Shown here one piece after another: positions 1 to 61,766 of a DNA stretch of 61,766 bases; the first letter of the stretch is position 1; each line of letters begins with the position of its first letter. Both the position numbers and the translations under genes were made by a program. Source of the DNA: Lysinibacillus sp. GTDB taxonomy: Bacteria > Bacillota > Bacilli > Bacillales_A > Planococcaceae. The notes below the pieces were generated by a model that did no database searches, was not told where the DNA came from, and saw nothing but the letters and a program-made list of their open reading frames with translations. The stretch lies in NCBI GenBank assembly GCA_045605545.1, contig JAZUQF010000186.1, forward strand, positions 1 to 61,766, read 5' to 3'.

Positions 1-1070
1 GCCTTACTGTCCTTCCCGATACGGGAACCAAGGAAGTCAAGGACGATCATACGTGCTGAACGCAAGGATGTATCGCCTGTCGTAATCGGCAGGATGATGA
101 TGCCAAGGATAGCCAAAATACTGCCGAATGTTCCAAGAAGGGCGATGGAAATTTCATCTACTACACCACCTGCACCAATTGCCGCAACATGAGAGGCAAG
201 TGACTCAGTACCGCCGTAGAAGCTCATTCCCGCAGCACACCAGATAAGGGCGATGATGCCTTCTCCGATCATGGCGCCGTAGAATACCATTCGTCCTTCC
301 TTCTCCTTCTTCAATGTGCGGGAGACAATTGGACTTTGCGTGGAGTGGAATCCAGAAATCGCCCCACATGAGATGGTGATCATCAGCATTGGCCAAATCG
401 GTAGATCACCCGGATGCATGTTGGAGAATGAAAGCTCCGGTACACGAATGTCAGAGAATAGTAGGGAAACCAGTACGGCACCCGCCATAATCATCAGTAC
501 AGCCCCGAATAAAGGATAGATGCGGCCGATGATCTTATTGATCGGTAAGATTGCTGCAATGAAGAAGTAGGCAAAGATGATGATAATTGCCACCATGAAT
601 GTAAGACCCGTCTTTGCAGAAATGACGGCAGCCGGCCCGGCAGTGAATGCCGCCGCAACCAGAATCATCAGGACGACTGACACGCAGTCGGTGAAAACGC
701 GCATCACCTTTCCTAAATAACGCTGTACAAGTGAAGGGAACTGTGCGCCATCGTGGCGTAAAGACAGCATGCCCGCGAAGTAGTCATGCACTGCACCGGC
801 GAAAATGCAGCCTAGTACAATCCATACCATGGCAACAGGTCCGTACAAAGCCCCCGAGATGGCCCCGTAGATTGGGCCAAGACCTGCAATGTTCAATAGC
901 TGGATGACCCAGCCCTTCCATGCCGGCATCGGCACATAATCCATGCTGTCCGCCTTGGTATAGGCCGGTGTAGGCGTTGCATCATTAACAACGAATACGC
1001 GCTCGACGAATTTACCGTACACGACATACCCTATAATTAATAAAATAATTGCTCCTAATAATGTAAACAT
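1..1070 (-). CDS. cstA: Carbon starvation protein A family transporter (3' part outside window)
   Basis: Not in ORF track; hand translation from ATG 1070 (RBS GGGGAG): MFTLLGAIILLIIGYVVYGKFVERVF...NIAGLGPIYGA...GAVHDY...TISCGAISGFHSTQSP, typical CstA motifs. Confidence 0.9.
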   Translation of the reverse strand, partial: MFTLLGAIILLIIGYVVYGKFVERVFVVNDATPTPAYTKADSMDYVPMPAWKGWVIQLLNIAGLGPIYGAISGALYGPVAMVWIVLGCIFAGAVHDYFAGMLSLRHDGAQFPSLVQRYLGKVMRVFTDCVSVVLMILVAAAFTAGPAAVISAKTGLTFMVAIIIIFAYFFIAAILPINKIIGRIYPLFGAVLMIMAGAVLVSLLFSDIRVPELSFSNMHPGDLPIWPMLMITISCGAISGFHSTQSPIVSRTLKKEKEGRMVFYGAMIGEGIIALIWCAAGMSFYGGTESLASHVAAIGAGGVVDEISIALLGTFGSILAILGIIILPITTGDTSLRSARMIVLDFLGSRIGKDSK

Positions 1071-1141
1071 ATAAACTCCCCTAAGTTTTTTCATTTTTTT
1101 GATAAATAGAATTATAGTACTAGTATATCAATAAATCAATA

Positions 1142-1156
1142 AGTTTTTAGAAAATT
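1142..1156. promoter_or_regulatory. Putative CodY box upstream of cstA
   Basis: AGTTTTTAGAAAATT vs consensus AATTTTCWGAAAATT, 2 mismatches; AT-rich context lowers specificity. Confidence 0.4.
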
Positions 1157-1192
1157 GTATATATTTAAACAATTACAAGGGTGAACTCATAA

Positions 1193-1206
1193 TTAAAACG
1201 TTTACA
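1193..1206 (-). promoter_or_regulatory. Putative cre (CcpA) site upstream of cstA
   Basis: Minus strand TGTAAACGTTTTAA vs TGWAARCGYTWNCA, 1 mismatch. Confidence 0.45.
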
Positions 1207-1743
1207 TAGAAAAAATCTGCGTTAAAAGCAGAAAATTTCGATATGATATAATTATGCTAAAAATTCTTATTTCTTCTATTTAATATATTCCGATGTGTAA
1301 TATTCAGGTTCTTATGGGTGTTATTAACTAAACGAGTTTACGTCGTTCCGTTACTATAAAGGAAGGGAGACGTCCTCCTTTTAAAGGCTGTATAGATTGA
1401 ATTCGTGGTTGCTATAAGCCAAAAAGCATTGCCTGGGAAATAAGGATGGGAGGCGGCCGCTACGGAGAGGTGGGCAGTGTCTCAGTAAATCTATCTTGCC
1501 CGTTCATAATGCTAGTATTCACCGCTTTTTAAAAAGAAAGAGAGGAAGAATACTATTCTACGATTGACGGGCTCCTTCTCCTCCTATTGGAGGAACGGAA
1601 GGTGAAAAGAAAGTAGTGCCATCGTCGCTCGCAGGGCTGTTTTCATCCTTTGGGAAGGAAATCCATCAGGAATTATCTCGAAATAATAGACAGAAAATTT
1701 TGGAAGTCGTAAAATGGAAATCATATAGAGAGGGGGCTGCCAG

Positions 1744-2145
1744 ATGAAGATTTTACGCACTATTGCCCAGGTAGGTATCTTATGGTTGTTTTATTTCATT
1801 GGTGTATTGATTGTCGAGTGGACGGGGATATTCATTCCGCCAAGCATCATTGGCCTTGTGCTGTTATGGGGGCTTTTAATGCTGAATGTAATCAAAGTGA
1901 AGTTGATCCAGGAGGGGGCCAGCTTCCTGATTGCCTTTTTAACCTTATTTTTCATCCCGGCTACAGTAGGAGTGGTGGATTATCCAGAATTGCTGACGGT
2001 TTCAGGACTGCTGCTGGTGCTCGCTGTCTTTTTAAGTACAGTCGCCACAATCGTCGTAGCGGGCAAGCTGAGCCAATATATCGAGCGCAAGGAGCAGGCG
2101 ATGAAGGAGGAGGTGGGCCATGTTGGCGGTCATCATCATAGTTAG
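1744..2145 (+). CDS. CidA/LrgA family membrane protein
   Basis: 133 aa hydrophobic, IPPSIIGL and LFFIPATVG motifs; paired with LrgB-family gene. Confidence 0.9.
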   Translation: MKILRTIAQVGILWLFYFIGVLIVEWTGIFIPPSIIGLVLLWGLLMLNVIKVKLIQEGASFLIAFLTLFFIPATVGVVDYPELLTVSGLLLVLAVFLSTVATIVVAGKLSQYIERKEQAMKEEVGHVGGHHHS

Positions 2146-2797
2146 CACCATAGTGCTGTTCCTTTTGCTTCAGAAGCTTTATGAGAAGGTGAACAATCCG
2201 TTGTTCCTGCCGTTATTGACCACTACATTCATTACGGTTGTTATATTGATAGCTTTTCAGATTCCCTACGATACATATATGGAAGGAGGGGAGTGGATTC
2301 AAAAAATGCTCGGCCCTGCGGTAGTGGCGCTGGCTTATCCGCTGTACAACCAGCGTGAACTGATCTTTAAATATAAGTATTCAATCTTGTCCAGTTTGGT
2401 TGTCGCCATGCTATCGGGGCTTATTAGCGTCTACGCATTTTTAAAGCTTTTCCAGGCAAGTGATTCCTTTATTTTGACCTCCCTTGCGAAATCGTTGACG
2501 ACTCCGGTGGCGATGCAGGTAAGCGAAACGGTAGGAGGGATTCCGCCATTGACGGCCGTGCTGGTCATGGTGGCCGGGTTTACAGGAGCGATTTTCGGGC
2601 CGCTGCTGTATAAAATAGCCCGCATCGATACAGCCATCAGCCGCGGGGTGTCGATGGGAAGTGCAAGTCATGGTGTCGGCGTTTCGAAGCTGAAGGAATA
2701 CGGGGAGGAGGCTCTGTCGATCGGTTCGCTTTCCATGGGGTTGAGCGCAGTGCTCGGGGCATTCATATGTCCTATTTTCGCCTTTCTGATTATATAA
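2120..2797 (+). CDS. LrgB/CidB family membrane protein
   Basis: LGPAVVALAYPLY, KSLTTPVAM, SHGVG motifs; overlaps upstream partner. Confidence 0.9.
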   Translation: MLAVIIIVSTIVLFLLLQKLYEKVNNPLFLPLLTTTFITVVILIAFQIPYDTYMEGGEWIQKMLGPAVVALAYPLYNQRELIFKYKYSILSSLVVAMLSGLISVYAFLKLFQASDSFILTSLAKSLTTPVAMQVSETVGGIPPLTAVLVMVAGFTGAIFGPLLYKIARIDTAISRGVSMGSASHGVGVSKLKEYGEEALSIGSLSMGLSAVLGAFICPIFAFLII

Positions 2798-2824
2798 AAA
2801 AACTTGAGGGAAATCCCTCAAGTT

Positions 2825-4294
2825 TTAATAGATTGCACGCCGTTCTTTAATGACACGGATATTTGCCAATGTAGCGTCTTCCGGTCCCTGTACAGGAAGC
2901 CCGGCTTCGATATTCATCTGAATATACTTGATATTGTCCTCGGTAATGACCTCACCGGGGATGAAGATTGGAATCCCAGGCGGATAGACCATGATGAATT
3001 CCGCAGAAATCCGGTCATGCGCCTCGGCGAGCGGAATCACTTCCGTCTCGGCATAGAATGCATCACGCGGGGACATGGCAAGGGCCGGAATCTCCGGGAC
3101 TTTTACGTTCGGGACGGTTACGCTTGCTTCCGAATCAAAAGCCTGTGACATGCGTGTCAATGCATTTATAAGAAGATTCATTTCCTTTTTCTTATCGCCC
3201 AATGTCACCAGGCACAAAATATTGTAAAGGTCGGATAGTTCGACTTCGATGTTGGCATTATGGCGCAGCCACTCCTCAGCATCGTGTCCGGTGATGCCCA
3301 AGTCTTTGACACTAATCAATAGTTTGCAAGGATCCATATCAAATGTTGCGGATGAATGCAGTTTTTCCCGTCCGACACATGACAAGTGGGGAATCGCATT
3401 GATGCGCTTGCGTGTATCCTTGGCCAGGCGAATCGCTTCATCTATCAAATCATGGCCATGAATGGCCAGCTGGCGCCGTGCACAGTCAAGGGAGGCCAGC
3501 AATGGATAGGAAGTAGATGTCGTCGTCAGCATGGAGAAGAACGCTTGGGCACGTTTGGCTGATACAAGGCCTTCCCGGACATTCAAGATAGATGTCCCTG
3601 TCATCGACCCCCCCAGTTTATGTACGCTTGTAGCGGCCATATCTGCGCCTGCCTGCATGGCGGAAAGCGGCAGTTCATCATGGAATTTGATGTGCACACC
3701 ATGAGCCTCGTCAACGATGACTGGGATGTCGTGCGAATGGACTATTTCTACAATTCTTTTCAAGTCAGCCGCAAAGCCGAAGTAAGTAGGGTTAATTACT
3801 AGAACTGCTTTTGCATCAGGATAGTTTTGCAGGGCCTTCTCCACTGATTCCGGGGAGATTCCGTGCGAGATGCCCAATTCCGGGTCTACCTCCGGATGGA
3901 TGAAGATTGGAATGGCGCCCGCAAATACAATAGCAGACATAATCGATTTATGAACATTCCGTGGTACTAGAATTTTATCACCTGGACCAACGACTGTCAG
4001 AATCATTGTCTGGATTGCACCACTAGTACCTTGAACGGAAAAGAATGTATGATCAGCACCAAAAGCCTCGGCAGCCAGGCTTTGCGCCTCTTTGATCGCT
4101 GCTTTTGGAGAGTGTAAATCATCCAGTGGGGCAATATTAATTAAATCAATTGATAAAACGTTGTCGCCGACGAATTCTCGAAACGCTGGGTCCATACCTG
4201 AGCCCTTTTTATGACCGGGAATATGGAACTGAACAGGGTGTCTGTTTCGATGCTTAAGAAGAACGTCGAACAAAGGAGTCTCTAACTGTGACAA
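2825..4294 (-). CDS. speA: Arginine decarboxylase (PLP-dependent Orn/Lys/Arg decarboxylase)
   Basis: FHIPGHKKG, VDEAHG, SVHK, YPPGIP motifs; TTG start 4294 after GAGGTG; syntenic position. Confidence 0.88.
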   Translation of the reverse strand: MSQLETPLFDVLLKHRNRHPVQFHIPGHKKGSGMDPAFREFVGDNVLSIDLINIAPLDDLHSPKAAIKEAQSLAAEAFGADHTFFSVQGTSGAIQTMILTVVGPGDKILVPRNVHKSIMSAIVFAGAIPIFIHPEVDPELGISHGISPESVEKALQNYPDAKAVLVINPTYFGFAADLKRIVEIVHSHDIPVIVDEAHGVHIKFHDELPLSAMQAGADMAATSVHKLGGSMTGTSILNVREGLVSAKRAQAFFSMLTTTSTSYPLLASLDCARRQLAIHGHDLIDEAIRLAKDTRKRINAIPHLSCVGREKLHSSATFDMDPCKLLISVKDLGITGHDAEEWLRHNANIEVELSDLYNILCLVTLGDKKKEMNLLINALTRMSQAFDSEASVTVPNVKVPEIPALAMSPRDAFYAETEVIPLAEAHDRISAEFIMVYPPGIPIFIPGEVITEDNIKYIQMNIEAGLPVQGPEDATLANIRVIKERRAIY

Positions 4295-4434
4295 CGCAGG
4301 TACCACCTCACTTAACTGAAATTTGAAAACAAAAGAAATTATAGCACCTATTAATCAGTGTGACTATAAAAAAAAATATAAATTTCACTATATAGGTATT
4401 TAGAGTAAATTTAAAAGAAAATGGAGGAAGAAGA

Positions 4435-5394
4435 ATGAAGTGGGAAACGCGCATTACAGACATGCTGGATATCGAGTATCCGATTATCCAGGGGGGGCTC
4501 GCCTATCTGGCCTATGCCGAGCTTGCGGCGGCCGTATCGAACGCAGGAGGGCTCGGGCAGATTACAGCGATGAGCCTGCCTTCACCGGAAGCATTGAAGG
4601 AGGAAATTATAAAGGTGCGTACACTGACGGACAAGCCGTTCGGAGTGAATTTCGCGATTGGACAACACGGAAAAGGCTATGAATCGATGGTGGAGGTAGC
4701 CAGGGATATGGAAGTGCCTGTTGTCACAATGACGGGAGGGAATCCTGCGCCCATCTTTGATATTTTACAAGGCAGCGATTGTAGAAAGCTTGTATTGGTC
4801 GCGGCCCGTCGTCAGGCGCAAAAGGCAGAGCAGCTGGGCGCCGATGCGGTCATGGTTGTCGGGCAGGAGGGGGGCGGCCATCTGGGGCGCGATGATGTCG
4901 GTACAATGGTGCTCGTCCCGCAGGTGGTGGACAGCGTGGAGATTCCTGTCATAGCATCCGGCGGCATTGGAGATGGGCGCGGCTGGATGGCGGCACATGC
5001 ACTTGGGGCGGAAGGGATCGAGATGGGGACGCGCTTCATTGCCACGAAGGAGTGTGTGCATGCATCGGAAGTCTATAAACAGGCGCTCCTGGCTAGCGCT
5101 GAAAATGATACGACGGTCATCAAGCGGTCGTTGGGCGCTCCGGCACGGGCGTTGCGTAATGACTTTACCGACAAGATTCTGAAAATCGAGGAAGAGGCAC
5201 CGACCTACGAGGCGTTAAAGGACTATATCAGCGGCAAGGCCAACAGGCGCTATATTTATGACGGAGACGCTTCTGCAGGCTATGGCTGGGCCGGCCAGGT
5301 GACGGGGATGATTTCGGACGTTCCGACAGTGGCGGAGCTGATCGAGCGGATGGTTGTACAAGCGCGGGAAATCCGTTTAAAATGGGGGCAGTAA
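4435..5394 (+). CDS. Nitronate monooxygenase / FabK-like FMN oxidoreductase
   Basis: YPIIQGG, EGGGH, SGGIGDGRG, MGTRF motifs. Confidence 0.85.
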   Translation: MKWETRITDMLDIEYPIIQGGLAYLAYAELAAAVSNAGGLGQITAMSLPSPEALKEEIIKVRTLTDKPFGVNFAIGQHGKGYESMVEVARDMEVPVVTMTGGNPAPIFDILQGSDCRKLVLVAARRQAQKAEQLGADAVMVVGQEGGGHLGRDDVGTMVLVPQVVDSVEIPVIASGGIGDGRGWMAAHALGAEGIEMGTRFIATKECVHASEVYKQALLASAENDTTVIKRSLGAPARALRNDFTDKILKIEEEAPTYEALKDYISGKANRRYIYDGDASAGYGWAGQVTGMISDVPTVAELIERMVVQAREIRLKWGQ

Positions 5395-5456
5395 TGAAGT
5401 GAAGGCGATTGCGCAGGGCGTAATTGCCTATATACCGGGCAAAGGCAGGGAGCACT

Positions 5457-5726
5457 ATGGAATATTCATACCCATTATCGACGGATTGGACTACGCAGGA
5501 AATGGTCGCTGTTGTTCAATTCTTCGAGGCGGTGGAAGCCGCCTACGAAAAAGGCATTAATAGGGAGGACTTCATGGCGAGATACCGCCGTTTCAAGGAA
5601 GTCGTTCCTTCACAGGCAGAAGAGAAGACGATATTCCGTGAGTTTGAAAAGGCGAGCGGCTATGTGAGCTATAAAGCGGTGAAATCGGCCAAGGAGTCCG
5701 CAGATGGACAGGTCATCCGCCTGTAA
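5457..5726 (+). CDS. yktA: UPF0223 family protein
   Basis: MEYSYPLSTDWTTQE...YRRFKEVVPS; ATG after GGGAG; synteny. Confidence 0.88.
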   Translation: MEYSYPLSTDWTTQEMVAVVQFFEAVEAAYEKGINREDFMARYRRFKEVVPSQAEEKTIFREFEKASGYVSYKAVKSAKESADGQVIRL

Positions 5727-5730
5727 TGAG

Positions 5731-5769
5731 AAGTTGCAGAACCACGAAATGGGTTCTGCAACTTTTTTT
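5731..5769 (+). terminator. Rho-independent terminator after yktA
   Basis: AAGTTGCAGAACC / GGTTCTGCAACTT stem plus T-run. Confidence 0.85.
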
Positions 5770-6071
5770 CGTTTAGACTGGTTGAATGTACAAGGCAACC
5801 AGGTGCGCGGGTGCATATACTGTGTCAAAAGGGGCCGGTTGGAAAATGAAGAGAGCTTGAACGGAGCTCCCAGCTTGCTTCCCGATACTCTTTCGGGCTT
5901 TAAAAAATAGTGCCCTGTGTCCCGGTACCCCTGTCAGTCAATTTTTTTCACTCCTTTGGCTTAACAATTTGATGCAGCAGAGGTTTAAAAACTCCATTCA
6001 ATTGGTAGTATTAAGATATAGAATGTATTAAATTTGTAAATGATAACTAAAGCAGGGACTGCCAGGGCATT

Positions 6072-6106
6072 AAAAAACAGATGTGCATTGGCTGCACATC
6101 TGAAAA
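6072..6106 (-). terminator. Terminator of yktB
   Basis: CAGATGTGCA / TGCACATCTG stem with T-run on minus strand. Confidence 0.75.
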
Positions 6107-6114
6107 CCCAGGGG

Positions 6115-6741
6115 CTATTTTCCGATAACGGTATTGTAAATCGGAAGTAAATTGTCGAATGTTTCTTCTGTCATTCGCATAAACTCATCAGAAGAAAGCT
6201 TAACCGCTTCTTCGGCTGGAATATGACGGCCGACGAGGAATTCGCCCTTTTTGACATCGCGCAGACGCACAAGAAGCTGTTCTAGTCCGTTCTCCCGCGC
6301 TTCACCCAAGGAGATTGCATCTGGAGACATATGGTCGCCTGAAATGATGTAGTCATCGCTTAATCGGTCGAACACATCCATATTGTGAAGCAGCCGCTCT
6401 GCCATTTCCGCTTTTTGCGGCGCTTCATAAATAATTGCAACGACGATGAATAAATGGCTTTCCCATAGGCCAATCTGGAAATGAGGCAATGCCTTATATC
6501 CCCGCTTATAGGGAGCGAAGGCCACCCAGGAATCTTTTGGGGGATTGACCGTACGGCGTGCATGCTTTGCAACATGGGCAAAGAATTCATCACCTGTATT
6601 TGCACTGAAATAGGCTGAAAAGAATTCGCCAAGGGTTTGGAACTTCGGACGGACGATTTGGGTCAGTGCCTCCATTCTCTCGTCCAGACCATTGATGAGG
6701 AAAACATGAAAATCTTCAGTTGTCCACTGTACATTACTCAA
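6115..6741 (-). CDS. yktB: UPF0637 / DUF1054 family protein
   Basis: HVAKHARRTVNPPKDSWVAF...RGYK..PHFQIGLW motif; synteny. Confidence 0.9.
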   Translation of the reverse strand: MSNVQWTTEDFHVFLINGLDERMEALTQIVRPKFQTLGEFFSAYFSANTGDEFFAHVAKHARRTVNPPKDSWVAFAPYKRGYKALPHFQIGLWESHLFIVVAIIYEAPQKAEMAERLLHNMDVFDRLSDDYIISGDHMSPDAISLGEARENGLEQLLVRLRDVKKGEFLVGRHIPAEEAVKLSSDEFMRMTEETFDNLLPIYNTVIGK

Positions 6742-6767
6742 AATTAGTAACTCCTTTCGATTTTTAT

Positions 6768-6793
6768 GTTTATTTTGTTAAGATTTTGGGAAA
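6768..6793 (+). promoter_or_regulatory. Putative SigB promoter for ykzI-like gene
   Basis: GTTTAT-N14-GGGAAA fits GTTTAA-N12-15-GGGWAW; ykzI is a general stress gene in B. subtilis. Confidence 0.6.
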
Positions 6794-6860
6794 AAATCTT
6801 ATAACAAAAACTTTTAAGAAAGTCAAGGGTTTTTTAAAAAATACTAAGGAAGTGATGGAA

Positions 6861-7058
6861 ATGAAACAGATGGTTAAAATTATACGCAAAGTTGACATTG
6901 AAAAGCAATACGAGCAAATTTTACGACTGGAGCTGGATTATGAACTGGCTTCCTTATATGCCGCGATGAAGGACAGTGATACGGCAGAAATGGAAAAATC
7001 GAAAAAACGACTAAAGGAAATCCATGGAGAATTAGAAGGTCTACATGCATATGCGTAA
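6861..7058 (+). CDS. ykzI: YkzI-like small general stress protein
   Basis: RLELDYELASLYAAM...EKSKKRL resembles YkzI; lies between yktB and suhB. Confidence 0.75.
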   Translation: MKQMVKIIRKVDIEKQYEQILRLELDYELASLYAAMKDSDTAEMEKSKKRLKEIHGELEGLHAYA

Positions 7059-7080
7059 CAAAATGTTTATACCTAAGTAA

Positions 7081-7119
7081 AAAATCACTTGCTGAATGTT
7101 CGGACAGCAGGTGATTTTT
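7081..7119 (+). terminator. Terminator after ykzI
   Basis: AAAATCACTTGCTG / CAGCAGGTGATTTT stem. Confidence 0.7.
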
Positions 7120-7195
7120 GCTATACTAGCTATATAATGTGATGCAAGCGTTATGCAGTTACATATCGAAGCGGGAAGCGAAAGGTGGTTGTACT

Positions 7196-7993
7196 ATGGA
7201 TGTAAAGAAGTTGGATGCCTTTGCAAAGGAATTGATTTTTGAAGCGGGAAAGCGGATTTGTGCATCGTTTTCATATGATTTGGAAGTGGAAGTGGAAACG
7301 AAGTCGAGTCCGAATGACCTGGTGACGAACATTGACCGTGAAACGGAATTGTTTTTCATCGAGCAGATCCACAAATTCGATTCCTCCCATAAAATCCTTG
7401 GTGAAGAAGGGATGGGGGAGCACCCGGATTCGATGGAGGGGGTTGTATGGATTATCGATCCAATCGACGGAACGATGAATTTTGTAAAGCAGCACCGCCA
7501 TTTCATGATTACAATCGGCATCTATGTCGATGGGGTCGGCAAGCTCGGCTACATATACGATGTCATGAGGGGAGACCTGTTCTATGCAATCGCCGGGGAG
7601 GGCGCATGGTACAATGACTCACCGATGCGCAAGCTGGAGCCGCTGAAGATAGAGGAGGCGGTAATTGGCATCAACGCCTGCTGGGTGACGCCCAACCCTA
7701 AAATCAACCACGAAAAGCTGATCGAGCTGATCCGGACGGTACGGGGAACCCGTTCGTATGGCTCGGCTGCGATGGAAATCGCCTTTGTCGTCAGCGGCAA
7801 GCTGGATGCCTATATTTCCATGCGGCTGGCTCCCTGGGATATAGGCGGGGGCATCATCATCGCCAAGGAGGTGGGGGCGATTGCGACCAATCTGCATGGA
7901 CAGGCCCCCGACTTATCGGGCTCGGATACGTTTTTAATAGCCAATCCGTATATCCATCAACTGATTTTGGACAACTATATCGAAGAAAAATGA
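7196..7993 (+). CDS. suhB: Inositol monophosphatase family protein
   Basis: GEE, WIIDPIDGTMNF, GSAA, PWDIGGG motifs; yktC position. Confidence 0.9.
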   Translation: MDVKKLDAFAKELIFEAGKRICASFSYDLEVEVETKSSPNDLVTNIDRETELFFIEQIHKFDSSHKILGEEGMGEHPDSMEGVVWIIDPIDGTMNFVKQHRHFMITIGIYVDGVGKLGYIYDVMRGDLFYAIAGEGAWYNDSPMRKLEPLKIEEAVIGINACWVTPNPKINHEKLIELIRTVRGTRSYGSAAMEIAFVVSGKLDAYISMRLAPWDIGGGIIIAKEVGAIATNLHGQAPDLSGSDTFLIANPYIHQLILDNYIEEK

Positions 7994-8033
7994 AAACAGC
8001 CGCCCCGCAAATGAGATGTCGGGCGGCTGTTTT
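7993..8033. terminator. Bidirectional terminator suhB/ylaF
   Basis: AAAACAGCCGCCC / GGGCGGCTGTTTT between convergent genes. Confidence 0.75.
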
Positions 8034-8043
8034 ATAGGAAAGG

Positions 8044-8262
8044 CTATAACAAACCTGCTTCAATGAATTTTTTCTTTTGCTTCATGCCCATCATGAAGAT
8101 GACGCACACTGCTATGATGCAGGCCACGATGCCCGCGATGCCGATTGTATCGTATTCATCCGTACCGGCCATGAACACGAGGGATACTGAAAAGCCGATG
8201 CCAATCATGGAGATCAGGGCGGCCAATGAGTAGATGAACATAACCAATTTTGCTTTATTCAC
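8044..8262 (-). CDS. ylaF: YlaF (DUF5325) family small membrane protein
   Basis: 72 aa, two hydrophobic segments, basic C-terminus KKKFIEAGLL; divergent from typA. Confidence 0.75.
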   Translation of the reverse strand: MNKAKLVMFIYSLAALISMIGIGFSVSLVFMAGTDEYDTIGIAGIVACIIAVCVIFMMGMKQKKKFIEAGLL

Positions 8263-8317
8263 GAGAAATCCTCCTCTATTAAAATACTATGTGAAATGCA
8301 GTCCTTAATTTTACGAA

Positions 8318-8346
8318 AAGACATTTGCGACTATATGTGCTATAAT
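8318..8346 (+). promoter_or_regulatory. Putative SigA promoter of typA
   Basis: AAGACA-N17-TATAAT with TG extended -10. Confidence 0.55.
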
Positions 8347-8387
8347 ATCACAGTTAAACAACTGAAAAAAGAATATGGAGTGGAATA

Positions 8388-10238
8388 ATGACAAATTTAC
8401 GTCAAGATTTACGTAACATCGCAATTATCGCGCACGTTGACCATGGGAAAACGACACTAGTAGACCAATTATTGAAACAATCGGGAACATTCCGTTCGAA
8501 TGAGCAAGTAGAAGAGCGCGCAATGGATTCGAATGATATCGAACGCGAGCGTGGCATTACAATTTTAGCGAAAAATACTGCGGTTAACTATAACGGTACT
8601 CGCATTAATATTTTAGATACACCAGGACACGCAGACTTCGGTGGAGAGGTAGAGCGTATCCTGAAAATGGTAGATGGCGTTCTGTTAGTTGTAGACGCTT
8701 ATGAAGGCTGTATGCCACAAACACGCTTCGTGTTAAAGAAAGCACTTGAGCAAAACTTGACACCAATCGTTGTCGTGAACAAAGTGGACAAGGATTCAGC
8801 ACGTCCTGAAGAAGTAGTGGATGAGGTACTTGAACTGCTGATCGAGCTTGATGCAAATGATGACCAGCTGGACTTCCCGGTTGTGTATGCATCAGGGGTA
8901 AACGGTACGGCATCATTAGATCCAAATCCTGCAAATCAGGAAGCGGATATGAAATGCCTGTTTGAACAAATCATCGAGTATATCCCGGCACCTGTGGACA
9001 ACTCGGAAGAACCATTGCAATTCCAAGTGGCGTTGCTTGACTATAACGATTTCGTAGGCCGTATCGGTATCGGCCGTGTGTTCCGTGGTACGATTTCTGT
9101 CGGCCAGCAGGTGGCACTGATGAAGTTGGACGGCACGGTGAAGAACTTCCGTGTAACAAAAATCTTCGGTTTCTTCGGTCTGAAGCGTGAAGAGGTCCAA
9201 ACAGCAAAAGCTGGTGACCTGATTGCCGTTTCAGGGATGGAAGACATCAACGTAGGGGAGACGGTTTGTCCTGTCGAGCACCAAGAGGCACTGCAGCCAT
9301 TACGCATCGATGAGCCGACATTGCAAATGACGTTCCTAGTAAACAACTCACCGTTCGCAGGCCGCGAAGGGAAATGGGTAACTTCTTCTAAAATCGAAGA
9401 ACGTCTGCGTTCACAATTGCAAACGGACGTATCTTTACGTGTAGAAGATACTGGTTCTCCTGATGCGTGGACTGTTTCAGGACGTGGGGAGCTTCACTTA
9501 TCCATCCTGATTGAAAACATGCGCCGTGAAGGATTTGAGCTGCAAGTGTCAAAACCACAGGTAATCATCCGTGAAATCGACGGCGTCAAATGTGAGCCGA
9601 TCGAGCGTGTGCAGGTGGATGTACCTGAGGACTGCGTAGGGTCAATCATTGAATCCCTAGGTCAGCGTAAAGGTGAAATGCTTGATATGATCAACAACGG
9701 CAATGGACAAGTACGTATCATCTTCAACGTACCGGCACGTGGTCTGATTGGTTATACAACGGAATTCATGTCCCTGACAAAAGGGTTCGGCATCATCAAC
9801 CATACGTTCGATTCCTACCAGCCGGTAGTAGCCGGACGCGTCGGCGGCCGTCACCAAGGCGTGCTTGTATCGATGGAAAACGGTAAAGCGACGACATACG
9901 GCATGATGCAGGTAGAAGACCGCGGTACATTGTTCGTAGAGCCAGGCACTGAAGTTTACGAAGGCATGATCGTTGGTGAGAATACACGTGAAAATGACAT
10001 CACAGTAAACATTACAAAACAAAAGCAAAAAACAAACGTGCGTTCAGCGACAAAGGATGCAACAAACGTTATCAAAAAGCCTCGTATCCTGACGCTTGAA
10101 GAAGCATTGGAGTACCTGAGCGATGATGAGTATCTGGAAGTGACACCGGAGTCCATCCGTCTGCGTAAGCAAATTCTGGATAAAAATGAACGTGAACGTA
10201 TGGCTAAAAAGAAAAAATACGCGGAAGCAGAAAAATAA
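8388..10238 (+). CDS. typA: Translational GTPase TypA/BipA
   Basis: [36 protein letters not shown]. Confidence 0.98.
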
Positions 10239-10266
10239 TCTTTGCGTATGGGAGAAAGGATGAACG

Positions 10267-10647
10267 GTGTTGAATTGGTTCCTGCTCAACTCTATTCAAG
10301 CATCTGTTTCTACTGACGAGACAACGATGGCCTACGATAAAATGTCGGGCCTCACTCGTTATATCTACGAGAATATGCCAAGCTATGAATCGGCCGGCTA
10401 TGTTGTGTTCATTTTAGTATTCATCTTGTCGGCAATTGTTTTTAAGCTAGGTTTCGCTCGTGAGTTGCCGTTGATGAAAAATATCATCATTTATACCTTC
10501 CTGCTTTTGGGATGTATCATGCTGACGTTCTTTGCCCTGTTCCTGCCAATGGTGGAGGGGCTCATCGTCGCGGCACTCATCCTGATTGTCTATAAATCAC
10601 GCATGTGGCGTGAAAAGCGCGAAGAAAGAAAAGCATCTGCAGAGTAA
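10267..10647 (+). CDS. ylaH: YlaH-like membrane protein
   Basis: KLGFAR.LP and LPMVEGL motifs; follows typA. Confidence 0.85.
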   Translation: MLNWFLLNSIQASVSTDETTMAYDKMSGLTRYIYENMPSYESAGYVVFILVFILSAIVFKLGFARELPLMKNIIIYTFLLLGCIMLTFFALFLPMVEGLIVAALILIVYKSRMWREKREERKASAE

Positions 10648-10649
10648 TG

Positions 10650-10689
10650 AAATCCCGGATTTCCAATTGAGGAAATCCGGGATTTTTTT
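10650..10689 (+). terminator. Terminator of typA-ylaH
   Basis: AAATCCCGGATTTCC / GGAAATCCGGGATTT perfect stem plus T-run. Confidence 0.9.
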
Positions 10690-10834
10690 GTTTGGAGGAG
10701 ACAAAAGGAAGCAGAGCGCAGCCGGGCTTTTGCATCTCTCTATGGGAATGGGCCGTATAGTTCGAAGTGTTCATCCCAACCTTTTTTGCAAGGGGGAGCA
10801 AACAGAAAGAGAAAAGGCCTCGCCCCCCTCCATT

Positions 10835-10862
10835 CACCTTTTAGGCAATGCTGCATACCCTA
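10835..10862 (+). promoter_or_regulatory. Putative SigK promoter
   Basis: CACC-N15-CATACCCTA fits mACm...CATAnnnTA; B. subtilis ytlA operon is SigK-dependent. Confidence 0.5.
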
Positions 10863-10899
10863 TGCTAGATAAAAGAACACATGTCTGAGGAGGATGGCG

Positions 10900-11895
10900 T
10901 TGAAAAGATTAGTGAAATCAAGTTTTCTCGTTGCAGTAGCACTTATGACACTCCTCGTTCTTGCATCTTGCGGCAAGGAAGAGCTCCAGGAAGTACAGGT
11001 TGGTGAAGTGACCCGCTCCATCTTCTATGCCCCTCAATATGTAGCCATTGAAAAGGGCTTTTTTGAGGAAGAAGGACTGAAGGTGGAATTGAAGACAATC
11101 GCCGGGGGAGACAAGACGATGACGGCCCTGCTGTCCGGCGGTATAGATGTAGCGCTTGTCGGCTCTGAGACATCGATTTACGTAACAGCCCAAGGTGCGA
11201 ACGACCCGATTAAGAACTTCGCACAGCTGACACAGACGGATGGCACTTTTTTGGTGGCGCGTGAGCAGATTGACGATTTTTCCTGGGAAATGTTGAAGGG
11301 GTCGACGTTCCTGGGTCAGCGAAAGGGCGGCATGCCGCAAATGGCGGGGGAGTTCGTGCTGAAGAAGCACGGCATCAATCCGCAGAGTGATTTGGAACTC
11401 ATCCAGAATATTGATTTTGCGAACATTTCCACAGCCTTTGCATCAGGCACGGGCGACTATGTGCAGCTGTTCGAGCCGACAGCCAGCGTATTTGAGGCGG
11501 AAGGGGTCGGCCATATCGTCGCCTCGTTCGGAACGGAATCAGGACATCTGCCCTATACGGCATTCATGACGAAGGCCAGCATGATCGAAAGCGACCCTGA
11601 AATGGTGGAGAAGTTTACGCGGGCGATCAAGAAAGCGCAGGATTGGGTGTATGCAAACAGCGCAGAAGATGTGGCGAAAGCGATCCAGCCGTTCTTCGAA
11701 GATACTGATGTGGGCCTGATTGCCACAGTGGTGGACCGCTATAAGCAGCAGGAATCCTTTGCAAAAGACCCGATATTGGATGAGGAAGAGTGGAACAATC
11801 TGCAGGATGTGATGGAAGAGGCGGGCGAACTGCCGAAACGGATGGATTATGAGGAACTGGTCGATACAACATTTGCAGAGAAAGTAACGAAGTGA
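10900..11895 (+). CDS. ytlA: NitT/TauT (NMT1/THI5-like) ABC substrate-binding lipoprotein, YtlA-like
   Basis: Lipobox LASC; EVTRSIFYAPQY, GGDKTMTALL, GQRKGGMP; TTG start after GAGGAGG. Confidence 0.8.
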   Translation: MKRLVKSSFLVAVALMTLLVLASCGKEELQEVQVGEVTRSIFYAPQYVAIEKGFFEEEGLKVELKTIAGGDKTMTALLSGGIDVALVGSETSIYVTAQGANDPIKNFAQLTQTDGTFLVAREQIDDFSWEMLKGSTFLGQRKGGMPQMAGEFVLKKHGINPQSDLELIQNIDFANISTAFASGTGDYVQLFEPTASVFEAEGVGHIVASFGTESGHLPYTAFMTKASMIESDPEMVEKFTRAIKKAQDWVYANSAEDVAKAIQPFFEDTDVGLIATVVDRYKQQESFAKDPILDEEEWNNLQDVMEEAGELPKRMDYEELVDTTFAEKVTK

Positions 11896-11896
11896 T

Positions 11897-12679
11897 ATGG
11901 GATTTTTAACAGTCAAGAATGTTCACCATACGTATTTCTCTCCGGAGACGGCGACTGAAGCACTGCAGGACATTCAACTATCCATCGAAAAGGGTGAGTT
12001 CATTTCCTTTATAGGACCGAGCGGCTGCGGGAAGACGACACTGTTGTCAATCATTGCGGGGCTGTTCCCTCCGACGGTCGGGACGGTCTCGATTGAAGGT
12101 CAATCCGTCTACGGCAATGAGCATCTATCGATGGGCTATATGCTGCAGCAGGACTACTTGTTCCCATGGAAGACAATTGAAGAAAACATCACGCTCGGCC
12201 TTGATATTTTAAAGAAGGATGAGGAGAAAAGGCAGGAGATCACTTCCCGGCTGCTCGACGCCGTCGGATTGCCCAATATTGAAAAGAAATATCCGCGCGA
12301 GCTGTCGGGTGGGATGCGGCAGAGGGTGGCGCTGGCCAGGACGCTGGCTGTAGATCCGGCCATCCTGCTGTTGGATGAACCGTTTTCTGCGCTGGATTAC
12401 CAGTCCAAGCTGAAGCTTGAGGACCTCGTCTCCCAAATGTTGAAGGAGTTCGGCAAAACGGCAATCCTCGTCACGCATGACCTGGGCGAAGCGATTGCAA
12501 TGAGCGACCGGATTTTCCTGTTTTCCCCGCGTCCGGGAAGGTTGCACGAAACGTTCGAGGTGCCGGAAGAAATCAAAGCCCTGACACCGTTTGAGGCGCG
12601 TGCTCATCCGCAATATTCCACTCTATTCCAAACCATTTGGAAGGAGCTTGAAAGCCTTGAATATAAAAAAACTCCATGA
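11897..12679 (+). CDS. ytlC: NitT/TauT ABC ATP-binding protein, YtlC-like
   Basis: [28 protein letters not shown]. Confidence 0.85.
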
Positions 12680-13451
12680 AGAATATAAGAAATCGCTGAT
12701 TACGGAAAAGCGGTGGACGCGTTTTTTTCAACTATTGATTCTGATCAGCTTCTTTTCCTTATGGGAGGCGGCTTCGCATTTTCGCTGGATTGATGAACTC
12801 ATCTTCAGCTCGCCTTCCAAAATCGCCATATTGTTCGTCGATAAGATAGGTGACGGTACCTTGGTGACGCATATCGGCTATACGTTATTTGAAACAGTGT
12901 TGGGCTTCATCCTGGGGACGCTGGCCGGAACCGTTCTTGCGGCCATTCTCTGGTGGTCGCCATTCTTGTCCAGGGTGCTTGACCCGTATCTCGTCATCCT
13001 GAATGCCATGCCGAAAGTGGCACTCGGGCCGATTCTGATCGTCGTCATGGGGCCGGGCATGACGTCCATCATTACCATGGGGGCCATCATTTCGGTCATC
13101 ATCTCGACGATTGTCATCTATACGGCATTCAAAGGGGTGGACCCGAACTACCTGAAGGTGCTGCAGACATTCAATGCCACGCGGCTCCAAATGTTCAGGG
13201 AAGCAATCTTGCCGGCCTGCATACCGACGATCATTTCGACATTGAAGGTGAATGTCGGCCTATCGTGGGTGGGGGTCATCGTCGGCGAGTTCCTTGTTTC
13301 CTCGCAGGGGCTCGGTTATTTGATCATCTATGGATTCCAGGTGTTCAACTTCAATCTCGTCCTGCTGTCACTCGTCATCATAGCAGTCTTTGCGACAATC
13401 ATGTACCAGCTGGTGGAACTGCTTGAAAGGGCCCTGCTGAAAAATGGATGA
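12657..13451 (+). CDS. ytlD: NitT/TauT ABC permease, YtlD-like
   Basis: Hydrophobic; PKVALGP and [14 protein letters not shown] motifs; start uncertain. Confidence 0.82.
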
Positions 13452-13453
13452 AG

Positions 13454-13488
13454 AAAACCCTTGGGTAGCGTTGTACCCAAGGGTTTTT
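13454..13488. terminator. Terminator after ABC permease
   Basis: AAAACCCTTGGGTA / TACCCAAGGGTTTT perfect stem. Confidence 0.85.
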
Positions 13489-13600
13489 CATTTGATAGAG
13501 AAAGTATAAATGATTGCAATATGGTTTGCGCACGAAGGGATTGTCCGCCAGATGCCTTCAAGCCCCGAAGATTTTTAATTGACAGTGGATGCACCTTCGA

Positions 13601-13804
13601 TTAAAAATCTTCGTCAATCCGTGAAGATGTGCGATAGAATCTGAAGCTGCCGGTTGCGATTCGCTGTTCCGTCTTTTCGGCAATCCGTCCATTGCAGACA
13701 TCGCACATATAGGTGTGGATTGGACGATTGCGCAGCTTTTTGGCTAGCGGCAGGTCGTCGGGTAACTGGTGGATTGCATCACAAATAACACATTTGACGC
13801 GCAT
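13601..13804 (-). CDS. ylaI: YlaI (DUF2197) Cys-motif protein
   Basis: MRVKCVICD...KKLRNRPIHTYMCDVC. Confidence 0.9.
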   Translation of the reverse strand: MRVKCVICDAIHQLPDDLPLAKKLRNRPIHTYMCDVCNGRIAEKTEQRIATGSFRFYRTSSRIDEDF

Positions 13805-13815
13805 GCTATTCCTCC

Positions 13816-14316
13816 TTATTGGACACGGATTGCAAGTACTCCTTGAATTGGGTCGTCTACATTTGAACCATCCCCAAATAAAAGATGAACCGGCCCGCCC
13901 TCTGTAATCGGTTTGCCGTCCTGGCTGAATTTGAAGATGATTGTTTTGGCTTCCTCAATCGAGAAGGCGTGCTCGTCCCCATTTTCACATTCGAAAACGA
14001 CTTCAGTCGCTTCTGGTTTGATTTCGGCATTCTTCAGGAAAGGAGCCAGCTCCATCCCGAATGTCCCCGTCATCATCCCTTTACGGTCGAATTTACGCTC
14101 CGTTTTTAATGTAGGTGGAAATACAGCCCCCTCCATGATTTCACGGGACCAATGGGCACCCACATCGGCCAAATATTTCTCCTCTGAATTATCAGGGGCT
14201 TTTTCTGTAACAAAATAGGTTGTTAGGTCCAAACGGCGGTCGTCGAAAATCCAGACAGTCGGATCGAGTGTTAGGGAATATGTAACCGCACCTTTAATAG
14301 GAATAATTGAGTTCAT
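13816..14316 (-). CDS. ylaL: YlaL-like conserved protein
   Basis: LTLDPTVWIFDDRR, WSREIMEGAVFPPTL motifs; synteny. Confidence 0.8.
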   Translation of the reverse strand: MNSIIPIKGAVTYSLTLDPTVWIFDDRRLDLTTYFVTEKAPDNSEEKYLADVGAHWSREIMEGAVFPPTLKTERKFDRKGMMTGTFGMELAPFLKNAEIKPEATEVVFECENGDEHAFSIEEAKTIIFKFSQDGKPITEGGPVHLLFGDGSNVDDPIQGVLAIRVQ

Positions 14317-14488
14317 CAAAAATCCTCCTTTATTGATATCCTAATACAGTATACCGCCTTTTCTATGAAATAAGAAACATTTAAATGAAATTCGGCTCTC
14401 TATGGAAAGACACTTGCAATTTTACTTTCGAAAAGATAAACTTTATTAAGATAGAATCCAAGAAATATCAGATAATGGGGGCGTCCTC

Positions 14489-14770
14489 ATGGATACGAAA
14501 CCACAAGCTTCCTTCCAGGAGAAAGCATTAGAGCTGTTACAAACAGATGCCGATAAAATTGCTCAATTGATCAAGGTGCAAATGGACAATTTGACAATGC
14601 CGCAGTGTCCTTTATACGAGGAAGTGCTCGATACACAGATGTTCGGCTTGTCGCGTGAAATTGATTTCGCCGTGAAGCTGGGCTTGATTGAGCGCGAGCA
14701 GGGCAAGGAAATTTTGGATGCTTTGGAAAAGGAGCTATCCTTACTGCACGATGCTTATACAGACAAATAA
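14489..14770 (+). CDS. ylaN: YlaN (UPF0358), Fe-S/iron homeostasis related
   Basis: [36 protein letters not shown]. Confidence 0.97.
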
Positions 14771-14773
14771 TAG

Positions 14774-14810
14774 AAAAACTCAAACTGCTGTCTGCGTTTG
14801 AGTTTTTTTT
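14774..14810 (+). terminator. Terminator after ylaN
   Basis: AAAAACTCAAAC / GTTTGAGTTTTT stem plus T-run. Confidence 0.7.
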
Positions 14811-14828
14811 CTCAAAAGAGGTTTTATC

Positions 14829-16010
14829 ATGAAAAAATATTTTGCGACATACTTACGAAACTTCGATTACTTACTATTTTTTACATACTTATTTCTATGC
14901 TTGTTCGGGCTGGTAATGATATATAGTGCCGGCATGATGGTCGGAATTATGTATGAAGATGGAACACCGGATTACTTTTACCGCAAACAGGTGCTGAATC
15001 TGGCGGTAGGGGCTGTGGTATTTTGCCTGGGTGCCTTCTTCCCATATAAACATTACAGCAGCAAACCTGTCATGATGGCAGGAATGCTGATCATGTTGAT
15101 CCTGCTTGCATGGGTGAAGGTGGCCGGCATCGGTCTGGAAGAAACGGGATCTCAGAGCTGGATCAGGCTGTTCGGCATGTCATTCCAGCCGTCCGAATTT
15201 GCAAAACTATTCATAATTTTATATCTTGGTGGTTCTTTCTACAGAAAGAGCCTCAAGTATCCATCCATCCAGTCGGTGACGCCGCATGACATCACGAATC
15301 CAATCCTTGTCTGGCTGCTCATTTTGGCTGGTGTAGGGACGGAAACCGATTTAGGGGCATTCATCATTCTTTTCTTCATTGCCATTTCGGTTGCATGGTT
15401 GAGTGGGATTGAAGGGAAGTCGTTGGCCAAGTTCTTCGTCGTGCTCGGCGGGGTGGGTGGCCTATTGTCCGCCGTCCTGCTGCTTTTCAAATACGACACG
15501 ATTTTCACTGAAAACCGTGCCGGCCGGCTGAAAGTCTGGGCGAATCCCTTTGAATATGCAGAGGGCTCCGGCTATCAGATCATCAACGGCTATTTGGCGA
15601 TTGGACAGGGGGGCCTTGAAGGGGTGGGCCTCGGCCAATCAGTGCAGAAGCTGGGGTATCTGCCTGAGCCGCAAAATGACTTCATCATGGCAGTTATTGC
15701 AGAGGAGCTGGGAATCATGGGCGTAGCAATCGTCCTTCTCGGCATCGGCATCATTGTGATGCGCAGCTTCTATATTGCCATGACAACCAAAGATCCGCTT
15801 GCGCGCATGATAGCAGGTGGAATCGGGAGTTGGATCGGGTTCCAGACGTTTGTCAATCTTGGGGGTGTATCGGGTTTAATCCCGTTAACCGGAGTAACGC
15901 TACCTTTCATAAGCTATGGCGGTACTTCTATAATGATGCTTTCTTTAGCCATGGGGATTCTTATCAACGTTTCCATGTACTACAAGAGAGATAAGAAAAA
16001 GCTTTTATAA
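14829..16010 (+). CDS. ftsW: SEDS family peptidoglycan polymerase FtsW
   Basis: QPSEFAK, LPEPQNDFI, GVTLPFISYGG; ylaO position before pyc. Confidence 0.9.
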   Translation: MKKYFATYLRNFDYLLFFTYLFLCLFGLVMIYSAGMMVGIMYEDGTPDYFYRKQVLNLAVGAVVFCLGAFFPYKHYSSKPVMMAGMLIMLILLAWVKVAGIGLEETGSQSWIRLFGMSFQPSEFAKLFIILYLGGSFYRKSLKYPSIQSVTPHDITNPILVWLLILAGVGTETDLGAFIILFFIAISVAWLSGIEGKSLAKFFVVLGGVGGLLSAVLLLFKYDTIFTENRAGRLKVWANPFEYAEGSGYQIINGYLAIGQGGLEGVGLGQSVQKLGYLPEPQNDFIMAVIAEELGIMGVAIVLLGIGIIVMRSFYIAMTTKDPLARMIAGGIGSWIGFQTFVNLGGVSGLIPLTGVTLPFISYGGTSIMMLSLAMGILINVSMYYKRDKKKLL

Positions 16011-16024
16011 GGGGTTGAGGAGAA

Positions 16025-19000
16025 ATGAAGGAAATCAAGAAGGTATTAGTGGCAAACAGGGGAGAAATCGCCATCCGTATCTTCCGTGCCTGCACGGAGC
16101 TGCATCTTGAGACGGTGGCCATCTATTCGCGTGAGGACAGCGGCGCCTTCCATCGCTATAAGGCGGATGAGGCATATCTTGTCGGACAAGGAAAAAAACC
16201 AATCGATGCCTACTTGGATATCGAAGGCATCCTTGCTATTGCAAAGGATGCGAAGGTGGATGCCATTCATCCGGGCTATGGCTTTTTATCCGAAAATGTA
16301 GAATTTGCCCGTCGTTGTGAAGAGGAAGGAATCATCTTCATCGGACCGACATCCAGGCATTTGGATATGTTCGGCGACAAGGTGAAGGCACGGGAACAAG
16401 CGGTCCTTGCCGGTATTCCCGTCATTCCGGGGACGGATGGTCCTGTCGGAAGCCTCGAGGAGGTAGAGGCTTTTGGCGACAAGTATGGATATCCAATCAT
16501 GATCAAAGCGGCACTAGGCGGCGGTGGACGCGGCATGCGCATGGTCCAGTCGAAAGAGGAACTGGCATCGGCCTATGAGCGTGCAAAGTCGGAGGCCAAG
16601 GCTGCTTTCGGTTCGGATGACGTTTATGTAGAGAAATGCATTATAAAGCCAAAGCATATCGAAGTGCAGATCATTGGCGATACGGCCGGCAATATCGTGC
16701 ATTTATATGAAAGAGATTGCTCAATACAGCGTAGACACCAAAAGGTTGTAGAAATTGCCCCGTCCAACTCGATTGATAAGGATTTACGTAATCGAATTTG
16801 CGATGCGGCTGTAAAATTAATGAAAAATGTAGAGTACGTCAATGCCGGGACGGTAGAGTTCCTGGTTGCGGGAGAGGAATTCTATTTCATCGAAGTGAAT
16901 CCCCGCATCCAGGTGGAGCATACGATTACAGAAATGATTACCGGTGTGGATATCGTCCACGCCCAAATCAAGGTAGCAGGGGGGCATACGCTACACTCTG
17001 CTGAAATCAATATTCCTTCTCAAGATAAAATTCCGCTATTCGGCTTTGCGATTCAGTCCCGTGTTACAACGGAGGATCCAAAGAACGATTTCATGCCGGA
17101 TACAGGAAAGCTGATGGTATACCGTTCAAGCGGCGGATTTGGTGTCCGTCTTGATGCCGGCAACGGGTTCCAGGGGGCAGTGGTGACACCTTATTATGAT
17201 TCACTGCTTGTAAAGATTTCGACATGGGGGATGACATTTAATGAAGCGGCGGCCAAAATGGACCGCAATCTGCGTGAGTTCCGTATCCGTGGAGTGAAGA
17301 CGAACATCCCGTTTTTGGAAAATGTCGTCATCCATGAAAAATTCCTGACAGGAGAGTTCGATACAAGCTTCATCGATACGACACCGGAGCTGTTCGAGTT
17401 TCCGGAGCGCAAGGACCGTGGTACGAAGCTGCTGAGCTATATCGGGAATGTAACACTGAACGGCTTCCCGGGTGTGGAAAAGCGTACGAAGCCGATTTTT
17501 GTCCAACCGGAAAAGCCGAAGCTCGATCTTTCGGCAGCTCCTTCTGCTGGTACGAAGCAGATTTTGGATGAGCGGGGGGCAGATGGACTGGTTGAATGGA
17601 TCAAGGCGCAGGAGGATGTCCTTTTGACGGATACGACATTCCGCGATGCGCATCAATCCCTTTTGGCTACACGCGTCCGCTCCAACGATATGTTTGAAAT
17701 CGCTGATGCAACAAGCCGCATGATGCACAACTACTTCTCGCTGGAAATGTGGGGAGGGGCAACATTCGACGTGGCATACCGCTTCTTGAAGGAGGACCCA
17801 TGGGCACGCCTTGAAAAGCTGCGTCAGCAAGTGCCGAATGTACTGTTCCAAATGCTGCTGCGCGGTGCCAATGCAGTAGGCTATACCAACTATCCAGATA
17901 ACCTGATCCGGGAATTCATCAAGGAATCGGCAGCGTCGGGGATTGATGTATTCCGTATTTTCGACAGCCTTAACTGGATCAAGGGCATGGAAGTGGCGAT
18001 CGACGAAGCGCGCAATGCAGGAAAGATTGCAGAGGCGGCCATTTGTTATACAGGGGACATTCTGGATGATGCACGGGCAAAATATACGGTAGATTACTAT
18101 AAAGAGATGGCACGTGAGCTTGAAAATGCGGGTGCCCATATACTGGCCATCAAGGATATGGCAGGATTGCTTAAACCGGAAGCGGCGTACCGTCTGATTT
18201 CAGAGCTGAAGGATTCGACAGACCTGCCGATCCATCTTCATACGCATGATACGAGCGGCAACGGCATTTACTTATATGCACGCGCAATCGATGCGGGAGT
18301 GGATATCATCGATACGGCCCTTGGCTCCATGGCCGGCCTGACTTCCCAGCCGAGCGCCAACTCGCTTTACTATGCGATGAAGGGCAGCAGACGCAATGTA
18401 CGGGCCGATATTGACTCGCTTGAAAAGCTGTCCTACTACTGGGAGGATGTACGCAAGTACTATGTCGATTTTGAAAGCGGCATGAATGCGCCCCATTCGG
18501 AAATCTACGTCCATGAAATGCCGGGCGGCCAGTACAGCAACCTGCAGCAGCAGGCAAAAGCAGTCGGCCTGGGCGACCGTTGGGATGAAGTGAAGGCCAT
18601 GTATTCGCGGGTAAACATGATGTTTGGCGACATCGTGAAGGTGACACCATCCTCCAAGGTAGTGGGGGATATGGCGCTGTTCATGGTGCAAAACGATCTG
18701 GACGAGGAAAATATCTATGAGCGGGGCCAATCCATCGACTTCCCGGAATCGGTGATCGAGTTCTTCCAGGGGTACCTTGGACAACCGCACGGAGGATTCC
18801 CAGAAAAGCTACAGCAGGTTGTGCTGAAGGGACGGGAAGCGATTACCGTACGTCCAGGGGAACAGTTGGAGCCGGTCGATTTCGAGCAACTTGCAAAAGA
18901 GCTGGAAGAAAAGCTGGAATGCGAGCCGACGAAGCAGGATGTATTGGCATACGCACTGTATCCGAAAGTCTTCGAAGAGTATTCAAAGACATCGAGACAG

Positions 19001-19459
19001 TTCGGTGATATTTCCGTCCTTGATACGCCTACGTTCCTCTACGGCTTGAAGCTGGGCGAGGAAATCGAAGTGGAAATCGAGAAAGGAAAGACGCTGATCA
19101 TCAAGCTCGTATCAATCGGCGAGCCGCAGCATGATGGTACGCGCGTCATGTATTTCGAGCTGAATGGCCAATCACGAGAGCTGGTCATCCAGGACATGAC
19201 AGTGGAAGTGGATGGCAGCCTTTCATTGAAAGCCGACCCTTCCAATCCGAATCAGATTGGGGCGACAATGCCTGGTACGGTGCTGAAGGTAGTGGTATCA
19301 AAAGGAAGTCATGTCAAGCGGGGGGACCATCTGTTGATTACGGAAGCGATGAAGATGGAAACAACCGTACAGGCTCCAAAAGATGGTGTCATCAAGGAAA
19401 TATATGCTGCAGCAGGAGATGCCATCTCCACAGGAGACCTATTGATTGAAATGATATAA
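16025..19459 (+). CDS. pyc: Pyruvate carboxylase
   Basis: ANRGEIA, GGGGRG, RDAHQSL, WGGATFD, EAMKM biotinylation motif. Confidence 0.99.
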   Translation: MKEIKKVLVANRGEIAIRIFRACTELHLETVAIYSREDSGAFHRYKADEAYLVGQGKKPIDAYLDIEGILAIAKDAKVDAIHPGYGFLSENVEFARRCEEEGIIFIGPTSRHLDMFGDKVKAREQAVLAGIPVIPGTDGPVGSLEEVEAFGDKYGYPIMIKAALGGGGRGMRMVQSKEELASAYERAKSEAKAAFGSDDVYVEKCIIKPKHIEVQIIGDTAGNIVHLYERDCSIQRRHQKVVEIAPSNSIDKDLRNRICDAAVKLMKNVEYVNAGTVEFLVAGEEFYFIEVNPRIQVEHTITEMITGVDIVHAQIKVAGGHTLHSAEINIPSQDKIPLFGFAIQSRVTTEDPKNDFMPDTGKLMVYRSSGGFGVRLDAGNGFQGAVVTPYYDSLLVKISTWGMTFNEAAAKMDRNLREFRIRGVKTNIPFLENVVIHEKFLTGEFDTSFIDTTPELFEFPERKDRGTKLLSYIGNVTLNGFPGVEKRTKPIFVQPEKPKLDLSAAPSAGTKQILDERGADGLVEWIKAQEDVLLTDTTFRDAHQSLLATRVRSNDMFEIADATSRMMHNYFSLEMWGGATFDVAYRFLKEDPWARLEKLRQQVPNVLFQMLLRGANAVGYTNYPDNLIREFIKESAASGIDVFRIFDSLNWIKGMEVAIDEARNAGKIAEAAICYTGDILDDARAKYTVDYYKEMARELENAGAHILAIKDMAGLLKPEAAYRLISELKDSTDLPIHLHTHDTSGNGIYLYARAIDAGVDIIDTALGSMAGLTSQPSANSLYYAMKGSRRNVRADIDSLEKLSYYWEDVRKYYVDFESGMNAPHSEIYVHEMPGGQYSNLQQQAKAVGLGDRWDEVKAMYSRVNMMFGDIVKVTPSSKVVGDMALFMVQNDLDEENIYERGQSIDFPESVIEFFQGYLGQPHGGFPEKLQQVVLKGREAITVRPGEQLEPVDFEQLAKELEEKLECEPTKQDVLAYALYPKVFEEYSKTSRQFGDISVLDTPTFLYGLKLGEEIEVEIEKGKTLIIKLVSIGEPQHDGTRVMYFELNGQSRELVIQDMTVEVDGSLSLKADPSNPNQIGATMPGTVLKVVVSKGSHVKRGDHLLITEAMKMETTVQAPKDGVIKEIYAAAGDAISTGDLLIEMI

Positions 19460-19471
19460 AAAAAGAGTGCG

Positions 19472-19480
19472 AGAATTTTC
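19472..19480 (+). repeat. Left 9-bp target-site duplication AGAATTTTC
   Basis: Identical to 20432-20440 and directly abuts left TIR. Confidence 0.88.
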
Positions 19481-19507
19481 TAACGGGTTCGGTTGATGGG
19501 GAGAAAA
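19481..19507 (+). repeat. Left terminal inverted repeat TAACGGGTTCGGTTGATGGGGAGAAAA
   Basis: 26/27 match to reverse complement of 20405-20431. Confidence 0.92.
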
Positions 19508-19581
19508 ACGTAAAAAGCAATGTAATTAACAACTCAATTAGCATGTATTTTAACAGTAAAATAACAATGCAAATGGCAAGC

Positions 19582-19611
19582 AAAAACGCTCAGATTAAAC
19601 TGAGCGTTTTT
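19582..19611. terminator. Bidirectional terminator inside cassette left end
   Basis: AAAAACGCTCAG-ATTAAA-CTGAGCGTTTTT perfect stem. Confidence 0.85.
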
Positions 19612-19726
19612 CAGTATTATTTTTTGCTTATTTAACTAAAGCATCCGTTAGCCATACATGAAACCAAACTTCCCCACAGAGAATGAAAGCTAATTACATT
19701 CTTCCATAGTAGTAGTTAAAGATTAT

Positions 19727-20155
19727 TTATTCTGTTTGTCCTGCCTTCATAAAAACTTGTTTTAAACTTTCTGCATTCCCTTTGGCTAATGTTCCAAAGC
19801 CTTCATTCTGATAATCACTAATAATCGTTGCAGTATCGTTTCCTTGGTTAAACCAAATTTGATGATTCACAAGTCTTTCAGGCATGTTTTTATCAAAAGT
19901 ATAGAAAAATATCGCTTCTACATCAGGCTCTCTAGACATTTTTGGTTCTGCATTCGGTTGCCAATTCACTTTTTGGAAAATATTCTCTACTAAACTTAAC
20001 TCTTCTTCAAGTTGAATGTGATATTCGATGTCCTTTTCTTCAAACAATGAAATAACATCTATTCTAGTTAATTCTCCTTTGCTTTGTTCAGAACAGGCAA
20101 CTAAGAACATTGATGCAAAAAGAAAAACAATAGTTATTATTTTCTTCAAACTCAT
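19727..20155 (-). CDS. Hypothetical lipoprotein (cassette cargo)
   Basis: RBS GGAGGTG; signal peptide with lipobox LVAC; AT-rich codons unlike neighbours. Confidence 0.85.
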   Translation of the reverse strand: MSLKKIITIVFLFASMFLVACSEQSKGELTRIDVISLFEEKDIEYHIQLEEELSLVENIFQKVNWQPNAEPKMSREPDVEAIFFYTFDKNMPERLVNHQIWFNQGNDTATIISDYQNEGFGTLAKGNAESLKQVFMKAGQTE

Positions 20156-20345
20156 ACACCTCCATAAAATTAGACGTTATTCTCAATATAATAGTTACAT
20201 TTTTTGTTAAAACAACCTACCAATTCGTAACAGTTTTATCAAAGGTTTTAACAACACCGCATAAATTTATGTGGTATCGCCAAATTGTATGTGAATTTGT
20301 TTGTTAATTGATATGTTAAAAGCCTTAGATTGTTGATATAACAAC

Positions 20346-20384
20346 AAAAAAGAGGACGCTAATTCATGTGTGAATAGTGTCCCC
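20346..20384 (-). terminator. Terminator inside cassette right end, facing ctaA read-through
   Basis: Minus strand GGGACACTATTCA-CACA-TGAATTAGCGTCCT then CTTTTTT (one mismatch, one bulge). Confidence 0.65.
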
Positions 20385-20404
20385 AATAAAGGTGTTATTT
20401 AATG

Positions 20405-20431
20405 TTTTCTCCCCAGCAACCGAACCCGTTA
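20405..20431 (-). repeat. Right terminal inverted repeat
   Basis: Reverse complement TAACGGGTTCGGTTGCTGGGGAGAAAA. Confidence 0.92.
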
Positions 20432-20440
20432 AGAATTTTC
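20432..20440 (+). repeat. Right 9-bp target-site duplication AGAATTTTC
   Basis: Identical to 19472-19480. Confidence 0.88.
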
Positions 20441-20450
20441 TCGCACTCTT

Positions 20451-21362
20451 TTAATTTTGCCTACTGCGGTAGACAAGTAGAATCATATAGCAGAACAAAC
20501 CGAATAATAGAGTGATGAACAGCGAATGCAGCAGTGACACAACCAGATTCAATTTCGTCAGTACGACGAGCATGCCGGCCAGTACCTGGAGGATTACAAT
20601 CGTAAAGGCGATGATCCATCCCCAATAGATGACGCGCTGCTCTTTATAGTTTTTCACGACATGCCATGTAATATAGGCAATCCAGATAACAATCAGCAAT
20701 ACGGCCAAGCGGTGCCCCATCTGTACCCATTCATACATGTTGTAAGGAAGGGCGAATGGTTCGTCGTTCCGGCAGAAAGGCCAGTCCGGACAGACGAGGC
20801 TTGCATCCGTATGCCGCACAAGCGCACCTGTGTAGACGACAAGGTAGGAATAGAGCGTCACACCGATGATATGCCATTTCAGCTTTTTACCGATAAACAC
20901 TTGATCGGCATCGAACTTCCGGTCAACTTCAAATACAATCAGGGCCAGCAGTAAGACTGCGGTAAAGGAAATGAGCGAGATTCCGAAATGCAGGGCCAAA
21001 ATGAAATCCCCTTGTCCCCACAATACCTGCGCCGCCCCGATCAATGCCTGCAGGACGAGGAAGAAAACGGCGTTGAACCCCAGGAACTTCACTTCTTTGA
21101 TATGTCCCATTGCACGCCATGTCCAGAACACTAAAGCAACGATGAAAAGGGATACTACTCCCGTCACGAGGCGGTGGGAAAATTCAATGAGCACTTCCGT
21201 TGTGATTTCTTTCGGGATAAGAGAACCGTTACAATCCGGCCAGTTGCGCCCGCAGCCAAGGCCGCTGTCGGTTTTTGTAACAAGCGCCCCGCCTATGAGG
21301 ATGAACAGCATGCCGATTGTTGCCGCTACGGCAAGCCATTTTAAATATTTATTATGTTGCAT
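20451..21362 (-). CDS. ctaA: Heme A synthase
   Basis: SGLGCGRNWPDCNG, EFSHR, HFG, CPDWPFC, HR motifs; ATG 21362 after AGGTGG. Confidence 0.95.
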   Translation of the reverse strand: MQHNKYLKWLAVAATIGMLFILIGGALVTKTDSGLGCGRNWPDCNGSLIPKEITTEVLIEFSHRLVTGVVSLFIVALVFWTWRAMGHIKEVKFLGFNAVFFLVLQALIGAAQVLWGQGDFILALHFGISLISFTAVLLLALIVFEVDRKFDADQVFIGKKLKWHIIGVTLYSYLVVYTGALVRHTDASLVCPDWPFCRNDEPFALPYNMYEWVQMGHRLAVLLIVIWIAYITWHVVKNYKEQRVIYWGWIIAFTIVILQVLAGMLVVLTKLNLVVSLLHSLFITLLFGLFCYMILLVYRSRQN

Positions 21363-21488
21363 GATAATGAGCCACCTACTTCTAATTTCAACATCGCTCC
21401 TAAAAAGCGTCTCTAGTTTAAAATGATAGCGAATAAACCAATAAAAGACAATGTTAAACAAGAATACCTTTTTAGGAGAGACTTCCAT

Positions 21489-21530
21489 TTCACAAATTGT
21501 TCATAAATTCGTGCCCGCCCATTCACAAAT
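21489..21530. promoter_or_regulatory. Phased TTCA(C/T)AAAT direct repeats, ResD-type sites
   Basis: Copies at 21489, 21500, 21522 (11 and 22 bp apart); ResD regulates ctaA/ctaB in B. subtilis. Confidence 0.55.
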
Positions 21531-21699
21531 GCTTTTGTAGGATGTATTACTATATATATGATGTTTTACCATGAATTTGCATATCTCTCTTTTCACTAAA
21601 CTTTCTTTGAAATTTGATGAAACGTCTAGAAATCAATTACAAATTTCGATATAGTTAGTGTTAGCGGAATATGCTTACAAAAATGAAAGGAGGGGCTGA

Positions 21700-22110
21700 T
21701 TGTCATTGGCGCCTGATAACGGCGACCAGTTGCTCACTGAACTAGAAACGACATTTATAGTAAATGATCCATCTGCAATCATAACGATTGGAATCGATTA
21801 TTTTTAGTGACACCATTTACATGAATGTGGTTGGCTTTTCAGTTGTTAAAAAGGTATTTCTTACATAAATAAATGTTGAAAATACCAACTATGAATTGAC
21901 ATGAACCCATTCGAACTGATTTGTGAGTGAAATTTTGTTATTAGCGGCAAGGTGCCGACATGTGGGAGCTGGCGATTATAGTTTCTATAAGATAAGAGCC
22001 GTTGAGATAGAGGGGCATGACTGTTGGATGCCATTTGGTGATTATACCTTAATTGGACAAAAAATGTTCAATTGTTATAGTAGGCACTTGCAGGATTTAC
22101 TATTAACATA
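21700..22110 (+). pseudogene. ctaB: Decayed ctaB (heme O synthase) remnant
   Basis: RBS AAAGGAGG + TTG 21700; fragments ETTFIVNDPSAIITIGID, LVTPFT*MWLAFQ, VSEILLLAA, MWELA in CtaB order; stops, frameshifts, large deletions; exact ctaB position; 3' end approximate. Confidence 0.8.
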
Positions 22111-22234
22111 GCTTATTCAATGATAAGCTATAAATGGGAATTCTTTCTTACAACGGCAAGAATTCATATAGAGCTGAACTGTAGTTCTAGTTGCACATGA
22201 AAATACAACAAAGAAAGAGGGGTTTTATTAAGCT

Positions 22235-23299
22235 ATGATGAAAGGGCTTAAAAAATGGCGTCTATTTGCATTGCTATCAGCGTTAACTGTTTTCCTTTCT
22301 GCTTGTGGTGAAGAATACATTTCGACACTCAAGCCAGCCGGTCCGGTAGGGCAAGAGCAGTTAAATATTTTAATTTTATCAGTAATCATTATGGCGTTAG
22401 TAGTTGTCGTTGTTTCAGTTATCTATTTACTTGCTTTTGCCAAATTCCGCCGTTCGAAAGTAGGCGAGGATTTCAAGCCGAAACAAGTAGAGGGCAGCCA
22501 TACGCTGGAAGTAATCTGGACAGTCATTCCAATCATTTTACTTCTAATCCTAGCTGTTCCTACACTTACAGCCACATACAAGTTTGCGGATGTTTCTGCA
22601 ATGGATGCCGTGGATGAAGAGGGGAACAAAACTGCACTTACTGTCAATGTAACTGCAAAATTATACTGGTGGGAGTTCGAGTATCCGGATTTAGGAATCA
22701 TTACGGCGCAGGAGCTTGTCGTTCCGACTGGTGAAAAAGTATACTTCAACCTGCTTGCAGCCGATGTGAAACACTCATTCTGGGTTCCGGCAGTCGGCGG
22801 TAAAATGGATACAAACGTAGACAACCTGAATAAATTCTACCTGGAATTCGATAAGGAATCGGAAGGTTTGAAAGATGGCGTGTTCTACGGGAAATGTGCC
22901 GAGCTATGCGGCCCTTCACATGCTTTGATGGATTTCAAGGTGAAAACATTGCAGCCGGAAGCATTTGATACATGGGTAGCGGCAATGCAGGCTACTGAAG
23001 GCAACACGGCAGATGCAAACTCATCGGACGCTGGTGAGGCCGCATTCGCAAACAGCTGTCTAGGATGTCACGCGGTATCAGCCGTATCTGGTGCAGGCGT
23101 AGGTCCAAACCTGACTACATTCGGAGATCGTAACCGTGTAGCTGGGTTCATGGAGCACTCTGTCGAAGAGACGACTAACTGGATCATGGATCCGGAATAT
23201 TACAAGCCGGGCAACTTGATGACTGACAAATATACAGTTAGTGAGGCTGACGCGCAAGCAATCGCCGAGTACCTGATGACATTAACTGTCGAAGACTAA
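22235..23299 (+). CDS. ctaC: Cytochrome caa3 oxidase subunit II
   Basis: Lipobox LSAC, YWWEFEY, DVKHSFWVP, CuA CAELCGPSHALM, heme c CLGCH. Confidence 0.97.
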   Translation: MMKGLKKWRLFALLSALTVFLSACGEEYISTLKPAGPVGQEQLNILILSVIIMALVVVVVSVIYLLAFAKFRRSKVGEDFKPKQVEGSHTLEVIWTVIPIILLLILAVPTLTATYKFADVSAMDAVDEEGNKTALTVNVTAKLYWWEFEYPDLGIITAQELVVPTGEKVYFNLLAADVKHSFWVPAVGGKMDTNVDNLNKFYLEFDKESEGLKDGVFYGKCAELCGPSHALMDFKVKTLQPEAFDTWVAAMQATEGNTADANSSDAGEAAFANSCLGCHAVSAVSGAGVGPNLTTFGDRNRVAGFMEHSVEETTNWIMDPEYYKPGNLMTDKYTVSEADAQAIAEYLMTLTVED

Positions 23300-23336
23300 T
23301 TCACACTAGATAGAAACTTTGAAGGAGGTTAAAGTT

Positions 23337-25268
23337 GTGAGCTCTGTCGCAAAGAAAAAGGGCTTCGGGGGACATGTTTGGGACTACTTGACGACTGTCG
23401 ATCATAAAAAAATCGCCATTCTTTATTTAGCTGCCGGTACACTGTTCTTCGCAATCGCTGGTTTTGAAGCACTCTTGATGCGTGTTCAACTGATGATTCC
23501 AAATAATGATTTCATCTCAGCAGGCCTATTTAACGAACTATTAACAATGCACGGTACGACGATGCTGTTCCTGGCAGCGACACCGTTGCTATTCGCATTC
23601 ATGAATGCCATCGTTCCTCTTCAAATCGGAGCGCGGGACGTTGCATTCCCATTCCTAAACGCACTTGGATTCTGGTTATTCTTCTTTGGTGCTATATTCC
23701 TTCACCTTTCATTCTTTCTTGGTGGAGCACCTGACGCAGGGTGGACATCATATGCGTCATTATCTTTGTACTCGCCTGGCCATGGAATCGACTTCTATGT
23801 ATTAGGTCTACAAATCTCTGGTGCTGGTACATTGATTTCCGGTATCAACTTCATCGTAACAATCATTACGATGCGTGCACCTGGTATGACTTTCATGCGT
23901 ATGCCGTTGTTCACTTGGACTTCTTTGGTATCAAGTACATTAATCTTATTTGCATTCCCTCCGCTTACTGCAGGTTTATTCCTCATGTTGGTGGACCGTA
24001 TGTTCGGGGCTAACTTCTTCGACCATACAATGGGTGGTAATACAATCATCTGGGAGCACTTATTCTGGATCTTCGGTCACCCGGAAGTATATATCCTAGT
24101 ATTACCGGCGTTCGGTCTATTCTCTGAAATCATTCCGGTATTCGCCCGTAAACGCCTATTCGGATATTCTTCAATGGTATTTGCGACGATTTTAATCGGT
24201 TTCCTAGGGTTCATGGTATGGGCCCACCATATGTTCACAACTGGTCTTGGCGCAACTGCCAATGCAATCTTCGCGGTAGCGACGATGGCCATTGCCGTAC
24301 CAACAGGTATGAAAGTATTCAACTGGATCCTGACGATTTGGGGCGGATCCATCAAAGTTACAGTGCCGATGCTATATGCACTTGGCTTCATCCCGTCATT
24401 TGTAGCGGGTGGTGTTACAGGGGTCATGCAGGCGACTGCTCCACTTGACTACCAACTGCACGATTCTTACTTCATCGTAGCTCACTTCCACTACGTAATC
24501 GTAGGTGGTATCGTAACTGCGTTATTCGGTTCAGCGCACTTCTACTGGCCGATCATGTTCAACCGTACGCTGAGTGAAAAGCTGGGTGTCATTACTTTCT
24601 GGGTATTCTTCATCGGCTTCCATTTGACATTCTTCGTACAGCATTTCTTAGGTTTAATGGGTATGCCACGTCGTGTATTCACGTACATGGATGGCCAAGG
24701 TTGGGATCTATTCAACTTCATCTCGACAATCGGTGCATTAATGATGGGTGTGGGGGTAATCCTACTTGTCATCAACGTATTGCTTTCAATTAAATCGGAA
24801 CCGGTCAACCGCCGCGATTACTGGGGCGATGGACGTTCTCTTGAATGGGCGCTGGAAACGCCGCTTCCATTCTATAACTTCAAACAAATCCCGCTTGTTC
24901 GTGGATTTGACCCGTACTGGATTGAAAAGGAAGAGGGTAATAAAGAGGGGATGGTTTATGCGGAGCCGCTAGGCGACATCCATATGCCAAACAACTCTAT
25001 CCTACCGTTAATCATGTCAATCGGTACATTCATTGCCGCATTCGGCGCCCTGTATAGTCCATGGGGTGACCAGGCGGAAGCGGGTACTGCAGAAAGCGTT
25101 TCTCCAGGTCTATCACTGGCATTGATGATCGGTGGTATGGGGCTTACGATTGCATGTATGATCATCCGTTCGGTAAAAGACGATTTAGGCTACCATGTCC
25201 ATAAGGAAGAGGTAGTGCAAATCGAGAAGGAACTTGCTGAATTCCGTGCAAAAGGGGGTAAACGATAA
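23337..25268 (+). CDS. ctaD: Cytochrome caa3 oxidase subunit I
   Basis: MHGTTM, GHPEVY, WAHHM, HFHY; GTG start after GGAGG. Confidence 0.98.
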   Translation: MSSVAKKKGFGGHVWDYLTTVDHKKIAILYLAAGTLFFAIAGFEALLMRVQLMIPNNDFISAGLFNELLTMHGTTMLFLAATPLLFAFMNAIVPLQIGARDVAFPFLNALGFWLFFFGAIFLHLSFFLGGAPDAGWTSYASLSLYSPGHGIDFYVLGLQISGAGTLISGINFIVTIITMRAPGMTFMRMPLFTWTSLVSSTLILFAFPPLTAGLFLMLVDRMFGANFFDHTMGGNTIIWEHLFWIFGHPEVYILVLPAFGLFSEIIPVFARKRLFGYSSMVFATILIGFLGFMVWAHHMFTTGLGATANAIFAVATMAIAVPTGMKVFNWILTIWGGSIKVTVPMLYALGFIPSFVAGGVTGVMQATAPLDYQLHDSYFIVAHFHYVIVGGIVTALFGSAHFYWPIMFNRTLSEKLGVITFWVFFIGFHLTFFVQHFLGLMGMPRRVFTYMDGQGWDLFNFISTIGALMMGVGVILLVINVLLSIKSEPVNRRDYWGDGRSLEWALETPLPFYNFKQIPLVRGFDPYWIEKEEGNKEGMVYAEPLGDIHMPNNSILPLIMSIGTFIAAFGALYSPWGDQAEAGTAESVSPGLSLALMIGGMGLTIACMIIRSVKDDLGYHVHKEEVVQIEKELAEFRAKGGKR

Positions 25269-25894
25269 TGGATATTAATCAAAAATTTACTCCACAAAAC
25301 TGGCCGCAGCATTCTGAAACGGCTACGATGGAAGGGAAGAACAAGTTCGTCGGCATCTGGATCTTCCTTGCATCCGATACAGTTCTATTCGCCAGCGTAT
25401 TCGCGACATATCTGGCATTAAAGGATCAAGGTCCTGCAGGTATGGAATTCACTGCAAAAGGTCTGTTTGAATTGCCGTTGGCGTTCATCATGACGATGCT
25501 GCTGTTGACATCCTCCCTTACATCGGTGTATGCAATGTACCACATGAAGAACCATAATACGAAGGGTGTCATCACTTGGATGGCTATCACTGTTATTTTG
25601 GGTCTTGGCTTCCTGGCGTTAGAAATTTATGAGTTCTATCATTATGTACACATTGGCTTTGGCTATACGCAATCGGCGTTCTCTTCAGCGTTCTTTACAC
25701 TCGTAGGTACGCACGGGCTGCACGTAGTCATCGGCCTTGTATGGATCACGGCATTAATTCTACGTAATGCAAAACGTGGATTGAATTTATACAACGCGCC
25801 GAAGTTCTTTGCTGCCTCGATTTATTGGCACTTCATTGACGTTGTATGGGTATTCATCTTCACGGTAGTTTACTTGATGGGGGTGTTGGGATAA
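25268..25894 (+). CDS. ctaE: Cytochrome caa3 oxidase subunit III
   Basis: GTHGLHV, YWHFIDVVWVFIF. Confidence 0.96.
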   Translation: MDINQKFTPQNWPQHSETATMEGKNKFVGIWIFLASDTVLFASVFATYLALKDQGPAGMEFTAKGLFELPLAFIMTMLLLTSSLTSVYAMYHMKNHNTKGVITWMAITVILGLGFLALEIYEFYHYVHIGFGYTQSAFSSAFFTLVGTHGLHVVIGLVWITALILRNAKRGLNLYNAPKFFAASIYWHFIDVVWVFIFTVVYLMGVLG

Positions 25895-25895
25895 T

Positions 25896-26237
25896 ATGGC
25901 ACACGAAACTCATTTTGAAACTCGTTCACAAGCCCAGTATGAATACGACCGCGCTCAGAATGCAAAGCACATGCGCAAGCAGGTAACGCAATTTGCGCTG
26001 ATGATTTTTCTTACTTTCATTGCCTTTGCAACGGTAGTGGCAGATTTTTCACCGTTTTTCATCAAGCCGTTTATTCTTTTACTGGCTGGAATACAAGTTG
26101 TACAACAACTTTATTCTTTTATGCACATGGATGAAAAAGAAGCGCCATTTATCGGTGTCATCCAATTCTTCATGTGGGGGGGCGGTTTCATCGCCTTCAC
26201 ATTCTTTGTAGCATTCTTGACAATCATTTGGTGGTAA
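25896..26237 (+). CDS. ctaF: Cytochrome caa3 oxidase subunit IV
   Basis: QVVQQLYSFMHM motif; operon position. Confidence 0.92.
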   Translation: MAHETHFETRSQAQYEYDRAQNAKHMRKQVTQFALMIFLTFIAFATVVADFSPFFIKPFILLLAGIQVVQQLYSFMHMDEKEAPFIGVIQFFMWGGGFIAFTFFVAFLTIIWW

Positions 26238-26252
26238 TCAGAATCATATGGG

Positions 26253-26290
26253 AAAGACGTCTCCAGCCTGCGCTGGAGACGTCTTTTTTT
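26253..26290 (+). terminator. Terminator after ctaF
   Basis: AAAGACGTCTCCAGC / GCTGGAGACGTCTTT perfect stem plus T-run. Confidence 0.9.
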
Positions 26291-26422
26291 AGGGGAAGAA
26301 GAAAATATCATGTCAAGCCACTACTCGGCCTCCATTTAAAAGGTCTATTGTTGGACTGCACATTCCGCTTTCACAAGGTGTTGATTAAATAAAAAGGAAA
26401 AACAACAAATGTAAAAAAGCAT

Positions 26423-26459
26423 TAAACCTAGTTGACTAATAGGGAATCTATAGTATACT
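26423..26459 (+). promoter_or_regulatory. SigA promoter with overlapping CymR-like box
   Basis: TTGACT(26432)-N16-TATACT(26454); TAAACCTAGTTGACTAATAGGGAAT resembles AAWNCN2ANTWNAN3ATMGGAATT. Confidence 0.65.
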
Positions 26460-26474
26460 GATTATAAAGAAAAT

Positions 26475-26594
26475 TCTTCATACGAAGGGGGCAGGCAGGT
26501 TGCCCTTCTAGCTATGGAGATTCATACAATTGCTGACTAGAGGAACTAGAGGCGTGTTAATGCAAGCATCGTGCGGGCGTTAGAGCGCCTTTTT
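26475..26594 (+). promoter_or_regulatory. Structured cysH leader with internal terminator (candidate attenuator)
   Basis: Hairpin 26475-26520; second long hairpin 26550-26590 followed by T-run before the RBS. Confidence 0.5.
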
Positions 26595-26615
26595 ACGTAT
26601 ATAGGGGGGAAAGAA

Positions 26616-27317
26616 ATGTTAACTTATTCTACCTGGCAGCAGCCGGAGCTGGAAATAGAATTGGATGAAACATACAAGGGGGCGCTAGCTGTCCTGGATT
26701 GGGCTTATGGGCATTACAAAGAAGAAATCGTGTATGCATGCAGCTTTGGGATTGAAGGGATTGTACTGATTGATTTGATTTCAAAGGTGAAGCCGGATGC
26801 CAAGATTGTATTTTTGGATACGGATGTCCATTTTAAAGAGACATACGAAACAATCGAGCGTGTAAAGGAGAAGTATCCGCAGCTGCGTATCGAGATGAAG
26901 AAGCCTTCCCTGACACTGGAGGAACAAGCTGAACAATTTGGGCCGGCCCTTTGGGAGAGAGAGCCGAATCAATGCTGTAACATTCGTAAGCTCGTTCCGC
27001 TGAATGAAACATTATCAGGGGCAAAGGCCTGGATATCGGGCCTTCGTCGGGAACAGTCGCCGACACGTGCGAATGTAGAATTCATCAATCTAGATAAACG
27101 ATTCGAGTCGATTAAGATTTGTCCGCTCATTCACTGGACATGGAAGGATGTATGGAGATATGTCTCAAAGCACAATCTCCCTTACAATCCGTTGCATGAC
27201 AAAGGCTATCCGAGTATAGGGTGTGAAACTTGTACAAAGCCGGCCTTTACAATGGATGACTTGCGATCCGGCCGTTGGTCAGGGCAAGGAAAAACGGAAT
27301 GTGGCCTGCACGGCTAA
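26616..27317 (+). CDS. cysH: (P)APS reductase
   Basis: [29 protein letters not shown]; CC+CxxC Fe-S motif. Confidence 0.96.
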
Positions 27318-27329
27318 AGGGGGAGTTCT

Positions 27330-28394
27330 ATGCTCGAATATATCGCGATTGCCATTGCACTCTTTTTTGCGGCGAACATAGGAGCGAGCGGCGCCGCGGC
27401 CTCGATGGGGGTGGCGTACGGCTCGGGGGCGATCAAGAATGCCAGGGTGGCGCTGCTTGTCTGTGCCGTCGGTGTCCTATTAGGGGCGGTGGTAGGCGGG
27501 GGGGAGGTCGTCAAAACAATCAGTGGCGGCATCATCCCGGAAAGCATCATCACGGTGAAGCTTGTCATCATCATCCTCATTGCAGCGACAAGTACCTTGT
27601 TTATTGCAAATTTAATGGGTATTCCTTTATCGACAAGTGAAGTGACGGTGGGGGCGATTGTGGGGGTAGGAGTTGCCTATCAGGTACTCTTCATCGACAA
27701 ATTGCTCTATATTATGGCTTTTTGGGTAATCATTCCGGCGGTGGCATTCATCATGCTGTACCTTGGAGGGAAGGTGCTGTATTTTCTGCAAGGGAAGGGC
27801 CGTTTGAAGGACCGGCCTCTCTTTACATACTTGCTGATCCTTGCAGGTTTTTTTGAAGCCTTCTCGGCAGGGATGAACAATGTCGCGAACGCGGTCGGAC
27901 CACTTGTAGGGGCGAGCATCATGACGGTGCCCCAGGGGATCTGGATCGGCGGTATCTTCGTCGGGCTGGGTGCAATTCTTCTCGGGAAGCGGGTGCTGGA
28001 GACGAATGGCAAAAAGATTACCCGTTATGAAAAGACGGAAGGGATTTTAATTTCCAGCACAGGGGCGATATTGGTGACGATCAGTTCCATCTTCGGGCTT
28101 CCCGTCCCATTAACGCAGGTCACTTCCTCCGGCATCATCGGGCTGGGGGTGGCAAAGAATGGCGCCAAAGTATTTGATAAGAATATCGTCAAAAAGATTG
28201 TGAGAATTTGGATTGTGTCCCCGTTGTTCTCGCTGGCGATATCCTATATGCTCGTCAAGGTCTTCGTTGAAAGCGATTTTTATTCACTTGTTGTGCTCGC
28301 AAGCATAGCCATCGCAATCATCGGCTCCATGAGCTTGTTGAAGATAGTACGGGAAGAGACAAGGACATTCAATGATGAAGGATCAGGGATTTAA
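27330..28394 (+). CDS. cysP: Pit-family sulfate permease
   Basis: NIGASGAAASMG, GIPLSTSE, GMNNVANAVGP. Confidence 0.9.
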   Translation: MLEYIAIAIALFFAANIGASGAAASMGVAYGSGAIKNARVALLVCAVGVLLGAVVGGGEVVKTISGGIIPESIITVKLVIIILIAATSTLFIANLMGIPLSTSEVTVGAIVGVGVAYQVLFIDKLLYIMAFWVIIPAVAFIMLYLGGKVLYFLQGKGRLKDRPLFTYLLILAGFFEAFSAGMNNVANAVGPLVGASIMTVPQGIWIGGIFVGLGAILLGKRVLETNGKKITRYEKTEGILISSTGAILVTISSIFGLPVPLTQVTSSGIIGLGVAKNGAKVFDKNIVKKIVRIWIVSPLFSLAISYMLVKVFVESDFYSLVVLASIAIAIIGSMSLLKIVREETRTFNDEGSGI

Positions 28395-28424
28395 ACCAAC
28401 TATACAAAATTGGAGGAATTAGAA

Positions 28425-29564
28425 ATGAGTTTACAACCACATGGCGGAAAGTTGATAGATGCATATTATCCAGAAACAGATGTAACGGCACTGACAAAGG
28501 AAATAGAAATCGATGCCATCTCTTTAAGTGACCTTGAGCTGATTGCAATCGGGGCATACAGCCCAATCAACGGATTCCTGAACAAGGATGACTACCAAGG
28601 GGTAGTGAAAAACATGCGTCTAGCATCAGGCATCGTTTGGAGCATCCCGATTACATTACCAGTAGAGCCGGCCGTGGCACAGACGCTTGTCACAGGCGAA
28701 GAAGTCAAGCTTGTCCAAGATGGTACGGTGTACGGTACACTGACGGTCGGCGATATATACGAGCCTGATAAGGAAGAGGAAGCGGTGAATGTATACGGGA
28801 CGGATGACAAGGCACATCCCGGTGTCGCCAAATTATTTGAGCGTCCATCCGTCTATGTGGGGGGATCTGTAAAGCTGATTAAAAAGTCAGAAAAACCTTT
28901 CCCTGCCTATACGTTCGAACCGAAGGAAACGCGCCGACTGTTCAAGGACAAAGGCTGGAAGACGATTGTAGGCTTCCAGACGCGCAATCCCGTCCACCGT
29001 GCCCATGAGTACATCCAAAAAGTGGCGCTCGAGATTGTAGACGGACTGTTTTTAAATCCACTTGTAGGGGAAACGAAGTCGGATGACATCTCGGCGGCCA
29101 TCCGTATGGAAAGCTACGAGGTGCTATTGGAGAAATATTATCCACAGGAGCGTGTGCAGCTTGGGGTATTCCTTGCCGCAATGCGCTATGCAGGACCACG
29201 CGAAGCAATCTTCCATGCGCTGGTTCGCAAAAATTATGGATGCACGCATTTCATCGTCGGCCGCGACCATGCAGGTGTGGGCGACTACTACGGCACATAT
29301 GACGCACAGAAGCTGTTTGACCTGTTTGAACCAGAGGAAATCGGCATCATCCCGCTGAAGTTTGAGCACAGCTTCTACTGCACGGAATGTGAAGGAATGG
29401 CGACGACGAAAACATGTGCGCATGGAGCGGCGTCACGTGTCATCCTATCGGGGACGAAGGTTCGTGAAATGCTGCGGGCAGGAGAAGTTCCTCCGAGCAC
29501 ATTCAGCCGTAAGGAAGTAATCGAAGTGTTGATTCGCGGACTACGCGAAGAAGCAATGGTTTAG
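28425..29564 (+). CDS. sat: Sulfate adenylyltransferase
   Basis: [34 protein letters not shown]. Confidence 0.97.
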
Positions 29565-29574
29565 GAGGAAGAAT

Positions 29575-30168
29575 ATGAGCACAAACATCGTATGGCATGA
29601 AGCCTCTATCAAAAAAGAACAGCGCCGTGAAAAGAACGGCCATTCAAGCTTTATTCTCTGGTTTACGGGACTTTCCGCATCGGGCAAGTCGTCCGTTGCC
29701 AATGCCTTTGCCCATAGGCTGTTCGAAGAAGACAAGCAGGCATTTGTTTTGGATGGGGACAATATCCGCCATGGTCTGAACAGCGACCTAGGTTTCGATG
29801 AGGCGAGCCGCAAGGAAAACATCCGCCGCATCGGGGAAGTGGCTAAACTGTTTGTGGAGGGAGGCCAGATTGTACTGACGGCCTTCATCTCCCCATACCG
29901 GGAAGACCGGCAAGTCGTGCGCAACCTGGTGCAGGAGGGCGAATTCATTGAAGTGTTCGTCAAATGCTCGGTGGAGGCGTGTGAAAAACGCGATCCAAAA
30001 GGGCTCTATAAAAAGGCGCGCAATAATGAAATTCCGAATTTCACAGGCATCACAGCCCCATACGAGGAACCGGTCAATCCGGAGATTATCCTGGATACGG
30101 AAAACCAAACGATCGAGGAATGTGTGGAGCAGCTGCAGAGCATACTAAAGGAAAAAGGATATATCTAA
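29575..30168 (+). CDS. cysC: Adenylyl-sulfate kinase
   Basis: [25 protein letters not shown]. Confidence 0.97.
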
Positions 30169-30174
30169 CAGGTC

Positions 30175-30205
30175 AAGCGGTCGACGCCAGTCGGCCGCTT
30201 TTTTT
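30175..30205 (+). terminator. Terminator of cys operon
   Basis: AAGCGGTCGAC / GTCGGCCGCTT plus T-run. Confidence 0.85.
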
Positions 30206-30333
30206 GGGGATGGTCAATATTAAAAGAGTAATAGAAGGGTGGTGAATCTATCCTGCGTCAACTAGGAACCGCCCTTTCTTCCTCCAATGCTTTCTAGTAA
30301 TGCTAGAAGTATGCAATTGTCATAGTATGTTCA

Positions 30334-30362
30334 TTGAAGTCTTTATCCAAGAACTCTATAAT
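30334..30362 (+). promoter_or_regulatory. Putative SigA promoter of ctaG
   Basis: TTGAAG-N17-TATAAT. Confidence 0.6.
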
Positions 30363-30394
30363 GGAGATATTGAAGTTTAAAGGAGCGCGAGTGT

Positions 30395-31309
30395 ATGTCG
30401 TTAAGTATATTTGGTTTCCAGGCGCTGTGGAGCCCTTATCTGATGGGCATTATTGGATTTTTGACGGTTGTATATTTTTTAACGACGATTGTTTGGCGAA
30501 AAGATTTTAACGTGAGTGAACCTTTAAAAAAAAGTGAGGCAACTTACTTTGTTCTAGGGATGGTTTCCCTTTATATTATCAAAGGGTCCCCGATTGATCT
30601 GATGGGGCATATTACATTCACCATGCATATGACGCAGATGGCGCTGCTATTGTTGTTAGTGCCCATCTTCATCATCAAAGGGATTCCGTGGTGGGTATGG
30701 AAGGTTGTAGTGGAGGCCCCTGTAGTGCGCACGGTCTTCAAAATATTCACGAGGCCTTTAGTGGCGATTCTTATTTTTGTTTTCATGTTCAGCTTCTATC
30801 ATCTGCCATCGGTTTTTGATGTCATCAAGCTGGATATGACATTACATGGCATCTACACGTTCCTTCTGTTTATTAGCGCCGTGTTCATGTATTGGCCGTT
30901 GCTTAACAAAGTGGAAGGGCAGCATAAGATGAAAAACATCAATAAGCTGGCGTATATCGCTGGAAATGCCGTATTGATTACACCTGCTTGCGCATTAATC
31001 ATTTTTGCGAGCCATCCTTTATACGCCACATTTTCCGAAGCGGATTCTTGGCTGAAGGCGATGGAGCTGTGTGTGTCTGGCGATACGCTGGCAAGCCTGA
31101 ACTTATCGGGTCCTGAACTATTCACGAATATGGATGCCGTGAGCGACCAGCAGGTGGGCGGCGTATTGATGAAAATCATCCAGGAAATCATCTTTGGGGT
31201 CATTTTGTTCCGCGTATTCCGCGTATGGTGGAATAGTGAACGAGCGAATTCCGAGGATATTACAGAAAAGGCGCTGCAAGACTTCCAAAACCGCACAAAC
31301 TACAACTAA
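30395..31309 (+). CDS. ctaG: caa3 oxidase assembly factor CtaG
   Basis: FGFQALWSPY, KGSPIDL, HMTQM, DQQVGGVLMKIIQE. Confidence 0.93.
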   Translation: MSLSIFGFQALWSPYLMGIIGFLTVVYFLTTIVWRKDFNVSEPLKKSEATYFVLGMVSLYIIKGSPIDLMGHITFTMHMTQMALLLLLVPIFIIKGIPWWVWKVVVEAPVVRTVFKIFTRPLVAILIFVFMFSFYHLPSVFDVIKLDMTLHGIYTFLLFISAVFMYWPLLNKVEGQHKMKNINKLAYIAGNAVLITPACALIIFASHPLYATFSEADSWLKAMELCVSGDTLASLNLSGPELFTNMDAVSDQQVGGVLMKIIQEIIFGVILFRVFRVWWNSERANSEDITEKALQDFQNRTNYN

Positions 31310-31336
31310 TCTAGAGAATGAATAGGAGAATAGGAA

Positions 31337-31798
31337 ATGAGCGTACCAATTTTACCGACGATTAGTACAGCATTCATCGTACTAAGTGCCATTTTAGTAG
31401 CGATTGGATGGGGTCTGATTGCAAAGAGAAAAATCGAGGCACATAAGAAGGTCATGACTGCAGCTGGCGTTGCGGCAGTTATATTCTTCATCATCTATGC
31501 TTCTCGCACAGTATTCGTCGGAAATACTGCATTCGGCGGCCCTGAGGAATTGAAGGGCTATTATACGTTCTTCTTGATTTTCCACATTACATTGGCGACG
31601 ACTGGGGCCGTCTGTGGAATCATCAGCCTTTGGACGGGGTACAAAAACAATTTGAAGGTCCATCGCAAAATTGGTCCGATTTCTAGTATCATTTGGTTCT
31701 TCACAGCAATTACAGGCGTAATGGTATACTTGCTGTTATATGTAATCTATGAAGGCGGCGAAACGACTTCGGTCATCAAGGCGATTTTAGGGTTCTAG
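31337..31798 (+). CDS. DUF420 (YozB-like) membrane protein
   Basis: LPTIST, H..VM, FHITLA, HRKIG, TGVMVY motifs. Confidence 0.85.
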   Translation: MSVPILPTISTAFIVLSAILVAIGWGLIAKRKIEAHKKVMTAAGVAAVIFFIIYASRTVFVGNTAFGGPEELKGYYTFFLIFHITLATTGAVCGIISLWTGYKNNLKVHRKIGPISSIIWFFTAITGVMVYLLLYVIYEGGETTSVIKAILGF

Positions 31799-31996
31799 TG
31801 CAAGAAAAGAGGCGTTTGGAAAGACGGCGCCTTTTTCAATCACCGCAGGAGCAGGGCTTCTTAAAGGGTGAACATCAAGAAAATGGGCTATTCAGAACGT
31901 GCTTTCTGGATAGTCTTTTTTAGTGGACAGGCTTTTTTGGCCATCGGCGGGGGAAGGGAACAAAAAAGGCAACCTTGAGGGGTTGCCGTTGATTCA

Positions 31997-32428
31997 CTAT
32001 TTCAGTTGTTCGACGCGTTGTTTTGGAACGTCCTTTACAGCGGCATTCGAAGTTTTTTCGCTTTCTTGAGCGATGATGCCGTATTTTGATAAGTCTTTTG
32101 CAACAGCTTCTAGAATTTGTTCGCAATCCTTGACAAGGTGTGATGGGAATACTTCATCAGTGTATTCGATGCCGTGCGGATAGTAGTATTTACCGATCGC
32201 CGGCTTTAAGATTTTCAATGTCGCATCGTGGGCACCTACATCGCCGGAAATTGCATCACAGAATACACGTAGATAGAAACGGCCTTCACGTACATCGAAG
32301 CGGCGGTCAAACGTCATGCGGTCGTAGTCCCATGCTCCGTGGCATTCCAGACCGTGTTTTTTTAAGATGTCCGTCAGGAACTCCTGATCAATAACAATAT
32401 TTTCAATTGATGTGTTTTCAAAATACAT
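31997..32428 (-). CDS. ylbA: YlbA / YugN family protein
   Basis: WDYDRMTFD, YLRV, GKYYYPHGIEY; ATG after AAGGAGG. Confidence 0.85.
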   Translation of the reverse strand: MYFENTSIENIVIDQEFLTDILKKHGLECHGAWDYDRMTFDRRFDVREGRFYLRVFCDAISGDVGAHDATLKILKPAIGKYYYPHGIEYTDEVFPSHLVKDCEQILEAVAKDLSKYGIIAQESEKTSNAAVKDVPKQRVEQLK

Positions 32429-32574
32429 TATTTTATCCTCCTTTACCAAATCGTACATAATCATGTGCTTCATTGTTAATAATAGATTAAATAAACATTT
32501 GTTGCAATGACAACATTGTGTCAGCTACTGACAAATTGATATAATAATATACAGTAGAAACAAAAAAGGGGGGC

Positions 32575-33639
32575 ATGTCCGTGAAGGCGCTATTCCGTAT
32601 TTTAATCGTTGCGACCGTTGTAGGCATTGTTTTTTATTACTGGGCGGCAGACAACGAGCATGTCCCGCTGGAAGGTCCGAATACAGTGCAACAGGCGATT
32701 CCCTCTGAACAGTATATCAATGACTATAAGGAAGTGCTGTCAAGGCCGGCTGCAGGAATTTCGACAGTTATTGGGCAGCCTGTTGAAATATTGATGCAAA
32801 GTTATGGAGAGCCTAGAAGAGTGGATGCGTCTGCTTTTGGCTATGAATGGTGGGTCTATGAACAGGCGATGTTCGGCATTGAACAGGGGAAGGTCATCCA
32901 GGTCTACACCAACTCGGCGGATGTGGACGTCAGTCCTTACAAGATTGGTCAATCCATTGAGGAAATCTATAGGATGACAATCCTCGATGCGGAAGTCTCC
33001 GTCACAATAGGAGACAATATCTACATGTTCACCATGAGCGAGGAAGATACAAAAAACCGCCTTCTAGCTAAGTTTGACACACTGTATGCGCAGTTATACA
33101 TAGACCAGGAAGAGGGGGAATTGGCAGGCATCCGTTTTACGGACGGCAAGACGCTGGTTCTTCACCAGCCGTATGAAATGCAATTTGTCGGTGAATTGAT
33201 TGTCAAAGAGACGCCTTCTTCCTTTCAGCAATTTGAAATCAATGAGGCGAGTGCAGAACAGTTTTTCGAATTGACCAACGTCTATCGGAAAAAATACGGA
33301 GTTGCGCAGCTGATGCCGTCTGAACAATTGAATAATACGGCTATGACCCATAGTGAGGATATGTTTTTGCAGGATTTCGTCTCCCATGACTCCCCGACAT
33401 ATGGTTCCCTGGAAAAAAGACTGGAGGCTAATTCGATTTCCTACGAGGAGGCGAATGAAAATGTAGCAATGGCCTATTATGATGCCATCGAGACGGTACA
33501 TGGCCTGTTAAATTCTTCGGACCATCGGGAAATCATGCTGAACGACGTATATACCCACGGAGGGACAGGTGCCTATTATGATTATTATACGCAGATTTTT
33601 ATAAAGAAAAATATTCAAGAAGAAAACGGCCTGCAATAG
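32575..33639 (+). CDS. ylbC: CAP (SCP) domain protein
   Basis: N-terminal TM, GYEWWVY, HSEDM..SH, ENVA, NS..HR. Confidence 0.87.
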   Translation: MSVKALFRILIVATVVGIVFYYWAADNEHVPLEGPNTVQQAIPSEQYINDYKEVLSRPAAGISTVIGQPVEILMQSYGEPRRVDASAFGYEWWVYEQAMFGIEQGKVIQVYTNSADVDVSPYKIGQSIEEIYRMTILDAEVSVTIGDNIYMFTMSEEDTKNRLLAKFDTLYAQLYIDQEEGELAGIRFTDGKTLVLHQPYEMQFVGELIVKETPSSFQQFEINEASAEQFFELTNVYRKKYGVAQLMPSEQLNNTAMTHSEDMFLQDFVSHDSPTYGSLEKRLEANSISYEEANENVAMAYYDAIETVHGLLNSSDHREIMLNDVYTHGGTGAYYDYYTQIFIKKNIQEENGLQ

Positions 33640-33651
33640 CAGGCCGTTTTT
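33623..33651 (+). terminator. Terminator overlapping ylbC stop
   Basis: AAAACGGCCTGC-AATA-GCAGGCCGTTTT. Confidence 0.85.
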
Positions 33652-33790
33652 GTGTGTCAAAAACATTGAACCGTTATGAAATGCCTGTTGGACGAGCCTG
33701 TATTTGCAACAAAAGCGGAGAGGCGGGAGAAGGCCGTTTTTTGTGTCAAAATCCAAGCGCCCACATACTGTAAAGGCAGGAGGGTGTAAC

Positions 33791-35278
33791 GTGCAATTAG
33801 CAGAGTTATTAAAAGATTGGCCGTGCACAGTAAAGGGTTCAATTAGAGAAGAAGTGGTGCGTGTCGAGGATGCGTTGGAGGAGGTGCGTATGGGTGATTT
33901 ATTCATCGCACGAAAAGGAAAAAAATATGACGGAAAAAAGTGGATCGCCCAGGCGCTTGAACGGGGCGCAAAAGCCATTGTAGTGGATGATGAAGTTTTC
34001 TTCGATGAATTTTCATGTGATGCGCCCGTGATCTGGGTGCCGAATATATTGCAATTCAGCGCATATGCAAGTGCCAAACTATGCGGCTTTCCATCCGAAG
34101 TGTTGAAAATAGTCGCCATTACGGGGACGAACGGGAAGACGACAGTCAGCCATTTCATCGGACAGCTGCTCCAGAAGATGAATAAGCGCGTGCTCGTCAT
34201 CGGAACGAACGGCGTTTATCTAAATGGTACGCCTTTCGATGCGAATATAGAACAACTTACGACATTACAGCCGAAACATTTACACCCGCTATTTTTGGAA
34301 GCAATCCGGCAAAATGTCGAATATGTGATAATGGAAGCCTCCTCTATGGGATTGGCTACGTATCGGCTGGATTATTGCGATATAGATATCGGTGTGTTTT
34401 TGAACCTGACGGAGGACCATCTGGAGGATCATGGGTCGTTCGAACAATATAAGCTGGCAAAGCAGCGCCTGGCCGGATTGAGCAACAAGCTCGTCTTGAA
34501 CGGCGATGATTCGTTTTGCAGGAGTGTGGGGGTCCTTTCGAAGCGTGAGAAATGCTATTTCGGTCTGAAGGGACGCGTCGATGTCCTGCTGCAGGCGTTG
34601 GCGGAAGGGAAGAATGAAAGTACATGCTGGGTGCAGACGTCACATAACGAGCGGGTCGTGACCATCCCGTTTATAGGGGATTACCAACGTGCAAATATAG
34701 CGGCAACAATAGCGGTGCTGAATATGTTCGGGTTCTCCTTCGACGATGTGATGGAGTTGATTCCTAGCATGACCTTGCCGGAGGGGCGCATGCAAACATT
34801 CCACAGCAGGCAGGGCTTCCAGGTCATCGTCGACTATGCCCATACGGCCGATGCATTGAAGGCGGTCCTGCAGACTGTAAAGGATGCCTCCACGCGGAAT
34901 CTTTACGTCGTCTTCAGCTGCGGCGGGGAAAGGGATGTTGCCAAACGTAAGGAGATGGGAACAGTTGCTTCTAAATATGCCCACTATATTATTTTGACGA
35001 CCGATAATTGCCGCAGCGAAGATCCGGAAGTGATCAACCGCCAGATTGCCGCGGGTTTTTTCGCCACACAAAGCTACGAAGTCATATTATCACGTGAACA
35101 GGCAATCGAGAAGGCGCTGCGTCTGGCGAAGGAAGGCGATGTCGTCGTCATAGCAGGAAAAGGGCATGAGCGCACCCAAATCATCGGGAACGTCACGATG
35201 CCATTTTCGGATATTGATTGTGTGACCACCTTACTTGCGCGGCTCGATGACGAAAAAAGTTGCGGTAGCCGTAGCTAA
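33791..35278 (+). CDS. murE: Divergent MurE-family Mur ligase
   Basis: GTNGKTT, MEASS, NLTEDHL, DYAHT, CGGERD, DNCR, GKGHE; GTG start after GGAGGG. Confidence 0.85.
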   Translation: MQLAELLKDWPCTVKGSIREEVVRVEDALEEVRMGDLFIARKGKKYDGKKWIAQALERGAKAIVVDDEVFFDEFSCDAPVIWVPNILQFSAYASAKLCGFPSEVLKIVAITGTNGKTTVSHFIGQLLQKMNKRVLVIGTNGVYLNGTPFDANIEQLTTLQPKHLHPLFLEAIRQNVEYVIMEASSMGLATYRLDYCDIDIGVFLNLTEDHLEDHGSFEQYKLAKQRLAGLSNKLVLNGDDSFCRSVGVLSKREKCYFGLKGRVDVLLQALAEGKNESTCWVQTSHNERVVTIPFIGDYQRANIAATIAVLNMFGFSFDDVMELIPSMTLPEGRMQTFHSRQGFQVIVDYAHTADALKAVLQTVKDASTRNLYVVFSCGGERDVAKRKEMGTVASKYAHYIILTTDNCRSEDPEVINRQIAAGFFATQSYEVILSREQAIEKALRLAKEGDVVVIAGKGHERTQIIGNVTMPFSDIDCVTTLLARLDDEKSCGSRS

Positions 35279-35731
35279 CTTCCGTCCTGTTTCATCTTCA
35301 ATGACGCACTCCATGACAAGCATCCGCCGCCCCTTGCTGATGAAGTAGCCTTTCGCAATCAATTCTTTATTGCTTGTTGTTGCGATATAATTGATGTTCA
35401 AATTCGTCGTGACAACGTTTTTCCCCGGTTCGATGGCGCGGGTGGCAAGTTCACCCATGGCGGCATCGGCAATCGTCGCCAAAATCCCGCCGTGTGGATA
35501 CTTGATTGTATTATGGATGACCGGCGTGATGGGTATGCGGATGACGCTATGGTCTGGAAAAAATTCACCCGTCATATGGAGCGCCGCATTAATATAGCGT
35601 TTATGGATGCCTGTCTGTTTGTCACGCAGTCCTTCGAGAAGATGCATCAGCACTTCCGCGTCTTCCGTCGTGCCATCGAGGAGAATCTGTTGTAAAAGCT
35701 CCTCCACCTTTTCTTTTTGTGTGGTAGTCAT
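35231..35731 (-). CDS. PaaI family thioesterase
   Basis: HGGILATIADAAMG hotdog-fold motif. Confidence 0.87.
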   Translation of the reverse strand: MTTTQKEKVEELLQQILLDGTTEDAEVLMHLLEGLRDKQTGIHKRYINAALHMTGEFFPDHSVIRIPITPVIHNTIKYPHGGILATIADAAMGELATRAIEPGKNVVTTNLNINYIATTSNKELIAKGYFISKGRRMLVMECVIEDETGRKLATATATFFVIEPRK

Positions 35732-35818
35732 GGTGCCTCGCTCCATTTCCATAATCTTATTTATACCAAATGTAACATAATTTCTGTTATGATAGGGGAG
35801 AGAATGGAGGAATTTTCG

Positions 35819-36271
35819 ATGTTGATGACTTCAGAATGGGCGTTCATTTTAGACGAAGCCGACATGTTGAGTGCAATGATTCTTTCATCTGAACAGGCCC
35901 AGAATCTGCGCATCGCCTACCAGGCGGTTTACGGGGATGAGGAGCTTGCTGCACAAGTGAGGGCATTCAGCCGTCTAAAGGAACAATATGAAGATGTACA
36001 GCGTTTCGGGAAGTACCATCCCGACTATCATACAATCATGAAAAAAATCCGTGAGCAGAAGCGTGCGCTGGATATGAATGAAAAGGTTGCACAGCTCAAG
36101 GTCGCGGAAAACGATTATCAGGACTTGCTCGATGAGATAAGCCTGATTATCGGCAAATCTGTTTCGGAGGCTGTAAAAGTACCTGTAAGCAACCCGTTCT
36201 TTTCAACGGGCGGTGGCGGCTGCAGTACAGGCGGCTGCGGATCAGGCGGGTCATGCTCATGTTCGGCATGA
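35819..36271 (+). CDS. ylbF: YlbF (RicF) regulator
   Basis: YEDVQRFGKYHPDY, NPFF..GGCGSGGSCSC. Confidence 0.93.
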   Translation: MLMTSEWAFILDEADMLSAMILSSEQAQNLRIAYQAVYGDEELAAQVRAFSRLKEQYEDVQRFGKYHPDYHTIMKKIREQKRALDMNEKVAQLKVAENDYQDLLDEISLIIGKSVSEAVKVPVSNPFFSTGGGGCSTGGCGSGGSCSCSA

Positions 36272-36274
36272 ATG

Positions 36275-36305
36275 ATGCAGCAGGGAAATTCCCTGCTGCA
36301 TTTTT
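36275..36305 (+). terminator. Terminator after ylbF
   Basis: ATGCAGCAGGG-AAATT-CCCTGCTGCAT plus T-run. Confidence 0.85.
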
Positions 36306-36457
36306 ATTTGGCGTCCATTAACAAAGCGGGACTGCCGACTGATTATGAATAAGTTTACGACTGAAAAAATCTTATATAAACTTTTGACTAAATAGTTTTA
36401 TTTTCCAATAATTTCATTTACAATGGACGATAGCATGATAGCAGAGGGGAATAGACG

Positions 36458-38044
36458 TTGTTGGGTTCGAATGAAAGATTCATATTTCGTTTGAGGTTTC
36501 TGGTCATCGGAGTCGTCATGATGGCCTTTGTTTCAACGATTGCAAGCAGTTTATGGGGTGTTCATCAAATATCCAAAAATATATTAATAGAAAATACATT
36601 GGAAACGAACCGGGTGTATGCCCAGAAGCTGGCTACTACAGCCAATACCTATCTGGAGGAAACGTTTAAAACGCTTCAGTTCAGCGCCCTCTATATTTCC
36701 GAGAATTATGGAAATGAAGCCTTGCTCCAGCAGGAAGTGGAGCGTTTACGGTATCAGACGGATGTATTCAACTCGGTTGCCATTACCGATGATGAAGGGA
36801 TGGTTCTCGCCATTTCTCCTCCTACATTGGAGCTGAAGGGCGTTCAATTGAGCAGCGAGCAGACAGGAAAAGCGCTGGAAAAGAAGGAACCGGATATATC
36901 CAAACCATATGAAGGGATTACGGGGCGGAAGCTCATCTTCATTTCCTACCCTATTTTCAATGATGGGGGCGAGTATATCGGGCTTATTGGTGGAACCATT
37001 TATATCGAACAAGATAATATATTCCACAAATTGTTGGGAGAACATTTTTATGATGACGGCTCATACGTATATGTAGTCGATGAGGATGGGACGGTCATCT
37101 ATCACCAAAATCCAGGCAGGATTGGGGATGATGTGGCTGGCAATGATGTTGTTGAGCGGTTGATGGAAGGGGAAAGTGGTGCAGCGCAAGTAAAGAATAC
37201 AAAAGGTGTGGAAATGCTGGCGGGCTATAGCTCGGTCGAACTTCCACAATGGGGCATCGTTTCTCAGCGGCCGCTTGATGTAACATTGGTTCCATCTACA
37301 GATCTGGTGAAGAAGGTAGCGTTGATTTCCATGCCTTTCGTAGCATTGGCATTCATCATTTTGCTTGTTATTGCCTCATTTATTACAAAGCCGTTGCAAC
37401 AGATGGCGTTGCTTTCAATGAATGAGCAGGGGAAGGTGAAAATAGAGGATTTCCATAAAGTAAAGAGCTGGTATTTTGAAGCCCGTATTTTAAAAGAATC
37501 GCTCGTCCATGCCTTTACCCTTCTGCAAAATCGCATCAGCCATTATCAAACCCAGTCTGCGACAGATGTGCTGACAGGGCTGATGAACCGTCGTACTATG
37601 GATGAAACGCTCATTCGTTGGACGGAGGAAAAGCAGGAATACGCAGTAGTGCTTGTCGATTTGGATCATTTTAAAAGCATAAATGATACATATGGGCATG
37701 GTGTCGGGGATGAAGTGCTGAAATATCTCGCGCAAAGCATGCGGATGCATAGCCGTCCTCAGGATATCTGCTGTCGCTATGGAGGTGAGGAATTCATCAT
37801 TCTTTTACCGAAGACAAACGAAGCGGAGGCATATGCAGTAGCGGAGAATTTACGCCAATACCTGCAGGATACAGACAGCCCTTGCGGCAGGCCGGTGACG
37901 ATGTCCGGGGGGATTGCCATGTATCCCGAAGCGGGAGATTCTCCGCAGGCCATTATAGAAAGGGCGGACCAGGCGCTCTATAAAGCGAAGCATCAGGGGC
38001 GCAACCAGTTGCAGCTTTCTTCTGCAATTGGGATTGTTCAGTAA
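36458..38044 (+). CDS. Membrane dCache-sensor diguanylate cyclase
   Basis: Two TMs around Cache-like domain; DVLTGLMNRR, DLDHFKSINDTYGH, I-site RPQD, GGEEF. Confidence 0.92.
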   Translation: MLGSNERFIFRLRFLVIGVVMMAFVSTIASSLWGVHQISKNILIENTLETNRVYAQKLATTANTYLEETFKTLQFSALYISENYGNEALLQQEVERLRYQTDVFNSVAITDDEGMVLAISPPTLELKGVQLSSEQTGKALEKKEPDISKPYEGITGRKLIFISYPIFNDGGEYIGLIGGTIYIEQDNIFHKLLGEHFYDDGSYVYVVDEDGTVIYHQNPGRIGDDVAGNDVVERLMEGESGAAQVKNTKGVEMLAGYSSVELPQWGIVSQRPLDVTLVPSTDLVKKVALISMPFVALAFIILLVIASFITKPLQQMALLSMNEQGKVKIEDFHKVKSWYFEARILKESLVHAFTLLQNRISHYQTQSATDVLTGLMNRRTMDETLIRWTEEKQEYAVVLVDLDHFKSINDTYGHGVGDEVLKYLAQSMRMHSRPQDICCRYGGEEFIILLPKTNEAEAYAVAENLRQYLQDTDSPCGRPVTMSGGIAMYPEAGDSPQAIIERADQALYKAKHQGRNQLQLSSAIGIVQ

Positions 38045-38080
38045 AAGAAGCCTGGCTCTATCAGGGAGCCAGGCTTCTTT
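38044..38080. terminator. Bidirectional terminator
   Basis: AAAGAAGCCTGGCTC / GAGCCAGGCTTCTTT between convergent genes. Confidence 0.9.
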
Positions 38081-38081
38081 G

Positions 38082-38990
38082 TTATTGGACATATTTTTTC
38101 AGTAATGTTTCAGCAATGTCAGGGCGGTCTGTAATAATGCCGGCTGCTCCTGTGCGAACAAGGCGGGACATCGTTACTAGATCGTTTATGCCTGTATATA
38201 ATACATGGCAGTTCAAATCGCCTAAAAACTTGACGAATTTCGGAGAATCGAAGTTCATGACGTTCAATTTCAATGGCGTTTCGAATACATCTACCTTTGG
38301 AGAGTACAGGTGCCCGAATTGGCTAGTCAAAGATGTATAGGCCTTTGTAAGATCAGCATCGCCTGCGCCTAATGCCACCCGGTCCTGTGCATACAGGTTG
38401 AAACGATCCGTTTGCTCGCTGTAGTTCGAAGATACAATGACGCGGCCTGTTGCTTGCAGCTCTTCTAGCAGGCGCCATAGCTTGGACGGCATCAGGCTGC
38501 CTTCATAGGTATCGGGAGCATCCTTGATATCGATGGATACGAGCTTATCGGGAAATGCTTCAAGTAATTCACGCAATGTAACGATTTCTATTTTTCTACC
38601 TTTATATGGGTGATTTCCTTCTAAACATACGAAGTTTTCACCGATGTTCAGTTCGCGCAAATCAGTCAATGTGAGATCTTTTACATCGCTTGCGACGCCT
38701 GTCAGACGTTCCACAGATGCATCATGGAACAAGACGATTTCTTCGTCCTTCGTCAGACGGATATCGACCTTGAATCCATCAACGCCATATTCCGCCGCCT
38801 TTTCAAATGCCAGCATGGAATGTTCAGGTGCTAGATGGCCACCACCATGGCGTGCTAGTACAATGGGGCGTGTAAAATTCAGAACATCTTTATCTTCGCG
38901 TTTTTGTGGCTTTGCTACTGCTTTTGTACCTGCCCAGACAGCTGCACTGGCGGCTGCAATGGCAAGCGCGACTTTTGTTTTCTTTCCCAT
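38082..38990 (-). CDS. Glycerophosphodiester phosphodiesterase family protein with altered active-site motifs
   Basis: LAPE, D.RLTKD..IV.FHD, GIITDRPD; ARHG and FKVD replace AHRG and xExD. Confidence 0.85.
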   Translation of the reverse strand: MGKKTKVALAIAAASAAVWAGTKAVAKPQKREDKDVLNFTRPIVLARHGGGHLAPEHSMLAFEKAAEYGVDGFKVDIRLTKDEEIVLFHDASVERLTGVASDVKDLTLTDLRELNIGENFVCLEGNHPYKGRKIEIVTLRELLEAFPDKLVSIDIKDAPDTYEGSLMPSKLWRLLEELQATGRVIVSSNYSEQTDRFNLYAQDRVALGAGDADLTKAYTSLTSQFGHLYSPKVDVFETPLKLNVMNFDSPKFVKFLGDLNCHVLYTGINDLVTMSRLVRTGAAGIITDRPDIAETLLKKYVQ

Positions 38991-39200
38991 ACTTGTCCTC
39001 CTCTTACGTACTGTATTCCTCTGTAAAGCTTCAATATACACATGTAAGACACGAATAGAGCGCCGTTTTACAATCATCTTTCGAGGAAGCACTCTACTGT
39101 TTTCCATTATAACGGAAAATCCTCCCTCCTGTCAGCTAAACTCTGTTGCTATCATTTTTGAGTGTATGGTATGCTCTTATCAAGAAATGAGGGATTTATC

Positions 39201-39473
39201 ATGACAGAAAGGCAAGGAATCATCGTCTATGTGCATCAGTTGAAGCATGCGAAATCGCTGCGCAAATATGGCCATGTCCATTATATTTCACGCAAATTGA
39301 AATATGTCGTCATGTATTGCAATCAAGAAGATGTCGAGGCGGTCAAAAATAAACTACAACGCCTTCCGTTTGTGAAAGGCGTTGTCGAATCATTCCGTCC
39401 GTTTTTGAAGACCGAGTTCGAGAATGCGAAACCGGATAAGGCGAAGGAATATGACTATAAAATAGGGCTTTGA
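39201..39473 (+). CDS. ylbG: YlbG (UPF0298) protein
   Basis: [26 protein letters not shown]. Confidence 0.92.
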
Positions 39474-39863
39474 TTAGTGCATCGGCGGAATATAGCGGCT
39501 CATGCGCAATATGCCAATCAAATATTGATAAAATTGTTCCGGCTCCTTGAAAAAGGAGGAGTGCTTGATTTCAAGTGTAACCGCCTGTTTTTCGATAGCG
39601 GCCAGGGCCTCTTCAAACAGGTCCACCCGTTTAGCACGCTTGTCCTCGTTGTAAGGGATTCCCTCCCGGCATATATAGATGGGCATGAATTTGCTTTCAC
39701 CCACAGGCTTTAATGAGACAGCGAGCGAACAAACTTTCTGCCCGTCCTTGTGAGAGGTGAAAATGTATGCGCCATGGAAGCGTGCTTCATTCGTCTTGAT
39801 GAGCTCACATAGCTCATAGACATCGCCATAGCCTCGACCAAGTTCTATGAATTGTTGAATCAA
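39474..39863 (-). CDS. Conserved hypothetical protein
   Basis: MIQQFIELGRGYGDVYEL...PIYICREGIP...YLIGILR; TTG start after AAGGA. Confidence 0.8.
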   Translation of the reverse strand: MIQQFIELGRGYGDVYELCELIKTNEARFHGAYIFTSHKDGQKVCSLAVSLKPVGESKFMPIYICREGIPYNEDKRAKRVDLFEEALAAIEKQAVTLEIKHSSFFKEPEQFYQYLIGILRMSRYIPPMH

Positions 39864-39918
39864 ATCTTTCACATCCTTTCCATTCAATATAGTATCATGA
39901 TGCAGGAGGAACGGGCAC

Positions 39919-41337
39919 ATGAAAATTGCAGTAAGTTTGTTTGGCGCGCTTTTAGTTGTCATCGGGGCTATGCTCTTCATGCAATATCAAGTGTATTCAG
40001 ACCAGGATATCCCGACGAATGAGGCCTATACGTACTCCCAGGAGATTGAGATTACGTATCGTTCAGGCAGCCTGGACATTCGCCATCACTTTAAAAACCT
40101 GCCGAATGATGAGCTGGCAATTGTTTGGCCGGATGCGGCGGTGGATAAGCAGTGCTTTTTGGAAGCAGAATATAGTTGTGCACGGCTGAGCGAGGATAAA
40201 TCTGTCTTCAAGGCAGGGGAGAACCGTTCACAGTCCATCTCCTATATCATCCCGGTCGAGGGAGGGCTGGCGGCTCAAAAGCTGATGAAAGACGTCTATG
40301 CATCACTGAAAAGCGGGGGCGTCCAATTTTCGACGGTACATATTTCGACGGACAGCACCGTGAATGGCCAATGGGTGACGGGGCTACCGATGATTGGGCA
40401 GCAAGCGTTGGCCCTTGTCAATTATTCCATGTTCAGCGGAACAGGGCAGGTTAGGGATTTATACTGGCAGAAGAGCGGTCTTGCATTGCAGAAGAAGACG
40501 GACGCCCTGTCGCTTTATGCAGGTGCAGGCCTTCCGGCAGATGTCTCTGGGGCCGTGGATGAACTGCCTTTATTGGGTGGGGAGCACGTTGTCGTCGTCA
40601 ATGGCGCAAAGCCGGCGCAGCCAGAAGGGTTTCGCATGCTGTTCATGCCCGTGCTGACAGTAGATTCCTTAAAGAAGGAAGTGCTTGTAAAGCAAGTTGA
40701 ATCGATGTATGACTTTGGAGATTCCCCACTATGGCTGAAGCATATGGTCGCCATGCATTTGTCCGGTGAAACGTTTGGGACGCCGCGTGCCAAAGTGGTG
40801 GTGGAGGAATTGAAAGGCCAGTTGTCTGATGGCCAGCTGTCCGAGTGGAAATCCCGTCTGGAAAATCTGATGGGAAGCAAGGTCTCTCCAGCAGTCTTGG
40901 ACGAAGAGTTATCCGAGATGGTGGGTAAATATACAAAATACTTCTCTATGAATGCAGATGCGGAACAAACGTATCCATTTATCTATAACGACAGGAGAAA
41001 CGTATATGTAGGAGAAAAGGAAATGGAAGATGTGGACGTCATCTTCTATGAAGGGGAAGTATTATATACGGCGGATGCATTGTTGCAGGCACTCGGCTAT
41101 AAGACATCGGTCGGCTCGAACGGCTATTATGTCAATAGCGAGACGCGTGCATTCCGCTTCCCGGACGATGAACACGGCTTCTACGTGTTCAATCAGCGCC
41201 GCTATAATACGGTGTCTCCACCGTGTTCAATCGTGGCAGGCACTTACTATATTAAGGAAGCGTGGCTGCAGCGCCTGTTCTTGGTGGAGCTGCAAAAGGA
41301 CGAGGAGTCCATTCGTGTTGCTGCAGCAGCACAATAA
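39919..41337 (+). CDS. Membrane-anchored exported hypothetical protein
   Basis: 472-aa ORF, RBS AGGAGG, N-terminal hydrophobic anchor. Confidence 0.8.
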   Translation: MKIAVSLFGALLVVIGAMLFMQYQVYSDQDIPTNEAYTYSQEIEITYRSGSLDIRHHFKNLPNDELAIVWPDAAVDKQCFLEAEYSCARLSEDKSVFKAGENRSQSISYIIPVEGGLAAQKLMKDVYASLKSGGVQFSTVHISTDSTVNGQWVTGLPMIGQQALALVNYSMFSGTGQVRDLYWQKSGLALQKKTDALSLYAGAGLPADVSGAVDELPLLGGEHVVVVNGAKPAQPEGFRMLFMPVLTVDSLKKEVLVKQVESMYDFGDSPLWLKHMVAMHLSGETFGTPRAKVVVEELKGQLSDGQLSEWKSRLENLMGSKVSPAVLDEELSEMVGKYTKYFSMNADAEQTYPFIYNDRRNVYVGEKEMEDVDVIFYEGEVLYTADALLQALGYKTSVGSNGYYVNSETRAFRFPDDEHGFYVFNQRRYNTVSPPCSIVAGTYYIKEAWLQRLFLVELQKDEESIRVAAAAQ

Positions 41338-41357
41338 TAGAAAGTTTGGTGAGATGT

Positions 41358-42414
<1,057 letters not shown>

Positions 42415-42494
42415 GGGAATGAGGGCTGTCCGTTTATCGGGCAGCCCTTCTGTCACGGGGAGCGTCTCAAAATGACTTTTCAGACGCTGTCTTT

Positions 42495-43334
42495 TCATGT
42501 AAAGATGAGGAAATATAAAAACGGAATAGCTATGGAGTAAAAGGTGCGCATCCATACATATGTCGAAAGTGGTATGGAGGCGGATTTCGCGATGACGGCC
42601 ACCTGCATATGGATGCTCAGGCTCTGCATCGTCAGGAACAAGACGATGACGACCCGCAGCAGATCTCCATCCATCAGTGTGTGGGCAGCATGGAGTCCAT
42701 TCGTCATTTCGAGCCCTGCTGCCAGGAATAGCAGCTGGCCGGATGAGAGGAAGCCTTCCGCCAGATTGTAGAGCACCGTATAGATGGTAGAGAAAAAGAT
42801 AATAGTGGAACCGACGACCAATACTGTCGGCACACTTTCTTTGACGCTGGATGTGAAAGCGTTCGGTATAACTGCTGAAGCTTTGGCCTTTTTAGAGTGG
42901 ACAGGCAGGAAAAAAAGCAGTATCAATGAAAATACATGAAGCAGAATTAAATACCGCACACTAAAGGCTACGTCGCCAAGTAAATCTTGTCCTACAAAGC
43001 CAATGACAAACAGCGGGCTGGGACAGTGGCAGATACCAAGCAGGATAGAGGCTTGTCTTTCTGATAGTTCGTCTCGTTCTCTCAATTGAGCAATGATGGA
43101 GGCGCCGGTAGGAAAGCCTCCAAGTGCACTTAATATGTATATTTTTAAATAGTTGAGACGACCACTGAGTGGTATCCGTGACGTCAGTTTCAATAGCCAG
43201 CTTACTAAAATCAAATAGGCAAGCAAATACGGGAATAATGAATCCATGAAAAGCGCCACGCCGATATCGGCACCTTCATGGGCTACTCCCGGAAAGAGGA
43301 GCAGCAGCACCAGCAGAAGGGAACAAACAATCAA
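42495..43334 (-). CDS. ylbJ: YlbJ/SpoVV-like sporulation membrane protein (short form)
   Basis: GGFPTGA, PSPLFVIGFVG, GLEMTNG, SIHMQV; position between coaD and ylbL; start uncertain. Confidence 0.75.
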   Translation of the reverse strand: MIVCSLLLVLLLLFPGVAHEGADIGVALFMDSLFPYLLAYLILVSWLLKLTSRIPLSGRLNYLKIYILSALGGFPTGASIIAQLRERDELSERQASILLGICHCPSPLFVIGFVGQDLLGDVAFSVRYLILLHVFSLILLFFLPVHSKKAKASAVIPNAFTSSVKESVPTVLVVGSTIIFFSTIYTVLYNLAEGFLSSGQLLFLAAGLEMTNGLHAAHTLMDGDLLRVVIVLFLTMQSLSIHMQVAVIAKSASIPLSTYVWMRTFYSIAIPFLYFLIFT

Positions 43335-43384
43335 TTGGAAGGTTAAAATTATAAAAATCCGCTCTTTTCAATATTTTGTCATCT

Positions 43385-43414
43385 AAAGTATGAAGTGCTA
43401 AACTAATATATGCA
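43385..43414 (-). promoter_or_regulatory. Putative SigE promoter of ylbJ
   Basis: Minus strand GCATATA-N14-CATACTTT. Confidence 0.65.
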
Positions 43415-43461
43415 CATCACCAACTATTTACGGTGGCCAACATGCAGGGGGTACTCGAACA

Positions 43462-44526
43462 GTGAGAAATAATAAATTTTCTTTTCTACTAGCAGTCTTC
43501 ATCGGCGTTATTTTGGCGGGCTTCCTGGCGCTGTATCCATTGGATCTGTACGTAATGAAGCCGGGGCATGCCTATAACGTTTCGGAATACGTAACGGTCC
43601 AGAATGGCGACGAGGATGAGGAGGGCTCATTCAGCCTGATGACGGTCTCCATGGCGAAAGCAACCCCACTAACGTATGTATATGCCAAATTCAAGGACTA
43701 TTATGAGCTGTTATCCATGAATCAGGTCCGGCAAGAGGAAGAGGATGATGAAGAGTACAATATCCGCCAGTTGAAGCTGATGACGGATTCACAGTTCAAT
43801 GCGCTCTATGTCGCCTTTTCGAGGGCTGGATTGGAATATCAAGTTACATTTAAAGGTGTATATGTCCTGAACGTCATTACAGGGGGCGCGGCAGATGGAT
43901 TGCTGAAGGCCGGAGATGAAATCAGGGAGATAGAGGGGCAGCGCATTGAAAGCCAGCTGATGCTTTCAGAGAGCATCGAGAAGCTTCAGGAGAAAGGGCA
44001 GAAGGAAATCGAGCTGGTCATCAACCGGAATGATGAACTGCTTACCAAAAAAATCGCCCTGAAGGAGATTCCAGGAAGTGAAGGGCGGATTGGACTCGGC
44101 ATCGTATTTACCGAAAGCAAGTCTATTAAAACGGATCCGAATGTCAATATCCAGACAGAAAGCATCGGCGGTCCATCGGCGGGCCTTATGTTCACGCTTG
44201 AGGTGATGGACCAGCTATTGGATGAAAATCTGACAAAGGGCTATGCGATTGCCGGGACAGGTGAGATGCATGAAGACGGGACTGTCGGCCGCATCGGAGG
44301 CATAGAGAAAAAAGTAGTGGCTGCGGACGAAGCGGGCATGGAAATTTTCTTTGCTCCTGATGATGAGGTGACAGAGGAAATACGCAGGGAGTATCCGGAT
44401 TACATGTCCAATTACGAGGCTGCGGAAAAAACGGCAAAAGAAATCGGTACGACAATGAAAATCGTACCGGTGAAAACAATCGATGATGCGCTCGAATATT
44501 TGGAGCAGCTGGAACCGAAAAGTTAA
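43462..44526 (+). CDS. ylbL: PDZ / Lon-like serine protease (SepM/YlbL)
   Basis: GGPSAGLMF, AGTG, IGGIEKK. Confidence 0.92.
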   Translation: MRNNKFSFLLAVFIGVILAGFLALYPLDLYVMKPGHAYNVSEYVTVQNGDEDEEGSFSLMTVSMAKATPLTYVYAKFKDYYELLSMNQVRQEEEDDEEYNIRQLKLMTDSQFNALYVAFSRAGLEYQVTFKGVYVLNVITGGAADGLLKAGDEIREIEGQRIESQLMLSESIEKLQEKGQKEIELVINRNDELLTKKIALKEIPGSEGRIGLGIVFTESKSIKTDPNVNIQTESIGGPSAGLMFTLEVMDQLLDENLTKGYAIAGTGEMHEDGTVGRIGGIEKKVVAADEAGMEIFFAPDDEVTEEIRREYPDYMSNYEAAEKTAKEIGTTMKIVPVKTIDDALEYLEQLEPKS

Positions 44527-45722
44527 AATCGGATGGGCGGGGTTTTTATATCCTCGCCTATTTTTTGCTTACTGAACAATTGTACACCCATTCCGTACAT
44601 CGTCGTCGCCTGTAGGTCAAGGGCCAGCATGTCGTCCTTGACGGAGGCGACGCGGCTGATGAGCGGCAGCACAATGAGCTTCTTGTGCATCGATAAATAG
44701 CGCTGGCCCTGTTCGGTCATGCCGAGCAGGCGGATGTAGGACGGCGCCTCGTGAGCCTGCAGCTGCTCCTTTGTTATTCCTGTATAAATATGTGACAGCA
44801 TACGCTGGAGCCTTGTCCATGTATAACGCTTGGACTTGAGACCAGTCATGAATTCCTGATAGCTGTCGCTTGCCTTTGCGTGCTTGATGATTGCATTTTC
44901 AAGCCCTTCCTGCACATCTGCATAAGCCGTCAGCTGTTTAGGCGTGTGACGAAGAATCGCAAATTTCAGAAGTGGCCATATTCTTTCCCAGGACATGAAT
45001 CCCCCGTGGGTCTCCCGCCAATCCTGCAGCAGTTCCCGTGAGGAGGCAGGGAGGAACTGGGCGACGTCCTGTCCTTCTGCCAGCGCCTTGCGGATGCCTG
45101 TTGCGCTGGCAATGTGCTTTTTACGATCGGCATCGTCATGGTAGCCGGCCTCGATGCGCTGGATTGTCGCCGGCCGGATATCGCTTTTCAGCTGATGGGC
45201 CGCTTCAATGTAATGAAAACCCAAAATATTGTTCGGCTGCGATAAATCGATAGTATCGGCCGGATGCGTTGCCTTTAGTTCCTCGTATGCACGATGGAGC
45301 GCCTGCGGATAACTGATGCCCGTCTTCATGGCCTGCTGGATGGCGGCATCATATTGCGGGCGGTTTGAATCAATCAGTCTGAATGTATTGAGAAAGGGTG
45401 TAATGGCTCCTTGCTCGCTTCCGAATGCAAATGAGGCGCATTTCATCGCATCGAGAAGTGTGATGGCACCCCGGGCAAACTCACCGGCCAGCGCCGTGCT
45501 GTATACATATGGCAGCTCGATGACGATATCGACACCACCGGCCAGCGCCATTTTTGTACGCGTCCATTTGTCAACGAGGGCCGGTTCGCCGCGCTGCAAA
45601 AACTGCCCGCTCATGACTGCTACTGCAATATCAGCGCCTGTCTGATGTTTTGCCTCCTGCACGTGGTGGAAATGGCCATTATGGAATGGATTATATTCCA
45701 CTACAAGTCCGACTGCTTGCAA
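44523..45722 (-). CDS. tmcAL: tRNA(Met) cytidine acetate ligase
   Basis: VEYNPFHNGH, MSGQFLQRGEPA, PNNILG, SATGIR; ylbM position. Confidence 0.92.
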   Translation of the reverse strand: MQAVGLVVEYNPFHNGHFHHVQEAKHQTGADIAVAVMSGQFLQRGEPALVDKWTRTKMALAGGVDIVIELPYVYSTALAGEFARGAITLLDAMKCASFAFGSEQGAITPFLNTFRLIDSNRPQYDAAIQQAMKTGISYPQALHRAYEELKATHPADTIDLSQPNNILGFHYIEAAHQLKSDIRPATIQRIEAGYHDDADRKKHIASATGIRKALAEGQDVAQFLPASSRELLQDWRETHGGFMSWERIWPLLKFAILRHTPKQLTAYADVQEGLENAIIKHAKASDSYQEFMTGLKSKRYTWTRLQRMLSHIYTGITKEQLQAHEAPSYIRLLGMTEQGQRYLSMHKKLIVLPLISRVASVKDDMLALDLQATTMYGMGVQLFSKQKIGEDIKTPPIRF

Positions 45723-45865
45723 ATGAATGCACCTCCCTGTAGAATTAGTGTTTATGCGAAGTAACTATTCACCACCCTATTTTACATGAATTTGGGGCGA
45801 ATAATTATAAGACATAAATTTATACTGATTATACGGGCGTTTTTTAGTAGTGACAAGAAATTATC

Positions 45866-45894
45866 TTGACATCTATTTTTGTTAGCTATATAAT
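45866..45894 (+). promoter_or_regulatory. Consensus SigA promoter of ylbN-rpmF
   Basis: TTGACA-N17-TATAAT perfect consensus. Confidence 0.85.
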
Positions 45895-45922
45895 CAACAT
45901 TGTTGTCTCGAGGTGATTACGA

Positions 45923-46456
45923 ATGAAATGGTCAATTCATCAATTATCGAAGTATCGCCAAAATGGGATGCCGATTGATGCAGAAGTGCAATTGGATGAA
46001 GTGATGAAGCGTAACAGCGACATTCGCGACATTTCACCCGTTCATGTAAAAGGGCTTTGTACTTTTGGTGCATCGCAAATGACTTGTCAATTTACGGTTG
46101 AAGCAACACTTACGCTTCCGTGTGCACGCACATGGGAGGACGTTGAGTATCCGGTCGAAATCGATGCAGTTGAGGTGTTCAGCTGGATTGATGAAGAAAA
46201 GCGCGGAGATGAGGACGGAGATATCCACTATGTGGATGGGGACGTCATCGATCTGAAACCAGTGCTGGAGGAATTAATTCTTCTGGAAATCCCGATGCAA
46301 GTATTCAAAGAGAATACCGAAGGACAAGTGCAAGGCGGGAAAAACTGGTCCTATTCAACGGATGAAGAAGTGCAGGCGAAACGTGAATCTGACGAACCAA
46401 AATTGGATCCAAGACTGGCTGCTTTAGCTAAGTATTTTGATCAAACAGATGAATAG
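45923..46456 (+). CDS. ylbN: YceD / DUF177 protein
   Basis: MKWSIHQL, LPCART, DPRLAAL; precedes rpmF. Confidence 0.92.
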   Translation: MKWSIHQLSKYRQNGMPIDAEVQLDEVMKRNSDIRDISPVHVKGLCTFGASQMTCQFTVEATLTLPCARTWEDVEYPVEIDAVEVFSWIDEEKRGDEDGDIHYVDGDVIDLKPVLEELILLEIPMQVFKENTEGQVQGGKNWSYSTDEEVQAKRESDEPKLDPRLAALAKYFDQTDE

Positions 46457-46479
46457 ATAATCTGTAAGGAGGTGCCATA

Positions 46480-46653
46480 ATGGCTGTACCATTTAGAAGA
46501 ACTTCTAAAACTGCAAAAAGAAAGCGTCGTACGCATTTCAAATTATCTGTACCTGGTATGGTAGCTTGCCCGAACTGTGGAGAAGCGAAACTTGCTCACC
46601 GCGTTTGCAAAGCTTGCGGACACTACAAAGGTAAAGAAGTAGTAGCAAAATAA
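46480..46653 (+). CDS. rpmF: 50S ribosomal protein L32
   Basis: Below ORF-track cutoff; [57 protein letters not shown]; RBS AAGGAGG. Confidence 0.98.
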
Positions 46654-46672
46654 TCCAGTATTTTGCGCTTAT

Positions 46673-46713
46673 AAAGGCGATATAAGAGGCCATGGCTCTT
46701 ATATCGCCTTTTT
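46673..46713 (+). terminator. Terminator of rpmF
   Basis: AAAGGCGATATAAGAG / CTCTTATATCGCCTTT plus T-run. Confidence 0.9.
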
Positions 46714-46723
46714 ATATTAGGGT

Positions 46724-46827
46724 CGACAGGACGTCGGTCACAAACCCGTTGCCACACGACGTGGCGTCCTTAGGGTTTGTTCCACCAGGTGGGGCGTCCA
46801 TCACAAACCCGTTGCCACACGACGTGG
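46724..46827. repeat. REP-like nested-hairpin repeat with two identical 27-mers
   Basis: TCACAAACCCGTTGCCACACGACGTGG at 46738 and 46801; ACAAACCC/GGGTTTGT stem encloses GCCAC/GTGGC hairpin. Confidence 0.8.
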
Positions 46828-46970
46828 TATACTATACATCCCCCTTTCACAAATGAAAGGGGGGGATTTTTTGCTTAGTATAATGAATATTCAAAAAGCT
46901 TTATTGTCAAAACTTTTTATGTCCGATACTATTAAGGATAGAGTCTTATAGTAGGATAATAGTAAAGGGG

Positions 46971-47747
46971 ATGGCGATGGTGGCTTATTTAATCGACAAG
47001 AAGGACGGTATTCTGACGTTCACAATCAACCGCGAGGAAAAACGTAATGCGGTCAATGATGACGTGATGGACGGCCTGAAGGAAGTAATTACATATGTAA
47101 GAGAGCATGATGATGTCCGTTTCCTTGTGGTGACCGGGGCGGGGGAAAGATCCTTCTGTTCAGGAGGGGACCTTTCTGTTTTTCATGCCCTTGAGACGGA
47201 AGAACAGGCATTTGGCATGCTGAGCAAGATGGCGGGTATACTCTACGACCTGGCGACGCTGCCTGTGCCGACTATTGCGCTGATCAATGGGACGGCAGTG
47301 GGGGGCGGCTGCGAAATAGCGACCGCCTGCGATTTTCGCTTGCTGGCATCACATGCGAAGGCGGGCTTCATCCAGGGGACGCTTGCCATTACATCCGGCT
47401 GGGGAGGCGGGACGTATCTCTTTGAACGTGGTCTGCGCCATGACCGGGCGTTGAAGATGCTTGTCGATGCAAAGCCATATGATGCGCAGACGCTCTATGA
47501 GATTGGATGGGCGACGCGTGTATACTTTGAAGGGACAAAGGAAGAAGCGCTGGACGACTTTATCGAGCATATGAGTAAAATCCATCCATCAGTTCATCAA
47601 GCCTATAAAGAGATTGAGCTACGGAAATGGCGTGAGCGTAATATGTATGAAAGAGTAATGGAAGAAGTGCGGACGTGCGCCAAGCTTTGGGAAAGTGAAG
47701 CCCATCACGAGGCCGTTAATAGCTTCCTGACAAAAACGAAAAAATAG
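46971..47747 (+). CDS. Enoyl-CoA hydratase/isomerase family protein
   Basis: FCSGGDL, AVGGGCEIATACD, GWGG. Confidence 0.9.
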   Translation: MAMVAYLIDKKDGILTFTINREEKRNAVNDDVMDGLKEVITYVREHDDVRFLVVTGAGERSFCSGGDLSVFHALETEEQAFGMLSKMAGILYDLATLPVPTIALINGTAVGGGCEIATACDFRLLASHAKAGFIQGTLAITSGWGGGTYLFERGLRHDRALKMLVDAKPYDAQTLYEIGWATRVYFEGTKEEALDDFIEHMSKIHPSVHQAYKEIELRKWRERNMYERVMEEVRTCAKLWESEAHHEAVNSFLTKTKK

Positions 47748-47756
47748 CCCGACTAG

Positions 47757-47796
47757 ATGGATTGTCTCTAAAAAGAAGGAGACAATCCGTTTTTTT
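47757..47796 (+). terminator. Terminator after enoyl-CoA hydratase gene
   Basis: ATGGATTGTCTC / GAGACAATCCGT plus T-run. Confidence 0.7.
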
Positions 47797-47849
47797 ATTC
47801 TAATTTTATGTATCTAGCATATAGTAGTAAAAAATGCGAGGTGAACAAA

Positions 47850-48230
47850 TTGGGAGAAAAAAGACGTAAAGATCAATGGACGACTGCCGATGATGAAAAA
47901 CTAGCGGAAATTGTAATCGGATTCGTTCAAAATGGAAAGACGCAGTTGGAGGCGTTTTCCCATGCCGCCGAGGCGCTTGGAAGAACGAAACAGGCATGTG
48001 GCTTCAGATGGAATAAAACGCTTCGGCTACAATATGGCCATGTATTGGATAATGTTCGCAAACGTCCAAAACAAATGATGCGCAGCCACTTGAAGCTGGC
48101 GCTGACTAATTTTGAAGAATTGACCGAAGCATATAATTCGCTTGATTTGAAATACCGTGAACTGCAGGCGGAGTATGATCGGGTAATTAAATGGCTGCAG
48201 CAGGGGGCCAGTTTCCTGAGCAAGGACTAG
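47850..48230 (+). CDS. gerR: RsfA/GerR family sporulation regulator
   Basis: W...DD..LAE, TQL.AF, ACGFRWN; ylbO position; CATATAGT -10 element upstream. Confidence 0.75.
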   Translation: MGEKRRKDQWTTADDEKLAEIVIGFVQNGKTQLEAFSHAAEALGRTKQACGFRWNKTLRLQYGHVLDNVRKRPKQMMRSHLKLALTNFEELTEAYNSLDLKYRELQAEYDRVIKWLQQGASFLSKD

Positions 48231-48290
48231 CAACGTTAAAATAGAAAACGGATGTCTCGAAATTGAACAAAATTTCCTTTATAATAAACG

Positions 48291-48317
48291 AAGGTCTGTC
48301 ACAATGACAGACCTTTT
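48291..48317 (+). terminator. Terminator-like hairpin after gerR
   Basis: AAGGTCTGTC-ACAAT-GACAGACCTT plus TT. Confidence 0.6.
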
Positions 48318-48344
48318 CATACGTTTTGCAAGGTGGGGGTTTAC

Positions 48345-49238
48345 ATGACAATCCAAATTCTTGGCGGGGGCTCTGTCGGGTTATTGATAGCTAGTTTTTT
48401 GATAGAAAAGGGTTTTGGTGTTGAAATAGTCGCTAAACGGGCTGAACAAAGAGAGGCTCTGCATACATATGGCCTTGTCCGTCAAGGTGCAACAGGTGAA
48501 AGAGAGGTCTTCAAGACTTCGGCTTCGGCAAACATTGCACAGCATCCGGAACTGCTTATTGTGGCGACGAAATATGATGCGCTTGCAGGACTTTATCCGG
48601 AGCTCGCCAAATTACCGGCATCCGTCCCGCTGCTGTTCGTGCAAAATGGTCTGGCGCACTATCAAGAGGCGATGCGCCTGCCTCAACGGCATATTGCATT
48701 CGGCAGTGCACAGTTCGGTGCCCAAAGAGCGGAAGACCATCTTGTCATCCATCGTGGCATCGGCGTGCTGAAGCTGGCTGTAGCACGTGGAAGCGTGGAA
48801 GAGTTTGCAGCGGTGGCCACATTGGATAGTAAAGCATTTCCTGTCCAATGCGAAGAAGAAGCGGAGAAAATGCTGTTGGAAAAGGCGTTGTTGAATTGCT
48901 TCATCAACCCGTTGACCGCTATCTTGCAAGTGAAGAATGGGGAACTGCTGACGAATGGGCATGCCTATTCTTTGTTGGAAGCATTGTATGGGGAACTGAT
49001 GGAAGCATTTCCGGACATGCGTACGCAATTTCCGTTCGATGGGGTCAAGGCGCTTTGTGAGAGGACTGCTGCCAATACTTCCTCCATGCTGGCGGACCGG
49101 CTGGCGGGGCGGAAGATGGAAATTGATACAATTGCAGGGGCCGTCATCGAAAAAGCTGCAGACAATAGCCGACAGCTGCCTACTTTACGCACATTGTATG
49201 GAATAATCAAAGCGTTGGAACAAGTGGAGGGGGGATGA
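48345..49238 (+). CDS. panE: 2-dehydropantoate 2-reductase
   Basis: GGGSVG, QNGL, K..LNCFINPLTA, SSMLAD..EID; ylbQ position. Confidence 0.9.
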   Translation: MTIQILGGGSVGLLIASFLIEKGFGVEIVAKRAEQREALHTYGLVRQGATGEREVFKTSASANIAQHPELLIVATKYDALAGLYPELAKLPASVPLLFVQNGLAHYQEAMRLPQRHIAFGSAQFGAQRAEDHLVIHRGIGVLKLAVARGSVEEFAAVATLDSKAFPVQCEEEAEKMLLEKALLNCFINPLTAILQVKNGELLTNGHAYSLLEALYGELMEAFPDMRTQFPFDGVKALCERTAANTSSMLADRLAGRKMEIDTIAGAVIEKAADNSRQLPTLRTLYGIIKALEQVEGG

Positions 49239-49241
49239 GTC

Positions 49242-49637
49242 GTGAAAGCATTCATTGAAGTGGTTGGCGGTGCAATTCTGGTTTGTCCGCTGATTGCGCT
49301 CATATTGATTTATATGATCAGCAGGAAAATGCGCATGAAAAAAATACATGCCGTCGGGTTTGCGGCGGACATTACAACTTTCATCCTCTTCTTCTCGGTG
49401 CCGCTCGCCTTCAAGAGCATCTGGGGAACATCATTCTCCTACCATCTCATTATCGTTGCACTGCTCATCGCCCTAGGGCTGACATTTCTGGATTGGCGCA
49501 CGAAGAAGGAAATCGATGTGCTGGTCCTGTTGAAAAAGATTTGGCGTATTTATTTTATTATGCTGAGTATTTTATATATTACTTCCTGGGTTGTCGGGCT
49601 TGTGTTGAACATAATCGAATATCTCAAGGGGAGTTAG
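49242..49637 (+). CDS. DUF3397-like membrane protein
   Basis: AADITT and KKIWR motifs; lies between panE and bshC. Confidence 0.75.
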   Translation: MKAFIEVVGGAILVCPLIALILIYMISRKMRMKKIHAVGFAADITTFILFFSVPLAFKSIWGTSFSYHLIIVALLIALGLTFLDWRTKKEIDVLVLLKKIWRIYFIMLSILYITSWVVGLVLNIIEYLKGS

Positions 49638-49774
49638 AGCAAAAAATTTTTCGTTGGCGAGTAAAACATATACAATAATACATATTCAAAAGTAAAAACA
49701 TGTTAGCATAGCAAACAAAACCGCTGGACGATAGAAAGTACATAGTCGGATTAGAAAGTAGAGGCGTTTATTTC

Positions 49775-51391
49775 ATGAAGCTGGAGCAGATTGCAATACC
49801 AGTGCACAATAGAGTATTGACGGATTACTGGCAGGGGGATACAGATATCCATTCTTTCTTTACGTACCCCTATGAGCAGGCATCCTTTAGGAAGCGTGCC
49901 GCAAAGATTACTGGGCATGACTATAAGCGGAAGGCATTGGTGAAGGTGATCCGGTCTTATATGGAGCCTTTTGGTGTATCGGAACGGGCGGCTGAGCACT
50001 TAAGGGAGCTTGAAGCAGGTGCCCTTGCGGTTGTCGGAGGCCAGCAGGCAGGCACATTTACAGGGCCGTTATTTTCTGTCTATAAGGCAATTACTGTGAT
50101 TTTATTGGCAAATGAGCAACGGCAGGCATTGGGGATGCCGGTAGTACCGATTTTTTGGATTGCGGGAGAAGACCATGACCTGGATGAAATCAACCATACA
50201 TTTACAATTGTTGATGGCGGTGTGAAAAAGCATGGCTATGGTAAACGTTCTCCTCAAAAAACAATGGCATCGGCTACCCTGATTGACCATGATGAAATGG
50301 AACGGCTGGTTCGGACGGTGTTCACCGATTATGGGGAAACCGTCTATACAGAGGCGCTGCTGCAGGAGGTATTGAATGCCAGTCGGTCGAGCGAGACATT
50401 TACCGACTTCTTTACGACTTTGATGAACCGTCTGTTTACCGAATACGGTCTGCTGATGATTGATGCGGCCTACGGTCCCTTCCGGCAATATGAGAGCGAG
50501 TATTTTGAACGGCTGATTGAGAAAAGTGAAGACATTGCCGGGGCGGTCGCGGTCCAGGAAGCTGCCTTGGAAAAAGCGGGGTATGGAAAGCCGATAGGTG
50601 CGACGGAGAACAACGCCAACCTCTTTTATGTTAAAGATGGGGAGCGCTTCTTGCTGGAGCTGCAGGAAGGGTATTTCATCAACTCTTCGGCGTCATTAAA
50701 GCTGACAAAGGAGGAGCTGCTGCAGACTGGCAGAAATGAACCGGAAAAGCTGAGCAATAATGTAGTGACCCGGCCCTTGATGCAGGAGATGACATTACCT
50801 GTACTCGCTTTCGTCGGAGGGCCGGGTGAGCTCGCTTACTGGGCGGCATTAAAGCCTGCTTTCGGCCTGCTGGATTTGGAAATGCCGATTTTCGCCCCGC
50901 GTCTGAACATTTCGGTGGTATCACGTAAAATCCAGCCTTTGCTGGAGCGTCATCGTTTGACATTTGATGGAATAGTCCAGGGGGAAGCGACAAAGGAAAA
51001 GGAGCGGTTCATTGCCAGTGTCCAGGACGAGGATGCGCTCGCGCAGGTAGAGGCAATGGAAGAGGCGCTTTCTGCCCAATATGATGTGCTTTTCTCCCAT
51101 CTGAATCACGGTGGTCTGCAACTGGAGCAAATCGTTCAGAAAAACAGAATGTACCACAGCAAACAGTTTGCCTATTTGAAGCAGAAGATAAAGGAGCAAA
51201 CGGTTGAACGACATACGAATGTCATCCATCAGTTTGATTTGATGGAAGCCGAGCTCTTTCCGAATGGCGGCCTTCAGGAGCGGGGCTACAATGTCTACCA
51301 GTATCTAAACCAGTACGGACCGACATTTGTAGACGATATAATCCGTTTGCCTCTGATGGTAGGTCCGCAACATTACTTAGTAAAATATTAG
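49775..51391 (+). CDS. bshC: Bacillithiol biosynthesis cysteine ligase
   Basis: GGQQAG..GPL..YKA, FWIAGEDHD..E, NVVTRP, GPGE.AYW, LQER. Confidence 0.95.
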   Translation: MKLEQIAIPVHNRVLTDYWQGDTDIHSFFTYPYEQASFRKRAAKITGHDYKRKALVKVIRSYMEPFGVSERAAEHLRELEAGALAVVGGQQAGTFTGPLFSVYKAITVILLANEQRQALGMPVVPIFWIAGEDHDLDEINHTFTIVDGGVKKHGYGKRSPQKTMASATLIDHDEMERLVRTVFTDYGETVYTEALLQEVLNASRSSETFTDFFTTLMNRLFTEYGLLMIDAAYGPFRQYESEYFERLIEKSEDIAGAVAVQEAALEKAGYGKPIGATENNANLFYVKDGERFLLELQEGYFINSSASLKLTKEELLQTGRNEPEKLSNNVVTRPLMQEMTLPVLAFVGGPGELAYWAALKPAFGLLDLEMPIFAPRLNISVVSRKIQPLLERHRLTFDGIVQGEATKEKERFIASVQDEDALAQVEAMEEALSAQYDVLFSHLNHGGLQLEQIVQKNRMYHSKQFAYLKQKIKEQTVERHTNVIHQFDLMEAELFPNGGLQERGYNVYQYLNQYGPTFVDDIIRLPLMVGPQHYLVKY

Positions 51392-51397
51392 TAGATG

Positions 51398-51429
51398 GAA
51401 GTTGGCTCTTTAGCGAGTCAACTTCTTTT
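51398..51429 (+). terminator. Terminator after bshC
   Basis: GAAGTTGGCTC / GAGTCAACTTC plus T-run. Confidence 0.75.
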
Positions 51430-51516
51430 ATTTATGACTATTGTACCGTGTCTAAGGTAATGGTCAGGGCCTAATATCCCAAATCCCTTTAATGGCGCGG
51501 TAAACGCGGGATATTA

Positions 51517-51560
51517 GTGGAGGAAAGTGGGGGGATGTGGTACATTATTATCTAAAGTGG
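51517..51560 (+). promoter_or_regulatory. MraZ-binding GTGG repeats
   Basis: GTGG at 51517, 51527, 51537 and 51557 (10-bp phase) upstream of mraZ. Confidence 0.85.
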
Positions 51561-51570
51561 GGTGAGTAGC

Positions 51571-52002
51571 ATGTTCATGGGAGAATATCAACATTCTGTT
51601 GATGCCAAAGGACGCCTAATCGTGCCGGCAAAATTCCGCGAACGTCTGAATGAGACGTTCATCATTACGCGGGGGCTCGATAACTGTCTTTTCGGCTATC
51701 CTATGGATGAATGGCGAAAACTCGAAGAAAAGCTAAAAGAGCTCCCGATGACGAAAAAGGATACACGCGCTTTCGCGCGGTTCTTCTTTTCGGGAGCAAC
51801 TGAAGTGGAAATAGACAAGCAGGGCCGCATCAATATTCCCGCAACGCTCCTTTCGCATGCCCATATTACGAAGGAGTGTGTCATCATCGGGGTGGCGGCA
51901 CGCATAGAGATATGGGCGCGAGAGGCTTGGGAAGATTACTTTAAGGAATCCGAGGAATCCTTTAATGAAATTGCTGAAAATATGATAGGGTTTGATTTTT
52001 AA
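51571..52002 (+). CDS. mraZ: Division/cell wall cluster repressor MraZ
   Basis: MFMGEY.H.VDAKGR, DKQGRI. Confidence 0.97.
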
Positions 52003-52025
52003 TTGAGCCAAAAGGAGTAAGTTTT

Positions 52026-52976
52026 ATGTTCAATCATACAACCGTGCTATTAAAGGAAACCGTTGATGGGCTGAACATCAATCCAGACGGCATCTATGTT
52101 GATTGCACACTGGGCGGGGCCGGGCATAGCGAATATTTAGTGAAGCAGCTATCCGAAAAGGGGCGGCTCATTTGCTTTGACCAAGATACTGTGGCAATTG
52201 AAAATGCCAAGGTACGCTTGGCCGGTTATCTGGATCGTGTGACATTTGTACATTCGAATTTCCGTTATATCAAAGAAGAGCTGTACAAGCTGGATATAGA
52301 GGAAGTGGACGGGATTTTATACGACCTGGGCGTATCCTCGCCACAGCTTGATACACCGGAGCGCGGGTTTAGCTATCATCATGATGCACCACTGGATATG
52401 CGCATGGATCAGACGGCTGAGCTGACTGCGTTTCATGTCGTGAATGAATGGGCATATGAAGATTTGGTGCGCATCTTTTTCCGTTATGGGGAAGAGAAAT
52501 TTTCAAAACAGGTGGCACGCAGGATAGAGGAAGCCAGAAAGAAGGCACCGATTGAAACAACGGGCCAGCTGGTGGAACTCATCAAGGAAGGCATTCCCGC
52601 AGCAGCACGCCGCAAGGGAGGCCACCCTGCAAAACGCATTTTCCAAGCCATCCGCATTGCGGTAAATGATGAGCTTGGTGCAGCGGAGGATTCATTGGTA
52701 GATGCCATCGAGCTATTGAAGGTTGGCGGGCGTATCAGCGTCATTACCTTCCATTCGCTGGAGGACCGACTATGCAAGGCGCTGTTCAAGGAAGCCTCAT
52801 CTATTCCGGATCTTCCCCCAGGGCTGCCGATCATCCCGGAGGATATGAAGCCTACATTAAAGCTGGTTACTAGAAAACCGATTTTACCGTCAGATGAGGA
52901 GTTAGCGGAGAACAATCGTTCACGCTCAGCAAAATTAAGAATAGCTGAAAAAATCAACGATAAAGGACGTGTTTAA
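52026..52976 (+). CDS. rsmH: 16S rRNA m4C1402 methyltransferase
   Basis: [27 protein letters not shown]. Confidence 0.98.
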
Positions 52977-53360
52977 ATGGCAGTTCGTGCTAGACAACAA
53001 TCATATATCCAACAACCTATGATACCGGAACAGCCACCCCATCAACAACCGTTGCCTCAGAAGCAGAAAAAAGCCGGCAGACAGCCGCTTATCACAGGAA
53101 AAGAAAAAGTGCTATATATCACATTCATCATTGCAGTTGCCATATTTGTAGTATCGCTTTTACATACGCAGGGGCAAATCCAGACAACGACAATGGAAAT
53201 ACAAAAAATAGAATCAGAAGTAGAAGAAGTAGCGAAACAAAACGAAGACTTGAAAGTGCAAGTAAGTGAACTATCAACCTATGAGCGCATTTGGGAGAAA
53301 GCGAAAGAGCTGGGCCTGACTTTGAATGAGAAAAATGTAAAGGTTGTGCCAGGTGAATGA
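52977..53360 (+). CDS. ftsL: Cell division protein FtsL
   Basis: Single TM plus coiled coil, ELSTYERIWEKAKELGL. Confidence 0.93.
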   Translation: MAVRARQQSYIQQPMIPEQPPHQQPLPQKQKKAGRQPLITGKEKVLYITFIIAVAIFVVSLLHTQGQIQTTTMEIQKIESEVEEVAKQNEDLKVQVSELSTYERIWEKAKELGLTLNEKNVKVVPGE

Positions 53361-55561
53361 AGAAGCTCAAGTTTCGTTTTCAATTAGGAGCCTTTCTAAT
53401 GTTTTTATTATATGGAGGGCTCTTTTTGCTATTATTCTGGCGATTTTTCTATATACAGTCAAACGGAGAAGTGCATGGATACAATCTGCAGGCGGAGGCA
53501 GCCAACAAATATTCACGTGAAACCGTAATGTCCGCAAAGAGGGGACGCATCCTCGATCGGAATGAAAACGTAATTGCAGAGGACACATTGAGCTACAGGC
53601 TCATTGCCATTGTACGGGAGTCGGTCACGGAGGATCCAAAAAAGCCCCGGCATGTAGTGGACCCGAGGGAAACGGCGCGCATTTTGGCGCAGTATATCAA
53701 TCTGGATGAAGAGAAAATCTACAAGCTGTTGACGCCTGAAAAGGATTTGTACCAAGTCGAATTCGGCTCTGCCGGACGCAGCCTCAGCCATGAGGTGAAG
53801 GAGGCGATTGAAGAGCATAAGCTACCGGGCATCACCTTCGTCAATGATAAAAAACGTTATTATCCCAACGGCTCCTTTGCTTCCCACTTGATTGGCTATG
53901 CCGTCAAAGAAGAGCAGGAGGATGGCACATTCAAGACGGTCGGGCGAATGGGACTGGAATCCATATATGACGAGGAGTTGACGGGGGAGGACGGTACGGT
54001 CTCCTATGACAGCGACTTCTTCGGCTATTTGCTGGCAAACAGCGAAAAGATGGTGCAGCCTGCAAAGGATGGAAGCGATATTTACCTGACGCTTGATAAG
54101 ACCATTCAAAATTTTCTGGAAGATGCAATGAGCCGCGTGGAGGAAGAGTATGGACCGGAATCCATGACGGCGGTAGTAGCAAATCCGAAAACAGGCGAAA
54201 TCCTGGCGATGTCACAGCGTCCAACATTCGATCCAGATACAAGGGAAGGCCTGGAGGCGGGTTGGCTGAATAAAGTGGTGGAGGATGTATTGGAGCCGGG
54301 TTCTACAATGAAGACATTTACGCTTGCAGCGGCAATCGACTCGGGGAACTGGCATCCGAACGCCACCTACCAATCGGGCCGCTATAAATTATATGACCGG
54401 ACGATCAATGACTGGAACAACGGGCGAGGTTGGGGGACGATCACTTATTTGGAAGGGATACAGCAATCCTCCAATACAGGGATGGCCAAACAGCTGGAAA
54501 TCATGGGTGGTGAGACGTTCAGCGAATATCTTGACCGCTTTGGTTTCGGTGAAAAAACAGGAATCAATCTGCCGAATGAAGCAACGGGAACGCTTTTAAC
54601 AAAAAACCCCGTCGACCTGGTCATCACGTCATTCGGACAAGGGTCGACCGTAACCCCGCTTCAGTTGATCCAAGGTATGACGGCTATTGCCAATGACGGG
54701 AAGATGATGCAGCCGTATGTAATCGATAAAATCGTTGATCCGAATACGGGAGATGTATTGCTCGATGAAGAGCCGAAAGTGAAGGGGGAACCTATCTCGG
54801 CCGATACGGCAAAGCAGGTTCGTGAAGTTCTCGCTTCTACTGTAACGGCGGAATCGGGAACTGCCAAGCGCTATCAGATTGATGGCTACGAGGTGGCAGG
54901 GAAGACAGGGACTGCCCAAATTCCAAAAGAAAACGGCTCGGGCTATTACTATGGCGACCACCAGTATATCTACTCTTTCCTCGGCATGGCGCCGGTGGAC
55001 GATCCGCAGCTCATCATGTATGTAGCAGTGAAGAAGCCGGACATGAGCAGTACGATATCGGGATCGGAGCCGGTATCTGAAGTATTTAACTCCGTCATGG
55101 AAAACAGTTTAAAATACCTGAACATCAATCCTGACAATACAGTGGACGTGGAGATGGAGACGGTAGGGGAGCTGGAGGGCGGCCAGTCTGAATCAATCCA
55201 GCTGGAGCTTGCAAATGACGGCTTTACACCTATTGTCATCGGTGAAGGTGGGACCGTGACGGAACAGTATCCAAAGAAAGGCACGCCGCTATCAAAAGGT
55301 AGTCTAGTATTTTTGAAGACAGAAGGGGCGGTCACCCTCCCGTCGTTTACAGGCTGGTCCCTGCGCAACATGCTCGTCTATAAAACGATGTCGGGCCTGC
55401 CGATTGAAATTGTCGGAGAGGGCTATGTATACAGCCAGAGTGCCTCTGCAGGGACAACGGCCGGAGATTCTTCTCCAATTGTCGTGAAATTAAGTACACC
55501 GGAGGAAAGCTTCCAACCGGCACCGACAAACCCGGAAGAGGAAGAAATGCCGCAGGATTAA
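53357..55561 (+). CDS. pbpB: Division class B PBP (PBP2B)
   Basis: RGRILDRN, STMK, SSN, KTG, C-terminal PASTA-like repeats. Confidence 0.93.
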   Translation: MKKLKFRFQLGAFLMFLLYGGLFLLLFWRFFYIQSNGEVHGYNLQAEAANKYSRETVMSAKRGRILDRNENVIAEDTLSYRLIAIVRESVTEDPKKPRHVVDPRETARILAQYINLDEEKIYKLLTPEKDLYQVEFGSAGRSLSHEVKEAIEEHKLPGITFVNDKKRYYPNGSFASHLIGYAVKEEQEDGTFKTVGRMGLESIYDEELTGEDGTVSYDSDFFGYLLANSEKMVQPAKDGSDIYLTLDKTIQNFLEDAMSRVEEEYGPESMTAVVANPKTGEILAMSQRPTFDPDTREGLEAGWLNKVVEDVLEPGSTMKTFTLAAAIDSGNWHPNATYQSGRYKLYDRTINDWNNGRGWGTITYLEGIQQSSNTGMAKQLEIMGGETFSEYLDRFGFGEKTGINLPNEATGTLLTKNPVDLVITSFGQGSTVTPLQLIQGMTAIANDGKMMQPYVIDKIVDPNTGDVLLDEEPKVKGEPISADTAKQVREVLASTVTAESGTAKRYQIDGYEVAGKTGTAQIPKENGSGYYYGDHQYIYSFLGMAPVDDPQLIMYVAVKKPDMSSTISGSEPVSEVFNSVMENSLKYLNINPDNTVDVEMETVGELEGGQSESIQLELANDGFTPIVIGEGGTVTEQYPKKGTPLSKGSLVFLKTEGAVTLPSFTGWSLRNMLVYKTMSGLPIEIVGEGYVYSQSASAGTTAGDSSPIVVKLSTPEESFQPAPTNPEEEEMPQD

Positions 55562-55593
55562 GCCGTCCATTTGAAGGATTGGCTGGAGAAATA

Positions 55594-55622
55594 GAATACA
55601 CGCTTCATTTACAACATAGGCT
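55594..55622 (+). promoter_or_regulatory. Putative SigE promoter of spoVD
   Basis: GAATACA-N14-CATAGGCT. Confidence 0.65.
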
Positions 55623-55650
55623 GATATAAAAAAATGGAGCGTGTTGTCGA

Positions 55651-57564
55651 ATGAAATGGATTTTTAAACAAGCCCAGGGGCGTTTAAAAATCATTATAGT
55701 TTGTTTCCTGTTATATGGACTTGCCATACTCATCAGGCTGTTTTATGTGCAAATCACCCAGCATGAGGAGCTTACGGAGTTGGCGAAGGCCAACTGGGAC
55801 AGGGAAATCCCCTTTCAAGAGGAGCGCGGTGATATAACGGACCGGAACGGGGAAGCCATCGTCACGAACAAGCTTGCACCGACCCTCTATTTCATGAGGG
55901 CGCAGAATGACAATGTCGAGGGGGTAGCCGATCAACTGGCTCCCATTTTAAAGACCGATAGGGAGAAGCTGCTGGAAAAGCTGTCGAGGCGTGCGTATTT
56001 GACGAAACTCGCTCCCGAGGGGAAGAATATAACGGCAGAGCAGGCGGAGCAGGTTCAGCAGATGCAGATTGACGGGCTCTACAGCGGGGTGGATTATGTA
56101 CGCCACTACCCATACGGGACATTATTGTCCAGGCTGCTTGGTTTTACAGGATACGATTCCCAAGGACTAGCAGGCATCGAATATGAATATAATGATGTAT
56201 TAACTGGTCAAGGTTCGGCTATCCGGCTATTTACAGATGCCAAGGGAAATGCAATGCGCCAGACGCCCGACGAATGGCGGCAGGGCGAAGGGGGCGCCAC
56301 AATCGAGCTGACAGTGGATGTCCGACTGCAGCAGGTAGTGGAGCGTGAACTGGCTCAAGCGATGAAAAAGTATAGTGCAGAACAGGCGCTGGCCCTTGCG
56401 ATGAATCCGAAAACAGGCGAAATTTTAGCCATCTCCTCCTATCCTACCTATGACCCGACTGACTACCAGAAAGTGGATCAGTCGATTTACAATCGGAATC
56501 TACCGGTTTTTATGACCTATGAGCCGGGTTCGACATTCAAGATCATCACGCTGAGCGCAGCAATCGAGGAAGATGTAATTAATCTGGAGAATGAAAGTTT
56601 CCATGATCAAGGTTTTACAATGGTGGAAGGTTCGCGGCTGCGATGCTGGAAAAGGCAGGGGCATGGTCACCAAACATTCCTCGAAGTCGTCGAAAATTCC
56701 TGCAACCCGGGCTTCATTGAGATGGGGCAGCGGTTGGGCTCTGATAAACTGCTCAGTTATATTCATAAATTCGGATTTGGGGAAAAAACAGGCTCCAACC
56801 TTGCAGGTGAGGCGAGTGGCATCCTCTTCTCCAAAGAAGGTTTCGGCCCGGTGGAAAGTGCTACAACCGCCTTTGGCCAAGGGGTATCAGTGACGCCGAT
56901 TCAGCAGGTACAAGCGGTTGCGGCGGCCATCAATGGAGGGACATTATATAAACCATATATCGTCTCCAGGATGATAGGCTCCAATGGCCAGGTGCTGCTG
57001 GAAAACAAGCCTTCAGCCAAGCGCCAGGTAATTAGTGAGGAGACATCGAAGAAGGTTCGTGAGGCACTTGAATCAGTTGTGGCAAATGGCTCGGGCAAGC
57101 ATGCATACCGTGACGGGCTGCGTGTCGGCGGGAAGACGGGTACAGCCCAAAAGGTGGAAAACGGGCGTTACAAGGACGGGGACTATATTGTGTCGTTCAT
57201 TGGATTTGCACCGGCCAATGATCCGGAAATCCTCGTTTATGTCGCTGTCGATTCCCCGCAGGCCCAGTCCGTGTTTGGAAGTACAATCACCGCTCCAATC
57301 GTCGGTCAGATAATAGAGGAATCGGCCTCTATTTTAGGGCTGCCCTATTCTTCCGACCAGCTTCCCAAGAAGTATGTGTGGGGTGATGAGGTGACAGAGG
57401 CGATGCCTGATTTTATCGGACAGAAGAGGGGCGAAGTGACGGAGCAGCAATATACCTATAAAATAGAGTGGCATGGGAAGGGCGACAAGATCATCGACCA
57501 ATTGCCTATAGCGGGAAAACAAATCAAACAAGATGAAATTATCCATCTGTACTTAGGGAACTAA
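55651..57564 (+). CDS. spoVD: Spore cortex PBP SpoVD
   Basis: STFK, RCWK...SCN Cys pair, KTG; follows pbpB. Confidence 0.92.
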   Translation: MKWIFKQAQGRLKIIIVCFLLYGLAILIRLFYVQITQHEELTELAKANWDREIPFQEERGDITDRNGEAIVTNKLAPTLYFMRAQNDNVEGVADQLAPILKTDREKLLEKLSRRAYLTKLAPEGKNITAEQAEQVQQMQIDGLYSGVDYVRHYPYGTLLSRLLGFTGYDSQGLAGIEYEYNDVLTGQGSAIRLFTDAKGNAMRQTPDEWRQGEGGATIELTVDVRLQQVVERELAQAMKKYSAEQALALAMNPKTGEILAISSYPTYDPTDYQKVDQSIYNRNLPVFMTYEPGSTFKIITLSAAIEEDVINLENESFHDQGFTMVEGSRLRCWKRQGHGHQTFLEVVENSCNPGFIEMGQRLGSDKLLSYIHKFGFGEKTGSNLAGEASGILFSKEGFGPVESATTAFGQGVSVTPIQQVQAVAAAINGGTLYKPYIVSRMIGSNGQVLLENKPSAKRQVISEETSKKVREALESVVANGSGKHAYRDGLRVGGKTGTAQKVENGRYKDGDYIVSFIGFAPANDPEILVYVAVDSPQAQSVFGSTITAPIVGQIIEESASILGLPYSSDQLPKKYVWGDEVTEAMPDFIGQKRGEVTEQQYTYKIEWHGKGDKIIDQLPIAGKQIKQDEIIHLYLGN

Positions 57565-57645
57565 TCCTTTCAAAATGACGGTAAAACAACTATTATAGTG
57601 AAGGATGTTTATACATTTAATAGGACAGTTTAAAGGAGTTTTTTT

Positions 57646-58623
57646 ATGACATTGGCAACAACGGTGGCGATTTTAGTTACATCATTCATCTTGACCGTTA
57701 TTTTGGCGCCGATCGGCATTCCGATGCTGCGACGTTTGAAGTTTGGTCAAAGCATACGCGAGGAAGGCCCGCAATCGCATATGAAAAAGGCAGGGACGCC
57801 GACGATGGGCGGTATCATCTTCTTGCTTTCCATCATTATGACGACGGTGGCCTGCGGACTTTTGTTTGATGTATTTACAACACAGACGGTTGTTTTACTG
57901 CTTGTTTTTGTTGGGTTCGGGATTATCGGCTTTTTGGATGACGGCATCAAGGTTATTTTTAAGCGCAACCTGGGCTTGACATCATTGCAGAAGCTAATCG
58001 GACAAATCGTCATTGCAATAGCGGCATTTTTATTACTGCGTTTGGGCGGGACATTTGATACGGCGATCGCCATTCCTTTTACAGAATGGCAGCTGGATTT
58101 CGGCGTATTTTACATCGCCTTCCTGATTTTCTGGCTTGTCGGCTTCTCCAATGCGGTGAATCTGACGGATGGTTTGGATGGTCTGGTGGCAGGGACGGCT
58201 TCCATCGCCTTTGCGGCCTTCGGTGTGATTGCACTGTTCAACGACCAGGCGGACATTGCATTGTTTGCATTTGCTGTGACAGGGGCTTTGCTCGGTTTCC
58301 TGATTTTCAACGCAAATCCTGCGAAGGTCTTCATGGGAGATACAGGTTCCCTGGCTCTAGGTGGTGCGCTGGCGATGCTGTCTGTACTGGTGAAGCAGGA
58401 GCTTCTGCTGTTGCTAATCGGTCTCGTATTTGTCATCGAGACGTTATCGGTTATCTTGCAAGTAGGCAGCTTTAAGCTTCGCAAAAAGCGTATCTTCAAA
58501 ATGAGTCCTATCCACCATCATTTTGAACTTTCGGGATGGTCCGAGTGGAAGGTCGTAATCGTATTTTGGTCGACTGGCCTTGTTATGGCATTAATTGCAG
58601 TCTTATCGGAGGCGTTACTATGA
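57646..58623 (+). CDS. mraY: Phospho-MurNAc-pentapeptide transferase
   Basis: [35 protein letters not shown]. Confidence 0.98.
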
Positions 58624-59972
58624 AAAAATATACAGCATTACAGCATAAGAAAGTATTGGTTCTGGGGCTGGCGAAAAGTGGGGTCGCGGCGGCGGAGCTT
58701 CTGCATGAGCTTGGCGCATTCGTCACGGTGAATGATGCAAAGCCCTTCGACGCCAATCCGGAAGCGCAGGAACTCTTGACAAAGGGCATTACGGTAATCT
58801 GTGGACGACATCCAGAAGATTTATTGGATGAAGGGTTTGAGCTTGTTGTGAAAAACCCGGGGATTCCATACAGCAACCCGATTGTCGCCGATGCACTTCA
58901 ACGGGATTTACCGGTCATTACTGAAATGGAGCTTGCCTATTTGGTAAGCGAGGCACCGTTTATCGGCATTACAGGGACGAATGGGAAAACAACGACGACA
59001 ACGCTGATTTTTGAAATGCTGACTGCCGGAAAGCGCAATCCTTTGGTTGCCGGGAACATCGGCACGGTGGCATGCGGTGTAGCCAAAGAGGCGGCACCCG
59101 ATCAGGTAATCGTAACGGAGCTGTCGTCATTCCAATTGATGGGGACGCGGGCATTCAAGCCGCATATTGCCATTTTGACGAACCTATACGATGCACATCT
59201 GGATTACCACGGTACGTTTGAAAAGTATGCGGATGCAAAGTTTGGCGTCACACGGAACCAAACGGCAGAGGACTACTTTATTTATAATAACGACCAGGAA
59301 GTTGTACGCAGCTATGCTGAAAAGTCAAAGGCACAAAAAGTTCCATTCACGACAAATGGACGTGCTGAAGAAGGCATCAGTGCAGACGACAAGGCGATCT
59401 ACTGGCATGGGGAGCATATTTTAAACCGTGATGACATCGCGCTTCCTGGCAAGCACAACCTGGAAAATATCCTATGTGCCGTTGCGGCATGTTTGCTGCA
59501 TGGCTGTGAACTTGACGCGATAAAGGAAGTGTTATCTACATTCAGTGGTGTCCGTCACCGCTCTCAATTCGTCCGTGACTGGAAGGGCAGAAGAATCTAT
59601 AACGATTCCAAGGCGACGAACTGCCTGGCGACGAAGAGTGCGCTTGAAGCATTCGACAAGCCGATTGTCCTGCTGGCCGGTGGATTAGACCGCGGCCATT
59701 CGTTCGAGGAATTGCGTGAGGCAATGGGGAATGTCAAAGCGGTAGTAGCATTTGGAGAAACGAGCATGCGCCTCCTGGATTTCGCCAAGTCATGCGGGGT
59801 AAAAGAAACAGTGGCCGCAACGAATGTAGAGGAGGCGGTCGTCTATGCGGCAAAGCTGTCGGCAGAAGGGGATATCATCCTGCTTTCGCCCGCCTGTGCA
59901 AGCTGGGACCAGTACGATAGCTTTGAAATTCGTGGAGATGTATTTATCGATTGTGCAATGAAGTTATCCTAA
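58620..59972 (+). CDS. murD: UDP-MurNAc-L-Ala:D-Glu ligase
   Basis: [36 protein letters not shown]. Confidence 0.97.
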
Positions 59973-60013
59973 AACGATAGGAAAGGATTTTTTCGCTGAT
60001 CATATATAGACGG

Positions 60014-61099
60014 TTGTTTGTAGGAAGTGCTTTATTACTTAGCTGTATAGGCATAGTCTTTATTTATTCAGCGAGTGCCTACTGGAGTGAAGTGCATTAT
60101 GCAAATCAGATGCCTTTCTACATGAAGCAGTTGATGTATCTTGTAGTGGCGCTGATAGGTTTTGTGTTCGTCAGTAAGAGTAAATGGCTACTGCATGAGA
60201 GTTGGTGGAGGCTGCTCTATATCGTATCAATCATATTATTGATCGCCGTACTGATACCCGGCATCGGGGTATGGCGTAACGGTTCACGAAGCTGGCTTGG
60301 AATAGGGCCTTTGACATTCCAGCCAGCTGAATTCGTGAAAATAACGACACTCGTGTACTTGAGCGCCGTGCTTGCGAAATGGAAGCGCGGAGAACGCGTA
60401 ATTAAGCTAAAGCATTTTATCGTGCTCTTACTGCCAATTGCACTTATTATGATGCAGCCTGATTTCGGCTCTGCATTCATCTTGATTGTCGCAGCGTTTA
60501 TTTTGTTTTTCATCGCAAACTATCCCCTAAAATTTTATGGGATGTGCATCATGCTGGGGATTACCGGTCTAGCCGCCCTGATCATTTCTGCACCATACCG
60601 GCTCGCCCGCATCCAGGCATTTATCGACCCATGGCAGGATCCGTTGGGAAAAGGATTCCAGGCGGTGCAATCGTTGCTCGCCATCGGGCCGGCCGGACTA
60701 TTTGGACATGGCTTCTTAAAAAGCAGACAAAAATACTTATATTTACCAGAACCGCAGAATGATTTCATTTTTTCTATCATATTAGAGGAAACCGGCTTTA
60801 TCGGGGGGCTTTGTATTGTATGTATTTTTGCGTGCTTTTTATATAGTGGCTATAAACTAGCTACGCGTGCTATCTATGCCCGCTATTTTTATATAACTAG
60901 TGCGCTAGTTTCAATGATTGCTGTACAGGCCGCCTTGAACATCGGAGTGGTCATCGGGCTGCTGCCTGTCACAGGGGTCACACTGCCCTTCATCAGCTAC
61001 GGGGGGACGTCACTCGTTATTTTATGGTTGACAGTCGGCATCATCTATTTATTCGGAGCTACTACAGAAGGAGAGGAGGACGCAACTTGGAGAAAGTAA
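60014..61099 (+). CDS. spoVE: SEDS protein SpoVE (start may be CTG 59996)
   Basis: NGSRSW, QPAEFVK, QPDFG, YLPEPQNDFIF, GVTLPFISYGG; follows murD. Confidence 0.88.
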   Translation: MFVGSALLLSCIGIVFIYSASAYWSEVHYANQMPFYMKQLMYLVVALIGFVFVSKSKWLLHESWWRLLYIVSIILLIAVLIPGIGVWRNGSRSWLGIGPLTFQPAEFVKITTLVYLSAVLAKWKRGERVIKLKHFIVLLLPIALIMMQPDFGSAFILIVAAFILFFIANYPLKFYGMCIMLGITGLAALIISAPYRLARIQAFIDPWQDPLGKGFQAVQSLLAIGPAGLFGHGFLKSRQKYLYLPEPQNDFIFSIILEETGFIGGLCIVCIFACFLYSGYKLATRAIYARYFYITSALVSMIAVQAALNIGVVIGLLPVTGVTLPFISYGGTSLVILWLTVGIIYLFGATTEGEEDATWRK

Positions 61100-61766
61100 T
61101 AGACTTAGAAGACCGGATACCCACATTCAGGAAGAAGCGCAGAAGAAGGACCAATTTCAAATTCATCATACTGACAGCATTGTTCCTTTTTCTGTTGCTG
61201 TTGCTCCTCTACTTCCAGTCCCCGTATAGCGAAATCAAGAAAATCGATATTACGGGTGCTGAGTTGGTAGACGGTACATACTATGAAGAGCTCTCCGGCC
61301 TGAATAAAGGGGATTCCATGTGGAATATAGACAGTGGAGCCATCACCAAGCGTCTAGAAGAGCTGGAATGGGTAAAGTCTGCGGAAGTGGGGCGGAAATG
61401 GCTGGGCACGGTAGTCATTAAGGTGGATGAATGGCAGAAGGTAGCCTACCTGGCACAGGATCATGCATTTTATCCGATGTTGGAAAATGGTGTTCTGTTT
61501 AAAGAAGTGAACGAAAAGTCGCCGATTGATGCGCCGATTTTTCATGAATTTGAGGATGAAGGACTGCGCAAGCGTCTGCTGAAGGAGCTTGCAAAGCTGA
61601 ATCCGGAGGTGGTTGCGCTTATTTCCCAAATCAATGCAACCTCGTCCTCTGCCAATCCATATGCCATTACGTTGTTTATGAATGATGGCTATGAGGTGAG
61701 GGCGGAAATTACATCGCTTGCCGAAAAACTGAATTATTACCCTTCCATCATCGCCCAAATTGAAAG
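61087..61766 (+). CDS. divIB: Cell division protein DivIB/FtsQ (3' part outside window)
   Basis: Not in ORF track; TTG after GAGGAGG: MEKVIDLEDRIPTFRKKRRRRTNFKF-TM-YFQSPYS...FMNDGYEV...KLNYYPSII. Confidence 0.92.
   Translation, partial: MEKVIDLEDRIPTFRKKRRRRTNFKFIILTALFLFLLLLLLYFQSPYSEIKKIDITGAELVDGTYYEELSGLNKGDSMWNIDSGAITKRLEELEWVKSAEVGRKWLGTVVIKVDEWQKVAYLAQDHAFYPMLENGVLFKEVNEKSPIDAPIFHEFEDEGLRKRLLKELAKLNPEVVALISQINATSSSANPYAITLFMNDGYEVRAEITSLAEKLNYYPSIIAQIE

Follow-up and report, generated by a model that had tools for sequence, protein, structure and literature searches.

How did a single lipoprotein gene come to lie, in a stretch poor in GC, between two convergent genes of a Lysinibacillus sp., and what carried it there? 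The question arises in a 61,766-nucleotide stretch (GCA_045605545.1, contig JAZUQF010000186.1), referred to here as the window, in which a first-pass annotation had pointed to a transposase-less cargo cassette between the genes that we take, from their translations, to be pyc and ctaA. The insert is a transposase-less cargo transposon with ends like those of a 3-kb Bacillales insertion sequence (IS), whose transposase likely moved it in trans into the loop of the pyc/ctaA hairpin.

An insert in the loop of a terminator hairpin

Two 27-bp terminal inverted repeats (TIRs) bound the element: 19481-19507, on the forward strand, and 20405-20431, read as its reverse complement, agree at 26/27 positions. 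The 9-mer AGAATTTTC lies outside both, at 19472-19480 and again at 20432-20440, in keeping with the 9-bp rule of the family described below. The element between these copies is 951 bp long. Sequence comparison thus bore out the repeats and the 9-bp target duplication as they had first been read. A 10-bp duplication was considered and rejected, because the tenth base is the T that opens the TIR in all copies. We call L the end that lies downstream of the transposase gene in autonomous copies and R the end that lies upstream; here the L-end TIR is the left one, which matches the corresponding end of the autonomous copy L107 at 27/27 positions, and the R-end TIR (reverse strand) belongs to a stretch whose first 35 nt are identical to L107. 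Further in, the conserved subterminal part of the L end (19508-19625, forward strand) matches other copies in the genome and in relatives, and that of the R end (20221-20404, reverse strand) is homologous to the first ~211 nt of the autonomous copies L107, L116 and L126, the homology stopping just short of the predicted promoter of their 86-aa ORF. A second conserved palindrome, at 20254-20280 around CATAAATTTATG, about 150-185 nt into the R end, lies upstream of that small ORF's predicted promoter in the autonomous copies and is a candidate operator.

The interior is low in GC, as first noted; the 25-30% estimated at the time was slightly low, the measured value being 0.32 for the element (0.29-0.35 in the five 200-nt bins that cover it) against about 0.42-0.59 in the pyc bins and 0.478 for the whole genome. 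The sole convincing ORF is, as had been claimed, a lipoprotein gene: it occupies 19727-20155 on the reverse strand, is preceded by GGAGG at 20159-20163 and encodes 142 aa with an LVAC motif that we take to be a lipobox. The protein has no family match in Pfam or NCBIfam, scores 0.95 against YhfM-like clusters in the Atlas feature comparison, and has 44 homologues, on which PF26353 is present and of which those bearing names are all from Bacillales. The cargo is a YhfM-like and otherwise ordinary lipoprotein. The gene is apparently mosaic, its signal-peptide region being 83% identical to L249 and its mature part 91% identical to L237, with a switch near the lipobox (20054-20164 compared with both loci). 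Nothing in the window stretch reached the Rfam gathering score, and a sigma-70 promoter scan of the element returned 2 sites against 4.6 expected, i.e., below chance.

The insert sits in the loop of the terminator hairpin of the convergent pyc and ctaA-like genes. The left arm of the hairpin, an A-tract plus stem, lies at 19458-19471 and the right arm at 20441-20453 (both given on the forward strand); pyc ends at 19459, and the ctaA-like ORF (20451-21488, reverse strand) ends in the right arm. Removal of the element with one 9-mer restores an A-tract/stem/T-tract hairpin whose reconstructed stem is 14 bp. Alignment of pyc-ctaA junctions, which had been proposed as a check, uncovered empty alleles: a junction could be read at 17 of 19 loci from relatives, and the element was present at none of them; in L003 the hairpin is intact, with a single AGAATTTTC; and in X2 and X3, two of the four small-share sequencing runs used, contigs with near-identical flanks join across the element position. 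In run X5 the pyc/ctaA hairpin is present with a different loop. Run X1 contains two short contigs (depth 2) with the lipoprotein gene, at 5 differences in 423 nt, and an R end, at 3 differences in 298 nt, that continues into a flank other than pyc/ctaA; because the X1 gene and R end have a different flank, the lipoprotein cargo also occupies another site. The empty alleles, the autonomous copies with the same ends and the occurrence of cargo plus end elsewhere in X1 uphold the original description of a non-autonomous, TIR-bounded cargo element of the DDE type.

The ends of the element carry predicted terminators of their own, a bidirectional intrinsic one (hairpin plus T-tract) at 19582-19611 in the L end and an inward-facing one at 20346-20385 (reverse strand, -13.7 kcal/mol) in the R end. 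Throughout the family, a hairpin with a T-tract faces inward in 72 of 88 L ends and outward in 71 of 88, against 3 and 17, respectively, in shuffled sequences; an inward predicted terminator is found in 64 of 70 R ends (6 in shuffles), with stems that vary. The L-end terminator would stop both pyc read-through and the cargo transcript, and its R-end counterpart would stop read-through from ctaA. Judging from these predictions, there is a good chance that the inward-facing terminators at both ends stand in for the split host terminator, which would make the insertion near-silent, with no gene hit.

A family of hairpin-targeting elements and its probable transposase

A search for further TIR copies, another of the suggested checks, found them in the host genome, in relatives and in 103 of the 370 host-family genomes searched, the reversed-pattern control matching none. 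The TIR pattern yielded 108 loci in GTDB genomes (full flanks for 80), with hosts that include Sporosarcina, Psychrobacillus, Solibacillus, Ureibacillus, Neobacillus, Bacillus and others. The host genome itself holds two further complete copies with other cargo, on contigs C224 and C239, plus lone or incomplete ends on C6, C336, C479, C387, C114 and C225. The TIR was not found in viral contigs; seven plasmid records match parts of the element, and an L-end match on a large plasmid of A. pseudofirmus OF4 (L278, NC_013792.1) hints at a possible vehicle between hosts.

Beyond the TIR the two ends differ, and pairing is of L with R. Among 49 unique facing end pairs, 25 have a perfect 9-bp duplication and 35 have one with no more than a single mismatch; no other length from 4 to 14 gives more than 1 perfect or 3 near-perfect cases. 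Because the family shows this 9-bp rule, a chance origin of TIR and duplication is excluded. The 14 pairs that lack a near-perfect duplication include several nested or mispaired ends, and the 12 of 49 with fewer than 7/9 matches were left out of the cargo and empty-site analyses. The remaining 37 elements span 673-3,713 bp at a GC content of 0.27-0.42, and 49 of their 60 ORFs run from R to L, the other 11 in the opposite direction. Cargo is unrelated between copies and presumably consists mostly of small membrane proteins or lipoproteins, together with Nudix-, GNAT- and VOC-like enzymes.

The landing sites follow a pattern. With six elements around distant transposases added, 43 empty sites were reconstructed, and in these the 9-mer is centered on a hairpin loop: an uninterrupted stem of at least 8 bp is present in 23 of 43 (an undercount, since no bulges were tolerated) versus 3% of controls, the median folding energy is -17.5 versus -7.5 kcal/mol, and an A-tract lies on the left in 38 and a T-tract on the right in 30. 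About four of the 43 targets lack a central hairpin. Ends nested inside other copies were seen at L021, L081, L061 and C224:4806, where elements apparently insert in or beside each other's terminators. Other ISs (IS1182, IS3-like, IS200-like and IS1595) lie within or beside the elements at L033, L104, L066, L088 and L126, some of them at end hairpins; the IS1182 gene in L033 and the genes in L066 and L088, which we take to be IS3-type and IS200-type, respectively, were judged to be secondary insertions.

An autonomous copy with the same ends, which the first-pass annotation had suggested looking for, turned up in other genomes in four instances, L116, L107, L084/85 and L126. L116, from Psychrobacillus sp. 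L3, is 3,439 bp long with a duplication of 8/9; its R end is immediately followed by an 86-aa and a 651-aa ORF and then by cargo. The same ORF pair, 83-86% identical to that of L116, stands behind the R end in L107, L084/85 and the frameshifted L126. At least six shorter copies (L066, L136, L088, L118, L123 and L178) contain 3' remnants of the transposase gene, of which deletion intermediates retain only the 3' tip. Matches to the gene, most of them fragments, were present in 23 of 151 family genomes, and neither tblastn nor a profile search detected a transposase of this family in the host genome (95.7% complete, 515 contigs). In view of this, the still mobilizable insertion that the first-pass annotation suggested is only a possibility. 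From these sequence relationships, it was very probably the 651-aa transposase that moved the pyc/ctaA element, as a non-autonomous derivative. No family match was found for the 86-aa ORF, and a regulatory DNA-binding role for it is a guess.

The 651-aa protein has homologues in 383 matches (766 representatives at 50% identity), which NCBI names ‘insertion element protein', ‘IS1 family transposase' or ‘transposase-like', and no sequence relative in the PDB. Its AlphaFold model (pLDDT 84.7) is matched best by the ISCth4 transposase (Z 10.4, rmsd 4.2, 239 aligned), followed by Hermes (Z 9.1) and, among retroviral integrases, that of HIV (Z 9.0), and Foldseek returned Tn5 at E 8.5e-4; the protein is thus predicted to have the RNase H fold of DDE transposases and integrases. 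Residues D281 and D428 are conserved in all 26 divergent homologues compared. At position 568, D stands in 23 of these 26 and N in 49 of 58 members of the cognate Bacillales clade; in that clade D564, one turn away, does not vary. Distant members behave similarly: when their ends were sought without assuming any end sequence, four of six full-length transposases at 45-57% identity proved to lie between inverted repeats that start with TAA, with a perfect 9-bp duplication and in hairpins. Because the elements of these distant homologues also sit in hairpins, the target rule travels with the protein family. The TIRs of sister subfamilies differ, each tracking its own transposase. Among the larger relatives is a 7.7-kb autonomous member (L197:1823-9539, G083) with about nine passenger ORFs and a nested gene, presumably IS30-like; further out lies a broad clade of mostly unnamed 570-640-aa homologues (P0230-P0313) at 22-30% identity with a DDD triad, one of them from Thermovirgaceae.

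Very probably, a transposase supplied by another copy would bind both TIRs and join them 9 bp apart, across the center of the symmetric A-tract/stem/T-tract target, with predicted catalysis by D281, D428 and either D564 or N568; the target hairpin could be read as a cruciform or as symmetric A-tracts. IS1 and IS256 transpose through a circle. Whether the present elements do so is a guess, by analogy, to which we give even chances; an exact-pattern search for abutted ends, the mark of a circle, returned none in 370 genomes.

The placement of this transposase among known families is less direct, since no family-level model was passed by the L116 protein or its homologues. The zinc finger/HTH model NF050000 is above its cut-off in several homologues and below it in L116, and hhalign against a true IS1595 enzyme (90.9% over 99 columns) aligned only the zinc finger and HTH. 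The IS1595 model NF033547 was unmatched by L116 (E<=0.1) and by 26 homologues (E<=0.01), with a control protein scoring 204 bits, and none of the IS1595 Pfam models matched in 58 members; the IS1 model NF033558 reached 20-45 bits in the N-terminal part only, against a cut-off of 100. A zinc finger and HTH ahead of an RNase H catalytic domain are shared with IS1595 and IS1, as are duplications of 8-9 bp and the carriage of passengers, and the 9 bp seen here fits the 7-9-bp duplications that PMC12561309 gives for IS1016 elements. As to differences, the present enzyme is far longer, ~650 aa compared with 217 aa for ISApl4 and 336 aa for the IS1595 enzyme in L126, with an extra N-terminal Cys-rich region and large insertions that set it apart from both families. 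Transposase region 556-584 lacks a YREK motif. Passenger-carrying IS1595 forms (tIS) were reportedly described by Siguier et al. in 2009.

Two other origins for the whole element deserve mention. The first-pass annotation had looked toward the IS4 family and IS231, and the general design is indeed shared with the IS231-derived cassettes (MIC231) of the Bacillus cereus group, also transposase-less, TIR-bounded passengers moved in trans in Bacillales, according to the portions of PMC2266710 and PMC6542083 available; moreover, an IS1182 transposase lies within L033, and a passenger of that enzyme could be imagined. Either is extremely improbable. IS4 members have the YREK motif, and IS231 has CAT ends and 10-12-bp repeats (PMC2266710, Table 1), none of which is present; the ends here begin TAACGG, unlike any IS4 subgroup in that table, and the zinc finger/HTH is of the IS1/IS1595 type, so that the IS4/IS231 lead finds no support. 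The transposase family, the ends and the duplication length thus all differ from those of MIC231/IS231. The IS1182 gene is intact in 1 of 37 elements, at the L-end terminator position and in the opposite direction, and looks secondary, whereas copies with identical ends encode the 651-aa protein directly behind the R end. For MIC231/IS231, we know of no cassette sites such as those described below. That these sites and the TIRs share a beginning raises the other possibility, namely, that a tyrosine recombinase inserted the entire element: the TIR and the type-1 site consensus have the same first 8 nt, TAACGGGT. Site-specific recombination would not yield duplications of unrelated 9-mers, however, and these are what the family has; the TIRs of sister subfamilies, in addition, differ and track their own transposases. 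We regard insertion by a recombinase as highly improbable.

Palindromic cassette sites and a possible source of the cargo

Genes within the elements are often bracketed by two types of palindrome, and the same palindromic sites divide long same-strand gene arrays (L041-L045); in G012 dozens of them are spread across about 37 kb. The small-gene arrays at L041-L044 (G012:C18, about 11.7-49 kb and 101-107 kb) resemble a chromosomal super-integron, and a terminator-like hairpin is often found between a type-1 and a type-2 site that form a pair some 58 nt apart. Scoring matrices trained on the array loci detected a site in 32 of 88 L ends, of type 1 in 28 of the 32 and at 169-176 nt from the end in 23, and in 19 of 69 R ends, of type 2 in 17 of the 19 and for the most part near 290-306 nt; in these counts related ends are not independent of one another, and the fixed position may reflect one ancestral capture. 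The opposite strand gave 5 (L) and 1 (R), and shuffles gave none. The remaining 56 L ends and 50 R ends held no site above the threshold.

The pyc/ctaA element has a type-1 site at 19631-19653 (reverse strand, score 26.9), 170 nt from the L end. It is followed by a ~60-nt remnant of a second cassette at 19651-19712 (reverse strand), 73% identical over 101 nt to an L249 segment that ends at a type-2 site, and by the left half of a cassette site at 19713-19722 (reverse strand), which ends the lipoprotein cassette. A 91%-identical lipoprotein gene occurs in a TIR-free context in L237 and L239, and its identity to the window stops exactly at this half-site, just past the stop codon, where those loci run into a degenerate full site. 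Upstream of the gene the pyc/ctaA element has no recognizable site (score -8.6). Across the loci of lipoprotein homologues, a same-strand site lies within 250 nt upstream in 2 of 31 and downstream in 4 of 31, one of the latter being the pyc/ctaA locus, and of four distant autonomous elements a scoring site was found in the dfrG one only. Further cassette sites exist in the host genome outside the window, at C76:26368, C107:666 and 1024, C134:45466 and C316:5522.

A candidate enzyme for these sites is a cassette integrase, a 281-aa Xer-like tyrosine recombinase encoded at L045:7672-8517 and also at L207-L223 and L225, and transcribed against the array. At integrase loci with differing outer flanks, a type-2 site lies upstream in 16 of 18 and a type-1 site downstream in 15 of 18, while such bounding is seen in 0 of 12 loci from its 61-65% sister clade. 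The integrase also occurs as cargo: a 2,763-bp element with perfect TIRs and duplication (L221:199-2961, G130:C11) holds an intact copy among three cargo genes. It matched 52 of 201 genomes and was not found in the host genome or in any of the five same-genus genomes sampled; the seven tyrosine-recombinase matches in the host genome are all distant from it (24-29% where aligned).

Co-oriented genes parted by palindromic sites, with breakpoints at the sites, are an integron-like trait, and a transposon shell around co-oriented, site-bounded cassettes, sometimes with an integrase transcribed against them, recalls class 1 integrons and Tn402. Unlike those of class 1 integrons, the sites here are simple palindromes of ~20-30 bp, far shorter than attC hairpins, and the integrase is Xer-like, lacks an IntI-type match and is itself bounded by sites. 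The L045 protein is below both integron-integrase cut-offs (93 versus 265 bits) and passed NF040815 (225 versus 220). In Firmicutes genomes no complete integron was found, according to the available text of PMC4889954.

From the arrangement of sites in these sequences, we lean toward cassette loading by a tyrosine recombinase at the short palindromic sites, with the element acting as a small mobile integron whose predicted entry point would be the resident site about 170 nt into the L end. The alternative is passive capture, in which pieces of cassette arrays were acquired by deletion, nesting or homologous exchange and the 170-nt site is an inherited fossil. Most ends lack a scoring site, as does the region upstream of the gene in the pyc/ctaA copy; the integrase was not found in the host genome or in the five same-genus genomes; 11 of 60 ORFs run against the usual direction; and nested ends do occur (L021, L081, C224). 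All of this would suit passive capture. Yet cargo varies in almost all copies, and still the right half of the site keeps its fixed distance and the type-2/type-1 polarity is maintained; breakpoints coincide with the half-site; and L221 holds an intact integrase inside its TIRs. On balance passive capture appears rather unlikely, and cassette loading by the recombinase is the reading that we carry forward.

The dfrG element as a clinical sister

Among the distant elements is L196, which carries the gene for DfrG and has 100% identity to the 3,276-bp dfrG element found on plasmids of S. aureus, Enterococcus, Listeria and Lactococcus; of 164 records that match the latter, 90 do so over 80% or more of its length. 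The transposase of L196 shares 55% identity with that of L116 over 653 aa, and the small ORF of a dfrG-group element (L166) is 59% identical over 78 aa. The two kinds of element share a small ORF, a 650-aa transposase and a passenger, TAA-starting TIRs and cassette sites around the passenger. The dfrG element differs in that it has its own TIR sequence, as a separate subfamily, is autonomous, and has dfrG running against the transposase gene.

In the accessible parts of the literature, the dfrG element is described as a putative mobile element with two hypothetical ORFs, inverted repeats and direct repeats (PMC8544886), is named ISSsu9 and associated with IS1595 (PMC8343405), and is reported in Tn6198 and S. 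pyogenes (PMC4432960); it is also listed as ORFU1, ORFU2 and dfrG (AB205645), and in SCCmec IVo. The same portions of these three articles make no mention of terminator targeting, non-autonomous derivatives or cassette sites, and those of PMC12540322 and PMC8407400 add nothing on the mechanism of the dfrG element. The initial suggestion that the family may be undescribed must therefore be narrowed: it is only partly true, since a sister with a 55%-identical transposase is published and the superfamily is thus already catalogued via the dfrG element. The kind of element (MIC, tIS) is likewise known. In the published literature covered, mainly open-access main texts and not ISfinder, we found no description of the target rule, the wild family with its non-autonomous members or the cassette sites.

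The dfrG element, too, often sits in hairpins. A perfect 9-bp duplication is present at 8 of the 10 loci checked; of the other two, one has 10 bp and one has mismatched flanks. L196 and five plasmid sites fold as a central hairpin, three sites do not and one is not interpretable; the three without a central hairpin are among eight plasmid dfrG sites whose duplication is intact. Cassette sites bound both dfrG and dfrK, and the DNA similarity between the two starts and ends at such sites (L196:2517-5792; L268-L277).

A broader proposal, which in our estimate could equally well prove right or wrong, is that these elements constitute a mobile integron of the Bacillales, terminator-targeting and self-insulating, which takes up cassettes from chromosomal arrays via an Xer-like integrase that is itself a cassette, its transposase representing an IS family not yet modeled. 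Environmental Bacillales would then be the origin from which dfrG, and probably dfrK as well, reached staphylococci, enterococci and Listeria by the same route. Starting from the pyc/ctaA locus, one arrives at the wild family of the dfrG element, at the rule by which it selects targets, at residues that are likely catalytic and at a likely way in which genes are loaded. If loading is true, Gram-positive bacteria have a functional analogue of integrons, already the source of one clinical resistance gene (dfrG, the trimethoprim-resistance gene of staphylococci and enterococci carried by the sister element), and the arrays form a reservoir that can be searched for resistance surveillance. In addition, an enzyme that inserts into the loops of terminators and reinstates termination is a candidate tool for safe-harbor insertion.

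Two plasmid observations touch on the passengers. On pKKS825, the 1.4 kb surrounding dfrK contain four cassette sites, including two that separate this gene from tet(L). In many E. faecalis plasmids, positions 2517-3276 are all that is left of the dfrG element, the break falling about 10 nt from the downstream site.
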